64,000 nucleotides of DNA. It comes from an uncultured Pelagibacteraceae bacterium (GTDB lineage Bacteria > Pseudomonadota > Alphaproteobacteria > Pelagibacterales > Pelagibacteraceae). Below are positions 1-64,000 of the stretch, one piece after another; within the stretch, counting starts at the first letter, position 1; each line of letters begins with the position of its first letter. Made by a program: the position numbers and the translations under genes. The notes beneath the pieces were generated by a model that did no database searches, was not told where the DNA came from, and saw only the letters and a list, made by a program, of their open reading frames with translations. Location of the stretch: assembly GCA_902537845.1 (NCBI GenBank), contig CACBDC010000006.1, positions 129 through 64,128 of the forward strand. The letters run 5' to 3'.

Positions 1-1902
1 GAGTTTTTAAAATCTATTTCTTATATTGTTGAGGAAAAAGAAGACTTTAAAATTGGAACTTCTAATGTAGATAATGAAATTTCATCAATTGCAGGTCCTC
101 AACTAGTCGTCCCGGTAGATAATGCAAGGTACGCATTAAATGCTGCTAACGCAAGATGGGGAAGTTTATATGATGCATTATATGGAACTGATGTAATTCC
201 TGGAAGTAAGTTCAAAGAATTTAACGAAGAAAGAGCAAGCAAAGTAATAGCTTATGTTAGAAAATTTTTAGATGAGATAGCTCCCCTAGAAAAACTTAGT
301 TGGAGTGAAATTTCAGAAATAAAAGTTAAAGACGAAGATATTCAATTTTTAAGTGGAAAAAATGAAATATATTTAAAAGATAAAAATCAATTTATTGCTT
401 TTAATGGAGAAAAGAATAAACCAAGCTCAATTTTAATTAAAAACAATGGCCTTCACATAGAAATTGTGATCGATTCTAACAATCAAGTAGGCAAATTTGA
501 TAATGCTGGTATTTCTGATGTTATTATGGAGTCTGCAATATCTACTATTATAGATAATGAGGACTCGGTTGCTGCAGTTGATGCTGAAGATAAAATTAAA
601 TGTTACCGTAACTGGCTAGGTTTAATGAAAGGCGACCTGACTGCTAATGTAGAAAAAAATGGAAAAAAATTCATAAGAAAGTTAAATCCAGATCGAGAGT
701 ATATATCTAAAACCGGAAAAAAAATGTTTCTACATGGAAGAGCTCTTCTATTAAACAGAAATGTAGGTCATTTAATGACTAATCCTGCTATAATTTTAAA
801 AGATGGCACAGAGATACCTGAAGGTATAATGGATGCTTTTTTTGCTACTCTTTGTGCTTTACATGATTTTAAAAATAAGAAAAATTCTCGTAAAGAATCT
901 GTTTACATTGTTAAACCTAAAATGCATGGTCCAGAGGAGGTTTTATTTACAGATACACTTTTTGAAAAGGTTGAAGATGCGCTAGGAATTAAAAAGTACA
1001 GTATAAAAGTGGGAATTATGGATGAAGAAAGAAGAACAACAGTAAATTTAAAAGAATGTATCAGACAGGTAAAAAACAGAATTGTATTTATTAATACAGG
1101 TTTCTTAGATCGAACAGGCGATGAAATGCATACATCTTTTGAGGCAGGTCCTATGATATTTAAAGGAGATATGAAAAAATCTACTTGGTTGGGAACTTAT
1201 GAAGACTGGAACGTCGACATAGGATTGAATTGTGGTTTTTCAGGTAAAGCTCAAATAGGAAAAGGTATGTGGGCTATGCCAGATCAAATGGCAAATATGA
1301 TGGAGCAAAAAATCGGTCATCCTAAATCAGGGGCGAATTGTGCATGGGTTCCCTCGCCAACAGCAGCAACTTTACACTCAATGCATTATCACAAAGTAAA
1401 TGTATTTAATGAACAAGAAAAGATTAAATCAAGAAATAAAGCTAAATTAGAAAATATTTTAGAGATTCCGAAAGCAGATAGACCTAATTGGGCATTGGAT
1501 GATATAAAACGTGAATTAGAAAATAACGCGCAAGGTATTTTAGGTTACGTAGTAAGATGGATTAATCAAGGCGTTGGGTGTTCAAAAGTGCCGGACATCA
1601 ACAATGTTGGATTAATGGAAGATAGAGCTACACTTAGAATTTCCTCTCAACATATTGCTAATTGGCTTCACCATGGTATTTGTGAGAGAGAACAGGTCTT
1701 AGAAGTAATGAAAAAAATGGCAAAAATTGTTGATGAACAAAACAAAGATGATCCTAATTACCAAAAAATGTCCGATAACTTTGACAATTCAATAGCCTTT
1801 TCTGCTGCTTGCGATCTTGTTTTCAAAGGTAGGGAACAGCCGTCAGGATATACAGAACCTCTATTGCATCAAAAAAGATTACAAAGAAAAGCCTCTAATT
1901 AA
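1..1902 (+). CDS. glcB: malate synthase G (5'-truncated by window edge)
   Basis: Frame is open from base 1 ([34 protein letters not shown]); motifs [42 protein letters not shown]. Confidence 0.97.
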
Positions 1903-2504
1903 TTTCCTGTGACAGGTACTCTGTTTTTAAATGCTGAAAATAAAGTGCCATCATCAAGTTGCTCAATCTCACCACCAACTGGCAAACCTTGAGCTAGTTT
2001 GGTTATTTTTAGCTTATCGCTTTTGATTGTATCCTCAATATAATGGGCAGTAGTTTGGCCTTCCACTGTAGCGCTTGTGGCTATAATTACTTCCTTTAAA
2101 TTATTTTTTTTTATTCTTTTTACAAGCGACTCGATTAGAAGATTTTTTTGTTCATAATTTTCGTTAGAATTTAATGTACCACCTAGAATATGGTAATGAC
2201 CTTTGTAAATATTTGCTGAGTCTATAACCCACATATCAGCTAAATTCTCAACAACACAAATTTTGTCGTAGGAATTATCTGCGGAACAAATGCAAACTTT
2301 ATCAATTATTTTCAAATTTCCGCAATCTACGCATCTTACGACATTTTTATAAACTTGAGCTAAAGATTTCGCTAACGGTTTTACCATTTTGTCTTTATTG
2401 TTAATTAATTTTAATATTATTCTTTTTGCGGACTTGGGTCCTAGCCCAGGCAATTTTGAAAACTGCTTAATTAATTCATTTATTTCTGGAATATCGTTAT
2501 CCAT
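1899..2504 (-). CDS. recR: recombination protein RecR
   Basis: [11 protein letters not shown] HhH, Cys cluster, [16 protein letters not shown] Toprim; dnaX-ybaB-recR operon. Confidence 0.95.
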
Positions 2505-2824
2505 TAGAAAGGAAGTTTAAAGTCTAAAGGTAAATTAAGACCACCAGTTGCTTTGGATAATTCCTCAGCAGACTTTTTTTTTAAGTTTTCTTTTGCATTG
2601 TTATACGCAGCTATAATTAAATCATTTATTATTTCCTGACTTTCTTTTTTAGCAGCATCACTGATGGTAATCGATTTTAGCTCATAATCACCTGACAAGG
2701 TTACTTTTACAAGGTTTCCCCCAGCTTCACCATCAACTGTAATTTTTTTAATTTGATCTTGGGCTTCTTTCATTTTTTCTTGCATGGCTTTTGCCTTTGA
2801 TAGCATGTCGGAAAAATTTGTCAT
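2504..2824 (-). CDS. ybaB: YbaB/EbfC nucleoid-associated protein
   Basis: GEAGGNLVKVTLSG, DLIIAAYNNA; lies between dnaX and recR. Confidence 0.93.
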   Translation of the reverse strand: MTNFSDMLSKAKAMQEKMKEAQDQIKKITVDGEAGGNLVKVTLSGDYELKSITISDAAKKESQEIINDLIIAAYNNAKENLKKKSAEELSKATGGLNLPLDFKLPF

Positions 2825-4495
2825 TTATTTCTCTTCTTTTAGATCAATTAGTTTTGCATCAGGAAAAGCTTTCTTAATATCTTTTGCAATTTCACTTTCA
2901 TTAAATTCTTTAATCTTGTCGGATTTTTCTTCTAAATTTTTTTCATAAATACTTTTTGCATCAATATTCTTGCTTAGAGATATAATCCACCTATCCCCTG
3001 TCCATAAAAGTAACTTTTCTGTTAAATTTTTTATAAAGTTTTTGTTTAATTTTTCATTAAAACTAATATCTATTTTTCCTTTATTGAAACTAACCAATTT
3101 TACATTTCTTTCTAGATCATATTTTAGTTCAATCTCTTTTTCTTTGTTAGCCTGTTCAATCAAGTCTTGAAAGCTTGATATTTGAATTTTTGCATTTTTA
3201 CTTTCAACGGATAAATTTTTTACTGGACTTGTTTTTATTTGATTAGTGCTTTTTAGCTGATTTTTAATTTGGTTATTGATATTGGCTTCGAGAGAAGGTT
3301 CTTCCATCTTTTTTCCAACTGACTTTTCATCAGAGGATATAATATTTTCTTGTGTAAAGTTTGATGTTTCTTTTTTTGTGTCTATATTCTTTAAGTGTAT
3401 TAGTTGCATAATATACATTTCTAAGGTTAAGTTCTCATTTCCAACTATTCTTAAATCATCTATAGTTTTAATAGTAAGTTGCCAAAATAAACCAATATCC
3501 TCCATATCTATATTTTTAGAATATTGGTCAACCATTTTTAATTCTGCTTCTGAGATGGACATGTCTTTCTCAATTGGCCCAAGGTTTATTCTTCTGCTAA
3601 AAAGATAAAGTACCTCCAGAATGTCGTTAAGAAAATTTTTTGCATCTAAACCGTCATTCATAAGTTCATCTAATAGTTTTAAAGATTCTTTCTCTTTACC
3701 ACTTAAAACTTCTTTAAAAAGAGAGATAATTTTACTCTTATCAGCGAGCCCTAACATTTGTCTCACATCAGTTTCCTCTACTTGTTTATTATCATTAATT
3801 GATTGAGAAATTAGTGCTCTATCTAATAAAGAAATAGAATCTCTAACAGATCCCTCCGATGTCCTTGAAATTAATTTAATAGCATCGTCAGATATTTTTC
3901 CTTTTTCTTTATCTGAAATCATTTTTAAATGCTTGCAAAGCTGATCAATACTTACCCTTTTAAGATCAAATCTTTGGCATCGAGATAAAATAGTAACTGG
4001 TATTTTTCTCACTTCAGTCGTGGCTAAAATAAATTTTAAACTTGGTGGGGGTTCTTCTAAAGTTTTAAGCAAACCATTAAAAGCTTGTTTCGAAAGCATA
4101 TGAACTTCGTCTATAATAAATATTTTATATTTTGCACTGGTTGGACTATATTTAGAATTTTCTATTAATTCTCTAATATCATCTATCCCTGTTTTAGAGG
4201 CAGCGTCCATTTCTAAAACATCCATATGATTTGAGTTTACGATCTCTTTGCAATGGCAGTTTTCATCCGATTTACACTTTTCACCCTCAGAAAAATTTTT
4301 TGTACAGTTTAATGCTTTAGCTATTAATCTTGCTGTTGTAGTTTTCCCTACTCCTCGTATTCCAGTCAACAAATATGCATTTGGAGTTTTACCAAGTTTA
4401 ATTGCATTGGTAATTGTTTTTGACATTACTTCTTGACCAATTAAATCTTTAAATTCTTGAGGCCTATATTTAAGTGCTAAAATTTTATTTTTCAT
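2825..4495 (-). CDS. dnaX: DNA polymerase III gamma/tau subunit
   Basis: LALKYRPQ, Walker A GIRGVGKTT, IIDEVHML, SRC motif; start moved to ATG 4495 because the upstream extension overlaps the SRP RNA. Confidence 0.96.
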   Translation of the reverse strand: MKNKILALKYRPQEFKDLIGQEVMSKTITNAIKLGKTPNAYLLTGIRGVGKTTTARLIAKALNCTKNFSEGEKCKSDENCHCKEIVNSNHMDVLEMDAASKTGIDDIRELIENSKYSPTSAKYKIFIIDEVHMLSKQAFNGLLKTLEEPPPSLKFILATTEVRKIPVTILSRCQRFDLKRVSIDQLCKHLKMISDKEKGKISDDAIKLISRTSEGSVRDSISLLDRALISQSINDNKQVEETDVRQMLGLADKSKIISLFKEVLSGKEKESLKLLDELMNDGLDAKNFLNDILEVLYLFSRRINLGPIEKDMSISEAELKMVDQYSKNIDMEDIGLFWQLTIKTIDDLRIVGNENLTLEMYIMQLIHLKNIDTKKETSNFTQENIISSDEKSVGKKMEEPSLEANINNQIKNQLKSTNQIKTSPVKNLSVESKNAKIQISSFQDLIEQANKEKEIELKYDLERNVKLVSFNKGKIDISFNEKLNKNFIKNLTEKLLLWTGDRWIISLSKNIDAKSIYEKNLEEKSDKIKEFNESEIAKDIKKAFPDAKLIDLKEEK

Positions 4496-4500
4496 TTTAA

Positions 4501-4592
4501 AGAGGCAGGCAACAACCTGAATAATTTTCACTACGGCTGCTTCTTTTCAGACCTGACCGGGTTTATGAAACATCCACCTGATGCCAACCTCA
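4501..4592 (-). ncRNA. ffs: bacterial small SRP RNA (4.5S)
   Basis: Minus strand carries helix-8 core CCGGTCAGGTCTGAAAAGAAGCAGCCG with GAAA tetraloop; terminal GAGG..CCTC pairing; classic position upstream of dnaX. Confidence 0.92.
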
Positions 4593-4649
4593 CTAGGATT
4601 ATATCAAGATCAAATTAAATACTACAAGACTAGATTTGAATTTTGTGGA

Positions 4650-5492
4650 CTATTTTTGCCTAAATTTTGAAGATTCGTACACTCCTAATATGTCTAACGT
4701 CTCAGTATGGAAACCTAGTTCCTCGAGTGCCTTTTTTACTCTTGAGTCCTCTATATGTCCCTCAAGATCTAAATAAAAATTTGCTTGATCAAAAGTATTT
4801 TTGACTGAAAAACTTTCTAATTTAGTAAGATTTACTTGATTAGTAGCAAACCCTCCTAGGCATTTGTAGAGAGCAGAAGGTTCACTCTTTACTCTGAAAA
4901 TACAACTAGTAATATATTTTTTCTCTTTACTATATTCAGGCTGCTCAATATTTTTTCCCATCACTAAAAATCTAGTAACATTCCCTTTGTCATCTTCGAT
5001 ATTTCTTTTTAAAATTTTAAGGTTATACATTTTTGCTGAAAGGTCTGAAGCAATCGCAGCTATAGTTTTATCTTTGCCTTCAGCTAAATCTTTTGCAGAG
5101 CCAGCCGTATCAACGGAGATAATTGATTTGTATTTTTTTTCAGTAATAATTTTTTGACATTGGCTTATGGCTTGAGCATGACTTCTTACATACTTGATGT
5201 CTTCAATAGACGCATCTGGTTTTCCAAGTAAATTATGCTCAACGGGAAGAAAAAATTCACCGTGTATTTGAAGCTTATACTTAGGCAGTAAATAATGAAT
5301 ATCAGCAACTCTACCAGCCAAAGAATTTTCAATTGGAATTAAAATTTTATAACTTGAATCGTTGAAAGCTTGTTTAAATGTGTCTTCAAAAGTCGCACAA
5401 GTTTTAATGTCAGCATCTTTGTAAAGCTTCTCAACGGCTATATGTGAATAAGCCCCTAACTCACCCTGTATGGCAATTTTAATTTTAGTCAT
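4650..5492 (-). CDS. pheA: prephenate dehydratase
   Basis: QGELGAYS, PIENSLAG, SHAQAISQC, TRF motif, ACT domain NLTKLES. Confidence 0.95.
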   Translation of the reverse strand: MTKIKIAIQGELGAYSHIAVEKLYKDADIKTCATFEDTFKQAFNDSSYKILIPIENSLAGRVADIHYLLPKYKLQIHGEFFLPVEHNLLGKPDASIEDIKYVRSHAQAISQCQKIITEKKYKSIISVDTAGSAKDLAEGKDKTIAAIASDLSAKMYNLKILKRNIEDDKGNVTRFLVMGKNIEQPEYSKEKKYITSCIFRVKSEPSALYKCLGGFATNQVNLTKLESFSVKNTFDQANFYLDLEGHIEDSRVKKALEELGFHTETLDILGVYESSKFRQK

Positions 5493-6222
5493 TTGATTGC
5501 ATCATTCTTCTTACCTCTATTAAATCATTTTTAGTATCAACACTTAGCGGCGAAGAGTTTGTATACCCAACATGAATATTCATAGAATTTTCTAAAGCCC
5601 TTAGTTGCTCAAGTTTTCTCTCTATTTCAAGTTTTGATCTTTTCAAACTTACATACCTTAATAACGCTTTACGAGTAAAGGCATAAATTCCAATATGATG
5701 GTAAAGGTTTTTATTTTTTTTGGTATCTAACCTAAAAAAATCAGTCGCACGATCAAATTGATTATTCTTAAGCATATTTTCAACTACTACCTTAACATTG
5801 TTCTCATCTTTCTTCTCTATATCTGAACGAAATGCGCTGGCTAATGTGCCAATATCACATTTATCATCCTCCATATAAGAAATTAGGCTATTTATAACTT
5901 TGTAATCAATATTAGGCATGTCCCCTTGTAAATTTACTATTATATCTGGCTCACTATTTAAATGTTCTTTAAACACTTCAAAAACTCGGTCTGTGCCTGT
6001 TTGATGATTGGGTGAAGTTAGAAAAGCTTTTCCTCCATTACTTTTTATAATATCAATAATTTTTTGATCAGGCGTAGCAACACATACTTCGCTAGTATTT
6101 GTTTTTTTTGCAGCATCATAGACATGAAGAATCATCTCTTTATTGTTAATAAGTTCTAATGGTTTGTTAGGTAGTCTAACAGCGTCTAATCTTGATGGTA
6201 TTATTATTGCAGTTTTTTTCAT
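5485..6222 (-). CDS. kdsB: CMP-KDO synthetase
   Basis: IIPSRLDAVRLPNKPL, TGTDR, NLQGDMP, HIGIYAF, KLEQLRAL; start ATG 6222. Confidence 0.94.
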   Translation of the reverse strand: MKKTAIIIPSRLDAVRLPNKPLELINNKEMILHVYDAAKKTNTSEVCVATPDQKIIDIIKSNGGKAFLTSPNHQTGTDRVFEVFKEHLNSEPDIIVNLQGDMPNIDYKVINSLISYMEDDKCDIGTLASAFRSDIEKKDENNVKVVVENMLKNNQFDRATDFFRLDTKKNKNLYHHIGIYAFTRKALLRYVSLKRSKLEIERKLEQLRALENSMNIHVGYTNSSPLSVDTKNDLIEVRRMMQSND

Positions 6223-6227
6223 AATTA

Positions 6228-6244
6228 TGCGTCTCAAAGACGCA
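6228..6244. promoter_or_regulatory. GC-rich palindrome, RegA/RegR-box-like, between divergent kdsB and cycM
   Basis: TGCGTC-TCAAA-GACGCA fits the GCGnC-N5-GnCGC pattern. Confidence 0.45.
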
Positions 6245-6315
6245 AAAAAAATAAAGTAATTTAAAGTCTTTTTTCAAAAGTCGTGCTATACGTCACTTAA
6301 GTATCTATCAAAATT

Positions 6316-6861
6316 ATGGACAGTTTTGAAATAAATAAAATAATTGCAGCAGTTCTTCTTACTGCTCTAATAGTAATAGGTATCGGAAAATTTGCGGACA
6401 TCCTATTTTATGTTGAAAAACCAAAAGAGTCAGCTTACAAAATTGAGGGTCTAGAGGTTGCTTCATCTAGCTCAACATCAAATGAAGAAGTAAAAGTAGT
6501 TGAGGCAGTTGATATAAAAGCTCTATTAGCAATGGGCGACTTAACTCATGGTGAAAAAGTTTTTAAGAAGTGCTCTGCATGTCATCAAATTGCTGCTGGT
6601 GGTAAAAATATGATAGGACCAAACCTGTGGGGAGTGATTGGTAGAACTGCAGGAGTTGTTGATGATTACAAGTACTCAAAAGCGATGATCGCTTATGGTA
6701 AAGAATGGTCATTTGAAGAAATGAACAGCTATTTGATAAAACCTCAAGCTTACATCAAAGGTACTAAAATGGCATTTGCTGGACTGAGAAAAGAAAAAGA
6801 TAGAGCATCAGTTATTCTTTACATGAATTCAAAAAGTAATAGTCCAAAAACATTACCTTAA
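6316..6861 (+). CDS. cycM: membrane-anchored cytochrome c (CycM/cytochrome cy)
   Basis: MDSFEINK N-terminus, TM helix, CSACH heme motif, GPNLWG, GTKMAFAG. Confidence 0.92.
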   Translation: MDSFEINKIIAAVLLTALIVIGIGKFADILFYVEKPKESAYKIEGLEVASSSSTSNEEVKVVEAVDIKALLAMGDLTHGEKVFKKCSACHQIAAGGKNMIGPNLWGVIGRTAGVVDDYKYSKAMIAYGKEWSFEEMNSYLIKPQAYIKGTKMAFAGLRKEKDRASVILYMNSKSNSPKTLP

Positions 6862-7784
6862 TTCATACACCAATTAATAATACTTTTCTGAGCATGTACT
6901 CTATTTAAAGCTTGTCTCCATACTACCGACTGTTTGCCGTCGATCACCTCATCGGTAACTTCTTCTCCTCTTCCTACCGGCAAGCAGTGCATAAAAATCG
7001 CATCAGAATGAGCTTTTAGCATTAATTTTTTATTTACTTGAAATGGTTTTAAAGTTTTTTTCTTAGATTTTTTATTTACTTTATCGTTCATTGAAACCCA
7101 TTTATCAGTCATTACACAATCCGATCCAATAATAGCTTCAGCAGGTTTTGGCGTTACGGTAAGATTAATTTTATTCTTTTTGGCCCAAACTAATATTTTT
7201 TTACTAGGCGAATACTTTTTTGGACAACCAATTTTTAAGTTAAAATTGAATTTTCCTGCCGCTTCAATTAATGAATTTGACATATTATTGTTGCCATCCC
7301 CTAACCAAGAAACAGTTTTACCAGTAATCAAACCATTACTTTCTTCATAAGTTAAGATATCTGATAAAATTTGGCAGGGGTGACCTATATCTGACAAGCC
7401 ATTAATAATTGGAATGTCCAAATATTTACCAAATTCCTCAAGATTTTTATGAGATGAAGTTCTTAGCATCACAATGTCAACGTACTCTGATAATACTTTT
7501 GCAGTATCTTTCAATGTTTCATCGCCTTTACCATAATGAATTCCCTCTGGATTCAAAATGATTGAAGAACCTCCTAATTGTTTGACAGCAATATCAAAAG
7601 ACATTCTTGTCCTTGTAGAGGGTTTTTCAAAAATCATTGCCATGGATTTCCCATCAAAAGGTTTATCTAAATCTGGCGCAGATTTACTCAAGCCTTTTCT
7701 CTGAAGCTTTCTTTTTTTGGCTTCCTCAATGATTGCTCTTAGATCATTAGAGGAATGATCGGATATATTAATAAAATTTTTCAT
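6858..7784 (-). CDS. argF: ornithine carbamoyltransferase
   Basis: FEKPSTRTR, HPCQ, WVSMN, FMHCLP. Confidence 0.96.
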   Translation of the reverse strand: MKNFINISDHSSNDLRAIIEEAKKRKLQRKGLSKSAPDLDKPFDGKSMAMIFEKPSTRTRMSFDIAVKQLGGSSIILNPEGIHYGKGDETLKDTAKVLSEYVDIVMLRTSSHKNLEEFGKYLDIPIINGLSDIGHPCQILSDILTYEESNGLITGKTVSWLGDGNNNMSNSLIEAAGKFNFNLKIGCPKKYSPSKKILVWAKKNKINLTVTPKPAEAIIGSDCVMTDKWVSMNDKVNKKSKKKTLKPFQVNKKLMLKAHSDAIFMHCLPVGRGEEVTDEVIDGKQSVVWRQALNRVHAQKSIINWCMN

Positions 7785-8947
7785 TTAAACTTTTTGCAAA
7801 CTTTTTCAATTATTTTTAATCCTAAATTTATTTCTTGTCTTGTTACATTTAAAGGAGGCAAAAGTCTGACCACATTTTCTGATGCTCTTACAGTAAGAAG
7901 ATTATTTTCTAATAATCTTTTAATAAATTTAGATTGATCTTTGTATATACAGATTCCAATTAATAATCCTTTACCTCTAACTTCTTTGATAATTTTTGGA
8001 TATTTTAACTTGATTTTATTTAGTTCTTTTAAAAAATAATTTCCATTTTTAGTAACACTACTGAGAAATTTCTTTTTAAACATAACATCCATTACTGCAT
8101 TTCCAGCACTCATAGCCAAAGGATTTCCTCCAAAAGTAGAGCCATGCAATCCTGGTTTCATCCCAGAAGCAACTTTCTTGTTTAATAAAACTGCTCCTAT
8201 TGGAAAACCGCCTCCAATTCCTTTTGCTATTGGAACAATATCTGGTTTAATTTTTGCATGTTCGAATGCGAAAAATTTTCCACTTCTTCCTATGCCGCAT
8301 TGAACCTCATCTAAAATTAAAAGAATTTTTTTTTTATTACAAAGCTTTCTTAGACCTACCAAACAATAGTCGGGTATTACTTTTATTCCACCTTCTCCCA
8401 TTATAGTTTCAACCATAATGGCTGCAGTTCTATTTGTTATTGATTTTTCCAAACCTTTATGATCTCCAAAATTAAAATGATCAAATCCATCTACTTTTGG
8501 GCCAAAACCTTCTGTGGCTTTTTTGCTATTACCTGCAAAAATAGTAGCTAGGGTTCTTCCGTGAAAACTATTATTTATACATAAAATTCTATTTTTTCTT
8601 GGTTGGCCTTTTGAATAAAAATACCTTCTAGCAAATTTAATTGCTGCCTCAGTTGCCTCTGCTCCAGAGTTTTGAAAGAATACATAATCTGCAAATGTTT
8701 TTTGTTTTAACCTTCTAGCTAATTTTTCTTGTTCTGGAATTATAAAAGCATTTGATACATGCCATAATTTTTTTGCCTGTTTAGAAATAGACTTAGTCAA
8801 ATAATTATTAGCATGGCCTAAACAGTTCACAGCAATTCCTTGAACAAAATCTAAATATTTTTTTCCATTTGTTCCATAAAGAAAAGCACCTTTACCTTTC
8901 GTAAATGCAATTTTCTTTCTGTTATACGTATTTAAAATAGCGCTCAT
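7781..8947 (-). CDS. argD: acetylornithine aminotransferase
   Basis: NSGAEATE, SFHGRT, DEVQCG, AKGIGGGFP, HGSTFGGNP; start ATG 8947. Confidence 0.95.
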   Translation of the reverse strand: MSAILNTYNRKKIAFTKGKGAFLYGTNGKKYLDFVQGIAVNCLGHANNYLTKSISKQAKKLWHVSNAFIIPEQEKLARRLKQKTFADYVFFQNSGAEATEAAIKFARRYFYSKGQPRKNRILCINNSFHGRTLATIFAGNSKKATEGFGPKVDGFDHFNFGDHKGLEKSITNRTAAIMVETIMGEGGIKVIPDYCLVGLRKLCNKKKILLILDEVQCGIGRSGKFFAFEHAKIKPDIVPIAKGIGGGFPIGAVLLNKKVASGMKPGLHGSTFGGNPLAMSAGNAVMDVMFKKKFLSSVTKNGNYFLKELNKIKLKYPKIIKEVRGKGLLIGICIYKDQSKFIKRLLENNLLTVRASENVVRLLPPLNVTRQEINLGLKIIEKVCKKFK

Positions 8948-8951
8948 AGTT

Positions 8952-9764
8952 TTACGATTTAATTTTATAACCTTTTTTATACAATAAGTATGTAACAAAC
9001 CAGCTAGCTAAACTTAAAACACTTAAATAAATTAAGCCGGTAGTGATTGAACCATCAGCTTTACCAATAAAACTGTATCTGAAACCATCAATCATATAAA
9101 AAAAAGGATTAATTTTACTGATCATTTGTAAAACTTCAGGCAATCTTTCGATTGAATAAAACGTTCCAGATAAAAAAGATAATGGCACAATTATAAAGTT
9201 TGTTACTGTTGCCATATGGTCAAATTTTTCAGCCCACAATCCTGCAATGATGCCTATATTTCCTAAAATAAATGATGAAAGCAAGGTAAATGCCACAAGT
9301 AACAAATAGTTTTTAATTTCTAAATCAATTATAAATTTGAAAACAATAATTGAAACAATAGCAATTATTACGCTCCTTGTTACCGCTGCTAGAGAAACTG
9401 AGATGGTCACCTCAGTAGCTGATAAAGGCGCATATAATAAATCGACAATGTTCCCCTGTATTTTACCAATCATAAAAGATGATGATGAATGTGAAAATGA
9501 TTGTTGAATAACCTGCATTGATATCAACCCTGGCGCTAGAAAAGTTATAAAAGGAACACCTAAAACATCACCTCTGTCTGCACCTATTGCTAGAGTTAAA
9601 ACAAGTAAGAATAGCAAAGAGGAAACAAGTGGGGAAAAAATAGTTTGTATCCACACTATCAAAAATCTTAAGACTTCTTTTTTGTATAAAGTCCAAACTC
9701 CAATCCAATTTACAAGTCCAAATCTTCTTGTTCCTATTTTATATTTTTTTGTTATTTCAACCAT
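8952..9764 (-). CDS. ABC-2 type transporter permease (YadH-like)
   Basis: KEVLRF, FLAPGL, PLSFLSGTFY, NPFFYMIDGFRY; usual neighbour of gcrA/argD. Confidence 0.88.
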   Translation of the reverse strand: MVEITKKYKIGTRRFGLVNWIGVWTLYKKEVLRFLIVWIQTIFSPLVSSLLFLLVLTLAIGADRGDVLGVPFITFLAPGLISMQVIQQSFSHSSSSFMIGKIQGNIVDLLYAPLSATEVTISVSLAAVTRSVIIAIVSIIVFKFIIDLEIKNYLLLVAFTLLSSFILGNIGIIAGLWAEKFDHMATVTNFIIVPLSFLSGTFYSIERLPEVLQMISKINPFFYMIDGFRYSFIGKADGSITTGLIYLSVLSLASWFVTYLLYKKGYKIKS

Positions 9765-9900
9765 AAATAGTCTTATATCCTTTTATTAAAAAAACTGTGT
9801 ACAACTAAATCTACTCACAGCTTTTAGGACTTTTAATGTTTTAAACCTCAATATTATGTCCTAAATTTTTTTAAAATACTAAATATTGTAATTTAATACA

Positions 9901-10398
9901 ATGAGTTGGACAGAGGAAAAAGTAAAGAAATTAAAAGAACTTTGGACCAAAGGTCATACTGCAAGTCAAATAGCAGAGGAACTTGGAGATACGACACGTA
10001 ACGCAGTTATTGGAAAAGCTCATAGACTCAACTTGGAAGCTAGAGCCCCTTCGAAACAATCAAGCCAATCATCCTCTTCAGTAATTAAATCAACTCGAAA
10101 AGGTACAACGCCAATTTCAAGAAAAGCCAAATTTCAATCAATTTTACTAGATAAAAATTTTGAGCCAGAAAACCCTAAATCTTTAGAGGAATTAACTGAT
10201 CAAACATGCAAATGGCCTATAGGGCATCCCAATGAAGAAAAGTTTTATTTTTGCGGAAGAAAACCTGAAGGAGAATTCCCGTATTGTAAATTACACGTGT
10301 TATATGCATTTCAACCTAAAGGTACAAAAGAAGAGATTCTTGATAAAGAAGATGACATTCCAGAATTTATTGAGAAAAAAGTTAAAGCGTCAGGGTAA
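9901..10398 (+). CDS. gcrA: GcrA cell-cycle regulator
   Basis: MSWTEE..LW..G.TASQIA, TRNAVIGKAHRL, CKWPIGHP, FCG, PYC..H. Confidence 0.95.
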   Translation: MSWTEEKVKKLKELWTKGHTASQIAEELGDTTRNAVIGKAHRLNLEARAPSKQSSQSSSSVIKSTRKGTTPISRKAKFQSILLDKNFEPENPKSLEELTDQTCKWPIGHPNEEKFYFCGRKPEGEFPYCKLHVLYAFQPKGTKEEILDKEDDIPEFIEKKVKASG

Positions 10399-10409
10399 TT
10401 CAAACTTAA

Positions 10410-10637
10410 ATGGAATTTATTAAAAAATACCTTAAGTGGTTAAGTACTTTTTTAGTACTAACAGGAATACTGCTTACCAATCTCAATATGTACCCTATCA
10501 ATATTATGTTTCATGGTGCAGGGGTTGTAGGTTGGACAATCGCTGGTTTTCTCTCAAAAGATAAAGCTATTCTTACAAACTTCGGATTACAAATTCCTTT
10601 ATTTTTAATAGGATTCTATCAATTGTTACTTCAATGA
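10410..10637 (+). CDS. small membrane protein, unknown function
   Basis: 75-aa hydrophobic ORF overlapping the next gene by 4 nt. Confidence 0.75.
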   Translation: MEFIKKYLKWLSTFLVLTGILLTNLNMYPINIMFHGAGVVGWTIAGFLSKDKAILTNFGLQIPLFLIGFYQLLLQ

Positions 10638-11284
10638 AAAATAGAATATTTATAGGTGAATTTATAGGTAGTGCTTTTTTAGTCATGATCATAGTTGGTT
10701 CTGGGATAATGGCTCAAAATTTGACTAGAGACTTTGCCGTCATGTTATTAGCTAATACTATTGCAACTGGCGCAGGATTATTTGTTTTAATAAATTCAAT
10801 TGCAAATATTTCTGGAGCTCACTTTAATCCTGTTGTTACAATGACAATGTATTTCACAAAAAAAATTAAAAAAGACTTAATTTTTACTTATATAAGTGCC
10901 CAAATTTTAGGATGTTTATTGGGAGTAATGCTCGCAAATTTCATGTTTGATTTACCCTTTATAGAATTATCAAGCAAAGCTAGACCAGGGTTTAATATTT
11001 TTATTGCAGAAGTTATAGCAACTTTTGGTTTAATTTTTATAATTTTTGGTTCACTAAAAAATGGAACTGTTGCAGTTGCTGCATCCGTTGCAACTTATAT
11101 TACTGCTGGGTATTGGTTTACTTCATCAACTTCTTTTGCTAACCCTGCGGTTGCATTAGCTAGAACTTTCACTGATACATTTACAGGTATAAACTATTTA
11201 AATACACCTACTTACATAGTTGCAGAAATTATTGGTGCTTTTTTAGCTTTATTTATAATTCAGAAAATTTTTTTCAAAAAATAA
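10634..11284 (+). CDS. MIP/aquaporin family channel (AqpS-like)
   Basis: SGAHFNPVVT and SSTSFANPAV motifs, GYWFT, six TM segments. Confidence 0.9.
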   Translation: MKNRIFIGEFIGSAFLVMIIVGSGIMAQNLTRDFAVMLLANTIATGAGLFVLINSIANISGAHFNPVVTMTMYFTKKIKKDLIFTYISAQILGCLLGVMLANFMFDLPFIELSSKARPGFNIFIAEVIATFGLIFIIFGSLKNGTVAVAASVATYITAGYWFTSSTSFANPAVALARTFTDTFTGINYLNTPTYIVAEIIGAFLALFIIQKIFFKK

Positions 11285-11553
11285 TCCCGTGAAATGAACA
11301 CGTGAAACTAGTTTAATTTTGATTAAATTTTTTGAAATATAATGTTATTAAATTTTTAAGATAATTATTCTTAATAAAAGAAAATTAATTTGCAATTAGT
11401 CAAATAATTTTTATAAGCGATCCAAGCCCTATTCAAAAAAAAAATTAATAAATTCTTTACTAGATTAATTTTTAACATCCTTTAAAAGTTCTATTAAGTA
11501 TGACGATTCGGATGTCAAGAATAACAATAAAAAAATGACAAAAAGGAAATAAT

Positions 11554-12522
11554 ATGGAACTTAGTTTAATATACACGATTATAGGGTTCGGATTAGCAGG
11601 TTATAGTGTAATCGCTAACGACTCTATACAAACACTCGGAACTTTTATTGCCTCAAAGCAAAAATGGTTTAAATGGTACACGCTCGCAAGTGCAGCATCA
11701 CTAGTAATGATTATTGCAATAACATGGGGTTGGTACAGTTATGATGGAGATATTTCTTACGGAAGATTAACAAGAATACCTTTCCAAGAAATTCAATGGT
11801 ACCACGCAGTCGCTCCTGCAATTCTATTGGCACTAACAAGAATAGGTATTCCAGTATCTACAACTTTTTTAGTTTTATCTGCCTTTGCCTCAACAGTTGT
11901 TTTAGAAAAAATGCTTGTAAAAAGTATTGTAGGTTATGGTATAGCGGCAACAGTTGCTTACTTCTGTTGGATTGCAGTTTCTAAATTTATTAATGAGAAA
12001 CTTGATGAAGTTAAAGGAGATAAATGGATTGCTTTCTGGCGAAATTCAGTTTGGGTATCTTCAGGCTGGTTATGGTGGGTTTGGTTATCACATGATGTTG
12101 CAAACATTGCTGTGTACTTACCCAGACAATTAGATTTTTCATTACTTTTAATTGTAATAACATACTTTACCGTTCTTCTTTTTTATATCTTCTATATTAG
12201 AGGTGGATCGATACAACAGGTTGTATTAGAAAAAACTGGAACGAGATATGCTCGATCAGCAACAATCATAAACGTGATTTATGCTGCAGTTCTTTTCTAC
12301 TTCAAAGAGTTGAATGATTTACCAATGTCAACGACATGGGTGTTCGTAGGCTTATTGTGTGGAAGAGAGTTGGCAATTTCAACTATGAACAAGGATTATA
12401 AATTCAAATATGTCTTTCCACTAATTGGAAAAGACTTTGTTAAAATGATATTTGGATTAAGTGTTTCGGTAGCAATCGTGCTTGCGATACATTACTTTAT
12501 AATTCCTAGAGGATTATTTTAA
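11554..12522 (+). CDS. divergent PiT-like membrane transporter
   Basis: Two PiT-signature-like repeats (ANDSIQT..PVSTT and HDVANIA..PMSTT); about 10 TM segments; SD AAGGA. Confidence 0.65.
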   Translation: MELSLIYTIIGFGLAGYSVIANDSIQTLGTFIASKQKWFKWYTLASAASLVMIIAITWGWYSYDGDISYGRLTRIPFQEIQWYHAVAPAILLALTRIGIPVSTTFLVLSAFASTVVLEKMLVKSIVGYGIAATVAYFCWIAVSKFINEKLDEVKGDKWIAFWRNSVWVSSGWLWWVWLSHDVANIAVYLPRQLDFSLLLIVITYFTVLLFYIFYIRGGSIQQVVLEKTGTRYARSATIINVIYAAVLFYFKELNDLPMSTTWVFVGLLCGRELAISTMNKDYKFKYVFPLIGKDFVKMIFGLSVSVAIVLAIHYFIIPRGLF

Positions 12523-12531
12523 TAATCAAGA

Positions 12532-12759
12532 CTATTTTTTCTTATGAAGATCTTCATAAATTTTTTTGAGGTCTTCAGGAGATAGGTTTTTTTCTTTTAA
12601 TTTATCTAAAATTTCTTCGTCTTCTTGCTTGAGTTGCTCTTTTCTTTGTTCCTCTTTAACCTCACCTCTAGCATCAAACCCTGCTTTAATAAATTTCGCC
12701 GATACAAGAATAACAATGATTGCAATGATTCCTGCTAGTGATAAAAACAACAAAGTCAT
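12532..12759 (-). CDS. small single-TM protein
   Basis: N-terminal hydrophobic helix plus charged tail. Confidence 0.7.
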   Translation of the reverse strand: MTLLFLSLAGIIAIIVILVSAKFIKAGFDARGEVKEEQRKEQLKQEDEEILDKLKEKNLSPEDLKKIYEDLHKKK

Positions 12760-12790
12760 CTTTGGATTATAGCTGATATTTGGCTAAGTG

Positions 12791-12928
12791 TTAAATGAGT
12801 TTTGTTAGTATGTAAATTTGTAGCAGTAGAATTAAGAAAGGTAAAATAGTTCTAATAAGCTCCATTGTATGGTTATATTCATCAAGTTTTCTCTCTAACC
12901 AATTTCTTTGATATTTTTTTTTTGCCAT
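12791..12928 (-). CDS. uncalled 45-aa membrane-anchored protein
   Basis: Hand translation MAKKKYQRNWLERKLDEYNHTMELIRTILPFLILLLQIYILTKLI*; fills the gap downstream of ugpQ. Confidence 0.7.
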   Translation of the reverse strand: MAKKKYQRNWLERKLDEYNHTMELIRTILPFLILLLQIYILTKLI

Positions 12929-12972
12929 GAGATTATTTACACGATGATAAATATTTTTTCAAGTTTTCAGGC

Positions 12973-13905
12973 TTAAAACCAAGAGATATTTTTGGATTTA
13001 CAAATTTCTTGAACTTTTTTTGGATAGTCAGTGATAATTCCATCAACTCCGTACTCAATCATTCTAATAATATCTTTTTCTCTATTCACTGTCCAAACAC
13101 AAGTAGCTAAACCATGTTTGTGTGCTAATTCTACATTTTGTTTTGTAACATCGCGGTAGAAAGTACTCCACACATGACCTTCTAAAGATTTAATTATATT
13201 AGGAAGCAAAAATAATTCTTCCATTGGATAATTTTTAACCATCCATGGAGAGTTTTCATAAATATTCTTTTTAGTGATTGAAAGACCTTGTTGCAGGGTA
13301 ATAAATCCTCTTAAAATATTTGGATTTTGTTTTTTAAGAGCGTAAAGAATTCTAAAATCATAAGAAGTGATTAATGTTCTGTCCTCAAGTTTAAAATCTT
13401 TTATATCTTTAAGGATTAAGGAAACCATTTTTTCTGGGTCAGGGGTTACGTTTTCTTGTGTGGGAGTTGATTTAATTTCTAAATTTAAAAATACATCTTT
13501 ATATTTATCTTCCGTAACTAATTTAAAGAAATCAGTTAATTTTGGTATTTTTTCTCCTGTAATAGGTTTTTGATTTTTAAATCTTTTTGCATACTTTGTT
13601 TCAGGCTTTATACTTCCAATACTATACTTACTTATTTCATCATAAGTCAGTTCTACTAATTTCATGCTTTTATCTGTGATCCAGTTCCCTGAGGCATCTT
13701 TAACTAAATCAGGATTTAATCTGTAGTCATGAAATATTGTTGGAATATTATCTTTTGAAATTACAACATCAAATTCAACTGCTTTGATACCAAGATCAAA
13801 AGTATACTTAAAACCAGAGATTGAGTTTTCAACAATATCACCTCTAGCTCCTCTGTGGCCGTATATTCTTATGTAATTAGGTTTCGTTAAAAATGGATTG
13901 ATCAA
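12973..13905 (-). CDS. ugpQ: glycerophosphodiester phosphodiesterase
   Basis: GHRGARG, ENS, EFDV, HD, NLEIK, WTVN, GVDGIITDYP. Confidence 0.9.
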   Translation of the reverse strand: MINPFLTKPNYIRIYGHRGARGDIVENSISGFKYTFDLGIKAVEFDVVISKDNIPTIFHDYRLNPDLVKDASGNWITDKSMKLVELTYDEISKYSIGSIKPETKYAKRFKNQKPITGEKIPKLTDFFKLVTEDKYKDVFLNLEIKSTPTQENVTPDPEKMVSLILKDIKDFKLEDRTLITSYDFRILYALKKQNPNILRGFITLQQGLSITKKNIYENSPWMVKNYPMEELFLLPNIIKSLEGHVWSTFYRDVTKQNVELAHKHGLATCVWTVNREKDIIRMIEYGVDGIITDYPKKVQEICKSKNISWF

Positions 13906-14957
13906 TTAATCCTCAAATCAGTATTAGTATCAAACAGGTGTAGTTTGTCATTTTGAATGGAAAGATTTATATTTTTTCCAATAGTATCTTCTTTAACAAC
14001 ACCTGAGATACTTGCAACTAAAATTTCATTACTATTTTCAAGTTTACCATGAATAAGTGTATTCGCTCCAATCAACTCTACAAGTTCAACTTTTAACTTG
14101 ATTGGACCATTTTGATCTAGTTCAAAATCTTCAGGTCGCATACCTATATTAACAGGTCCATTAAATTTTGAATTCACTGAAAGTAAAGCTTTGTTTGCCA
14201 AAATTAATTTGTTACTTGCGCAATTACCTTTTAAAATATTCATTGCTGGGCTTCCAATAAATTGAGCCGTAAACAAAGTTTTGGGCTTTGTATAAACTTC
14301 TAAAGGTGTTCCAATATGTTCAACATTTCCTTCGTTCATTACAATCATTCGATCAGCTAAAGTCATCGCTTCAACTTGATCATGCGTTACATAAAGAGAA
14401 GTAGTTTTTAATTGAGTTTGAAGTTTTTTAATCTCCAATCTCATTTGAACTCTTAATTTTGCATCAAGATTTGATAAGGGTTCATCAAATAAAAAGGCTA
14501 CAGGATTTCTTACAATGGCTCTTCCCATAGCAACTCTTTGTCTTTGTCCTCCTGATAATTGATTGGGTTTTCTCTCTAATAATTCTCCAAGCTCTAAAAT
14601 TTCAGCTGCTTTTTGAACTCTTGATTCAATTTCTTCTTTTGGCACTTTTGCAATTTTTAATCCATAGGCCATGTTACCAAATACAGTCATATGAGGGTAA
14701 AGAGCATAATTTTGAAACACCATGGCAATATTTCTCTCCATAGGCTCAAGCTCATTTACTTTTTTATTATCAATTAAAATATTTCCTTCATTAGCATCCT
14801 CTAACCCCGCAACCATTCTCAATAATGTTGATTTACCACATCCAGAAGGCCCAACTATTACAATCAGTTCACCATCTTTTACATCAATACTCAGATCATG
14901 AATAACTTGAGTTTTCCCAAAAGATTTTTTTAAATTTTGTAAACTAATTTGAGACAT
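13902..14957 (-). CDS. ugpC: sn-glycerol-3-phosphate ABC transporter ATPase
   Basis: GPSGCGKST, LSGGQRQRVAMGRA, TTSLYVTHDQVEAMTLA. Confidence 0.92.
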   Translation of the reverse strand: MSQISLQNLKKSFGKTQVIHDLSIDVKDGELIVIVGPSGCGKSTLLRMVAGLEDANEGNILIDNKKVNELEPMERNIAMVFQNYALYPHMTVFGNMAYGLKIAKVPKEEIESRVQKAAEILELGELLERKPNQLSGGQRQRVAMGRAIVRNPVAFLFDEPLSNLDAKLRVQMRLEIKKLQTQLKTTSLYVTHDQVEAMTLADRMIVMNEGNVEHIGTPLEVYTKPKTLFTAQFIGSPAMNILKGNCASNKLILANKALLSVNSKFNGPVNIGMRPEDFELDQNGPIKLKVELVELIGANTLIHGKLENSNEILVASISGVVKEDTIGKNINLSIQNDKLHLFDTNTDLRIN

Positions 14958-15811
14958 TATTTATCGCTTTCTAATAAGCCTTTAACAAAAAACTTTTGCA
15001 TACTGATTACTACTATGACTGGTGGTACCATAGCTAACATTGCTGTTGCCATAACTGTTGGCCAGTGTGCATAATCATCGCCTGTAGGTATCATTGAGTC
15101 TATCGCCATTACAATAGTTCTCATGTCAGGATCGGTTGTCATTAATAGTGGCCATAAATACTGGTTCCAACCAAAAATAAATAAAATTACAAATAAAGCC
15201 GCAATATTAGTTTTACTTATTGGAACTAATATATCAAAAAAGAAACGCATCGGACTACATCCGTCCATTCTAGCTGCTTCGACCATTTCATCAGGTATCG
15301 TCATAAAAAATTGTCTAAATAAGAAAGTTGCCGTAGCTGATGCAATTAACGGGAAGATTAACCCCGTGTAAGAGTTTAATAAATTTAAATTTGCAACAAC
15401 TTCGTAAGTTGGAACTATTCTTACTTCAACTGGAAGCATCAAAGTAATAAAGATTAACCAGAAACATAAATTCCTGAATGGAAATCTAAAATAAACAAAA
15501 GCAAAAGCTGATAATAATGAGATAATAATTTTTCCAACAGTAATTCCAATAGCCATGATTGCAGAGTTCATCATCATTTTTATCACGGGAACTTTGGCTC
15601 CGTATCCTTCTGGTGAGCCTCTAAATAATGCATTTGCATAATTTTCAAAGAACTCTGTTCCAGGTAACATTGGTAATGGTGGATAAATAATTGCATCTTG
15701 AGTTACGGTTGAAGCAACAAAAGTTAGCCAAACTGGAAAGAATATAAATAAGACCCCAAGAATTAAACCAAGGTGAGTTAACCAATATCCTGATTTCTTT
15801 TTCTCAACCAT
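14957..15811 (-). CDS. ugpE: G3P ABC transporter permease
   Basis: TLMLPVEVRIVPT, LIASATATFLFRQFF, GWNQYLWPL. Confidence 0.92.
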   Translation of the reverse strand: MVEKKKSGYWLTHLGLILGVLFIFFPVWLTFVASTVTQDAIIYPPLPMLPGTEFFENYANALFRGSPEGYGAKVPVIKMMMNSAIMAIGITVGKIIISLLSAFAFVYFRFPFRNLCFWLIFITLMLPVEVRIVPTYEVVANLNLLNSYTGLIFPLIASATATFLFRQFFMTIPDEMVEAARMDGCSPMRFFFDILVPISKTNIAALFVILFIFGWNQYLWPLLMTTDPDMRTIVMAIDSMIPTGDDYAHWPTVMATAMLAMVPPVIVVISMQKFFVKGLLESDK

Positions 15812-16692
15812 TAGTAATGAACCTTTCTCTCTATATATTTAAATTGAATGACAGTTAAAATTCCAACTAAAACCAAAAGAATTACAGACTGCGCTGCACT
15901 CGATCCTAGATCTTGGCTCACGAAGCCATCAGAAAATACTTTATAAACAAGAATGGTGGTCGACTGTTCAGGTCCACCTGATGTAATCGTATGAATTACT
16001 CCAAAGGTATCAAAGAAAGCATAAACAATATTTACAACCAATAAAAAGAATGTGATTGGTGAAAGTAGAGGTATTACAATTGTGCCAAAACGTTTCCAAA
16101 AACTAGCTCCATCTATTGCTGCCGCCTCAATAATTGATTTTGGAATGGCTTGAAGTCCTGCCAAAAAAAATAAAAAGTTATAACTTATTCTTCCCCAGGA
16201 TGAAGCTAAAATTACTAAAAACATTGCCTGATCACCTTTTAACGTATGGTTCCATTCATAACCTAAAGCTTTAAGATAGTAAGAAGCTAAACCAATGTTT
16301 CCATTGAACATAAATAACCAAAGAACTCCTGCGATAGCTGGTGCTATAGCGTAAGGCCAAATTAATAAGGTTTGATAAACTCCAGCTCCTTTAATTAATC
16401 GATCAGCTAACGCTGCTAAATATAAACCCAAAGCCATCGATGAAACGGATACTGCAGTTGAAAAAATAATTGTCGTTTTGAAACTTGCTAAATAATAAGG
16501 GTCGGATAATAAAAATCTAAAATTATCTAAACCTACAAATTCTGTCTTTAATCCAAAAGGATCCGGTAAAAATAAAGAATTCCAAATGGCTTGTCCTGAT
16601 GGGTAAAAAAAGAAGACAAAAGAAATCAGTAGCTGAGGTGCAACTAACAGTGCTGGTAACCACCAACCTTTAAAAAAAACTCTTTTTTCCAT
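15811..16692 (-). CDS. ugpA: G3P ABC transporter permease
   Basis: MEKRVFF, LLVAPQL, SYNFLFFLAGLQAIP, DLGSSAAQSVIL. Confidence 0.92.
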   Translation of the reverse strand: MEKRVFFKGWWLPALLVAPQLLISFVFFFYPSGQAIWNSLFLPDPFGLKTEFVGLDNFRFLLSDPYYLASFKTTIIFSTAVSVSSMALGLYLAALADRLIKGAGVYQTLLIWPYAIAPAIAGVLWLFMFNGNIGLASYYLKALGYEWNHTLKGDQAMFLVILASSWGRISYNFLFFLAGLQAIPKSIIEAAAIDGASFWKRFGTIVIPLLSPITFFLLVVNIVYAFFDTFGVIHTITSGGPEQSTTILVYKVFSDGFVSQDLGSSAAQSVILLVLVGILTVIQFKYIERKVHY

Positions 16693-16707
16693 TTGATCTT
16701 TAGAAGT

Positions 16708-16733
16708 ATACCAGGGGCTTTCGCCCCTGATAC
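16708..16733 (-). terminator. hairpin between ugpB and ugpA (attenuating or stabilising)
   Basis: CAGGGGC-GAAA-GCCCCTG stem-loop on the minus strand. Confidence 0.7.
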
Positions 16734-16744
16734 ATTAAATTGAT

Positions 16745-18058
16745 TTATTTGTTAGCTCTTTCAAATCTTCTTAAAAGAACGTTACCTCTTTTTACAGCGC
16801 TGTCTAAAGCTACTTGAGCAGTTTTAGTGCCGTTGTAAACTCCTTCCATCTCTTCATCAATAATTCCTCTTATTTGATCAAAAGATCCAAGACGTAAGCC
16901 TTTAGAGTTTTGAGTAACTTTATTTCTCATCATCTGTATTCCTGCTAAATCAGTTCCAGGATTTGATTTATAAAATCCTGACTTTTTAGTTGCTTTAGCA
17001 GCTGCAGTAGTAACACCTAAATAACCAGTGTCTTGGTGCCACTTAGCTTGAATATCAGTTTTTGATAAGAAAGCTAAAAATGCTGCAGTACCTTTGTTCT
17101 CTTCTTTAGATTTTCCAGATAACGCCCATAGAGATGAACCACCAATAATTGTGTTTTGAGGTGCTTCTGTTGCTCCATAGTAAGGTAAGTGTCTAATACC
17201 AAATTCAAATTTTGCTTCTTTTTTGATACCAGCATAACCAGCAGAAGATTCTGTCATTAACATACATTCACCGGCTCTAAAATTTTTACCAGCTTCATTT
17301 CTTCTACCCATATACTTAAATTTACCTTCTTGTGCCCATTTACCTAAAGTTTGAATGTGCTTGATGTGTACTGGACTATTGAAAGCTAACTCAGTATCTA
17401 AACCAGCAAATCCATTTGATTTAGTTGCAAATGGTATGTTGTGGTACGCTGAAAAGTTTTCAAGGTGAACCCAGCTGTGCCAACAGGTACAGAAAGGCAT
17501 ATCAATACCTTTTGCTTTAGCAGCATCAAGTGCGTTTCCAACTCTTTTCCAAGTACTTAAGTCCATCTCTGGGTCTAAGCCTGCTTTTTTCATTAGGTCT
17601 TTATTTACCCAAAGAACTGGAGTTGAAGAGTTATACGGCATAGATAACATTTTGCCATCTGTAGTCGTATAATAACCAGATACAGCTGAAACAAATCCAT
17701 TAGGATTGAATCTTTGACCAGCATCTTTCATAAGTTGGTACATAGGAACGTAAGCTCCTTTTGCTGCCATTAAACTTGCTGTTCCAACTTCAAATACCAT
17801 AAGTATATTCGGATGTTGTCCAGCTCTAAATGCAGCGATACCAGCGTTTAAAGTTTCTGAGTAATTACCTTTTCTAGTATGTACTACAGTGTACTTGTTT
17901 TGTGATGCATTGAATTTGTTTACTTGTTCATCAAGTAACTCACCAAGCCTTCCACCAAAAGCATGCCACCATTGTATCTCTACTTTTGCTTGGGCAGATG
18001 TTCCCGCAAACATTGCGAAAAGTGCCAACGAAGCAATTATTGCTTTTATTGTTTTCAT
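16745..18058 (-). CDS. ugpB: G3P ABC transporter substrate-binding protein
   Basis: Signal peptide, IQWWHA, FEVGTA, SMPYNSSTP, QNTIIGGSSLW, WHQDTGY; ATG 18058 has a GGGG SD. Confidence 0.92.
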   Translation of the reverse strand: MKTIKAIIASLALFAMFAGTSAQAKVEIQWWHAFGGRLGELLDEQVNKFNASQNKYTVVHTRKGNYSETLNAGIAAFRAGQHPNILMVFEVGTASLMAAKGAYVPMYQLMKDAGQRFNPNGFVSAVSGYYTTTDGKMLSMPYNSSTPVLWVNKDLMKKAGLDPEMDLSTWKRVGNALDAAKAKGIDMPFCTCWHSWVHLENFSAYHNIPFATKSNGFAGLDTELAFNSPVHIKHIQTLGKWAQEGKFKYMGRRNEAGKNFRAGECMLMTESSAGYAGIKKEAKFEFGIRHLPYYGATEAPQNTIIGGSSLWALSGKSKEENKGTAAFLAFLSKTDIQAKWHQDTGYLGVTTAAAKATKKSGFYKSNPGTDLAGIQMMRNKVTQNSKGLRLGSFDQIRGIIDEEMEGVYNGTKTAQVALDSAVKRGNVLLRRFERANK

Positions 18059-18152
18059 TTTGATGTCCCCCGTTTTCTTTAAAAAGAAAAAAGCTAGCAC
18101 AAAATATATGTAAAGAGGAGTCGCTAATTAAATTTAGATTCTACCTAGGGTT

Positions 18153-18497
18153 TTATTTGACTTTTCCAAACAGATTTAAAAGAATAACACCTGCTATAAT
18201 TAAAACTAAGCCTATAGTCCCATAAATATTTGGAGTTTGATTATATTTAAATATACCAAATAAAGTTACTGCAGTTATAGTTAAAGCGCCATAAGTTGCG
18301 TAAGTAAAGCCAACTGGAATTATTGTCATTGCTTTTGAAATGCAAAATAAACAAACCACAATACTTGTTACACAAAAAATTGTTGGGCTAATTTTTGAAA
18401 ATCCCTCAGTTGTTTTTAAAAAACCATTTGAGGCGATCCCTGTGATAATCGCTAAAGCAAGATATATATACCCTGATAGTAAAGTCATACTTTTCAT
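18153..18497 (-). CDS. SMR/DMT family small transporter lacking the canonical Glu14
   Basis: Four TM segments, K..EGF, IPVGFTYA, GLVLIIAGVILLN. Confidence 0.85.
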   Translation of the reverse strand: MKSMTLLSGYIYLALAIITGIASNGFLKTTEGFSKISPTIFCVTSIVVCLFCISKAMTIIPVGFTYATYGALTITAVTLFGIFKYNQTPNIYGTIGLVLIIAGVILLNLFGKVK

Positions 18498-19439
18498 TTA
18501 AGCTTTTGCAAATTGACCACCATCTTTATATCTCCACAACCATTTCTTCATTTCATCTTCTACGTCTGACGGATCAATATCCAAATCTTTTAAAGTAAGG
18601 TTGTTATCTGAAACTACATTGTCAGCCTCTGATAAAATCTCACACTGGTCTTTTGTTAAGATAGGAGGAAAAGGCAGTAAATCAGTTATCGTGCTTTGAA
18701 TTTTTGCTAATGGCATCGGCATGGGTACAACAAATCTTTTTTTATTTATTGTCTTTAAGATTGATTTAACCATATCACCGAAACTAATTATTTTTGGTCC
18801 ACCAATTTCATAAATTTTTCCCTCATTACCTCTAATCTCGATTGCTTTAACAATTGCATCAACTACATCATTGACTAGGATAGGTTGAAACTTATAGTTT
18901 ATTCCTACAATTGGTATGATTGGAAGAATACTCAACTTTGAAAAAAGATTTGTAAAGTTATCTTCAGCGCCGCAAACTACACTTGGTCTAATAATTACAG
19001 TTTTCTTAAAATTGTTCAAGGCTTTGACTTCACCTTGAAACTTTGATTTTTGATAAAGTGATTTTGAATTTTCACTAGCGCCGATAGCTGAAACATGAAT
19101 AAATTTTTTTACATCTGAGTCAGTGCATATTTTAGCTACAGACTCAGGAATAGTTGTATGAATATTATAAAACTTTTGCTTTCTAGTCTCAAAAAGAATA
19201 CCTATTAAATTTATAACAATATCAGAATTTTTTATAGCCTCTTTTAATTCTGAAAAATTATTCGGGTTCCAATCTACTAGTTCTATTGCGCCTGGAGTTG
19301 CTTGAGTTTTTAAGTAACCTTTTTGAAAGGCTTTTCTTGTTGAAATGATACATCTGTAGTTTTTCTTGGTCAAATTTCGAACAAGATATCTTCCTATAAA
19401 TCCACCACCACCTAAGATTGTGCAAATTTGATTTTTCAT
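18498..19439 (-). CDS. complex I NDUFA9-like NAD-dependent epimerase/dehydratase
   Basis: GGGGFIGRY, VINLIGIL, HVSAIGA, YQKSK, IIRPS. Confidence 0.9.
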   Translation of the reverse strand: MKNQICTILGGGGFIGRYLVRNLTKKNYRCIISTRKAFQKGYLKTQATPGAIELVDWNPNNFSELKEAIKNSDIVINLIGILFETRKQKFYNIHTTIPESVAKICTDSDVKKFIHVSAIGASENSKSLYQKSKFQGEVKALNNFKKTVIIRPSVVCGAEDNFTNLFSKLSILPIIPIVGINYKFQPILVNDVVDAIVKAIEIRGNEGKIYEIGGPKIISFGDMVKSILKTINKKRFVVPMPMPLAKIQSTITDLLPFPPILTKDQCEILSEADNVVSDNNLTLKDLDIDPSDVEDEMKKWLWRYKDGGQFAKA

Positions 19440-19459
19440 GGTATTTAAAACAACTATAT

Positions 19460-20083
19460 ATGAAAATAATTAAGTTTAAAGAGGACATAACTTCAGAGAT
19501 TGCTAACTCATTTAAAAATAGTATTGCCATAGATACCGAGGCAACTGGTCTGCAAATACCTGAAAGAGATAAATTAAGTCTGATTCAAATTTGTGACGAA
19601 AACGGAAATGTTTATATTATTCAGCCTAATAAGGAGAACTACAAAGCGCCTAACTTGGTAAAGGTTTTAGAAAATGAAAAAATTTTAAAAATTGGTCATT
19701 TTTTAAGATTTGATAAAAATGCATTGGAATTTTTTCTTAAGTGCAAAGTAAAAAATATTTTTGATACAAAAATTGCCTCTAAAATTGTAAGAACGTACAC
19801 TGATAGTCATGGTTTGAAAAATCTTGTTAGTGAATTTTGTGGTAAATCACTTGATAAAAGACAAGGTAGCAGTGACTGGAATAAAGATATAAGTGAATTG
19901 TCTAATAAACAACTTGAGTACGCTGCGAACGACGTTGTCTACTTACACAAAATAAAAGATGAATTAGAAAAAATGTTGATCCGAGAAAAAAGGATGGATA
20001 TTTTTAAAAGATGCCTTGTTTTTTTAGATACCAGAGTAGCCTTAGATCAAAATGGATTTAAATTTGATATTTTTGAACATTAA
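19460..20083 (+). CDS. rnd: ribonuclease D-type 3'-5' exonuclease
   Basis: AIDTEATGL, FDTKIAS, SSDW, YAANDV DEDDy motifs. Confidence 0.88.
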   Translation: MKIIKFKEDITSEIANSFKNSIAIDTEATGLQIPERDKLSLIQICDENGNVYIIQPNKENYKAPNLVKVLENEKILKIGHFLRFDKNALEFFLKCKVKNIFDTKIASKIVRTYTDSHGLKNLVSEFCGKSLDKRQGSSDWNKDISELSNKQLEYAANDVVYLHKIKDELEKMLIREKRMDIFKRCLVFLDTRVALDQNGFKFDIFEH

Positions 20084-21060
20084 TGAATAAAAAAAATTAT
20101 ATAAGTTTGGCCAATAAAGCTGCGGCAATCCAAATAAACGAAATGAAAAAGATAAAAAGAGTTTTTAATAAATCTTTTATCAAAGCTGTAGATTTAATAT
20201 TAAATTGTAAAGGTAAAGTAATTTTTGCAGGAATAGGAAAGTCTGGTTTGATTGCCCGAAAAATATCTGCAACTTTTTCAAGTGTAGGAATTCCAAGTTT
20301 TTTCTGCCATCCATCTGAAGCTTTACATGGAGATATGGGTCAGATCGAGAAAAAAGACATTCTTATTATAATGTCGTATTCAGGTAACACTGCCGAATTG
20401 AACAACATGTTAAAATATGCAAATCGATATCGAATAAAAATTATAGGTATAGCCTCAAAACCAGATAGTGTCTTAATTAAAGCGAGCGACGTCAAATTAA
20501 TTCTTCCAAAAGTGAAAGAAGCTGATGTGACAGGCATGGTCCCTACTTCGAGTACTTCTATTACTTTACTTTTGGGTGATTGTATGGCTACAACCATAAT
20601 TCATCAAAAAAAATTCTCTAAAGAAAAATTTAAAGTTTTTCATCCTGGAGGAAATATTGGTCGTACTTTGCTCTTGGCGAAAGACATAATGATTAAAGGT
20701 AAATCGATGCCTGTTATAAATCATAACAAAAAATTCAATGAAGCATTAAAAATAATGAATAAAAAAAAGCTTGGAATAATTATTATTTTAAAGAATAAAT
20801 ATATTGAAGGGATCGTTACTGATGGAGATTTAAGACGAGAAATTAAAAATTTTAATAAAGTAAAGGACTTAAAAAAACTAATGACAAAAAATCCTTTTGT
20901 CGTAAATGAAAATATGCCAGCATCAAAAGCTTTAGCAATCATGAATGAAAAAAAAATAACCAGCTTATTAGTTGTGTCTGATCAACATATGAGAAAAAAA
21001 ACTAAAACATTAAAAGGTATAATACATATTCACAACATATTAAAAAATGAGATTAAATGA
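20083..21060 (+). CDS. kdsD: arabinose-5-phosphate isomerase (KdsD/KpsF)
   Basis: GIGKSG, EALHGDMG, SYSGNT, PTSS, FHPGG, CBS pair. Confidence 0.93.
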   Translation: MNKKNYISLANKAAAIQINEMKKIKRVFNKSFIKAVDLILNCKGKVIFAGIGKSGLIARKISATFSSVGIPSFFCHPSEALHGDMGQIEKKDILIIMSYSGNTAELNNMLKYANRYRIKIIGIASKPDSVLIKASDVKLILPKVKEADVTGMVPTSSTSITLLLGDCMATTIIHQKKFSKEKFKVFHPGGNIGRTLLLAKDIMIKGKSMPVINHNKKFNEALKIMNKKKLGIIIILKNKYIEGIVTDGDLRREIKNFNKVKDLKKLMTKNPFVVNENMPASKALAIMNEKKITSLLVVSDQHMRKKTKTLKGIIHIHNILKNEIK

Positions 21061-21662
21061 GAGAAAGAAAAAAAAAATTACTATTTGCTCAAATAATATT
21101 ATTATTATCAGGTATTTTTATAATTATGTTTACCTATGTCAATCGAGATAAAGATCAAAATTCTCTGATTATTTCTAAAGACGATCAAAAAAAAATTAAG
21201 GACAAACTTATAAATGATTCTGAAGGTGGTAACGTATTTTACGATATTGAATATTCTGGAATAGATTTAGCAGGCAACAGATATATTCTCAAATCTGAAG
21301 AAGCATTTAATAACGAAAGTAATCAGGAAATAATAAATATGAAATTTGTACAAGCCATATTTTATTTTAAGGATGACACAGTTTTATATGTTTGGTCTGA
21401 TAAAGGATTGTACAACAATCGAACTTTAGATATGAAATTTGACGGAAATGTTAGAGTAAATTATGGGGAGAGTGAACTTTTTGCTCAGAAAGCAGAGTAT
21501 TCTAACCTGAAAAGCTATATTTCAATAACTGATGATGTATCAATTAATGATATTAGAGGAACTATGGTTGCTGATAGACTTCTTTTTGATATAAAAAAGA
21601 AAACTTTAAATATTGAATCGTTTAATGAAAATAAAGTGAATGCGAACGTAAAAATGAAATGA
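21057..21662 (+). CDS. lptC: LPS export protein LptC-like
   Basis: N-terminal TM plus beta-rich domain; lies between kdsD and lptB. Confidence 0.75.
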   Translation: MRERKKKLLFAQIILLLSGIFIIMFTYVNRDKDQNSLIISKDDQKKIKDKLINDSEGGNVFYDIEYSGIDLAGNRYILKSEEAFNNESNQEIINMKFVQAIFYFKDDTVLYVWSDKGLYNNRTLDMKFDGNVRVNYGESELFAQKAEYSNLKSYISITDDVSINDIRGTMVADRLLFDIKKKTLNIESFNENKVNANVKMK

Positions 21663-22414
21663 AAAAAGGATTTAGAATTTTAAAATTTAAAAAAGACAAA
21701 CCAATTTTTGAAATTAAAGATGTAAGTAAGTCTTTTGACGGAAGACCGATTTTGAAAAAACTCTCTTTAAAAGTTTTCCCTGGAGAATGTGTTGGAGTTT
21801 TAGGACCAAATGGTTGCGGTAAAACAACATTATTTTCTATGTGCATTGGAGAACAAAATGTAGAAGGTGGAAAAATATATCTTAAAGACAAATCAATTGA
21901 ACAAATTCCAATACATTTAAGATCTAAAGAAGGGTTAGGTTATCTTCCCCAACAAAGAAGTGTATTTAATATGTCAGTTTATGATAACATTCTAGGAGTT
22001 GCTCAAATTTCTATTAAAGGTGTTGATGCACAAAAAGCTATAACTGAAAAATTACTTGATGAATTCAACTTACAACATTTAAGAACTTTGAATGCTTCTG
22101 TCCTCTCAGGCGGGGAAATCAGAAGACTGATGATGGCTAGAGTAATGATTAATAATCCAAAGATAGTTTTACTTGACGAACCTTTAGCAGCCCTCGATCC
22201 ATTAGTAATACAGGATATACAAAAATATATATTGAAGATACAGTCTAACGGAACAGCAATTTTAGTAACTGATCACAATGTAAAAAATTTGTTTGACATA
22301 ACTGATCGTAGTTATGTTCTTGGTGAACATTCAGTAATTGCTGAGGGTTCTTCTAGAGAGTTATTAAAGTCCACAAAAGCTATAGAACATTATTTTGGAT
22401 CGCAATTCTCTTAG
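21659..22414 (+). CDS. lptB: LPS export ABC ATPase
   Basis: GPNGCGKTT, GLGYLPQ, LSGGE, LLDEP, TDHNV. Confidence 0.9.
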   Translation: MKKGFRILKFKKDKPIFEIKDVSKSFDGRPILKKLSLKVFPGECVGVLGPNGCGKTTLFSMCIGEQNVEGGKIYLKDKSIEQIPIHLRSKEGLGYLPQQRSVFNMSVYDNILGVAQISIKGVDAQKAITEKLLDEFNLQHLRTLNASVLSGGEIRRLMMARVMINNPKIVLLDEPLAALDPLVIQDIQKYILKIQSNGTAILVTDHNVKNLFDITDRSYVLGEHSVIAEGSSRELLKSTKAIEHYFGSQFS

Positions 22415-22420
22415 AAAAAA

Positions 22421-23767
22421 ATGCCAATAAAAAGTTTTAATCTTAAAGTAAAGCACAAAATTTTACCGTATAAAAAAACAATAAAAGTAGACTCTGATAA
22501 ATCGCTATCCATAAGAAGTTTTTTAATTGGGGCGATTAGTAATGATATTACAAATGTTAAAAATGTTTTGGAGTCTGAAGATGTATTATCAACGATAAAA
22601 TGTTTGAAAAAATTGAATGTTACAATAAAGAGGATAAAATCTAAAGAGTATAGTATTTTTGGAAAGGGCCTTGGTTCTTTTACAGCAAAAAATAATCTAA
22701 AATTAAATTTTGGTAACTCTGGAACACTAGCTAGACTTTTAATAGGTATTCTTTCAACTACACCTAATATAAAAATAAAAGTGATTGGTGATAATTCATT
22801 AAATAAAAGAAGTATGAAAAAATTAATTGAATTAATGAAAATGTTTGGCGCATCATTTTTACCAAAAAATAAGTTCAAATTTCCTCTACAAATAGTTTCA
22901 AGTAAAGTTCCTATAGGTATAAAATATTATGCTGGTGTTTCTGCTCAACTAAAGAGTGCTGTGATTCTTGCTGGATTAAATTCTTGGGGTAATACAACTA
23001 TAATAGAAAAAGATAAAAGCAGAGATCACACTGAAAATATGCTTTTAAAAAATAAAGATGTATTACAAATTAAAAATGGCAAAGAAAAAATAATTAAAAT
23101 TTTTGGGAAAAAAAATTTAAAATCATCAAATATCAATATTGCTGGTGACCCTTCGTCTGCTGCTTTTTTTTCGGCACTAACTTTGTTAAATGAAAATTCG
23201 TCACTTAAAATAAAAAAAGTTGGCTTAAATCCAACAAGAATGGGATTTTATAAACTTTTAAAAAAACACGGTGGAAAAATTAAATTTAAAAATCTTAAAA
23301 AAGAAAACAATGAAATGTTTGGGGATATTTTTATCAAGACAAGTAAATTAAAACCTATTTTTGCAACAATAAAATTTTACGTAAATTCTACTGATGAATA
23401 TCCAATTATGTTTGTTTTAGCGGCTTTAACAAAAGGTTGTTCTAAATTTTACGGAATCAAAGACTTAGCAAACAAAGAAAGTAATCGTATTACTGAGATG
23501 CAAAAAGTTTTGAGTCAAATCGGTATAAAAAGTGTCTCTTCAAAAAAACTATTAAAAATTTATGGAAAAGGCTTAATTGATTGTAAAAATAAAAATATAT
23601 TTGTTCCAAATTTAGGAGATCATCGAATTTGTATGGCAACTTTTATTTTATCAGTATTAACAGGTGCAAAAACAAATATAAAGAATTTTGAAACTGTTAA
23701 TACTTCATCTCCATCATTTTTAAAAATTGTAAAGACTTTAGGAGCAAAATTTGAAATACAAAAATAG
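22421..23767 (+). CDS. aroA: EPSP synthase
   Basis: DKSLSIRS, GNSGTLARL, SAQLKSA, RDHTE, KESNRI, DHRI. Confidence 0.95.
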   Translation: MPIKSFNLKVKHKILPYKKTIKVDSDKSLSIRSFLIGAISNDITNVKNVLESEDVLSTIKCLKKLNVTIKRIKSKEYSIFGKGLGSFTAKNNLKLNFGNSGTLARLLIGILSTTPNIKIKVIGDNSLNKRSMKKLIELMKMFGASFLPKNKFKFPLQIVSSKVPIGIKYYAGVSAQLKSAVILAGLNSWGNTTIIEKDKSRDHTENMLLKNKDVLQIKNGKEKIIKIFGKKNLKSSNINIAGDPSSAAFFSALTLLNENSSLKIKKVGLNPTRMGFYKLLKKHGGKIKFKNLKKENNEMFGDIFIKTSKLKPIFATIKFYVNSTDEYPIMFVLAALTKGCSKFYGIKDLANKESNRITEMQKVLSQIGIKSVSSKKLLKIYGKGLIDCKNKNIFVPNLGDHRICMATFILSVLTGAKTNIKNFETVNTSSPSFLKIVKTLGAKFEIQK

Positions 23768-24392
23768 ACTTTTGAGAATAACTTGTGATGGTGGAGCGGC
23801 AACTGGTAAGTCAACCGGAGCTAGATTAATTGCAAAAAAATATAATCTTGCCTTCCTGTCTAGTGGGCTTTTATACCGTTACGCAGCTTATTTAATTTTG
23901 AAAAATAAACCAAGAAATGAAAGAATTTTTTTAAAAAATAAATTTAGAAAACTTAATTATAAAAAATTGAATAAAATTAATCTTCATACTGTTAAAATTT
24001 CAACTTTTAGTGCCATCATCGCTAAAAAACTTTTCGTTAGGAATATTTTGAAGAAATATCAGCTAGATTTTATAAAAAGGAATAAAGGTTGTGTTTTAGA
24101 GGGAAGAGACTCCTCAACTAAAATTTTACCTAGTTCTGATGTGAAATTTTTTTTCATTTGTAATTTAAATATTGCTGCTAAAAGAAGGTATAAAGAGTTA
24201 AAAAAAAATAGTTCAAAAATAAATCTCTTATCAGTCAAAAATGCTTTAAAATTAAGGAATATTTCTGATAAAAAAAGAAAACATAGTCCTTTAAAAAAGC
24301 ATAAAAATGCTGTAGTTGTGGACACCGGAAAATTAAACAAACATGCAATGGTAGTAAAAATGTCAAAGTATATTGAAAAATTTATTAACTAA
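23751..24392 (+). CDS. cmk: cytidylate kinase
   Basis: DGGAATGKST, SGLLYR, EGRD; aroA-cmk-rpsA order. Confidence 0.9.
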   Translation: MKYKNRLLRITCDGGAATGKSTGARLIAKKYNLAFLSSGLLYRYAAYLILKNKPRNERIFLKNKFRKLNYKKLNKINLHTVKISTFSAIIAKKLFVRNILKKYQLDFIKRNKGCVLEGRDSSTKILPSSDVKFFFICNLNIAAKRRYKELKKNSSKINLLSVKNALKLRNISDKKRKHSPLKKHKNAVVVDTGKLNKHAMVVKMSKYIEKFIN

Positions 24393-24395
24393 AAT

Positions 24396-26117
24396 ATGGC
24401 CTCAGAACAAGAATTAAAAAATATAAGCTCATCCCAAAAAGAATTTCAAAGTCTATTAGATCAAGATTTTAAAGATAGAAAACTCAAGGAAAACGAAATA
24501 ATTAACTCAACAGTTACCGAAATTACAAAAAATTTTATTGTTGTTGATTGTAAAGCAAAAATGGAGGGAATGATTCCAATAGAAGAATTTAAAAATGATG
24601 ACGAACTATCCAAACTAAAAGTTGGATCAAAAATTGAGGTATATCTTGAGAGAATTGAGAGTTTTAAAGGAGAAATTATTATTTCTAGAGACAAAGCGAG
24701 GAAAATGAAAGCTTGGAAAAAAATGGAAAAAGTTTTTGAGTCTCAGGAGGAAATGACTGGTTACATCACTGGAAAAGTAAAAGGTGGATTTATAACCACT
24801 GTTGAAGGCTTACCTTGTTTTATGCCATCTTCTCAAATTGATGTTAAGCCTTTAAAAAAGATTGATCATTTAATGAATACTCCAGTAAAAGTTATTGCAA
24901 CAAGAATTGATAAAAATAGAGGAAATGTTTGTGTTTCTAGAAGAGCTGTTTTAGAAAAAAATAAAAATGCCGTTATAACTGAAGCTCTTAAAAATTTTAA
25001 AGAAGGTGACATTGTCGAAAACGCAATCGTAAAAGCAACGACAGATTGGGGAATTTTTTTAGATATTGATGGAGTAGATGCTTTACTGCACGTTTCGGAC
25101 CTTAGCCATGGAAGGGTGAAGAAGCCTGCGGATTTAGTTACTATTGGCCAAAAACTAAAAGTTAAAATTACTAAAATTGATCCAAAAACTAATCGTGTCT
25201 CAGCTTCTGTTAAAGCTTTAATTGAGGATCCATTTGATAATATTGAGAAAAAATACAAAGTTGGAGAAACTTATGAAGGTACAGTTACTAAGATTATGGA
25301 CTACGGTTGTTTTGTGAAGATTCAAGAGGGCGTAGAAGGTTTGATTCATAGCTCGGAACTTGACTGGACAAATAGAAATGTGAAGCCAAGTAAAGTATTG
25401 TCTGTGTCTCAAAAAATAAAATTTAAGATTGTTAACATTGATAAAGAAACAAAGAGAATTTCATTATCATACAAATCTACTTTAGAAAATCCTTGGGAAA
25501 AAATTAAAGATCTTGTCGGAAAAGAAGTAAAGATTGTTATAAAAAATATTACAGATAAAGCAATTTTTGGAGATTTAGTCGATTATGGTCTTTCCGGAAT
25601 GCTTCATTACAAGGAAATTTCATATGATGAAAACGTAGATAATCTAAAAAACTATAAAAAGAATGACACAATCAGTGTAAAAATAATAGAACTTAAAGAT
25701 GATAAGATTAGATTTTCAAAAAGAGCACTGGAAAAAGATCCTCTTGATTGGTTTAAAGATAATAAGAAAAAAGTTGGGGACGTAATAACAACTCGTATTC
25801 ATGAAGTTCTGAAGACAGGGGTAAAAGTGTCTATAGACAAAGAGAAAAAATTAATTGTAAATATTAAGAAATCTGATTTAGCTAAAGAAGTATCAGACCA
25901 AAGACCTGAAGTTTTCAGCAAAGACAATGCTTTAGATGCTAAAATTATAGATCTTGATCTTAAAAATAGAAGAATAAAACTAAGTCCTAAATCAGCCCAA
26001 ATGGACGAAGAAAAAACCCTTATAGCTAAGTTCGGGGAGGGAGCAACAAAATCAGGCGCGACTCTTAAAGGAATATTCGAAAAAGCTATTGGTAAAAGAG
26101 GTAAAAAAGAAAAATAA
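24396..26117 (+). CDS. rpsA: 30S ribosomal protein S1
   Basis: Repeated S1 domains (FMPSSQID, LLHVSDL, EGLIHSSEL). Confidence 0.96.
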   Translation: MASEQELKNISSSQKEFQSLLDQDFKDRKLKENEIINSTVTEITKNFIVVDCKAKMEGMIPIEEFKNDDELSKLKVGSKIEVYLERIESFKGEIIISRDKARKMKAWKKMEKVFESQEEMTGYITGKVKGGFITTVEGLPCFMPSSQIDVKPLKKIDHLMNTPVKVIATRIDKNRGNVCVSRRAVLEKNKNAVITEALKNFKEGDIVENAIVKATTDWGIFLDIDGVDALLHVSDLSHGRVKKPADLVTIGQKLKVKITKIDPKTNRVSASVKALIEDPFDNIEKKYKVGETYEGTVTKIMDYGCFVKIQEGVEGLIHSSELDWTNRNVKPSKVLSVSQKIKFKIVNIDKETKRISLSYKSTLENPWEKIKDLVGKEVKIVIKNITDKAIFGDLVDYGLSGMLHYKEISYDENVDNLKNYKKNDTISVKIIELKDDKIRFSKRALEKDPLDWFKDNKKKVGDVITTRIHEVLKTGVKVSIDKEKKLIVNIKKSDLAKEVSDQRPEVFSKDNALDAKIIDLDLKNRRIKLSPKSAQMDEEKTLIAKFGEGATKSGATLKGIFEKAIGKRGKKEK

Positions 26118-26399
26118 TTGTCACGTCAAAAGCTCATAAAAAAGCTCAAAAATAAATATCCAAATCTTAATAAAATTGAATTAGAAACTGTTTTAAACAT
26201 TTTCACAGGAAATATTGCGGGAGCCTTAAAAAAAGGTAATACTGTTGAAATAAGAGGGTTAGGTCGCTGGTACTGTAAAAAACTGAAAGAAAATTTTAAT
26301 GCAAGAAATCCTGCTACTAATGAATTAATATATAAGCCAGAACGTGCTAAAATTAGATTTAGACCATCAAAAAAATTAAAAAAAGTGATTAACGAATGA
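26118..26399 (+). CDS. ihfB: integration host factor beta / HU family
   Basis: VEIRGLG, ARNPATNE, FRPSKKLK; follows rpsA. Confidence 0.85.
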   Translation: MSRQKLIKKLKNKYPNLNKIELETVLNIFTGNIAGALKKGNTVEIRGLGRWYCKKLKENFNARNPATNELIYKPERAKIRFRPSKKLKKVINE

Positions 26400-27002
26400 A
26401 AAAACCAAAAATCTTTATTGCTTGTGACACAACAAATCTTGCTAAGGTTAAAAAAATTATAAAACATTCAAAAACAAATAGAATTATAATTGGTTACAAA
26501 TTTGGTTTAGAGTTTTTAAATTCTAAAAAAGGTAGACAATTTGTTTCATCATTAAAAAATAAAATTATTTTTGTTGATTTAAAATTAAATGATACCGTTA
26601 ATACAATGTTATCAGCAGTAAAGGCGTTGAAAGGCTGTTAAGAAAGTTTCAAGGTCAACAAAGATAGTAGGTGTTACGACTTTAACCTCGTTAAACAACA
26701 ATGATTTGAAACTGATTGGATATAATAAATCTGTAAAAAGTTTAGTTACTCATCAAGCAAAGCTAGCAAAAAAAGCAGCATTAGATGCTTTGGTTTGTAG
26801 CCCTTATGAAGTAAGTGATGTAAGAAAAATTTTTAAAAAAGAAATCATAACTCCTGGAATACAAATAGGAAAGAGAAATTACGATCAAAAACGTTCAATG
26901 GAAGCTAATAAGGTCAAATCTGATTGGCTGGTAATTGGAAGAGCTATTACTCAAGGAAATATAAAAAGGAACATTCAAAATCTTGCTAAAGAATTGAGAT
27001 AA
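26396..27002 (+). pseudogene. pyrF: orotidine-5'-phosphate decarboxylase, split by apparent internal deletion and frameshift near 26630
   Basis: N-part has IACD, YKFGLEF, DLKLND; +1 frame from 26631 continues KAVKKVS..GVTTLTS..VCS..TPGI..DQKR..VIGRAI; the T(V/I)H segment is missing. Confidence 0.85.
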
Positions 27003-27604
27003 TGAAAATTAAAGTTTGCGGTTTAAATCCAAACAGAGATGTTCAACTGTGCATTGATCTTAAAGTAAATTTTTTAGGATTTGTATTTTATGAAAAATCC
27101 CCTCGTAACGTAAATATTTCAGATATAAATATACTTTCTGAATATGATAAAAAAAAATCTGCATTTGTTGCAGTTACTATCAATCCGAGTGATGAGTTTA
27201 TCAAAAAAAATATTATAGGAAATTTTGATTACATCCAGCTACATGGATCGGAAACTAAAGATAGAGTGGCTGAAATCAAGAAAACAGGCTTAAAAGTAAT
27301 CAAGGCAATTAAAGTAAAAGAGGAAAAGGATATTGGTTTATACAGAGAATTTGATAATGCCGATATAATATTATTTGATACACCAGGTATGGAAAAATCT
27401 TTAGAATTTCCCAAAAATTTAATTACAAAACTTCCTATCGGAACAAAATATGCTCTAGCAGGATCCATCTCTGAAGATAATGTGGAAAATATAAGTAAAT
27501 TAGGGGTTAACTTTTTTGATTTATCCTCTAGTTTAGAAGGCCAATTAGGTTACAAAGATCATCATAAAATTAAAAGTTTTATTAAAAAAATTAATGAGCT
27601 CTAA
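27002..27604 (+). CDS. trpF: phosphoribosylanthranilate isomerase
   Basis: KIKVCGL, GFVFYEKSPR, QLHGSE, LAG, DLSSSLE. Confidence 0.93.
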   Translation: MKIKVCGLNPNRDVQLCIDLKVNFLGFVFYEKSPRNVNISDINILSEYDKKKSAFVAVTINPSDEFIKKNIIGNFDYIQLHGSETKDRVAEIKKTGLKVIKAIKVKEEKDIGLYREFDNADIILFDTPGMEKSLEFPKNLITKLPIGTKYALAGSISEDNVENISKLGVNFFDLSSSLEGQLGYKDHHKIKSFIKKINEL

Positions 27605-28826
27605 AATTAAAAAAAACATACCTCTTATTGACCAACACGATAAAAATTTTATGTATGGTGGAAAGTTTGGTGGTAATTTTATTCCTGAAACTCTAAAAAA
27701 ACCTATCGATGATTTGACAAAGTTGTTTGCAAAATTAAGAAAAGAAAAAAAATTTTTAAAAGAAAGAGATTATTTCTTTCAAACTTATGTGGGTGCTCCC
27801 ACACCTTTTATTAAATTGGAAAATTTGACAGACCATTTAGGAGGAGCACAAATTTATGCAAAAGTGGTTTCAGAAGCGAAGGGAGGGGCTCATAAAATTT
27901 ATGGGGCAACTGTTCATTGTATGATAGCTAAGAGAGCTGGAAAAAAATATGTGGTTGGTGATACAGGCGCTGGATATGCAGGAAAAATGCTATCAATGGC
28001 AGCAAAAAAATTTGGTCTTAAATGTAAAATCTTTATGGGTGCTAAAGATATTAAAAGACAAAGACCTAATGTCGAAGCTATAAGGAAAAATGGAGCAGAA
28101 ATAGTTCCTGTTACTACTGGAAGTCAAACACTTGTAGATGCTGTAAGCGAATGCATGAGATACTGGGTTTCTAATTGTGACACTACACATATGTGTGTTG
28201 GTTCAACAGTAGGTCCTAATATATTTATTAAAATTTGTGCATGGAGCACAGCTCAAATTTCGAGGGAATTAATCAAGCAAGTGCAAGAAGAATTTGGAAT
28301 GATTCCCAGCAAATTGAAATTAATTAATTGTGTTGGTGGCGGTAGTTCCGCAGCAGGATTTTGGAATGAATTTATAGATACAAGTGCACAGTTTATCGGT
28401 GTGGAAGCTGGAGGACCAAGAAATAGTAAGCTTCACGCAGCTCCATTAACAAATGGATCTAAAATCGGTATTCTTCATGGAGCTGCACAATATGTCATAC
28501 AAGATAAAGAAGGACAGATAGGATCAACAGAATCAATCTCTGCAGGACTTGATTACCCGGGAATTTCTCCTCTTCATTGTTTTCTTAAAGATACGAAAAG
28601 AGCAAAATATACCTCTGCAAGTGACGAAGAGGCTTTGAGAGCCTATCAACTGGTTTCGAAGCTCGAAAATATTTCTCCCTCACTCGAGCCATCTCATGCT
28701 TTTGCAGAAGCAATTAAATTAGCTCCCAAATTAAAATCATCCGAAGTTATTATTGTAAACTCTTGTGGCGATAGTCTTAAAGATAAAGATATTATTAAAC
28801 AAAAATTAGGATCATATAATAGATGA
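27594..28826 (+). CDS. trpB: tryptophan synthase beta (divergent)
   Basis: GGNFIPE, GAHK PLP lysine, CVGGGSS, SISAGLDYPG, LEPSHA. Confidence 0.92.
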   Translation: MSSKIKKNIPLIDQHDKNFMYGGKFGGNFIPETLKKPIDDLTKLFAKLRKEKKFLKERDYFFQTYVGAPTPFIKLENLTDHLGGAQIYAKVVSEAKGGAHKIYGATVHCMIAKRAGKKYVVGDTGAGYAGKMLSMAAKKFGLKCKIFMGAKDIKRQRPNVEAIRKNGAEIVPVTTGSQTLVDAVSECMRYWVSNCDTTHMCVGSTVGPNIFIKICAWSTAQISRELIKQVQEEFGMIPSKLKLINCVGGGSSAAGFWNEFIDTSAQFIGVEAGGPRNSKLHAAPLTNGSKIGILHGAAQYVIQDKEGQIGSTESISAGLDYPGISPLHCFLKDTKRAKYTSASDEEALRAYQLVSKLENISPSLEPSHAFAEAIKLAPKLKSSEVIIVNSCGDSLKDKDIIKQKLGSYNR

Positions 28827-29623
28827 GGTCAAAAATTGCAGAAGTTTTCGATAATTGTAAAAAGATAAAAAGACCAGCTTTGATTACTTATACTGTTGCG
28901 GGAGATAATACTAAAAACAATTCTTTAAAAATTTTAAATAAAATATCAAAACATGCTGATATTTTAGAACTTGGATTTGCTCATAATACTCCTATAGCTG
29001 ACGGAGGACAAATACAAGAAAGCTCACACCGAGCTATTAAAAATGGAATTAAATTAAAAGATGTTTTTCAAATAGTTAAAAAATTCAAAAAAAATAATCC
29101 TAATAAACCAATTATTTTAATGGGCTATTTTAACTTAATTTATCAAAACGGTGAAAATAACTTTCTTAAAAATTGCAAAGCTTCAGGGGTAGATGGTTTA
29201 ATTGTTGTTGATCTGCCTTATCCAGAGAACAAAATCTTTGCAAATAAGTGCAAAAAAAAATCAATTAATTTTATTCAATTATTGTCTCCTACGACATCAA
29301 AAGAGCGAATTAAAAAAATTATTAAAGACTCACATGATATGATTTATTACATATCTATGCTATCCACTACAGGTGGTAAATTAAAAGTATCTCCTAAAAA
29401 TATTCTTAAAAACTATAATAGAATAAAAAGAATCAATCCTAAAAAAAACCTAGTTATTGGATTTGGAATAACAAATAAGACCATATCTTCTCTAAAATCT
29501 GCTAATGGGTTAGTTGTAGGCAGCTTATTGTGTAAAACAATAACAAATTCACTCAAAATGAGACAAAATCCTGTCACAAATTTAGATAAAGTTGTGTACA
29601 ATTTGAAAAATAAAATTTTATGA
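28823..29623 (+). CDS. trpA: tryptophan synthase alpha
   Basis: ILELG, PIADGGQIQ, LMGYFN, DGLIVVDLP, GFGI, VVGS. Confidence 0.93.
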   Translation: MRSKIAEVFDNCKKIKRPALITYTVAGDNTKNNSLKILNKISKHADILELGFAHNTPIADGGQIQESSHRAIKNGIKLKDVFQIVKKFKKNNPNKPIILMGYFNLIYQNGENNFLKNCKASGVDGLIVVDLPYPENKIFANKCKKKSINFIQLLSPTTSKERIKKIIKDSHDMIYYISMLSTTGGKLKVSPKNILKNYNRIKRINPKKNLVIGFGITNKTISSLKSANGLVVGSLLCKTITNSLKMRQNPVTNLDKVVYNLKNKIL

Positions 29624-30534
29624 ATTGGATAACAAAATTTATTAAACCTAAAATAAAGTCACTTTTTGAAAAAAAATCATCTAAGACAGAAGGTAATCTT
29701 TGGGCTACATGTGGTTGTAAAAATCTTATTTATAAAGAAGATTTAGTTTCAAATCATAAAGTTTGCCCTAAGTGTGGGGCTCATCATAAACTTACTTGCA
29801 AAGAAAGATTTGAAACTTTTTTTGATAATAAGGAATTTGAATTAATTGAATTTCCTTTACCTAAAGACGATCCATTAAATTTTGAGGATAAAAAAAAATA
29901 CACTGATCGGCTAAATGCAGCTAGAAAATTAACTGGTCAAGATGATGCAATTTTGATTGCTAAAGGTAAAGTTCAAAACATTGACATGGTAGTTGGAGCA
30001 CAAGACTTTAGATTTATAGGTGGTTCTTTTGGAGCAGCATCTGGAGAGGCTTTTATCGCTGGAGCTCAACATGCAATTGAAAATAAAATGCCATATGTAT
30101 TTTTTAGCTGTTCTGGAGGACAAAGAATGATGGAGTCTTCTATTGCATTAATGCAAATGTCTCGAACTGCTTTAGCAGTGTCTGAATTGAAGAAGAACAA
30201 TATCCCTTTTGTAGTCGTCTTGACAGATCCAACAACTGGTGGTGTTACAGCGTCTTGGGCGATGTTAGGTGATATTTTAATTGCAGAGCCAAAAGCAACG
30301 ATTGGATTTGCAGGCAGAAGAGTAATTCAGGATACTGTGCGTGAGACCTTGCCAGATTCTTTTCAAACAGCAGAGTATGTGAAGGATCATGGTGGTATTG
30401 ATTTAGTTGTTGAAAGACAATATTTAAACTCAACAATAGGTACACTGCTAAATGTACTATTGAAAAAAGCAGAGGCTCAGGCTAAACAAGACTCGAATGT
30501 CACGGTCGATAAGTCTCTACAAGCAGCTAGCTAA
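29620..30534 (+). CDS. accD: acetyl-CoA carboxylase carboxyltransferase beta
   Basis: Zn-finger Cys residues, FIGGSFG, SGGQRMME, DPTTGGVTAS, GFAGRRVI. Confidence 0.95.
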   Translation: MNWITKFIKPKIKSLFEKKSSKTEGNLWATCGCKNLIYKEDLVSNHKVCPKCGAHHKLTCKERFETFFDNKEFELIEFPLPKDDPLNFEDKKKYTDRLNAARKLTGQDDAILIAKGKVQNIDMVVGAQDFRFIGGSFGAASGEAFIAGAQHAIENKMPYVFFSCSGGQRMMESSIALMQMSRTALAVSELKKNNIPFVVVLTDPTTGGVTASWAMLGDILIAEPKATIGFAGRRVIQDTVRETLPDSFQTAEYVKDHGGIDLVVERQYLNSTIGTLLNVLLKKAEAQAKQDSNVTVDKSLQAAS

Positions 30535-31765
30535 TCATAAACTAATTAATCAAACTATAAATTTTGATCTAAAAAGAATAAAGTCGGCTCTTAAAAAATT
30601 AGGTAATCCAGAAAAAAAACTTGGCAACGTTATCAATTTCCTTGGCTCGAGTGGAAAATTTACAACATTACATTCCGTTAAGTGTTTTATTGAAGCAAAT
30701 AAACAAACAACGACAGCTTATATCTCGCCATCACTTAGAGATATAAAAGAAAGATTTTGGATGGGTGATAGATTTTTAACACATCAAGAAATAAAAAAAT
30801 CAATTAAATTAATCACAAAATTAAAAGTACCCCTTACAGTTTTTGAAGCTCTTACAATAATTTATATAATTAATGCATCGCAAAAAAATACTGATTATCA
30901 CTTAGTTGAAGCGGGAGCCCTATTTGCCAAAGACTCGACTAATGTATTTGACTTTCCTTTGGCTCAAGTAATTGTCAATATTAATAAACAACATCTTAAT
31001 TTTTTAGCAAAAAACAAAAAAACATTAGAGGAAGTTGTTTTCCAAAAAGTAGGTTTTTTAAGTAATTTTACTCGCATTTATGTAGGCAAACAAAAGCCTG
31101 ATGTCTTAATAAAAATTAAAAAGAATCTCAAAAAAAATAAAAGTATTATAAATTATCCTAATACCTGGAAATTAATTAAAAAAAGTAAAAATTATTTTTA
31201 TAAAGATAAGAAAAATAAGATTAAGCTTAATACAAAAAATATTCATTCAAAGGGATTACTAGAAAATCTATGCCATGCTATAAAAATATCTCTTGACCTC
31301 AAAATAGATAAAAAAGTTATTGAAAAAACTATTCCAAGTATTTTTTTTGAGGGAAGATTTCAGTATTTAAAAAAAGGAAAGATAAAAAATGAGCTCTATA
31401 AAAAAGAGCAAATTATGTTAGATGGAGCACATGCTGAGACGGATGCTAAAAATTTAGCTAATTACTTAAGAAATATTAAAGTTCCTAAATATGCTATTTG
31501 GGCAATGATGAAAAATAAAGAACCTGATTTATTTATTAAACAATTTAAAGGAATTTTTAAAAAAATAATAACTTTACCTATTGAAAATGAGAAAAATTGT
31601 ATGACAGCTAGTGATTTGAAAGCTATCGCAAAAAAAAATAAATTTAATGTAGATAAAGCAAATAACTTGAATAGAGCAATTAAAATTATAACCTCATCTG
31701 ATAAAAAATTAATAATCTGTATGGGTTCTTTATATAATGTTGGAAATATATTAAATAAAAATTAG
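30497..31765 (+). CDS. folC: folylpolyglutamate/dihydrofolate synthase (divergent)
   Basis: YISPSL..ERF, FE, DSTNV, GRFQ, LDGAH, GSLY; follows accD. Confidence 0.85.
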   Translation: MSRSISLYKQLANHKLINQTINFDLKRIKSALKKLGNPEKKLGNVINFLGSSGKFTTLHSVKCFIEANKQTTTAYISPSLRDIKERFWMGDRFLTHQEIKKSIKLITKLKVPLTVFEALTIIYIINASQKNTDYHLVEAGALFAKDSTNVFDFPLAQVIVNINKQHLNFLAKNKKTLEEVVFQKVGFLSNFTRIYVGKQKPDVLIKIKKNLKKNKSIINYPNTWKLIKKSKNYFYKDKKNKIKLNTKNIHSKGLLENLCHAIKISLDLKIDKKVIEKTIPSIFFEGRFQYLKKGKIKNELYKKEQIMLDGAHAETDAKNLANYLRNIKVPKYAIWAMMKNKEPDLFIKQFKGIFKKIITLPIENEKNCMTASDLKAIAKKNKFNVDKANNLNRAIKIITSSDKKLIICMGSLYNVGNILNKN

Positions 31766-32079
31766 ATATGAGTTTGAATAAACTCTAGCATATCTTTTTC
31801 ACTAGTAGCTCCAACTTTAGTGCCCACAAGTTTCCCGCCCTTAAACAAAAGTACTGTTGGCACACCTCTTACCGAGTACTTTGTAGGTTCGTTCGGCTGA
31901 GTTTCAATATCATGATAGTAACAATCAATTTTATCAGCCATATCATTAGAAATTTTTTCTATAATCGGTTTTAATTGCTGACAGGGTCCGCACCATGATG
32001 CACTAAACTGAATAAGATTTAGCTTATTTCCGTTTATTTGCTCGTTAAATTTTTCATCAGTAGAATCTTTGAAAGCCAT
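31762..32079 (-). CDS. trxA: thioredoxin
   Basis: WCGPC, VRGVPT. Confidence 0.95.
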   Translation of the reverse strand: MAFKDSTDEKFNEQINGNKLNLIQFSASWCGPCQQLKPIIEKISNDMADKIDCYYHDIETQPNEPTKYSVRGVPTVLLFKGGKLVGTKVGATSEKDMLEFIQTHI

Positions 32080-32113
32080 ATAATCTAATTAAGTATTTTT
32101 GATTTATTGTCAA

Positions 32114-33535
32114 CTATGCAGATGAGTAATGTTTTTCTAAATCTTCAACGTATGCGTTAATATCATCTAAAATTTTTAATTTTTCTTTATCTTCCTGTTT
32201 TTCAAATTTTGCTCTCAAAGTATCAATCTCTGAATAAGTTCTTGGTATGGTATTCCACTTTTCGTTGTTAGTGCTTAATAATTTCTTTGCGGTATCTTTA
32301 TGAATTAAGTTAAAATCTTCTTTACTTAACAACTCGGGTTTTTCCATATAAAGAAGTTTTTTTCCAAAGTATTGAAGCCTTTCATCTTTAAATTTAGAAA
32401 TTACACTTAATTTTTTATCCCACTCCACTGAATGAAATTCTGGCATTATCCTATTATCTTCAGCTGTTGTGAATTTAGCGTATATACTTTCCTCATTATA
32501 TAAATCCTCCTGTGGCTTACTTTGTTCTTTTTCCTCTACTTCAGAACGTTTTATAGATTGTATTTTTTCAGCAAATTCTTTATTTTTTCTAACAAGCTCT
32601 GCCCTGGCTTTTAGTTTTGCTACTCCTATAACTTTATATTCCTCAAAATTATCACCATAAGATGGATTCATAATTACTGGATGCTTATTGTGTCTTACTG
32701 TTCTAATAAATTTTGGTTGTTTCTTCATTGCAGCCTCTAATTCCTTTAGCGGCATGCTTAAGTAAGGTGTTGGATCATGCCTTAGATCAAAACATAACGG
32801 CCATTGATATTGGGGGTGCTGACACACAAAAGTTTGTACATAAGGTCTACTACGTCCATAAAAGTATTCATTCGTGCAAAAGAAAAGTTCATTTTTAATT
32901 ATTTCTAATGATTGAGTTTTATCCATAGTTAACATACTTGCTTTCCAAACATTGGGGGCTTTCTTTGAAATAATTTTAGCTATCCCAACTGTTGCCATTA
33001 CATCACCAATTGCACTATGGGCGTCACCATGTTCAATACCGTTTAGAGGTGCCATTTGATCTAATTTATAAACATCATTACCTTTTTCATTAACAGAGTT
33101 TTTTAAAGTATTTGGGTAGTACAAATTAGCTGCTCTAGCTAAACTCAGAACATCTCCCCTAGTGTTTCCATTCGTACTTGTGATGTAAGGATATTCTAAA
33201 GTTTGAAATAAAGTACACCTTAGAAACTCTTCATCGAATTCTATCGAGTTGAATCCTATGAAAGTAGCTTTTCCCCATCTTTTTAAAGTTTCAACAAATT
33301 GTCTTATCATCTCATAATGAGATAAATTTGAATTCTTTAACATCTGGGGTGATGATTTATTTACAATCAATGCCATAGCTTCAGGAATAATTCCTGGGCT
33401 TAACCTGCATCTAGCATCAAATCTATCTAGTTCATCGAGATTATCATTAGTCAAGACAGCGCCAATTTGAATTATCTGCCCCCAATATTTATTGGAGGAA
33501 CTGGTCTCGAAATCATAAAAGACAAAATTAGACAT
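32114..33535 (-). CDS. sbcB: exodeoxyribonuclease I
   Basis: FYDFET, GFNSIEFDEE, AHSAIGDV DEDDh motifs; 473 aa. Confidence 0.88.
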   Translation of the reverse strand: MSNFVFYDFETSSSNKYWGQIIQIGAVLTNDNLDELDRFDARCRLSPGIIPEAMALIVNKSSPQMLKNSNLSHYEMIRQFVETLKRWGKATFIGFNSIEFDEEFLRCTLFQTLEYPYITSTNGNTRGDVLSLARAANLYYPNTLKNSVNEKGNDVYKLDQMAPLNGIEHGDAHSAIGDVMATVGIAKIISKKAPNVWKASMLTMDKTQSLEIIKNELFFCTNEYFYGRSRPYVQTFVCQHPQYQWPLCFDLRHDPTPYLSMPLKELEAAMKKQPKFIRTVRHNKHPVIMNPSYGDNFEEYKVIGVAKLKARAELVRKNKEFAEKIQSIKRSEVEEKEQSKPQEDLYNEESIYAKFTTAEDNRIMPEFHSVEWDKKLSVISKFKDERLQYFGKKLLYMEKPELLSKEDFNLIHKDTAKKLLSTNNEKWNTIPRTYSEIDTLRAKFEKQEDKEKLKILDDINAYVEDLEKHYSSA

Positions 33536-33542
33536 ATTGAAT

Positions 33543-34571
33543 CTACTTAAGAACTTTTATCTTTTCTGAATTTTCCTCTAATGTTTCTTTTACCTGTTGG
33601 GGGTCTTTAATATTAGAAAGTGTATTCATTATTGATCTTGCATCTCTTCCGAATCCATCGGTTGCAGTCATAGCTTGTTCAAGTTTTTTCCTTAGATCTT
33701 TTATCCCATCAAAATGTTTGTCAAATCTTGAACTTATATTTCTTAAATCACTATAAATTTGCGTAGCATGTTGTTGTACTTTTAATGTTTGAAATCCTAA
33801 ATGATAAGATTGTAACAGTGCGGATAAAGTATTTGGACCTGAAATTGTAACTTTGTATTTTGTTCTTAATTCTTGAAGTAGTAGTTCTTTTGTTTTTGGA
33901 TCTCTGTAACTTGACAGTTCTGCAAAAAGCCCCTCTGTTGGAACATAAACAATTGCGAAATCTGTACTTTTCGGTGGAGCTATATATTTCATGTTAACAG
34001 CTTTTGCTTTTAATCTAAAAGCGGCTGCTAAATCTTTTCTCGCTTCAGATTGAGCATCTTTATCATTAGCATTGTAGGCATCATCAATGGCCTTATATTT
34101 TTCTACAGGCCAATGGCTGTCAATAGGAAGTAGGACATCTTGTAGTTTTATAGCAAACTCAACTGTTTCTGATGTATCTTCCTTCATTTTCACATTTGCT
34201 ATGAATTGTGATGCTGGAAGTAAATCTTTTAATAGTGCTCCTAACCCAAATTCAGCTAATGTGCCGTAAGTTTTTACACCACTTAAAATTTTACTAAAAT
34301 TATCCTGGCTTTTGTTAAGTTCACTTACTTGACGATTAAATACTCCAACCTTTTCATCTACTTTTGTAAGAGCTCCTGTCATATCTTTTGCAATTTCTTT
34401 ACTCATAGATCCAAATGACTGATTAAAAGAATTTTTTAAAGAGCTCACCTCATCTTTAAAAATCTGATTATTATCAATTTGATCTGGTTGTTTACGTTTA
34501 ATTAAAAATATTAAAGCAATAAGATTAGCTACTAATAAAGATATTATCAGTAATGCTACTATCGAATCCAT
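33543..34571 (-). CDS. rmuC: DNA recombination protein RmuC
   Basis: N-terminal TM, coiled coil, G.LAE..L..LL, PIDSHWP, KYIAPP.STDFAIVYVPTEGLF, GPNTL.ALL. Confidence 0.9.
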   Translation of the reverse strand: MDSIVALLIISLLVANLIALIFLIKRKQPDQIDNNQIFKDEVSSLKNSFNQSFGSMSKEIAKDMTGALTKVDEKVGVFNRQVSELNKSQDNFSKILSGVKTYGTLAEFGLGALLKDLLPASQFIANVKMKEDTSETVEFAIKLQDVLLPIDSHWPVEKYKAIDDAYNANDKDAQSEARKDLAAAFRLKAKAVNMKYIAPPKSTDFAIVYVPTEGLFAELSSYRDPKTKELLLQELRTKYKVTISGPNTLSALLQSYHLGFQTLKVQQHATQIYSDLRNISSRFDKHFDGIKDLRKKLEQAMTATDGFGRDARSIMNTLSNIKDPQQVKETLEENSEKIKVLK

Positions 34572-34597
34572 AAAACATTATACATCATTTATAAAAA

Positions 34598-35545
34598 TTA
34601 AATATATCTTAAAATATTTTTAGCTGGAAAAGTTTTTTTAATCCAAGGTGGAGGAATATTTTTTAAACCTTTATAAGCAGTAAAATAAGCTCCTACAAAA
34701 TTAGCTCTAGAACAATTACAACCCCCAGCCTTAATAGTTTTAATAATTGCAGATTTATAATTATTAGAGGTAATAATGGCATGAATAGAACCCATGAATG
34801 TGCCAGGATAGCTACACGCTTTTCCAAATTTCTTAACAACTTGAATATGATTATGTTTTTTTAATCTTAAAACCTTTTTAATATTAACAACAACGTCTTT
34901 GAAATAACGTTTTCTCCCATACTTTCTAGCAAAAGCATTTACAGGACTTTTCTCGCCTTTCATTGCTAGATCTATTATCTCTAATTTTGCTAACGCATAA
35001 GTTTCATTTACTTTAGAATTAGCTACACTTTTTATAATCCTTTTTAAGTCTGGCTCTGAATTATTATAAAGAAAATAGGGTAAAGCGGCGCAATAACCAT
35101 CAGACTCGTTTACCTTTTTGCCTCCAGTTGTGCTCTTCTTAGTTTTAATGTTTTGAATAGTTTCTAATATGTTTTGGTGGATCCATGGACCATTCATGGG
35201 CCCTTTCCATTTAATCTTTTTGTATTTTTTTCTGAGTTTTAAATTCTTCCAATAAGCTGAACCTGGTCCAAAGTTTTTGACAACATTTTTCTTAAAATTT
35301 TTTAAAACATCTGATTTTTTTTTTGTTGAAATTAATGTTCTAAACATTACTTGTCCAACATCATTGTAGCCGGAAACTTTACCTGTTTTGATCGAATAAA
35401 ATGGACTTCTACTTTTTTTTAAAAAGGCAATTTCTTTTTTCCCTTTAATGTATTGATTTAATTTTTTTGGATCATAGACCCAATGCAAAGGTCTGGTGGC
35501 TGCATCAGCAACTGTTGCACCAAGAAAAATATGTAAATTATCCAT
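34598..35545 (-). CDS. ADP-ribosylglycohydrolase family protein
   Basis: LGATVADAA..LHWVY, AGGCNCSRA..VGA. Confidence 0.8.
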   Translation of the reverse strand: MDNLHIFLGATVADAATRPLHWVYDPKKLNQYIKGKKEIAFLKKSRSPFYSIKTGKVSGYNDVGQVMFRTLISTKKKSDVLKNFKKNVVKNFGPGSAYWKNLKLRKKYKKIKWKGPMNGPWIHQNILETIQNIKTKKSTTGGKKVNESDGYCAALPYFLYNNSEPDLKRIIKSVANSKVNETYALAKLEIIDLAMKGEKSPVNAFARKYGRKRYFKDVVVNIKKVLRLKKHNHIQVVKKFGKACSYPGTFMGSIHAIITSNNYKSAIIKTIKAGGCNCSRANFVGAYFTAYKGLKNIPPPWIKKTFPAKNILRYI

Positions 35546-36629
35546 TTCCTATAGCTTTCCTATTTGCTAAGGATCCACAAGATGCATTTATGTCTCTACC
35601 CCTACTTCTTCTAAATAGAGAAAGAAAACCTGCTTCTTGAATTTTTTTAGAAAACTTATCTATATTTTCTTGAGTTGCTGGTTTGAAATCTTTGTTGGAT
35701 AGAGGATTAAACTCGATCAAATTTAATTTTGAAGGAACTTTTTTCATAATCTTTATTAATTCTTTTGCATGATCATTTGTTAGATTTTCATCTAAACATA
35801 TCCATTCAATAAAAATAGGTAATTTTGTTTTTTCATAATATTTTTTTAGCTGTGGTAATAATGAATTAATAGAATATTTATCATTTATTGGCATTAATTC
35901 TGATCTATGTTTTGGTATTGAGCTATGTAAACTCCATGCAAGATAAACATCTAGCTCATTTGCAGCCCACTCTATTGCATCTAAATTATCTTTTTTTATT
36001 CCAACTCCAACAGTGCTGACTGTGATCCTAGTTCTTCCGTATTCTAAGCCATCTTTATTTTTTGAGTTATCAATTGCTATTTTAACATTATCTAAATTTA
36101 AAAAGGGTGAACCTTCGCCCATTAATACTTGATTGGTTATTTTTTTCTGTGTTGACCAATCATTTATATAATCTTTACTTAAAATAATTTGTGAGATTAT
36201 TTCTCCCGGTGATAAATTTCTTACTAATTTTTTTGAAATTTGAGCTGTTGCGCAAAATTCACAAGAGAGATAACAACCCACTGATACAGATAAACAAATT
36301 GTATATCTGCTTTGCGATTTATCCGGAATGAGGACTGTCTCTACATTACGTTTATCTTTAAGCTCTAAAAGAAATTTTATAGTACCATCCTTAGATTTTT
36401 GAACGTCTATAATTTTTGGTTTTTCTAAACTAATCAAATCTTTGATCTTACCTCTGAGATCAGCTCCAAATGTTGTAAGCTCATCAAAACTTTTAATATT
36501 TTTTTTATAAACTGCATTGAAGAGTTGTTGTGATCTCATCTTTGCTTTTTTCGGTTCAACTTCTCCTTTTTCAATTAAAAAAGCTTTTAATTGATCAAAA
36601 TTAAGATCATAAAAATTTTGTTTTTCCAT
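35538..36629 (-). CDS. rlmN: radical SAM 23S rRNA/tRNA methyltransferase RlmN (divergent)
   Basis: SKDGTIKFL, VETVLIP, CYLSCEFC, ITVSTVG, SLH, NLIEFNP, RGRDINASCG. Confidence 0.88.
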   Translation of the reverse strand: MEKQNFYDLNFDQLKAFLIEKGEVEPKKAKMRSQQLFNAVYKKNIKSFDELTTFGADLRGKIKDLISLEKPKIIDVQKSKDGTIKFLLELKDKRNVETVLIPDKSQSRYTICLSVSVGCYLSCEFCATAQISKKLVRNLSPGEIISQIILSKDYINDWSTQKKITNQVLMGEGSPFLNLDNVKIAIDNSKNKDGLEYGRTRITVSTVGVGIKKDNLDAIEWAANELDVYLAWSLHSSIPKHRSELMPINDKYSINSLLPQLKKYYEKTKLPIFIEWICLDENLTNDHAKELIKIMKKVPSKLNLIEFNPLSNKDFKPATQENIDKFSKKIQEAGFLSLFRRSRGRDINASCGSLANRKAIGNG

Positions 36630-36651
36630 TGAGAGGATATTAAAGACTTGA

Positions 36652-36673
36652 GTGGGGATTTTAAAGTCCCCAC
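36652..36673 (-). terminator. terminator-like hairpin after the 63-aa gene
   Basis: GTGGGGA..TCCCCAC inverted repeat. Confidence 0.7.
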
Positions 36674-36685
36674 CCTATAAAAGTT

Positions 36686-36877
36686 TTAAAGCTGATTTTT
36701 GTCAGTTTTTAAATGCTTCAAAATTTTTCCAGAATTTTTTCCGTTTTTAAGCATATAACCAGCCGTTCCATTAGCGTTAGCCTCGGGGGCTTTTTGGTTT
36801 TTACTTAACTGCATTGAGAGTTTCTGCTCAGCTTTTTTAACGGCAGAATTTCCATACAGTTTGCTAAATCTATTCAT
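36686..36877 (-). CDS. small basic hypothetical protein (63 aa)
   Basis: AAGGAG SD 5 nt before ATG 36877; MNRFSKLYG..ANANGTAGYMLKNGKNSGKILKH. Confidence 0.8.
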   Translation of the reverse strand: MNRFSKLYGNSAVKKAEQKLSMQLSKNQKAPEANANGTAGYMLKNGKNSGKILKHLKTDKNQL

Positions 36878-36894
36878 AGCAACTCCTTTCATTT

Positions 36895-36966
36895 CTACCG
36901 ACTTTGCAACCCTTTATAGGTCCGGCATGTCGAATGCCGAGTCTTTTTTCCCATGACAGATGGGTA
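36895..36966 (-). ncRNA. candidate structured 5' leader RNA (hairpin plus three-way junction)
   Basis: CCCAU/AUGGG hairpin; GACU/AGUC closing stem enclosing CGGCAU-UCGAC-AUGCCG and GACCU/GGGUU stems; GC-rich island in AT-rich DNA. Confidence 0.65.
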
Positions 36967-36971
36967 AGTAA

Positions 36972-36999
36972 ACTTTAATATAAGGTTTATATTTGTCAA
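36972..36999 (-). promoter_or_regulatory. sigma70-like promoter for the leader and 63-aa gene
   Basis: TTGACA-N16-TAAAGT ending about 7 nt before the first hairpin. Confidence 0.55.
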
Positions 37000-37154
37000 T
37001 GGATAATAAGCTTTTAGGAATAATCATTATAGGTTTTGGCCTATTAGTTCTTTTCAGCGAACAAGAATACTCTTGGGTTATATCAGCCATTGCAGTGGGG
37101 ATAGGTTCAGGATTTCTAATACGAAAAAATGAAAAAAATGATATAGACAAATAA
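36999..37154 (+). CDS. uncalled 51-aa two-TM protein
   Basis: MDNKLLGIIIIGFGLLVLFSEQEYSWVISAIAVGIGSGFLIRKNEKNDIDK*; stop is 2 nt before the next ATG. Confidence 0.7.
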   Translation: MDNKLLGIIIIGFGLLVLFSEQEYSWVISAIAVGIGSGFLIRKNEKNDIDK

Positions 37155-37156
37155 AG

Positions 37157-37735
37157 ATGTCTAAAAAAATTTTTATCGTTTACGGCCATCATAATATAAA
37201 AAAATCATTTAATGCCTCGGTAAGAGATATTTTTATCGAAGAGGCAAAAAACTTAGGCCATCAAGTTGATTTAGTTAATTTACACGAAGAAACACCGCTT
37301 CCTTTTTTTGATGGCTCTGGCCCTAATGATCAAATTTTAGATTATAGAAAAAGATTAGAAGCAAGTGATGTGTTATTTATGATTTCACCTTGTTATAATC
37401 TTAGAGCAACTGCAATTTTAGAAAATTGGATTGATTTAACTTTAGCTCCTAAATGGTTTTTCTCATTTAAAAGACTTGTTGGTAATTGGGGTTATCCTGT
37501 TGCAGGTGCGATGAAAGGTAGAAAAGCTATAATGTCGATGTCTTACGGTGGAAATTGGTTTTCAATTCAAACCTGGTTTCAAAATATTCCATTTAGGAGA
37601 ATTAAAGCAGGAGTTTTAAAGCTTGGTGGAATGAAAACAACTTACATAAGATTTTATGAGGTTTTGCCAGGAATGACACAAGAAAAATTTAATTCACATA
37701 TGGAAAAGGTAAGAAAACTAGTGCGAAATTTATAA
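37157..37735 (+). CDS. flavodoxin-like NAD(P)H:quinone oxidoreductase family
   Basis: IVYGH..SFN, SP.Y....AILENWID. Confidence 0.82.
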   Translation: MSKKIFIVYGHHNIKKSFNASVRDIFIEEAKNLGHQVDLVNLHEETPLPFFDGSGPNDQILDYRKRLEASDVLFMISPCYNLRATAILENWIDLTLAPKWFFSFKRLVGNWGYPVAGAMKGRKAIMSMSYGGNWFSIQTWFQNIPFRRIKAGVLKLGGMKTTYIRFYEVLPGMTQEKFNSHMEKVRKLVRNL

Positions 37736-37773
37736 TAATTTAAATTTTAATTTAAAAAGTATATAAGGCAAGT

Positions 37774-38220
37774 ATGGAAAGTTTTAAAAATTGGATGACT
37801 GAAGCTGCTAACATCATGTTTGATGATAGTAAAAATGACTTAAGAAGCTTGCCAAAGTCTGTAAGGCTTCAAATTTTAATTGTTTTGTCTTTTGTTTGGT
37901 CCACTGTGTTTAGCCTCTATGTATTTAGCGTAACCTCTTTTATTTTTGGCTGGGCTGGAGTAGTTATGGCGCATATTGGATTAATCATAGCAGTTTACTT
38001 AACATTTAAATTTTTTCATAAAAAACAAGAACAACCAGTCAGCGTTTTTCAATCTGGGAATTATAATCCTGCAAAAATATTTGCAATCTTTTTTATTGTT
38101 TTTTTTATCTTTATTTTTACTAAGGGGATTGATGTTCTAACAAGAACCAATAGCTACGAAACACCTTACTCTGGTCCTGAAACTACTACTGAAGAAAGAA
38201 TCAAAAGATTTGTAAAATAG
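37774..38220 (+). CDS. hypothetical membrane protein
   Basis: Three TM segments; NDLRSLP..RLQIL.VLS.VWS..F. Confidence 0.75.
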   Translation: MESFKNWMTEAANIMFDDSKNDLRSLPKSVRLQILIVLSFVWSTVFSLYVFSVTSFIFGWAGVVMAHIGLIIAVYLTFKFFHKKQEQPVSVFQSGNYNPAKIFAIFFIVFFIFIFTKGIDVLTRTNSYETPYSGPETTTEERIKRFVK

Positions 38221-38244
38221 CAATTTCAAGACTAAAATTATTTA

Positions 38245-39081
38245 ATGAAATTATTAAGAGTTGGTAAGTTAGGAAGTGAGATTGTTGCTGGCTTAGATAG
38301 TAATAATATCATTAGGGATCTTTCAGATCACATTAAAGATTTAAATCCACAGACTATAAACGAAGAAACATTAAATAAATTAAAGAGTATAAAATTATCT
38401 GAGCTTAAGGAAATTAACTCAAATATTAGAATTGGAGCTTGCATCTCAAATCCCGTAGATTTTTTAGCAATAGGTTTAAATTATAAAGCACATGCGGAAG
38501 GGACCAAATCAAAATTACCAACTGAACCAATTGTTTTCAATAAAAGTTCTGGATGTATTCAGGGTCCTAATGATCAAATAGTAAAACCTAAATCTGCTAA
38601 CAAAATGGATTACGAAGTTGAAATTGGAATGATTATTGGTCGAGAAGGCAAATATATTAAAGAAAAAAATGCTCAAGATTATGTATTTGGCTATTGTATA
38701 GTTAATGACATATCTGAAAGGTCTTGGCAAAAAGAAAGAGGTGGTCAATGGATCAAAGGTAAATCTATAGCAGGACCAACAGGGCCTTACCTTGTAACCA
38801 AAGATGAAATAAAAAACTTAAATAATATTAATTTAGCGTTAGATGTAAATGGCAACAGAAGACAAACTGGAAATACAGAAAGAATGATTTTTAATTTCAA
38901 TTTTTTAATTTCTCACTTAAGTCAATTTATGACTTTATATCCTGGGACAATTATCACTACCGGGACACCTGCGGGTACGGCAATGGAAATGGAAAAACCT
39001 GAATTTCTAAAAGCAGGTGACAAACTTCACCTAAAAGTAGATGGACTAGGTGAGCAATTCCATGAAATAATAGATGAATAA
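38245..39081 (+). CDS. fumarylacetoacetate hydrolase family protein
   Basis: IGLNY..H, DYEVE, NDISER, WIKGK, TGTP.G. Confidence 0.92.
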   Translation: MKLLRVGKLGSEIVAGLDSNNIIRDLSDHIKDLNPQTINEETLNKLKSIKLSELKEINSNIRIGACISNPVDFLAIGLNYKAHAEGTKSKLPTEPIVFNKSSGCIQGPNDQIVKPKSANKMDYEVEIGMIIGREGKYIKEKNAQDYVFGYCIVNDISERSWQKERGGQWIKGKSIAGPTGPYLVTKDEIKNLNNINLALDVNGNRRQTGNTERMIFNFNFLISHLSQFMTLYPGTIITTGTPAGTAMEMEKPEFLKAGDKLHLKVDGLGEQFHEIIDE

Positions 39082-39083
39082 TT

Positions 39084-39209
39084 ATGTCAAAAAGATATTC
39101 AGGTAAAAGTCAAAAAGATAGAAGCTTTATGAAAAAAGCAAAGTTATCTTTAAAAGAAAAGAGAAAGCTTAAAGAAAGAGAAAAAATAAATAATGTGCGG
39201 AAGATATAG
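39084..39209 (+). CDS. uncalled Lys/Arg-rich microprotein (41 aa)
   Basis: MSKRYSGKSQKDRSFMKKAKLSLKEKRKLKEREKINNVRKI*; ATG 2 nt after the FAH stop, fills the spacer. Confidence 0.5.
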   Translation: MSKRYSGKSQKDRSFMKKAKLSLKEKRKLKEREKINNVRKI

Positions 39210-39819
39210 TATTCGGAAACCAGTTACTAAAACCGCTGATTTGGTAAAAACAAACATTAAGGTTGAGGATACAGATAATTATAATGCACACCCAACTCAA
39301 AAGTTACCTATAATAAAATCCTATTCAAATGGTAAGGCTCTTGAGCTCTATGAGTGGGGATTAGTTCCGAGTTGGTCTAAAAAATTAGATAAGTTTTCCC
39401 CCCTCATTAATGCAAGAAGAGAAACCCTTATGGAAAAAGTTACTTTTAAGAATCTTATCCAGACATCAAGATGTATTATTCCAGCTGATGGATATTATGA
39501 ATGGAAAAGAGAAGATAAAACAAAAACTCCCTTTTATTTTTCAAAAGAGGATGATGAATTGATGTATTTTGCCGGGATATATCAGAATAATCAGTTTTGT
39601 ATAATTACAAGAGAAGCTACTGAAAAAATTAGCACCATCCATCACAGAGAGCCGATGATTATTAATCAAAGCCAGATTAATAATTATTTGAACATTAAAA
39701 AGGATGCTATGGAAATATTAAACTCTATTAAACCACCTAATTTAAAGTTTCATGAGATATCAAAAGATGTTAATAATCCAGTAAATAATGACCCTGCTTT
39801 AATTAAACCTTTGAATTAA
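39193..39819 (+). CDS. SRAP (YedK/HMCES) abasic-site protection protein
   Basis: N-terminal MCGRY, WGLVPSW, INARRET, ADGYYEW, IHHR.P. Confidence 0.93.
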   Translation: MCGRYSIRKPVTKTADLVKTNIKVEDTDNYNAHPTQKLPIIKSYSNGKALELYEWGLVPSWSKKLDKFSPLINARRETLMEKVTFKNLIQTSRCIIPADGYYEWKREDKTKTPFYFSKEDDELMYFAGIYQNNQFCIITREATEKISTIHHREPMIINQSQINNYLNIKKDAMEILNSIKPPNLKFHEISKDVNNPVNNDPALIKPLN

Positions 39820-40629
39820 ATGAATTTATCTATCACACCAGGAAAAAATAATGTTGGAGCTTATATCAACGACATTAATTTAAAATCTCTAGATCAAGAT
39901 CAAGCAACAGAAATCAAAAAGATTTTAAACCAATTTGGCGTGATATTTATTAAAGAACAAAATCTTGATCCTGAAACTTATCAAAATTTTGCAAAAACTA
40001 TAGGGCAACCTGTAGTGTATCCAAGACTTAAAGGCCTTGATGAAAAGTTTCCATTTATAAATGTAATCGAGAGAAAGCCTAATGATAAAAATTTAAGCTT
40101 TGGTTCTAGCTGGCTTCACCAAGACACGAGTTATTTATCTAATGATAGACCAAGATATACAATGTTAATGGGAAAGGAAATACCAGTTGGCCAAGGTAAT
40201 ACTATATTCTCATCTGGCTTTAATGCTTACGATAAATTACCAGATGATATCAAACAAAAAATTAAAGATGCTACTGGAGTTTTTTCATCGGCAGGTCCTA
40301 TAGCAGTAACAAGACTTGAACGAGAAAAAGAAATGGGAATCAAATCTTCAGAAAATATGGAAGCTGAACACCCAATAGTTATTACCGTTGATGGAAAGAA
40401 TACCTTATATGTATCTCCAGGACATTTAATGAAAATTAAAAATGTAAAAGAAGACGAGGCTGAATATTTAAAGAATTATTTAGTGGATCATGTAAACAAG
40501 GAAGAGTTCATATTTTCATATGAGTGGACTAAAGGTGATATTTGTCTTTGGGATAATTTAAGCATTCTGCACATGGCTAGTGAGATCAAAAACTGCAGAA
40601 GAGTTATGCATAGAATAACGATAAAATAA
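39820..40629 (+). CDS. TauD/TfdA family Fe(II)/2-oxoglutarate dioxygenase
   Basis: HQD facial triad, WDN...H, RVMHRIT. Confidence 0.9.
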   Translation: MNLSITPGKNNVGAYINDINLKSLDQDQATEIKKILNQFGVIFIKEQNLDPETYQNFAKTIGQPVVYPRLKGLDEKFPFINVIERKPNDKNLSFGSSWLHQDTSYLSNDRPRYTMLMGKEIPVGQGNTIFSSGFNAYDKLPDDIKQKIKDATGVFSSAGPIAVTRLEREKEMGIKSSENMEAEHPIVITVDGKNTLYVSPGHLMKIKNVKEDEAEYLKNYLVDHVNKEEFIFSYEWTKGDICLWDNLSILHMASEIKNCRRVMHRITIK

Positions 40630-41673
40630 TTATTTTTTTAGAACCGTTAAGTGTCCCATTTTTCTTTTATTTTTAATAGTTTTTTTTCCGTAATCATAAA
40701 AGAATTCGGTTTTATTAAATTTTTTTAATCTGTAAGTCTCGATATCTTTTCCTAAGACATTGAACATTTCAGCGTTAGAAATTTTTTCTACTTTTTTTAA
40801 TCCTAAATCACATACTGCTCTTACATGATTTTCAAATTGGCTAATATTAAAAGCATTTATCGTTAGATGACCAGAATTATGAACTCTTGGAGCAATTTCA
40901 TTAACTAACAAGTTATCATCTTGGTCGATGAAATATTCAACACACATCGTACCAACGTAATCCAATTTTTCTGAAATAAGTTTTGCATAATTCTGAGCTT
41001 TAGTAAAAATTTCTTTATTAATATCTGCAGGGATTTTTGAATGATTTAAGATTTGGTCTTTATGAATATTTTCTATTGGCTCGTAAATATAAGTGTCACC
41101 ATTCAAATATCTAGTGATTACAACTGAAATCTCTTTCATTAGGTTTACCTTCTTTTCTAAAATATAGTCAGCAGTGAAACACCAATCTTTTTTTACATCA
41201 TCAAGAGAATTTAGAACAAATTGTCCATGCCCATCATAACCAAGTGTGTTTGACTTTAAAATTCCAGGTAATAGGTTTTTATTCTTCTCAACATCTCCAG
41301 CCTGTTTAATAAAGGCCCAATCTGTTGTTTTGATACCTAGATCATTGACGAAAGTTTTTTCTAAACTTCTATTCTGAATTGTTTTATTTATCTCAGGTTT
41401 AGGTAAGACTTTTTTACTTAATTCTATTTTTTTTAAAATATCTACTGGTATATTTTCAAATTCAAAGGTTACGACATCGACTTTATCAATAAATTCTTTA
41501 ATTTTATTTTCATCGTCATATTTTGAATAAATAAACTCGTTGGAATAATTTTGTGCAGGACCTTGTTCATCATCAGATACTACAACTGTTTTAACGCTAA
41601 GTTTTTTAGCTGCTTGGCAAAGTAGTGAGCCTAATTGTCCTGAGCCTATAATCCCTAAAGTGATATCAGACAT
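40630..41673 (-). CDS. purK: N5-CAIR synthase
   Basis: GSGQLG, TFEFEN, GYDGHGQ, NEIAPRVHNSGH, RKMGH. Confidence 0.96.
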   Translation of the reverse strand: MSDITLGIIGSGQLGSLLCQAAKKLSVKTVVVSDDEQGPAQNYSNEFIYSKYDDENKIKEFIDKVDVVTFEFENIPVDILKKIELSKKVLPKPEINKTIQNRSLEKTFVNDLGIKTTDWAFIKQAGDVEKNKNLLPGILKSNTLGYDGHGQFVLNSLDDVKKDWCFTADYILEKKVNLMKEISVVITRYLNGDTYIYEPIENIHKDQILNHSKIPADINKEIFTKAQNYAKLISEKLDYVGTMCVEYFIDQDDNLLVNEIAPRVHNSGHLTINAFNISQFENHVRAVCDLGLKKVEKISNAEMFNVLGKDIETYRLKKFNKTEFFYDYGKKTIKNKRKMGHLTVLKK

Positions 41674-41676
41674 TTA

Positions 41677-42165
41677 TTATTTAGGTTTTTTTTTAATAGA
41701 TAAAGTTTGGTGTCTTCTCCATTTTTCTAAATTTGATTTTACTTTTGTATCAAAGATACCAATTATTGAAGCAGCAAGAATACCTGCATTAAAAGCACCA
41801 TCGATTGCAAGACACCCTACGGGAACGCCTTTAGGCATTTGTGCCATAGATAGCAAGCTATCAAGGCCTTTTATTTTTTTAGTCTCCATAGGGACACCCA
41901 ATACCGGTAAAGTAGTTAAAGATGCAACCATGCCTGCTAAATGTGCAGCCCCGCCTGCTCCTGCTACAATCACACCAAAACCATTTTTTTCTGCCATTTC
42001 TGCAAATTGAAACATACGCTTTGGAGTTCGGTGAGCACTTACAATAAAAGTTTGGTATTTAACTTTAAGTAATTTTAGGATTTTTTCACAATCTTTCATT
42101 ACGGAATAATCGCTTTGTGAGCCCATAATGATGGCAACTTTTTTATTTAGATTCTTAGTTTTCAC
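41677..42165 (-). CDS. purE: N5-CAIR mutase
   Basis: IMGSQSD, SAHRTP, AGAGGAAHL, QMPKGVPV. Confidence 0.96.
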   Translation of the reverse strand: MKTKNLNKKVAIIMGSQSDYSVMKDCEKILKLLKVKYQTFIVSAHRTPKRMFQFAEMAEKNGFGVIVAGAGGAAHLAGMVASLTTLPVLGVPMETKKIKGLDSLLSMAQMPKGVPVGCLAIDGAFNAGILAASIIGIFDTKVKSNLEKWRRHQTLSIKKKPK

Positions 42166-42189
42166 AGATTAATTTAACAATTATAGCTC

Positions 42190-42222
42190 TAAAAACAATG
42201 GCCTAATGTTCATTAGGCCATT
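42190..42222 (-). terminator. intrinsic terminator
   Basis: Perfect AATGGCCTAATG/CATTAGGCCATT repeat followed by GTTTTT on the minus strand. Confidence 0.8.
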
Positions 42223-42244
42223 TAATAGTTATGGGGGAAATATG

Positions 42245-42361
42245 TTAAGCTCTTGCTCTAAAAGTAAGAAATTTTGCGGAGTTTTGAAGCTCGAATAAAG
42301 AAACTCTTCTTAATTTTCTATTAGTTGATTTATGTTTTTTTTTAGATGCTTTTAATTTCAT
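42245..42361 (-). CDS. uncalled 38-aa basic microprotein
   Basis: AAAGGA SD; MKLKASKKKHKSTNRKLRRVSLFELQNSAKFLTFRARA*; has its own terminator. Confidence 0.7.
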   Translation of the reverse strand: MKLKASKKKHKSTNRKLRRVSLFELQNSAKFLTFRARA

Positions 42362-42468
42362 AATTCCTTTTTAAGTTATTATTAGTGATTTAAGTAATGC
42401 TAAAATTGCAAACTAGATTTGAATTTAGTAACAGATTTAGGCAAAGTTTTGGCTGCTATTAGTCAAAT

Positions 42469-42861
42469 TTATATTTTTTCTAATAAATCTTTCGAAATCT
42501 TACTAACAGATCCATTATTACCTATAACCGCTAATTCAACCTGTGCTGTAACTAATATCTCATCATTTTTGGAAACCTCTTGTAACAAGTTAAGTCTTAC
42601 CGGTGATTTTTTTATAACCTTCGTTTTAATCTCTAAATTGTCCTCAAAATTTGCAGATTTTAAGTATTTCACATTGCATTCCCTCACAACAAAGATGACA
42701 TTAAATTGTTCTCTCAACTGTTTATGGTTAAGTTTTAAATGATCATAAATCATCTCTGTTCGTGCTCGTTCAATAAAATGTAAATACCTTGCATAGTAAA
42801 CGATGCCTCCAGCATCAGTGTCCTCATAGTAAACTTTTGTTTTATAAGTATGGTCTGCCAT
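42469..42861 (-). CDS. ybgC: YbgC-type acyl-CoA thioesterase
   Basis: VYYEDTDAGGIVYYARYL.F.ERARTE. Confidence 0.88.
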   Translation of the reverse strand: MADHTYKTKVYYEDTDAGGIVYYARYLHFIERARTEMIYDHLKLNHKQLREQFNVIFVVRECNVKYLKSANFEDNLEIKTKVIKKSPVRLNLLQEVSKNDEILVTAQVELAVIGNNGSVSKISKDLLEKI

Positions 42862-42973
42862 ATAATTGACAATAAGCTTTAAAGAGTTCCATTTCAACAA
42901 AGATAAGATAATTTTCTTTTTTTTGACTAATTTATGCCAAGCAAAGCGCAGAATTTTAAATTAACTTTAAACT

Positions 42974-43171
42974 ATGAAAATATTATCTATTATATCTTTG
43001 GTACTTTTGTTAACTAACTGTTCAAGTGGAAGTGTAGCTAAAATTGGAAAACGTTGTACTGTTGCTGATGCTAATCAATTACAAGAGTCTTCTTATGTCT
43101 GGATAGTAAGTAAAGAAGCCCAAAAAGATTTTGACAAAAGAATTAATAAGTCAAATTGTCTAGACAGCTAA
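42974..43171 (+). CDS. small lipoprotein
   Basis: Lipobox LLTNC; two further Cys residues. Confidence 0.75.
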   Translation: MKILSIISLVLLLTNCSSGSVAKIGKRCTVADANQLQESSYVWIVSKEAQKDFDKRINKSNCLDS

Positions 43172-43196
43172 ATACTTATTTAAATTCAAATAATTT

Positions 43197-43382
43197 ATGG
43201 TAATAAGGGGTATGAATTTACCCCTTATAACTGCTTGTATCGTAATCGTTTTAGCTCTAATTATTCTTCCTTTAATTGTCTCTTATAAAGCTGAAAAAAA
43301 AGAAAAAAATAACATAAATGAGTGGGATAAAATTAAAGAATATGGAAATAGAATTAATAACAAAACAAGAGACAAATATTAA
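43197..43382 (+). CDS. small single-TM protein
   Basis: Hydrophobic helix plus charged tail; start may be 43212. Confidence 0.6.
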   Translation: MVIRGMNLPLITACIVIVLALIILPLIVSYKAEKKEKNNINEWDKIKEYGNRINNKTRDKY

Positions 43383-43390
43383 TAGAAATA

Positions 43391-44476
43391 ATGAAAAAAT
43401 TATCATCGTTTCTGCTAATTATTCTGTTTTTTAACATTGAGGTTATTGCGATGGACCACAAACCTTATCACCACATTTATAAAGACGGTAAGTTATTTGC
43501 ATTTAGAAATCTTGAGGGAGGTCCGAAAAGGGATCCTAATTTTAAATGGGATTGGAAAGTTTTCAGAGAAGAAAAGAAAAAACTTAAGATCGATTATCCG
43601 CCCGAACATGTAATCGATAAGCAAATAGTTTTAAAAAATCTTGAGAAATATAAATTTGACTCTTATGTGATGTGGCTTGATCATGCGAGCTTTATAATTA
43701 AACTTGGAGATACTACAATAATCACTGATCCAGTTTTTGAAAAAAATTATGGACCTATGATATTTGGCCCTAAGAAATACATAGAGTCACCTTTGACTCT
43801 AAAAGATCTTCCTAAGATAGATTTATTTTTACTGACACACAATCATTATGATCACATGAGTATTCGTACCATAAAAAACTTTCCTTATAAGAATGCTAGA
43901 GTTCTTGTGCCTCTCAAGCTTGGAAAATATTTCACAAAAAATGGATATAAAAAAGACACTGTTAATGAAATGGATTGGTTTGATAAAATCATAATTAATG
44001 ATGAAATCTCAGTTACAATGCTTCCAAGCCAACATTGGTCCAAGCGGTGGATTTGGGGAGATGGAAATACAAATAGAACACTTTGGGGGAGTTTTTTAAT
44101 TGAATACAAAGATAAAAAAATATTTTTTGCTTGTGATACTGGACCAGCACCATTTTATAAAGAGTTAGGAAAAAAATTTGGTCCTATCGATTTGGGTTTT
44201 GGAAATTTGGGTGCCTACAATTTCTATCCAATTGTTCCGGTCAAGGATAAATCCACTGCTCACGCAAACCCTGAAGAGCTTTTATCTTTGATGAAAGACT
44301 TAGAGGTAAAAAAAGTTATTGGAATGCATTGGGGTACAGCGATATTAAGTTTGGAACCTATTTGGGAGCCTCCTGTAAGATTTAAAGAAAATGCTGAAAA
44401 GTTTGGCTACAAAAAAGAGGAGGCTATTATATTTAAAATTGGTGAGATTAAAAAATTAGAAGATCTTATCAACTAA
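43391..44476 (+). CDS. MBL-fold hydrolase (RomA/NAPE-PLD-like), probably exported
   Basis: TDPVF, THNHYDH, QHWSKR, FACDTG, MHWGT. Confidence 0.88.
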   Translation: MKKLSSFLLIILFFNIEVIAMDHKPYHHIYKDGKLFAFRNLEGGPKRDPNFKWDWKVFREEKKKLKIDYPPEHVIDKQIVLKNLEKYKFDSYVMWLDHASFIIKLGDTTIITDPVFEKNYGPMIFGPKKYIESPLTLKDLPKIDLFLLTHNHYDHMSIRTIKNFPYKNARVLVPLKLGKYFTKNGYKKDTVNEMDWFDKIIINDEISVTMLPSQHWSKRWIWGDGNTNRTLWGSFLIEYKDKKIFFACDTGPAPFYKELGKKFGPIDLGFGNLGAYNFYPIVPVKDKSTAHANPEELLSLMKDLEVKKVIGMHWGTAILSLEPIWEPPVRFKENAEKFGYKKEEAIIFKIGEIKKLEDLIN

Positions 44477-45677
44477 CTTTTCTTTTATTTCTCTCGCTGT
44501 CTAATAATTTTGTCAATGCATCAACCATTATATCAGAAGCTTTAAATATTTCATTTGGTTGAAATTCATGTGTTGTGTGCTTTTCAGGATCGGTTTTGTC
44601 TTCAATTATTATTCCCTCATCTGGTGAATTATTTTTTATATAAATTAAAATTAACCAATCAGCTTCGATTGCATCATCCCATTTTATATAAATTTCTCCT
44701 GTTTCAAATCTTTTATCAATACATCTAATAATACTTAAATATTTGGGAATATATTTTTTGTTTAGTTGAAAACACAAACTGTGAGCTGATCGGTAAAAAC
44801 TTTCAAGAGCATATTCGATCTTTTCTCTTTCTTCGTTGTAAACTCTCTCTTTTTCTAATAACGTTGCTTTATCATCAGTGTCTTCTACTTTGATGCCTAA
44901 ATTTGCAACTCTTTCCCTTATGGCTTCATTAATTTTTTGCTCTCTGATTAACTTGTATTTTTCTTTTATTTTATCGATACGTTGTTGAACTTCCTCGTAA
45001 GACTCTCTTTGTTGGCTTAAAACATATTTTTCAAGACTCTTAATTTCTAATTCTTCTCTTTTTCTAAAAAGATCAATTTTTTTCTCCAATTTGATTTGCT
45101 CTAAAAATTGTCTTTGTTTCTCAGCTCTCTCTTTTCTTAATTCGGCTTGCTCTAATTTTATAAATCTTTGTAAATCTAGTTTTCTCTCTTTTTCAAGTAT
45201 TTGTTCTTCTTTAAGCTCATTTCTTTTTGCCTCTAAAGCAATTTTTTCTTGCTCTAATAATCTTTTTTGAGCATCTTTTTTTTCTTGTTCCATAAGCTTT
45301 AGTTTTATTTTCTTTTGTTTTTCTCGCTCTTCTAGAATAATTTTTTTGATACTTGAAACTTTATTGGAAATACCTTTAAAAAATGCCTGTAAAGTTTGAT
45401 CTAAATTTATATTAACTCTAAATATTGATTTTATCCTATCATTAAGTCTTAATAAGCTTGAAACTATAACTCTTGTTTTTTGAGGATTTTTTTTTGGTTT
45501 CTTTAATTTTACTTTAGCTTTACTTCTTCTTTTTTTCTTTACTGGTCTTTTTGATTTTTTTCTTTTTAGAAATTTCTTATTTTTTATTTTTTTTCTTTTA
45601 TTTTTAAATCTCCGAATAAAGGATTTTTTTTGCTTTTTTTTCTTAACCTTTATAGGTTTTTTTTTCTTCTTTTTCAT
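44469..45677 (-). CDS. hypothetical protein: Lys-rich N-terminus, long coiled coil, globular C-domain
   Basis: 402-aa ORF; composition. Confidence 0.75.
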   Translation of the reverse strand: MKKKKKKPIKVKKKKQKKSFIRRFKNKRKKIKNKKFLKRKKSKRPVKKKRRSKAKVKLKKPKKNPQKTRVIVSSLLRLNDRIKSIFRVNINLDQTLQAFFKGISNKVSSIKKIILEEREKQKKIKLKLMEQEKKDAQKRLLEQEKIALEAKRNELKEEQILEKERKLDLQRFIKLEQAELRKERAEKQRQFLEQIKLEKKIDLFRKREELEIKSLEKYVLSQQRESYEEVQQRIDKIKEKYKLIREQKINEAIRERVANLGIKVEDTDDKATLLEKERVYNEEREKIEYALESFYRSAHSLCFQLNKKYIPKYLSIIRCIDKRFETGEIYIKWDDAIEADWLILIYIKNNSPDEGIIIEDKTDPEKHTTHEFQPNEIFKASDIMVDALTKLLDSERNKRKVS

Positions 45678-45703
45678 ACTTGCTATTTATTAAATAGCAC
45701 TTT

Positions 45704-46909
45704 TTATGAATATATATAGTCTCTTGTTCGGTGAGCTGATTGAAAGTTCTTAACAATTTGTAATTGAAAAACAACTAGATCTCTATATCTAAATGCTGCT
45801 GCACAACTAGCCATATAAAATTCCCACATTTTAACAAATCTTTCATCAAATAAATCTTTTACCTCCTTTTTCTTTTTTAAAAATCGTTCTAACCAACTTT
45901 CTAAAGTTTTGTCATAATGCCTAATTAATGTTTCTGTATCAGCTACAATCAAACCAGTCTTTTCAATTGGATTTATTATTTGACTGAATGAAGGACAAAC
46001 TCCACCTGGAAATATGTACTTATTTATAAACTTATTTGGCGCTGAGGGTTTATCTACTACACCAATTGTGTGTAATAAAAATATTCCATCATCTTTGAGT
46101 AGTTCATTCATCGATTTAAAAAAAGTGTGGTAAAATTTTCTGCCAACGTGTTCGAACATGCCCACAGAAAAAATTCTATCATACTTTCCTTTTATTTCTC
46201 TATAATCAATTAGTTCAAATTTAACCTGGTTGTCTAAATTTAATTCCTTAGCTTTACGTTTACAATATTCAATTTGATTTTTACTTAAGGAAATTCCAGT
46301 CACTTCACATTTTTTCTGTTTTGCGATTTCAAAAGCCATGCCTCCCCAGCCACAACCAACTTCTAAAATTTTTTGTCCTTCTTTTATGTCCAATTTTTTT
46401 ACAATATGATCTATTTTATTTTGTTGGGCTTCCTCTAAAGTTTTAGTATCATTTTTCCAATACGCACACGAATAAAGTCTATGAGTTTTGTCTAAGAAAA
46501 TATCATAGAGTTTTTCACCTCTAGCTCCACCAATATCATAATGATGTTCAACATTTTTTCTTGATTTTCCTGGCAAATTAAAATTTGTTACAGTTCTCCA
46601 TGCTTGAAATAATTTTTTAGCTATTATACTCGATGTTGAGATCTCATCTCGACCTAAATTCTTTAGAAGATCCATTAAAAAATCTTTCATTGAAGCATTT
46701 TCAATTTCAATTTCATTTCTCATATATGCCTCTGGAAATTCAAGTTCAGGATCTAATAATAATTTCCAACTAAGATTATCTTTAAGTAGTTTTACAGTAA
46801 CGGGTTTTTCTTTTCGTGGATTGCCGCAAATATATTTTTGTCCTTTTGCATCTACTAAAATAATTCCACTTTCATTATAAATTTTTGAAAATATTCTCGC
46901 TAATATCAT
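45704..46909 (-). CDS. cfa: cyclopropane fatty acid synthase family methyltransferase
   Basis: HHYD, YSCAYW, LEEAQ..K, EVGCGWGG, SVGMFEHVG, KYIFPGG. Confidence 0.92.
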   Translation of the reverse strand: MILARIFSKIYNESGIILVDAKGQKYICGNPRKEKPVTVKLLKDNLSWKLLLDPELEFPEAYMRNEIEIENASMKDFLMDLLKNLGRDEISTSSIIAKKLFQAWRTVTNFNLPGKSRKNVEHHYDIGGARGEKLYDIFLDKTHRLYSCAYWKNDTKTLEEAQQNKIDHIVKKLDIKEGQKILEVGCGWGGMAFEIAKQKKCEVTGISLSKNQIEYCKRKAKELNLDNQVKFELIDYREIKGKYDRIFSVGMFEHVGRKFYHTFFKSMNELLKDDGIFLLHTIGVVDKPSAPNKFINKYIFPGGVCPSFSQIINPIEKTGLIVADTETLIRHYDKTLESWLERFLKKKKEVKDLFDERFVKMWEFYMASCAAAFRYRDLVVFQLQIVKNFQSAHRTRDYIYS

Positions 46910-46912
46910 AAT

Positions 46913-47797
46913 CTATGCTGCCAAGTTTTTTTCTGACGTAAATCCTAATTTATTTAATTTATCAATTAGTTCTGTCTGTTTTGCCTGAGATAATAAAACC
47001 AGTGGTGGTAAAATATTCTTAAATTTTTCGTCTTTTATAGATAAAAAACTATGAAGGGCTGAAATCAAATTAAATTGGTCAAATGTTTCTCTTACATTAA
47101 TTAATTTTTCGTTTTTAGATTGTGAAACTTGATTTTCAAAATCATCAAAGACTTTTCTAGCTAATGAATGTGTAACATTAGTTACCGCAGATATACAACC
47201 TGAACAACCAAGTTCTAGACCTTTTAAAAGTTTTGCTTCTGAGCCTGGAAACATTAAAAAATTTGGTAACCTCAAGCTTTCAAATAAATTATAACTAGAG
47301 TCTTTACATCCAATTATATTTTCTGGAAAATTTTTAACCAGTTTGGTTACCATTTTTACTGAAAATTTATAACCACTTAACTTTTCAAAATTATAAATAA
47401 TAATTTTTACTTTAGGAATAGCTTTAATTAATCTTGAATAAAAATCAAAAACTCCTTCGTCTGTGTTTCCTTTGTAATATGCTGGAGGCATAATTAAAAA
47501 TTCTCTAAAGTCAAATTCCATTGCATATGTGATTAAATCAATATTTTCATTGAGTGAATTATTGCCGGTTCCAAGAAAAAATTGTTTTTTTAATTTATGG
47601 CTCGCTATTTTTGCTATAAGTTCTTTCTTTTCATTTGTTGATATCAATTGGCTTTGACCGGTTGAGCCAAAAAAGAAAACTCCGTGCAAGCCATTTTGAA
47701 TACCCTCACTTGCATGATTAATTGTTGCGTCAATATTTAATGTTCTATCATTGTTAAGAACACTTAATCCCGCAGCGTATACTCCTTTTTTAATCAT
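46913..47797 (-). CDS. DapA/NAL-family aldolase
   Basis: GSTGQ, PPAYYK, YN, GCKDSS. Confidence 0.85.
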   Translation of the reverse strand: MIKKGVYAAGLSVLNNDRTLNIDATINHASEGIQNGLHGVFFFGSTGQSQLISTNEKKELIAKIASHKLKKQFFLGTGNNSLNENIDLITYAMEFDFREFLIMPPAYYKGNTDEGVFDFYSRLIKAIPKVKIIIYNFEKLSGYKFSVKMVTKLVKNFPENIIGCKDSSYNLFESLRLPNFLMFPGSEAKLLKGLELGCSGCISAVTNVTHSLARKVFDDFENQVSQSKNEKLINVRETFDQFNLISALHSFLSIKDEKFKNILPPLVLLSQAKQTELIDKLNKLGFTSEKNLAA

Positions 47798-47844
47798 AAT
47801 CTTACCTAAATTATTCTATCTAAGTTATATTATTAGATTTAAAA

Positions 47845-48801
47845 ATGAAAGTTTTAGTAATTCAACCAAAAATTGGTATGGGCGATATGGTAATCTATCT
47901 GCCATATATTCATGGTATTTCAAAAAAATATCAAACACCCGTGTCTATCTTGGTAAAAGAGAATTCTCGTGCCAATCAACTTTTAGCTGAAGATGATCAT
48001 ATTAAGGAAATTTTAATATTGGATCGGACAAAAGATAATTCTGGAGCTCACGACGGTTTTTCAGGATTCTTTAAATTAATAAAAAATCTTAAATTAAAAA
48101 AATTTGATAAAGTTTTTATTTTTAATAGCTCTCTAAGATATTTTTTAATTTCTAAAATAGCTGGAATAAAAAATATTTCTCAATACCCGTTGTTTAGAAA
48201 AAAAGATAATATTGTAACATCTGCAAAAATTTTTACAGAAAATGAATTAGGAAAAATTGTGTCAACACAACCAGAGCTTATAATCAATAAGAATAAAGTA
48301 AATGAGGCTAGGCATAAATTTTCAAAAGAGTTTAAACATATTTGTTTAGGTCTATCAGCTAGTGGTCCGACAAAAAGATGGGATATTAAAAATTTTATAA
48401 AGCTTTGTATTAATATTAATTCAAAGATACCTTCAAAATTTTATTTAGCAGCAGGTAAAAACGATAAAAATTTAATTGACCAATTCCTTAACTCTGAATT
48501 ATCAAATAAATGTATTTCATTTAAGGACTTAAAAATAAGTGAAACGTTACCCATCATTAAAAATTGTAATCTTTATATTGGCAATGATACTGGTTGGTTA
48601 CATATATCATCAGCCTTAGGTGTTAAATGTTTAGCATTATTCATGGATAGTCCGGTTCAAGCTTATGGAAAATATTCAAAAAATATTAATATAATTGTTC
48701 CTGAAGGTGAAACTGAAGAAACTACAACACACGATACTTTGGGAGCAGATAAAATTTCTTTTAAGAGAGTCTTTAACAAATCGATAGAGCTATTAAGTTA
48801 A
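47845..48801 (+). CDS. GT9 LPS heptosyltransferase-like
   Basis: GMGDMV, KRW, GNDTGWLHISSALG. Confidence 0.88.
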   Translation: MKVLVIQPKIGMGDMVIYLPYIHGISKKYQTPVSILVKENSRANQLLAEDDHIKEILILDRTKDNSGAHDGFSGFFKLIKNLKLKKFDKVFIFNSSLRYFLISKIAGIKNISQYPLFRKKDNIVTSAKIFTENELGKIVSTQPELIINKNKVNEARHKFSKEFKHICLGLSASGPTKRWDIKNFIKLCININSKIPSKFYLAAGKNDKNLIDQFLNSELSNKCISFKDLKISETLPIIKNCNLYIGNDTGWLHISSALGVKCLALFMDSPVQAYGKYSKNINIIVPEGETEETTTHDTLGADKISFKRVFNKSIELLS

Positions 48802-49307
48802 CTAAAATCAGATTTTATTATTTTATCTTTTGCTTCATTAACAAGTTGACTTAATCTCTCTGTTTTAACGTCTCTATTCATATCTGGGTGAATTTTTTTT
48901 TGGAGCTGGTTGGCAGCTTTTAGTACATCTTCTTTGGTACAGCCTCTTTTCAGACCAAGCAACTTATAAGCCTCATCGCTTGTTACACTTGATGATCCTT
49001 GAGTTTGACCGAATTGTCCCTGAGAAAATCTACCGGAATTTTTTAAAAATTGAATTAATCTCCATAGCTGAAACATTTGTAAAGCTGTAAAACCTTTTAT
49101 TTTTAATCCACTTAAAATTACAAATAGAAAGGGAAGAGAAAAGATATATTTTCCACCAATAGCTAAAAGCAAAGCTAAGATTAATGAAAAATAAACTGCA
49201 ATTTTTTTAATTGTTGTAGCTATCTTTTTCGAACTAGTTCTAGCAAACCAATTCAAAAATAAATAAACAATGACAAAGATGATAATTCCTATTAGAAATA
49301 AATTCAT
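48798..49307 (-). CDS. membrane-anchored DnaJ-domain protein
   Basis: TM helices plus EAYKLLGL..HPD..VNEAKD. Confidence 0.88.
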   Translation of the reverse strand: MNLFLIGIIIFVIVYLFLNWFARTSSKKIATTIKKIAVYFSLILALLLAIGGKYIFSLPFLFVILSGLKIKGFTALQMFQLWRLIQFLKNSGRFSQGQFGQTQGSSSVTSDEAYKLLGLKRGCTKEDVLKAANQLQKKIHPDMNRDVKTERLSQLVNEAKDKIIKSDFS

Positions 49308-49320
49308 ATAATTTTCAAAT

Positions 49321-51405
49321 ATGAGTATACCAAAACTTAAAAAAATTAAGAGTGAGAAAAAGTATCACGACCTAACATTATCTGATGAATATGCTTGGGT
49401 TGATCAGCCTAATATCCTCGAGGTGTTGAAAGATGCTAGTAAACTTGACTCAGAAGTTAAAGACTACATTAGTGGAAATAATAAAATTACAGAGGACTAT
49501 TTTAAAGATGTCAAAGATTTACAAAAAAACTTATTCCAAGAGATAAAGTCTAAAATTAAACTAGATGACACCTCTTTAAAGTTCAAAGATAAAAAATATT
49601 TTTATTGGGCCAAAACAGAAGCCAAAGGAAATTACGGAAAAAGAATTAGACAATTAATTGATGGTTCTAAAGCAGAAGAAGTTTATTTTGATGGTGACCT
49701 TGAAAAGAAAAATTATGGATCTGAATATTTTGGTGTTGGTTCAGTTAGCACCTCACATTGTGATAATTACATGGCCTATTCTTTAGACTTAAAAGGATCT
49801 GAATACTATACAATTTATTTACGAGATTTAAGAACTGGAAAAAATGAGAATGATGTAATTGATAATACTAGCGGAGGAATAGCATGGTCTTTAGATAATA
49901 AAAGTTTTTTTTACTCAAAGTTAGATAAATTTCATAGACCAAGACAAATTTTTAAACATGTTCTAGGTACACCGATAAAAGAAGATAAACTTATATTTGA
50001 GGAAAAAGATGAGACTTTTACTTGTGGAATAAGTCTCTCATCCGATGAAAAGTTTTTTATAATTTCAACTTCAGATCATATTACAACTGAGGAATATTAT
50101 TTTTCATCTAATGCTGTAGATATTAAACCAACTTTATTTAAAAAAAGAAAAAACGACGTAAGATATTCACTCGACTCTTGGAAAGGTTATTTTTATGTAC
50201 ATACAAATGAAGATGCTAGAGATTACAAAATACTGAGATGTAAAACTGATCAAATTGATAAACTTGAGACTTTTTTACCTGCAAAAAAAGAGACGGTGAT
50301 CGGAGGTTTAGATTTTCTAGACAATTACATTTTACGAGCCGAGAAATCTGATGCTATCACTAAATTATATGTAAGAAATATAAAAACTAATAAGGAAGAA
50401 GAAATAAAAATTTCTGACGAAGCGATAGGTGTTCCCGGAGCTTCTTTGATGCAAAAAGATACAAATACTACAAAAATTAGAGTAAGTTGGGAAAGTATGG
50501 CTACGCCTGGTAGGATTTATGAATACGATATTGTTTCAAAAGAAAAAAAATTAGTAAAAGAAACTGAAATCCCTTCAGGACATGATCCTAAAAAATATGT
50601 TGTTGAGAGAATTAAAGCAAAGTCTCATGACGGACGAATGATTCCTATAAGTTTGGTAAGGTTAAAAAATGCTAAGCAGGACGGAAAGTCAAAAGTACTA
50701 CTTTATGCATACGGCGCCTACAAACATAGTATCTCTCCATCTTTTAGCGCTTCAAAATTTTGTCTTGTTGATAGAGGAATTACTTTTGCCATAGCACATA
50801 TAAGAGGTGGTGGAGATCTTGGTGATGTTTGGCATGAAGAAGGAAAAAAGAAATTAAAAAAAAATACTTTTTTAGACTACATCGCTTGTGCAAATCATTT
50901 AATAGAACAACGCTATACATATAAAGGTGGACTTTGTTTTTATGGTGGAAGTGCTGGTGGACTCACAGGTGGTGCGGTAGCCAACATGGCGCCTGATTTA
51001 TTTTTTTCAATGCTTCTTCTTGTGCCTTTCGTTGATACAATGACAACAATGTTGAATGATAAATTACCCTTAACTCCAGCTGAATGGGAACTATGGGGAA
51101 ATCCTATTAAGAGCAAAGAATATTTTGAATATATTCTTTCTTACGCGCCTTACAATAATCTTGCAAAAAAAGATTACCCTTCAATGTTAATTACAACATC
51201 TTTGTTCGATAACCGCGTTCTTTATTCTGAGCCTGTAAAATATATTGCAAAACTTAGAGATGTTAAAACTGATAATAATACTCAATTACTCAAGTGTAAA
51301 ATGGAAGCTGCAGGTCATGGTGGTATGAGTGGAAGAGATAATGCAATAACAGAATTAGCCGAAGAGTATTCTTTTATTTTAAAGTCTGCAAAAATTTTAA
51401 ACTAA
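49321..51405 (+). CDS. ptrB: oligopeptidase B (S9A)
   Basis: YAYGAY, AHIRGGG, GGSAGG nucleophile, VPFVD, DNRV, GHGG. Confidence 0.93.
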   Translation: MSIPKLKKIKSEKKYHDLTLSDEYAWVDQPNILEVLKDASKLDSEVKDYISGNNKITEDYFKDVKDLQKNLFQEIKSKIKLDDTSLKFKDKKYFYWAKTEAKGNYGKRIRQLIDGSKAEEVYFDGDLEKKNYGSEYFGVGSVSTSHCDNYMAYSLDLKGSEYYTIYLRDLRTGKNENDVIDNTSGGIAWSLDNKSFFYSKLDKFHRPRQIFKHVLGTPIKEDKLIFEEKDETFTCGISLSSDEKFFIISTSDHITTEEYYFSSNAVDIKPTLFKKRKNDVRYSLDSWKGYFYVHTNEDARDYKILRCKTDQIDKLETFLPAKKETVIGGLDFLDNYILRAEKSDAITKLYVRNIKTNKEEEIKISDEAIGVPGASLMQKDTNTTKIRVSWESMATPGRIYEYDIVSKEKKLVKETEIPSGHDPKKYVVERIKAKSHDGRMIPISLVRLKNAKQDGKSKVLLYAYGAYKHSISPSFSASKFCLVDRGITFAIAHIRGGGDLGDVWHEEGKKKLKKNTFLDYIACANHLIEQRYTYKGGLCFYGGSAGGLTGGAVANMAPDLFFSMLLLVPFVDTMTTMLNDKLPLTPAEWELWGNPIKSKEYFEYILSYAPYNNLAKKDYPSMLITTSLFDNRVLYSEPVKYIAKLRDVKTDNNTQLLKCKMEAAGHGGMSGRDNAITELAEEYSFILKSAKILN

Positions 51406-51409
51406 AGAT

Positions 51410-51437
51410 CTTGAAAATTTAAAATCAATTACCATAT
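51410..51437 (+). promoter_or_regulatory. RpoH (sigma32) promoter
   Basis: CTTGAA-N16-CCATAT upstream of a small heat shock gene. Confidence 0.75.
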
Positions 51438-51443
51438 CTAAAT

Positions 51444-51498
51444 CATTGGTTGCCAACTGGGACCAATAATTAACCTTGCTAACAAAGGAGGATATATG
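51444..51498 (+). promoter_or_regulatory. ROSE-like RNA thermometer
   Basis: CCUUGCU-AACAA-AGGAGG (UUGCU with bulged G pairs with the SD), preceded by an AUUGGU/ACCAAU hairpin. Confidence 0.75.
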
Positions 51499-51939
51499 AC
51501 AAGTAAGGATCTATCGATCTTTAATTCACTTAGACCTTACAGCATTGGATTTGATGACATGTTTGATCAATTCGAATCTATGTTGGGAAATGGCAGTCTT
51601 GCTATGCAAAGCAATTATCCGCCATATAACATCCGAAAAGTAGGCAATGATAAGTACGCTATTGAAGTAGCGGTTGCTGGCTTTAACAAAAACGATGTTG
51701 AAGTTGAATATGAAGATAATCTTTTAACTGTTAAGACAAAAGACATTAAAAGATCTGAAGAAAAAGACGGTGATGAAGTTATTCATCGAGGAATTTCGCA
51801 AAGATCTTTTGCTAGATCATTTACAATTGCAGATGATGTGAAAGTAAATGGTGCTGAGCTTAAAGATGGTTTGCTTACAATTTCTTGTGAAAAAATCATA
51901 CCAGAAATTAAGAAAAAAAGACTTATTGAAATTAAATAA
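51496..51939 (+). CDS. ibpA: small heat shock protein (Hsp20/IbpA)
   Basis: SIGFD, YPPYNI, AVAGF, HRGISQRSF, GAELKDGLL. Confidence 0.94.
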   Translation: MTSKDLSIFNSLRPYSIGFDDMFDQFESMLGNGSLAMQSNYPPYNIRKVGNDKYAIEVAVAGFNKNDVEVEYEDNLLTVKTKDIKRSEEKDGDEVIHRGISQRSFARSFTIADDVKVNGAELKDGLLTISCEKIIPEIKKKRLIEIK

Positions 51940-51947
51940 GTTTACCT

Positions 51948-51976
51948 TACTTGCGGAGCTAAATACTCCGCAGGTA
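51948..51976. terminator. hairpin between convergent ibpA and gshB
   Basis: TACTTGCGGAG..CTCCGCAGGTA. Confidence 0.75.
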
Positions 51977-52897
51977 TTAAATATTATCAAAAAAATACTT
52001 ACCTAAATCAACGCCTGTTAAATCGTAATAAGTCTTCAAACCTGTTGGACTTGTAACATTTATGTCCCCAATAAGTTTACCTTGTATAAAGTCTATACCT
52101 GCAAAATAAATATTTTGTTTTTTTAATTCAGTAGCTACGATTTTACTTATCTTCATTTCATTCTGACTAATCTCTGTTTTTTTTGCGGATGCTCCCTTGC
52201 TCATATTTGAAAGTATGCTTCCTTTTTTTGGAAACCTGGAGATAGCTCCTTTTATTTTTCCATTAATTATAAATACTCTTTTATCTCCTTTTGAAATCTG
52301 AGGAATAAATTTTTGAAACATTAAATGGTGATATTTTTTTATAAATTTATTTATAAATGATTTATTGAATTTAGTTATGAGTTTTACGTCATTACCACTG
52401 TAACTTTCGATTGGCTTCATCACTATTTTTTTATTACTTTTTAAAAAAGATTTAATTTCATTTAAATTTTCACTGATTAAAGTCTGGGGCATGTACTTAG
52501 TTAATCGTAGAGAAAAAAGTTTTTCAGGTACTTCTCTTAAAGCTTTAGGATGATTAATAATTCTAACTTTTTTTGAAATATACTCCAAAATAAATGTCGT
52601 ATTAATATATTGTTGGTTAAACGGAGGTTCGCTACGTATTAATATTAATTTAGCTTTTAAAAGATTTAACACTGTTTTGCTAAGTATTTTTACTGGTTGC
52701 TTTGGATTATCTTCAAATTTTATTTTTGAGCATAAAGCTGTAACTTTACCGTTAATAAAACTCAATTCTTTAGGCTCATAGTAATAGATTTGATATCTTC
52801 TTCTTTGAGCCTCTAAGCCTAAGAAAAAAGAGGTATCAGTTTTTATGTTTATCTTTTTTAAACTAGAACCCTGAATAATTAAAATTTTCTTTTTCAT
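51977..52897 (-). CDS. gshB: glutathione synthetase
   Basis: DTS, RSEPPF, PEKL, GDKRV, GIDFI, INVTSPTG. Confidence 0.92.
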   Translation of the reverse strand: MKKKILIIQGSSLKKINIKTDTSFFLGLEAQRRRYQIYYYEPKELSFINGKVTALCSKIKFEDNPKQPVKILSKTVLNLLKAKLILIRSEPPFNQQYINTTFILEYISKKVRIINHPKALREVPEKLFSLRLTKYMPQTLISENLNEIKSFLKSNKKIVMKPIESYSGNDVKLITKFNKSFINKFIKKYHHLMFQKFIPQISKGDKRVFIINGKIKGAISRFPKKGSILSNMSKGASAKKTEISQNEMKISKIVATELKKQNIYFAGIDFIQGKLIGDINVTSPTGLKTYYDLTGVDLGKYFFDNI

Positions 52898-54185
52898 TTT
52901 TAAAAAAATCTAGGTTGTTAGTCTTTTTATATTGATCTAATAGAAGCTGCGCTCTATTTTTTTTATTCTTAATTACATTTTCAACATGTTTTAAATAAAC
53001 TGTTTCATCGTTTCCTTGAGAATTAATCTTTTTTCTCTCTACTAGACCTCTTTTAGCAATATCAAAAAATATATTTCCCCACTCATGTAATTTTTTACCT
53101 TCAAGTTCTGTTTCAAGACCTTTTTTAGGAGACTCTAAATATGCATTCATTACATTTTCTTTCTTCCATTTCATTGCAATCTCGAAAGCTTCATCAAGCC
53201 CTTTATAAAATATGCCAGTAAAAAAAGCTGGACCATCACATAGACATTCCCAATCGCAAGCATCTAAAGATCTTACTTCAACAAATTGTTTTAATCTTAC
53301 TTCTGTAAATATAGTTGCAAGATGAGTTTCAAAATCTTGTAAGCTTGCTTTATCTTTAAGATTTGAAAAATTGCCTAAAATAAAATCTTTAAAACTTTGC
53401 CCGTTAGGTTCAATGTATTTTTTGTCTCTTATTGCAAATAAAATTGGATACTCAATCACGTGATCAAAATATTTTTCAAAACTCAATTTTTCAAAAGCTA
53501 TAGACATAATTCCTCCTCGAGAAGTATTTTGCCAAACCTTATTTCTATAAGAATAGTAACCAACTGGGTTTTCGGACACGAAAGGTGAATTTGAATAAAG
53601 AGCTATTGTAAGAGGTGTTAAATAATTTCCAAGCCTAAAAATTTTTTCAAAGTTTTCCTCTGAAGTATAATCGTAATTAATTTGTATACCGCATGTTCTG
53701 TACATCATTTCTAAACTCTGTTTGCCTCCCTTAGGCATTTCTTTAGTCATTATTTTATATCTAATTTTTGGACTCCGAGGGACATCTGATAAATTATTAA
53801 AAGGATCAAAACCAATTGATACAGTATTTATATTTAAGCCTTTGCTCGCTGTTTCTATTTCTTTTAAAAATTTTGAGCTCTCGTTACAAACTTGGTGAAT
53901 GTTTTCTAAAGGCGCACCTGACAACTCACATTGAAAACCTGGTTCTGTAGTGATTTGTTGATTGTCTCTTTGCATACCAATAATATTTTCTTTTTCATAA
54001 ATAGGTTCCCAGCCATTTATTTCTAAGTTTTTAAAAAGTTTTTTTAAATTTTCATATGAGATTCTTTTCTTGTTTTTTCCTTCAAATAAAAATCTTTCGT
54101 GTTCAACGCCTATCTTTAGATTATTTTGGTTTTTAATTCCTTTAGAGAAATGCTCTATGAATTGAGATTTATTTTTTATGTTCAT
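52863..54185 (-). CDS. gshA: glutamate-cysteine ligase
   Basis: IGVEHERF, TEPGFQCELSGAP, HLATIFTEVRLKQFVEVR. Confidence 0.93.
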   Translation of the reverse strand: MNIKNKSQFIEHFSKGIKNQNNLKIGVEHERFLFEGKNKKRISYENLKKLFKNLEINGWEPIYEKENIIGMQRDNQQITTEPGFQCELSGAPLENIHQVCNESSKFLKEIETASKGLNINTVSIGFDPFNNLSDVPRSPKIRYKIMTKEMPKGGKQSLEMMYRTCGIQINYDYTSEENFEKIFRLGNYLTPLTIALYSNSPFVSENPVGYYSYRNKVWQNTSRGGIMSIAFEKLSFEKYFDHVIEYPILFAIRDKKYIEPNGQSFKDFILGNFSNLKDKASLQDFETHLATIFTEVRLKQFVEVRSLDACDWECLCDGPAFFTGIFYKGLDEAFEIAMKWKKENVMNAYLESPKKGLETELEGKKLHEWGNIFFDIAKRGLVERKKINSQGNDETVYLKHVENVIKNKKNRAQLLLDQYKKTNNLDFFKNEKENFNYSGF

Positions 54186-54188
54186 GCT

Positions 54189-54491
54189 TTAAAAACAGTT
54201 TTTACTGCTAAAGCCTACTACCATATTTTTAGGATTTATCTCAAATTTTCTTTCGCATTTTATCTTATATTTCTCTGTAATATATACATAATTCCTGTTT
54301 CTTGTTTTTAAAAACTCTACTTTGTCTGGTTGTCCAAAAAAACTTTTAAGATCACTCTCCGATTTGTTTAACCATTTGCTAAGCTCTTGTTTTTCCTGCT
54401 CTGTGGATTGATCTATTTTTGTTGTCACAGTTTGGCAAGCACTAAGAAAAAGTGTAAAAAAAATATACAAAAATAATTTTTTAAAATTCAT
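54189..54491 (-). CDS. lipoprotein, unknown function
   Basis: Lipobox FLSAC; FGQPD. Confidence 0.75.
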   Translation of the reverse strand: MNFKKLFLYIFFTLFLSACQTVTTKIDQSTEQEKQELSKWLNKSESDLKSFFGQPDKVEFLKTRNRNYVYITEKYKIKCERKFEINPKNMVVGFSSKNCF

Positions 54492-54625
54492 TTTATTTTA
54501 TCATTTTATACCGAAAACTTATAAACAGAAATATTGAGTGTAGGTTGTAAAATTCCTTAAAATTCTAAATTAATAAAGATTTTATAATAAATATAGAGTA
54601 TTCAGCATCAACGGGAGGTCTTTCG

Positions 54626-55936
54626 ATGTTAAATAAATATTTTGAGTATAGAAAACACAAAACTAATTTTAGAACTGAAGTAATTGCTGGCGTAACCACG
54701 TTTCTTACGATGGCTTATATTATGTTCTTAAATCCTTTTATTCTCTCTGGTGAATTTGCTGGAACGGAAAAAGGTTTTTTTGATTTTGGAGCAGTATTTA
54801 CTGCAACAATTTTAGCAACCGCCTTGGCATGTTTTATCATGGCTTTTCATGGAAAAACTTGGCCAGTTGGTTTAGCACCAGGAATGGGTATCAACGCCTT
54901 TGTTGCGTATGGTGTAGTTGCTGGTCAAGGTTATACACCTCAAGCAGCTTTAGGAGCTGTACTTGTAGCTGGTGTAATCTTCTTGGCAATATCACTTACA
55001 CCAATTAGAGCTTGGTTAATCAATTCAATTCCAAAAAGTTTAAAACTTGGAATTGGTGCAGGTATCGGTTTGTTTTTAGCAATTATTGGCTTAGAGATTA
55101 TGGGAGTAGTTGGTGATCACCCTGTAACACTAGTTACACTAGGTGATATTAAAAATCCTTTAGTGCTCTTAGCTTGCGCAACTTTCGTGTTCATGATTGT
55201 TCTGGAAAAAATGAAGGTTAAAGGAAATATCATTATAGGAATTTTACTCTTCAGTATAATTGCATGGGCAACTGGTTTAGCTAAATTCAATGGAGTGGTA
55301 GGATCAATTCCTCCAATGACTTACTTATTTGAGTTTGATCTTAAAGCAGCATTCACTGCTGGCATGGCTTCAATTGTTTTTACTTTATTGTTCATCGATT
55401 TTTTTGATACAGCTGGAACATTAACTTCAGTTGCCAACGTAGCTGGTAAAGTTGATAGAAAAGGTAAAGTACAAGACATAGATAAAGCAATGTTATCAGA
55501 TAGTGTTGGAACAGTTGCAGGTGCTATGATGGGTACGACGACTGTAACAAGTTATGTAGAGTCTGGTTCAGGTGTAAAAGCAGGCGGAAGAACAGGAATG
55601 ACATCCTTAGTTATTGGTGTTTTATTCTTAGCTTGTTTATTCTTTGCACCCTTAGCAACAAGTTTGCCAAAAGAAATAGATGGAGCAGCTTTACTGTATG
55701 TCGCAATTTTATTTGTAAGAAATATTACTGATATAGAATGGAACGATATAGCTGAGTCTGGCCCTGCTGTACTTGCTATGATTGTTATGCCACTAACTTA
55801 TAGTATTAGTAATGGCATAGCTTTAGCATTTATCGCCTATGCATTAATAAGAATTTTTACTGGTAAGTTTGGTAAAACATCGCCAGCTATTTGGGTAATT
55901 GCAGCGGCTAGCGTTTTAAGCTTTTATGTAGGCTAA
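54626..55936 (+). CDS. NCS2/AzgA-family purine permease
   Basis: AGVTTFLTMAYI, APGMGINA, DFFDTAGT, YVESGSGV..GGRTG, PLTYSISNG. Confidence 0.93.
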   Translation: MLNKYFEYRKHKTNFRTEVIAGVTTFLTMAYIMFLNPFILSGEFAGTEKGFFDFGAVFTATILATALACFIMAFHGKTWPVGLAPGMGINAFVAYGVVAGQGYTPQAALGAVLVAGVIFLAISLTPIRAWLINSIPKSLKLGIGAGIGLFLAIIGLEIMGVVGDHPVTLVTLGDIKNPLVLLACATFVFMIVLEKMKVKGNIIIGILLFSIIAWATGLAKFNGVVGSIPPMTYLFEFDLKAAFTAGMASIVFTLLFIDFFDTAGTLTSVANVAGKVDRKGKVQDIDKAMLSDSVGTVAGAMMGTTTVTSYVESGSGVKAGGRTGMTSLVIGVLFLACLFFAPLATSLPKEIDGAALLYVAILFVRNITDIEWNDIAESGPAVLAMIVMPLTYSISNGIALAFIAYALIRIFTGKFGKTSPAIWVIAAASVLSFYVG

Positions 55937-55943
55937 AAATTTT

Positions 55944-55965
55944 AGGGCCGGCTATGGCTGGCCCT
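55944..55965. terminator. hairpin between convergent genes
   Basis: AGGGCCGGC..GCTGGCCCT. Confidence 0.7.
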
Positions 55966-56493
55966 TTAACTTCCCTGATGTTTTTTAATTAAATCTTCTA
56001 CTCTTACTTCTTCATAATGTTCAAAAGGTTGAACTATCCAAGGATTACCATTTAGTTTTTCTGCACAAAAATCTGGCTCAAAGGTAGAGTCTTTTTTCTT
56101 CCAAAGTACAGCTGTTTTAATTTCTTTTATATTTCCTTTAAGTGAAGGATATTTTTTAAGCCAATCTATACTTCTATTCAATGTCACCCCTGTATCAGAT
56201 AAATCATCACACAAAAGAATATTTCCCTTCATTTCTTGGACTGTCGAACTCATTTCTCTTGAAAAGACTAGCTCACCTTGTTGGTCCTCTGTTCCTTCTC
56301 CAGAATAAGACTCTACAGCTAAGTAAGCACATTTAAGTTTAAATACTCTGCTTAGTACGTCTATGATAGGAGCTCCTCCTCTCATAATGCCAATTAACAT
56401 GTCAGGTTTAAAACCACTTTGATGGATTTGTATTGCAAGTTTTTCAACGATTAGATTATACTCTTTCCAATCAATGATAAGTTTATCTGCCAT
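55966..56493 (-). CDS. type I phosphoribosyltransferase (purine salvage, Gpt-like)
   Basis: IMRGG, LLCDDLSDTGVT PRPP loop, WIVQPFE. Confidence 0.85.
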   Translation of the reverse strand: MADKLIIDWKEYNLIVEKLAIQIHQSGFKPDMLIGIMRGGAPIIDVLSRVFKLKCAYLAVESYSGEGTEDQQGELVFSREMSSTVQEMKGNILLCDDLSDTGVTLNRSIDWLKKYPSLKGNIKEIKTAVLWKKKDSTFEPDFCAEKLNGNPWIVQPFEHYEEVRVEDLIKKHQGS

Positions 56494-56526
56494 GAAAAAA
56501 ATTAGTTTATTTTTAAGGAGTTGTAA

Positions 56527-56814
56527 ATGAAAGGTTACGTAGTTTGTGTTTATAAAAATATAACTAATGAGGAAAAGCTTAAGGAATATGCAGTTAAGGC
56601 CAGAACCGCAGTTGAAAAGTATAAAGGAAAATTTCTAATCCGAGGTGGCAAAGCTACTACTAACGAGGGTGAGAGTTCACCTAGAACTGTAGTTATTGAA
56701 TTTCCCTCTTTTGATGAAGCAAATTTATTTTATAAATCAAAAGAATATCAAGAGGCACACGAGATATTAAAAGGTCATGCAATAAGGCATCATCAAACCG
56801 TTGAAGGCAATTAA
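56527..56814 (+). CDS. DUF1330 family protein
   Basis: GKFLIRGG..EG..PRTVVIEFPS...A..FY.S.EYQ. Confidence 0.85.
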   Translation: MKGYVVCVYKNITNEEKLKEYAVKARTAVEKYKGKFLIRGGKATTNEGESSPRTVVIEFPSFDEANLFYKSKEYQEAHEILKGHAIRHHQTVEGN

Positions 56815-57437
56815 TATTGTATTGGCTCGTTATCTATTGATCGCCATAAATACCAAGTTGCTACTGAACAATAGGGAGTAAATTTTTTATAAAGCTTATT
56901 AAGGAATATCCTTGGAGGAAAATATTTCTTATTGTAGTTATTTGAAATAGCTCTAAGTAATCCTATATCTTGAAGAGGCCATATATTTGATCGATTAAAT
57001 GTAAAAAGCAATATCATTTCTGCTGACCACCTTCCTATTTGTTTTAAATTAGATAAATATTCTATTGCTTCCTCATCTGTCATTTTTTTTATTATGTGAG
57101 GCTTAAAAGTTTTATTTAACGTTCTTTTGGCTAAATCTTTTATACCTTTAACTTTTTGTTTACTAAGACCACAGCTTTTTAAACTACTAAATGATAATTT
57201 ACTTACAGTTCTTGCATTAATTTTATTCTTACATTTTTTCTTAAATTTCAAAAAAACTGAGTTAGCAGCTGCAACACTGATTTGTTGACCTATAATACTT
57301 TTGCATAGTGAAAAAAAAACATCATTACGGGTGACAAGACTTCCATCTTTATAATTAGTTATCAGCTTTTTCATAACTTTATCTTTTTTCGATAAAATTT
57401 TCTTTGCCCTGGACCAATATTTAGGAGGTTTTCTCAT
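56811..57437 (-). CDS. AlkA-like HhH-GPD DNA glycosylase
   Basis: SIIGQQIS..AA, GLSKQK, IGRWSAEM, P..D.G, WYLW. Confidence 0.9.
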   Translation of the reverse strand: MRKPPKYWSRAKKILSKKDKVMKKLITNYKDGSLVTRNDVFFSLCKSIIGQQISVAAANSVFLKFKKKCKNKINARTVSKLSFSSLKSCGLSKQKVKGIKDLAKRTLNKTFKPHIIKKMTDEEAIEYLSNLKQIGRWSAEMILLFTFNRSNIWPLQDIGLLRAISNNYNKKYFPPRIFLNKLYKKFTPYCSVATWYLWRSIDNEPIQY

Positions 57438-58315
57438 GTTCTGGGGGCTATGATCTGCTTCTTTAATTTATTCTCTCTCATAAAGATTATTAAAGAACTG
57501 GCAATGACTAAAGATGCCCCAAGCAAAGTTAAAATTTTTGGTATTTCATTCCAAATAAAATATCCAAAGACAATTGCAAAAACTAAACTCAAATATTTAA
57601 TTGGTGTTACAAGGGATGCTTCGGCTAATCTATAACTTTGAGTTAATAATAAATTAGCCACACTTCCACATAAACCAAGAACAAAAAATAAAACAAAATC
57701 TATGAAAGTTGGCATTATCCAATCAGTAAAAAAAATTGTTGCTAAACCCAAAAGTGTACAAAGTAATGTAAAATAAAATGCGATTGTATAATTTGCCTCT
57801 GTTTTAGACAAAGATCTTACACTAATCGCCACACAGGCAAAAAATATACAAAACACTATTGGTGTAATGTAATAGTAGTTTAGTTCTATGAACGCAGGTT
57901 GAACAATTAACAACATTCCAATAAAACCTAGGAACACGGCTGACCATCTTTTTATTCCAACACTTTCAGATAGAAAAAAGATTGAAGCTATCGTTACGAA
58001 TATTGGTCCGCCAAATGTTAATGAAACTACATCTGCTAAGGGTAATTCTCTTAATCCCAAAAATAATGCTATTATTGCTAAGGCCCCACTTATAGCCCTA
58101 AAAGCATGAAGACCTGGTCGTGAAGTTTTGTAAAAAGTAAATATTTTATCTTTTGGTATGATAAAAAATATAGGAATAAATCCTATAAAAAACCTAAGGA
58201 ATAGTACTTGGCCAACTGGATAGTAGTCTAACCATTTTACACAGATATCCATAATGGAGAAGCAAATTACACTTCCTACCATGTACAATACGCCTATTTG
58301 ATTTTGTGTTAACAA
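57434..58315 (-). CDS. DMT/EamA family transporter
   Basis: Ten TM segments, LPLA, FLSE.VG..RW, P.KY..LVFA. Confidence 0.88.
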   Translation of the reverse strand: MLTQNQIGVLYMVGSVICFSIMDICVKWLDYYPVGQVLFLRFFIGFIPIFFIIPKDKIFTFYKTSRPGLHAFRAISGALAIIALFLGLRELPLADVVSLTFGGPIFVTIASIFFLSESVGIKRWSAVFLGFIGMLLIVQPAFIELNYYYITPIVFCIFFACVAISVRSLSKTEANYTIAFYFTLLCTLLGLATIFFTDWIMPTFIDFVLFFVLGLCGSVANLLLTQSYRLAEASLVTPIKYLSLVFAIVFGYFIWNEIPKILTLLGASLVIASSLIIFMRENKLKKQIIAPRT

Positions 58316-58354
58316 TTTACTATCCTTTCTTACTCAAAATATATTAAATAAATT

Positions 58355-58801
58355 ATGCAGAAATGTACACTTGCACTTGGCTGTTTTTGGAAACCTGAGG
58401 AAAACTTTAAAAATAAACCCGGAATATTAGAAACCGAAGTTGGTTATGCAGGAGGCGCTAGTGACCAAACGACCTATGAAGAAGTATGCACAGGAAATAC
58501 TGGACATGCTGAAGTTGTAAGGCTTACTTTCGATGAAAATATAATTTCATTTAAAAAAATATTGGATTTATTTTTTAAGATGCACGATCCAACACAAAAA
58601 GATATGCAATTTCCGGATGTAGGAACTCAATACAGAAGTGAAATTTTTTACGAAGATGAAAAGCAAAAAAAAGATGCTACGGAGGTATTAAATGTATTTA
58701 ACAAAAAATTAGATGGAAAAATTCAAACAAATATATCAGCACTTAAAAATTATTGTAAAGCTGAAGAATATCATCAAAAATATATTGAAAAAAACAGATA
58801 A
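58355..58801 (+). CDS. msrA: peptide methionine sulfoxide reductase A
   Basis: GCFW, YEEVCTG.TGHAE, HDPT, GTQYRS, AEEYHQKY. Confidence 0.95.
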   Translation: MQKCTLALGCFWKPEENFKNKPGILETEVGYAGGASDQTTYEEVCTGNTGHAEVVRLTFDENIISFKKILDLFFKMHDPTQKDMQFPDVGTQYRSEIFYEDEKQKKDATEVLNVFNKKLDGKIQTNISALKNYCKAEEYHQKYIEKNR

Positions 58802-59613
58802 TGAATCAATTGGTTTCAACAGAATGGTTAGATAAAAACATAAATAAAGTAAAAATTTTAGATGCTAGTTGGCATCTTCCAAATGCTAATAGAAATTCAT
58901 TTGAAGAATATAAATCAGAACATATCATTAATTCTATTTTTTTTGATATAGATAAAAACTCTAATCAAAAAACCAGCCTTCCCCATATGCTTCCATATAA
59001 GGATGATTGGGAAATGATAGTATCTAATTTAGGTATAATCAATTCAGATCACATAATTGTTTATGACAACTCAGATGTTTTTAGTTCTTGTAGAGTTTGG
59101 TATACCTTTTTGTACTTTGGTCATGACCCAAAACTTATCTCAGTATTAGATGGGAGTTTTGAAAAATGGAAAAATGAAAAACGTCCTACATCTAGAGAGA
59201 TAATTAGTAATGAGAAATCAAAATATATTGCAAAAGAAAATAAATCACTTGTAATTAATAAAGATGAAGTAAAAAAAAATATTAATAGTAAAAAATTTCA
59301 ATTGATAGATGCAAGGGGAGAAAAAAGATTTTTGGGTTTACAACCTGAGCCACGAAAAGAATTAAGAAGCGGTAATATTAAAGGATCAATTAACCTTCCT
59401 TTCCAAAAACTTTTAAAAGAAGATAGAACTTTCAAAAAAAAAGATGAATTAATTGAAATCTTTAAAACAAAAAAAGTATCCATAGAGAAAGAAATGGCTT
59501 TTACATGTGGTTCTGGCGTTACAGCGTGTATTTTAGGTCTAGCTAATTCTATTATAAGTGGTAAAAAACCTGTTATCTATGACGGTTCATGGGCAGAATA
59601 CGGATTAAATTAA
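58801..59613 (+). CDS. sseA: 3-mercaptopyruvate sulfurtransferase / rhodanese
   Basis: LVSTEWL, LPHMLP, DARG..RF.G, CGSGVTAC, YDGSWAEY. Confidence 0.92.
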   Translation: MNQLVSTEWLDKNINKVKILDASWHLPNANRNSFEEYKSEHIINSIFFDIDKNSNQKTSLPHMLPYKDDWEMIVSNLGIINSDHIIVYDNSDVFSSCRVWYTFLYFGHDPKLISVLDGSFEKWKNEKRPTSREIISNEKSKYIAKENKSLVINKDEVKKNINSKKFQLIDARGEKRFLGLQPEPRKELRSGNIKGSINLPFQKLLKEDRTFKKKDELIEIFKTKKVSIEKEMAFTCGSGVTACILGLANSIISGKKPVIYDGSWAEYGLN

Positions 59614-59619
59614 AAAAAT

Positions 59620-60492
59620 ATGAAAACTTCTTCAAAAATAAAAACTTTTCTTATAATTTTTTTTATAGCTATTTTTGCAATTATAACGGCTAGGCATTTT
59701 ATAGGTCTTCATTTTAAAAAAAAATTTAGTGTAAGGCCGGCTCCAGGTGTAATCGTTTCTAAAGTAGAGAAGTCACTTTTTTATAAAAGCATTGAAACTT
59801 TTGGCACAGCTATCGCTCAAAATTCAAAAGCTTACAGGGTCCAAGCAAGTAATATTAATGGAAAGCTTAATCTGGAAAACAGAATTGTAAAAAAAGGTGA
59901 AGTAATTCTTACATTGAAAGATGGAGAAAACTTAATAGCGGATTTTGCTGGTAAGGTAGGGAAGAGGGAGATAGCTCAAGGTGTACTTGGTTCTGAGAGC
60001 TTAATCATTACTCTTGATGATCTTAAAAAAATTGTAATAGATATTAAGGTGCCTGAAAATTATGTAGGTGTTCTTAAAACAGGACTTAAAGCTGAGGTGA
60101 CAAGTTCAGCTTATAAAAAAATTTTTAGAGGAAAAATAGAAACAATAAGTTCTCGTATTGACCCCTCTACTAGATCAATCCTTTCAAGAATTATAGTCGA
60201 TAATCCAAATTTTGAAATTATTCCAGGACAGTTAATGACTGTAAAAATTATCTATGATGAAAAAATTCAAATCGGTGTTCCGGAGAGTGCTGTAACAATT
60301 CAAGGAAATACAGCCTTTGTTTATATTGTAAATGATGACTCTGCTGAAAAAAAGAATATTGAAATAGGTAAAAGAAATTTTGGTAAAGTTTCAGTTGCAT
60401 CTGGATTAAATGAAGGTGACGTTGTGATTAGTGAGGGTGTTTCTAAAGTACGAGATAAAGGAAAAATTAAAATTATTACATCAAATAAATAA
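59620..60492 (+). CDS. RND periplasmic adaptor (MFP) lacking the alpha-hairpin
   Basis: VKKGEVIL..IADFAGKVG lipoyl halves, VPE, SRIDPSTRS, PGQL, GLNEGD.VI.EG. Confidence 0.88.
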   Translation: MKTSSKIKTFLIIFFIAIFAIITARHFIGLHFKKKFSVRPAPGVIVSKVEKSLFYKSIETFGTAIAQNSKAYRVQASNINGKLNLENRIVKKGEVILTLKDGENLIADFAGKVGKREIAQGVLGSESLIITLDDLKKIVIDIKVPENYVGVLKTGLKAEVTSSAYKKIFRGKIETISSRIDPSTRSILSRIIVDNPNFEIIPGQLMTVKIIYDEKIQIGVPESAVTIQGNTAFVYIVNDDSAEKKNIEIGKRNFGKVSVASGLNEGDVVISEGVSKVRDKGKIKIITSNK

Positions 60493-63400
60493 ATGTTTTT
60501 AACTGACCTTTCAATCAAAAGACCTGTTGTAGCTTCCGTAATGAGCTTGGTGCTAGTTATATTTGGTTTAGTAACTTTTCAAGAAATTCCAACCGACGAA
60601 TTACCTGACGTACAGCCACCTGTTGTAACAATTCAAACCGAATATAGAGGTGCTTCAGCTGAAGTAGTTGATACGCAAATAACACAAAAAATTGAGGATT
60701 TTGTAGGAGGTACTCCAGGTCTAGAGACTATTGACTCTTTCAGTGAAGATGAAAGCTCAAGAATTACCTTAACTTTTGAAACTGATTTAGATTTAGATGA
60801 TGTAACTAATGATGTCAGAAGTTCTGTGTCTAGAGTTTTAGATAATTTACCAGAAGGAGCTGAACAACCAGAAATATTTAAACAAAGTGCAGGTATGCGT
60901 ACAACAATGTGGTTATCTTTTAACTCTGAAACTATGTCAGACTTAGAACTTACTGACTATGCAGACAGATATTTAACAGATACATTTTCAACAGTTGATG
61001 GAGTAGGTCGAGTGAGACTTGGTGGTCAAAGGGAGTTATCTCTGAGGATTTGGTTGGACCCGATCGCACTTGCAGCAAGAGATTTAACTACTGAGGAAGT
61101 AGAAAATGTTCTTAGAAAAGAAAATGTAGAGTTTCCAGCCGGAAGAATCGAGTCAAAAGATATTGATCTAACCATTAAACTTAATAAAGCTTATAGTAAT
61201 TTAGAAAATTACAAAAATTTACCCCTTAAAAGAGCAGTAGACGGATCAATTATTACTCTTTCTGATGTTGCAAGAGTGGAGCTTGGTGCAGAGTCAACGC
61301 GTACTTTATTTAAAGGTAACGGAAAACAAGTTGTGGGAATAGGAATTTACCAGCAATCAGATGCAAACACTATTGCTGTTGCCGATGGAATAAAAAAGAA
61401 AATTGAAGAACTCAAACCCAGCTTGCCTCCAAATACAACTTTAGAAGTTTCATTTGATAGAAGCAATTATATTAAAGCTGCAGTTAAAGAGGTTTATAAA
61501 ACTCTTTTTATTGCTTTAATTTTAGTAACTATAATTATTTACCTTTTTCTAGGTAACATTAGAGCACTTGTAGTTCCATTAGTGGCTTTACCGGTCTCAT
61601 TAATTTCAACTTTCCTAGCAATTTACATATTTGATTTTTCAATTAATCTCTTCACGTTAATGGCTTTGGTCTTAGCTATTGGAATAGTTGTGGATGATGC
61701 GATTGTAATGCTTGAGAATATTGTAAGAAGGATAGAGTTAGGTGACACTCCTCTTGTTGCAGCATTCAAAGGTGCAAAGCAGGTTTCTTTTGCAATTATT
61801 GCTACAACAGTAGTTTTAGTTGCTGTATTTGTTCCTCTAATTTTTATTAAAGGAATTACAGGTGTACTATTTACACAAACCGCAATCACACTTGCATCTG
61901 CAGTTATTATTTCAAGTTTTGTTGCCTTGTCTTTAAGTCCAATGTTAGCGAGTAAGTTCCTAAAACGAAATATGAATAAATCAAAAATAGTTCTAAAATT
62001 TGAAAAATTTTTAAAAGATTTAACATATCTATATAAAATATCTTTACTAGGTTGGATAAAAAAAAAAACTACAATCACAGTATTTTTATTAGTAACATTA
62101 TCGCTAACTTTATTTTTTTTCAATTTTACAAAAAAGGAATTGATTGCTCCTGAAGATAGAGGAGCATTCTTTGTAATAGTAAAAGCACCACAAGGCTCTG
62201 GGTTTAATTTTACAAAAGATAGAGCTGAAGAAATTGAGGAGTTATTATTACCGAATGTTGGTAAAGGTGAATATAGAAAATTAATTATGAGAGTGCCTGG
62301 TTTTGGTAAATCTGCTAAACAAGTAAATAGTGGATTTATTATTGTCCTCCTTGAGCCTTGGAAAAAAAGAGATCGTCACGGTGTTCAGATAATGAGAGAG
62401 TCATTTGGAAAAATATCAAGAGTACCGGGTGTATTGGCTTTTCCAATTATGCCCCAAGGAATAAGAACAGGAGGAATTGAGAGTCCAGTACAATTCGTTA
62501 TTTTAGGAAATACTTATGATCAACTTATTGAATGGAAGGAAATTATCAAAAAAGAGGCAAGAAAAAATCCAGGGCTCACTTCGATAGAAGACGATTTTGA
62601 TCTAAACAAGCCTCAATTAAATGTAAAAATAGATCAAAAGAAAGCTGCTGACCTTGGAGTTTCCACAAAGGATATAGGTAAAACTATTGAAACTATATTT
62701 GGATCGAGAAGAGTTACTAATTTTACAAAAGACGGTAAAGAATATTCTATTATTCTTCAAGGAGATATTAAAGATCGTCAAGAGCCTGAAAGCATAAGTA
62801 AAGTTTTTGTTAGATCAAAAAATAATGATAAACTTGTATCAATTTCTAACCTAGTTTCTTACGATGAGGAAGGCCAGTCACCTTTTCTTGCACGATACAA
62901 CAGACAAAAAGCTGTTACAATTTCAGCACGATTAGTTGGTGACTATTCTTTAGATGAAGCACTTAAATTTTTAGTTGGAACAGTTGAACAAAATACTCCT
63001 CAAGCAAAAATAGCCTACAAAGGTGAAAGTGAGGAATACAAAAAAACTAATACAGAGTTGTACGTAATTTTTGCTCTAGCATTAATAACAGCTTATCTTG
63101 CAATGAGTGCGCAGTTTGAAAGTTGGAAACATCCATTTACAATAATGTTAACAGTTCCTATGGCCATACTTGGAGGTTTACTAGGTTTACTAGTGGTTGG
63201 TTCATCTTTGAATGTTTATAGCCAAATAGCCCTAATAATACTCATAGGATTATCAGCAAAAAATGGAATTTTAATTGTTGAATTTGCAAACCAATTAAGA
63301 AAAGAAGGAAAAAATATAGAGGTGGCTGTATTTGAGGCGGCAGCAATTAGATTAAGACCTATACTTATGACTAGTTTATCTACAATCATAGGAGTGCTGC

Positions 63401-63588
63401 CTTTAATTCTAGGGACTGGCCCAGGGGCAGCAAGCCGACTTACAGTCGGGATAACTATTTTTGGTGGAATGTTATTTTCTACTTTCTTTACGCTTTATGT
63501 AATTCCCACGATTTATACCATTGTTGGGAAAAATACTAAGAGAATTGATGCAGTTGAAATTGACCTAAATAAGCAGCTTAAAAAATAA
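60493..63588 (+). CDS. AcrB/HAE1 RND transporter
   Basis: IKRPV, GIVVDDAIV, KNGILIVEFA, RLRPILMT. Confidence 0.95.
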   Translation: MFLTDLSIKRPVVASVMSLVLVIFGLVTFQEIPTDELPDVQPPVVTIQTEYRGASAEVVDTQITQKIEDFVGGTPGLETIDSFSEDESSRITLTFETDLDLDDVTNDVRSSVSRVLDNLPEGAEQPEIFKQSAGMRTTMWLSFNSETMSDLELTDYADRYLTDTFSTVDGVGRVRLGGQRELSLRIWLDPIALAARDLTTEEVENVLRKENVEFPAGRIESKDIDLTIKLNKAYSNLENYKNLPLKRAVDGSIITLSDVARVELGAESTRTLFKGNGKQVVGIGIYQQSDANTIAVADGIKKKIEELKPSLPPNTTLEVSFDRSNYIKAAVKEVYKTLFIALILVTIIIYLFLGNIRALVVPLVALPVSLISTFLAIYIFDFSINLFTLMALVLAIGIVVDDAIVMLENIVRRIELGDTPLVAAFKGAKQVSFAIIATTVVLVAVFVPLIFIKGITGVLFTQTAITLASAVIISSFVALSLSPMLASKFLKRNMNKSKIVLKFEKFLKDLTYLYKISLLGWIKKKTTITVFLLVTLSLTLFFFNFTKKELIAPEDRGAFFVIVKAPQGSGFNFTKDRAEEIEELLLPNVGKGEYRKLIMRVPGFGKSAKQVNSGFIIVLLEPWKKRDRHGVQIMRESFGKISRVPGVLAFPIMPQGIRTGGIESPVQFVILGNTYDQLIEWKEIIKKEARKNPGLTSIEDDFDLNKPQLNVKIDQKKAADLGVSTKDIGKTIETIFGSRRVTNFTKDGKEYSIILQGDIKDRQEPESISKVFVRSKNNDKLVSISNLVSYDEEGQSPFLARYNRQKAVTISARLVGDYSLDEALKFLVGTVEQNTPQAKIAYKGESEEYKKTNTELYVIFALALITAYLAMSAQFESWKHPFTIMLTVPMAILGGLLGLLVVGSSLNVYSQIALIILIGLSAKNGILIVEFANQLRKEGKNIEVAVFEAAAIRLRPILMTSLSTIIGVLPLILGTGPGAASRLTVGITIFGGMLFSTFFTLYVIPTIYTIVGKNTKRIDAVEIDLNKQLKK

Positions 63589-64000
63589 TATACTTGTTTT
63601 TATCTAAATTTTTTTTACAGAGTGTTAATTGTTTTCTATATTTATTAGCCATATCTTTTACTGACTTTGCATAAATTACAGCCTTATTATCTTTGGAATA
63701 ATTTTTATAATCACCCCAACCTTTGTAGTATGCTAAATATTGTCTATAGGTATCTTTTTTAGAAATTCTTAAAATTTTATTAGTTTTATGAATATACCAA
63801 CCGATGAAGTCAACTGAGTCTTTAAACCTTGCTCTAGTTGCTAATGGATTATTTGTTTCTCGTTTATATTGTTCCCAAGTTCCTTTAACAGCTTGGGAGT
63901 AACCAAAAGAACTTGAAGGTCTTTTGAAAGGAATAACTTTAAATAATTTTTTTCGTGGCGGTTTAGCTAACCAATTAAAATCACTTTCTTTTTTAACAAA
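63578..64000 (-). CDS. SLT-type lytic transglycosylase-like protein (5' part outside window)
   Basis: Hand translation FVKKESDF..AKPPR..RPSSSFGYSQAVKGTW..DFIGWY..YLAY..GWG. Confidence 0.8.
   Translation of the reverse strand, partial: FVKKESDFNWLAKPPRKKLFKVIPFKRPSSSFGYSQAVKGTWEQYKRETNNPLATRARFKDSVDFIGWYIHKTNKILRISKKDTYRQYLAYYKGWGDYKNYSKDNKAVIYAKSVKDMANKYRKQLTLCKKNLDKNKYIIF

Follow-up and report, generated by a model that had tools for sequence, protein, structure and literature searches.

The glutamine-I riboswitch (glnA motif, RF01739) is a marine RNA that precedes nitrogen genes and short open reading frames (ORFs), sometimes in tandem (PMC2864571, PMC6212724). It has a three-stem junction. 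Glutamine-II (Downstream-peptide, RF01704), also nitrogen-linked, precedes short ORFs that carry DUF4278, a domain shared with IF17-like glutamine synthetase inactivating factors. Riboswitches can equally be small H-type pseudoknots: preQ1-I, SAM-II and SAM-V are compact and carry an A-rich linker close to the site of ribosome binding. The gltD motif SRC-18-1, described from Selenomonadales and Veillonellales only, is a candidate riboswitch of glutamate synthase genes in which a hairpin covers the Shine-Dalgarno (SD) sequence (PMC8632094). SAR11 itself has contributed the SAR11_0636 element (RF01827), an intergenic RNA with a three-stem junction that is thought not to be cis-acting (PMC2704228), and the RS05825 motif of HIMB5, a candidate with three hairpins before an ORF about 2 kb upstream of rmuC (PMC6429828). 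These bacteria are described as being without PII and NtrBC, a gap for which Smith et al. 2013 invoked riboswitches yet to be described (PMC3870248).

We analysed a 64,000-nt stretch of contig CACBDC010000006.1 from an uncultured Pelagibacteraceae bacterium (assembly GCA_902537845.1), hereafter the window. On its minus strand, a promoter-like site, a conserved leader, a conserved ORF and a 3' hairpin form a real unit. The 65-nt conserved leader (49% GC against 31%) is predicted, from comparison of homologous sequences, to fold as two tandem H-type pseudoknots of about 25 nt each (NNAU-loop-C-AUNN, then AAAG and the loop complement). It is a real and apparently uncatalogued RNA, whose fold and class are new although elements of this general kind are known. 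We regard the motif as a strong riboswitch candidate for nitrogen status.

The promoter-like site, of sigma-70 type (36972-36999), consists of TTGACA (36999-36994) and TAAAGT (36977-36972) separated by 16 nt, with 10 of 12 consensus matches. Transcription is predicted to start 1-3 nt 5' of pseudoknot unit 1 (36940-36964), in which a CCCAU/AUGGG stem (hairpin 36964-36950) with a CUGUC loop is followed by A6 and by GAC, pairing with GUC of the loop. Unit 2 (36898-36939) has a CGGCAU/AUGCCG stem (hairpin 36939-36923), a UCGAC loop, AAA, and GUCG(G) pairing with the loop; its linker holds an optional hairpin (36908-36922). The SD AAGGAG (36883-36888), invariant among 36 long-form leaders, precedes the ORF (36686-36877) of a 63-aa basic protein that belongs to a SAR11 and pelagiphage family, phrog_32989. 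A GC-rich 3' hairpin of 9 bp follows (36650-36675), beyond which rlmN starts at 36629. All the letters listed in an earlier note on this DNA are present at these minus-strand places. Its promoter, taken alone, does not exceed chance, with 12 such sites in 3 kb against 13.7 expected; the conserved spacing supports it: of 110 host loci, 71 have TTGAC 36 nt 5' of the first hairpin, and 82 have it at 33-39 nt. Its terminator is present as a hairpin of conserved shape, but has no U-run and is not called as a terminator; it may be one, or a 3' stabiliser. Folding of the 99-nt leader alone is no better than that of shuffles (z -0.77). The single-sequence signals are therefore at chance level, yet conservation indicates that the parts of the leader unit are real.

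Metatranscriptome contigs from four runs cover the unit; as they span adjacent genes of either strand too, neither a start site nor expression can be read from them. In many annotations the ORF is prolonged across the leader, giving entries of 81-95 aa (P0001, P0002, P0017, P0035 and others), and this over-extension may have hidden the leader RNA from intergenic surveys. A divergent ORF for a 53-aa membrane-like protein lies at 36993-37154 on the plus strand, its start codons overlapping the -35 box; it is conserved in most g1 loci.

Among the homologous leaders, the repeated unit has a stem of 4-6 bp ending AU/AU, a loop of 4-5 nt ending C, and a linker ending AAA before G and the loop complement; it occurs in 2-4 tandem copies. 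Loop and partner change together: CCAC/GUGG, UCAC/GUGA, UCUC/GAGA, AGUC/GACU, CUAC/GUAG, CGAC/GUCG, UCGC/GCGA and GAUC/GAUC are all found. In 42 short forms both pseudoknot helices are 100% paired and 5 of the 8 pairs show two-sided changes; slid controls pair at 22-36%. Because part of these forms had been retrieved by patterns that fix some letters, we recounted on protein-selected loci only; 20 distinct loop/partner combinations then gave 57 of 60 cells paired, the first position being imposed by the parser. With 37 distinct combinations pooled, 70 of 74 free cells are paired against a shuffled mean of 30.1 (0/100000), a significance that the shuffles overstate since the sequences are related. 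Parsing of the second unit failed for 7 of 71 leaders and was wrong for 2.

The earlier note had instead drawn a three-way junction closed by a GACU/AGUC stem. In 36 sequences this stem is 87% paired, with 18 broken cells and no two-sided change. Its two halves look complementary only for the reason that each is the partner strand of a loop and the two loops are alike. Short forms do without the third hairpin, an optional insert of which locus L104 carries one in each unit. Two tandem pseudoknots thus replace the junction: the pseudoknot pairs covary and the closing stem does not. The spacing of about 20 nt given from that stem to both the SD and the ORF holds for the AUG, 22 nt past it, but not for the SD, which begins after 11 nt. 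The broader suggestion of selection on a structured leader, with an orphan riboswitch as candidate, is borne out by conservation and covariation.

A descriptor search of the window's own genome gave 6 matches, two of which are the window's units. A tandem pattern with 4-nt loops matched 2 of 401 genomes of the phylum, neither with complementary strands. A model (R1) built from the short forms, with pseudoknot pairs left out, scores the window's long form weakly (16 bits). In the 121 genomes of the large genus g8 it found 10 strong matches, all 5' of the protein gene, six of these loci having helped to build it; five weak g8 matches look like chance hits in coding regions.

No Rfam 15 family reaches its gathering threshold on the leader, as the check proposed earlier now establishes; the only match in the window is the SRP RNA (RF00169; 4498-4592, minus strand). 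Ranked by E-value, Rfam gives 7 weak unrelated matches in 36600-37200, all far below threshold. In 40 other loci, no Rfam match falls on the units. The suggested identity with SAR11_0636 fails, as RF01827 matches two other contigs of the genome below its cut-off of 67 (C1:109895-109961, 56 bits; C4:35892-35981, 40 bits; L001 and L002) and none at the leader. The motif resembles preQ1-I, SAM-II and SAM-V in compactness and in its A-rich linker, but its pseudoknot strand is not the SD, the conserved letters and the genes are others, and it comes as 2-4 tandem units. Its gene context is that of the glutamine-I riboswitch, whose fold and sequence are different. Unlike the ORFs behind glutamine-II, the small ORFs behind the motif match no Pfam family, and DUF4278 was found neither in the window protein nor among 24 members of its family. 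The gltD motif is set apart by its described range.

Identity with RS05825 was at first favoured on synteny, the window's unit also lying about 2 kb upstream of rmuC. As far as the description in PMC6429828 goes, RS05825 has an asymmetric internal loop in P2, a P3 8-12 nt before the SD, and no pseudoknot or tandem repeat; the window's leader has an uninterrupted 6-bp P2, and from the end of its third hairpin to the SD there are 19 nt. No listed gene of the protein family lies beside rmuC in g8. On these grounds, as far as a comparison by description allows, we lowered the identity to improbable. A literature search found no description of the motif, which could be an unnamed entry in large motif supplements.

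Within SAR11 and its phages, the motif is closely linked to the small-protein gene. The gene follows the short form at 106 of 119 metagenome loci (at 12 others the record stops too early, and 1 is ambiguous) and at 17 of 18 viral loci. The 241 loci selected by the protein, which include duplicates of one genome, divide into 115 with the pseudoknot pair, 31 with a glutamine riboswitch and 95 with neither; RF01739 was confirmed at L112, L113, L171, L175, L177 and L219. Loop-free patterns in viral scans extended the motif to 2-4 units 5' of unrelated basic peptides of 29-33 and 38-41 aa (L455-L495), two families with no Pfam match in the 4 members tested. Of the 80 viral loci given by these patterns 75 were parsed, and 22 failed the pseudoknot test. 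The short leader has no blastn match in 50,697 annotated phages.

A DNA pattern recurs in the same promoters. GCA-N9-TGC, used for NtrX/NtrC sites in PMC7240162, occurs within 150 nt at 17 of 57 host loci with neither element; for viral loci with a glutamine riboswitch the count is 8 of 29, and for host loci with the pseudoknot 2 of 110. A single pseudoknot was also considered for the leaders of g14, but paired GCA-N9-TGC sites describe them better. A perfect copy stands 5' of an ORF pair in the window's genome, presumably gltD-gltB. Similar GCATA-N5-TATGC-like sites in this genome (G000 C2:67112, C15:13653 and C1:99021) precede genes that we take to be gltD-gltB, an aminotransferase and a solute-binding protein; they are candidates for an NtrX regulon. 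Such sites are also seen in the phage promoters of L149, L150 and L194.

The motif is not confined to SAR11. A search for the unit in another class matched 2 of 401 genomes, one of them real (G786), and in the order of this genome 25 of 151 genomes carry the tandem unit, where a reversed control pattern gave 0. Nine of the 25 units precede gltB (glutamate synthase). At the other 16, three units are directly followed by a glutamine riboswitch, a TorF-like porin and amt, the ammonium transporter; RF01739 was confirmed in 5 of 5 of these riboswitches tested, and protein identities at the loci of this order were checked for 6 ORFs. The pseudoknot unit and the glutamine riboswitch can thus replace each other, before the same small protein, and stand together, with the riboswitch on the 3' side, before porin-amt. 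A small-protein homologue was found in none of five genomes tested in this order (92-97% complete). PII was not found in G000, G786 and G1132; it is present in two of the gltB genomes, so that the RNA is not simply a PII substitute. Both gltB and AmtB are reported to rise under nitrogen limitation in HTCC1062 (PMC3870248).

In two clades a predicted expression platform is clear. In phage-CCAC and L250-type leaders, the 3' strand of the last pseudoknot has an alternative partner in the region of the SD and AUG, and strand and partner differ together between the clades (AAGUGGC/GYKACUU; GUAGGU/ACCUAU). In an energy model that cannot fold pseudoknots, the native pairing beats a swapped control in 14 of 14 leaders of each type, with drops of 7.3 (phage-CCAC) and 4.7 (L250-type) against about 1.2 kcal/mol for swapped ones. 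Leaders of gltB and of the phage peptides were computable in 7 of 10 cases, and all 7 drop by 4.7-5.6 kcal/mol, values that stand without a swap control. The switch is not seen in the long form, g17 and other short forms, where native beats swapped in 3 of 14, 2 of 8 and 4 of 14 leaders; the window leader itself gives 4.1 free against 7.2 committed, or, when its 3' end is shortened, 8.0 against 7.0. Where the small gene follows a glutamine riboswitch, the SD is covered by a pairing in each of the 17 distinct leaders; we infer an OFF response to glutamine. Formation of the pseudoknot is predicted to turn translation on in several lineages, and not in the window's form.

Conserved, covarying structure and a cis position before functionally coherent genes, both found here, are two of the traits of a riboswitch. 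On balance we lean towards the leader being a riboswitch-like sensor of nitrogen status that would turn translation on, as tandem pseudoknots stand before nitrogen genes and small basic proteins. In such a sensor, the near-invariant AU, C-AU and AAAG letters of each unit would build a pocket. A ligand signalling nitrogen shortage would stabilise the last pseudoknot and so pull its 3' strand out of the hairpin over the ribosome site, and the gene would be translated; the 63-aa protein may then be a nitrogen-stress factor, carried by phages too. Since the predicted switch is of the ON type, precedes gltB and amt and can be stacked on a glutamine sensor, we expect a signal of shortage, for which 2-oxoglutarate is our first guess, then glutamate or glutamine. 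We know of no riboswitch for 2-oxoglutarate or glutamate, and a literature search found none. 2-Oxoglutarate is described as a carbon/nitrogen signal (PMC8042125). That the class binds 2-oxoglutarate and forms, with the glutamine riboswitch before amt, an all-RNA gauge of the 2-oxoglutarate/glutamine ratio is possible, and held tentatively. If true, such a gauge would do PII's job in streamlined ocean bacteria without PII, and phages would use a 2-oxoglutarate-binding RNA to time nitrogen-stress peptides. The motif is in any case a concrete 25-nt candidate for the nitrogen-control gap of SAR11, with a short ligand list.

The same small units in 2-4 tandem copies, in the same nitrogen context, could be repeated binding sites of an RNA-binding host protein through which translation follows nitrogen status, with no small-molecule ligand; pseudoknot helices of 3-4 bp with few unpaired conserved letters would suit a protein site equally. 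The mini-ykkC RNA is a precedent that later proved to bind guanidine. Its small repeated hairpins had been read as suggestive of protein binding (Weinberg 2010, PMC2864571). We find a protein site rather unlikely, as one protein common to SAR11 and a distant order would be needed and direct stacking on a glutamine riboswitch resembles a tandem riboswitch; a search for an ANTAR protein matched 0 of 5 genomes, with a control that also matched nowhere. The pseudoknots could otherwise be passive stabilisers of the 5' end against nucleases, regulation being left to promoters and glutamine riboswitches. The first unit does lie no more than about 10 nt from the -10 box or from TATAAATA, a phage late-promoter motif in the sense of PMC9004378, and the window's form is without a predicted switch. 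Passive shielding does not account for the near-invariant letters, for the other order having the units only before nitrogen genes, or for a last strand whose match to the ribosome site is kept lineage by lineage, and we judge it improbable.

Autoregulation, in which the 63-aa basic protein binds its own leader, had been proposed in the earlier note and fits the tight link in SAR11 (106 of 119 metagenome and 17 of 18 viral short-form loci). It is very unlikely given that the unit also precedes gltB, porin-amt and unrelated peptides of 29-41 aa, that no homologue of the protein was found in 5 of 5 such genomes, and that 126 of 241 family loci lack the pseudoknot pair. Least probable of all is that the motif has no RNA fold and acts as a DNA operator or belongs to a coding frame. 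The hairpins are palindromic, callers read the ORF through the leader, and related promoters do contain a real palindromic DNA site; against this stand loops that may have 4 or 5 nt, A-runs that differ in length, frame-shifting indels, hairpins inserted between pseudoknot strands, and G-U pairs on the sense strand.

Sequence comparison shows the ORF to be a genuine gene: among 36 homologues, third codon positions carry most differences (221, against 72 and 19). The 63-aa protein has 86 close relatives; 88 of 151 family genomes match a narrow alignment of it and, in g8, 118 of 121 match a wider one, a few weakly (tallies for g8 include the unpublished genome G633, on which no claim rests singly). 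It matches phrog_32989, a phage family without assigned function, at least 281 viral stretches in a scan of part of the viral set, and 13 annotated phage records, of which 12 are Pelagibacter phages. Searches of Pfam, NCBIfam and PDB sequences gave no family match for the window protein, and its atlas matches are unnamed. The predicted structure is weak (pLDDT 64.6), with an N-terminal helix. Through three interchangeable elements, a family present in most Pelagibacteraceae genomes and many pelagiphages becomes tied to nitrogen control.

Phages HTVC019P and HTVC008M have the protein without the pseudoknot motif; in HTVC008M the family member is unannotated (KC465899.1 18229-18354; L248 2464-2626) and lies between the genes for the DNA end protector and the tail tube initiator. 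In one subfamily (L114-L140, L383, L385-L403) the gene stands directly behind the end of another, presumably iscA/sufA-like, and is probably leaderless, as the -10 box lies a few bases 5' of the AUG; its g8 members have a promoter with paired GCA-N9-TGC sites. At L143, two copies of the small gene (G103:C2 253887 and 258026) with equal scores lie about 4 kb apart, through duplication or an assembly artefact.
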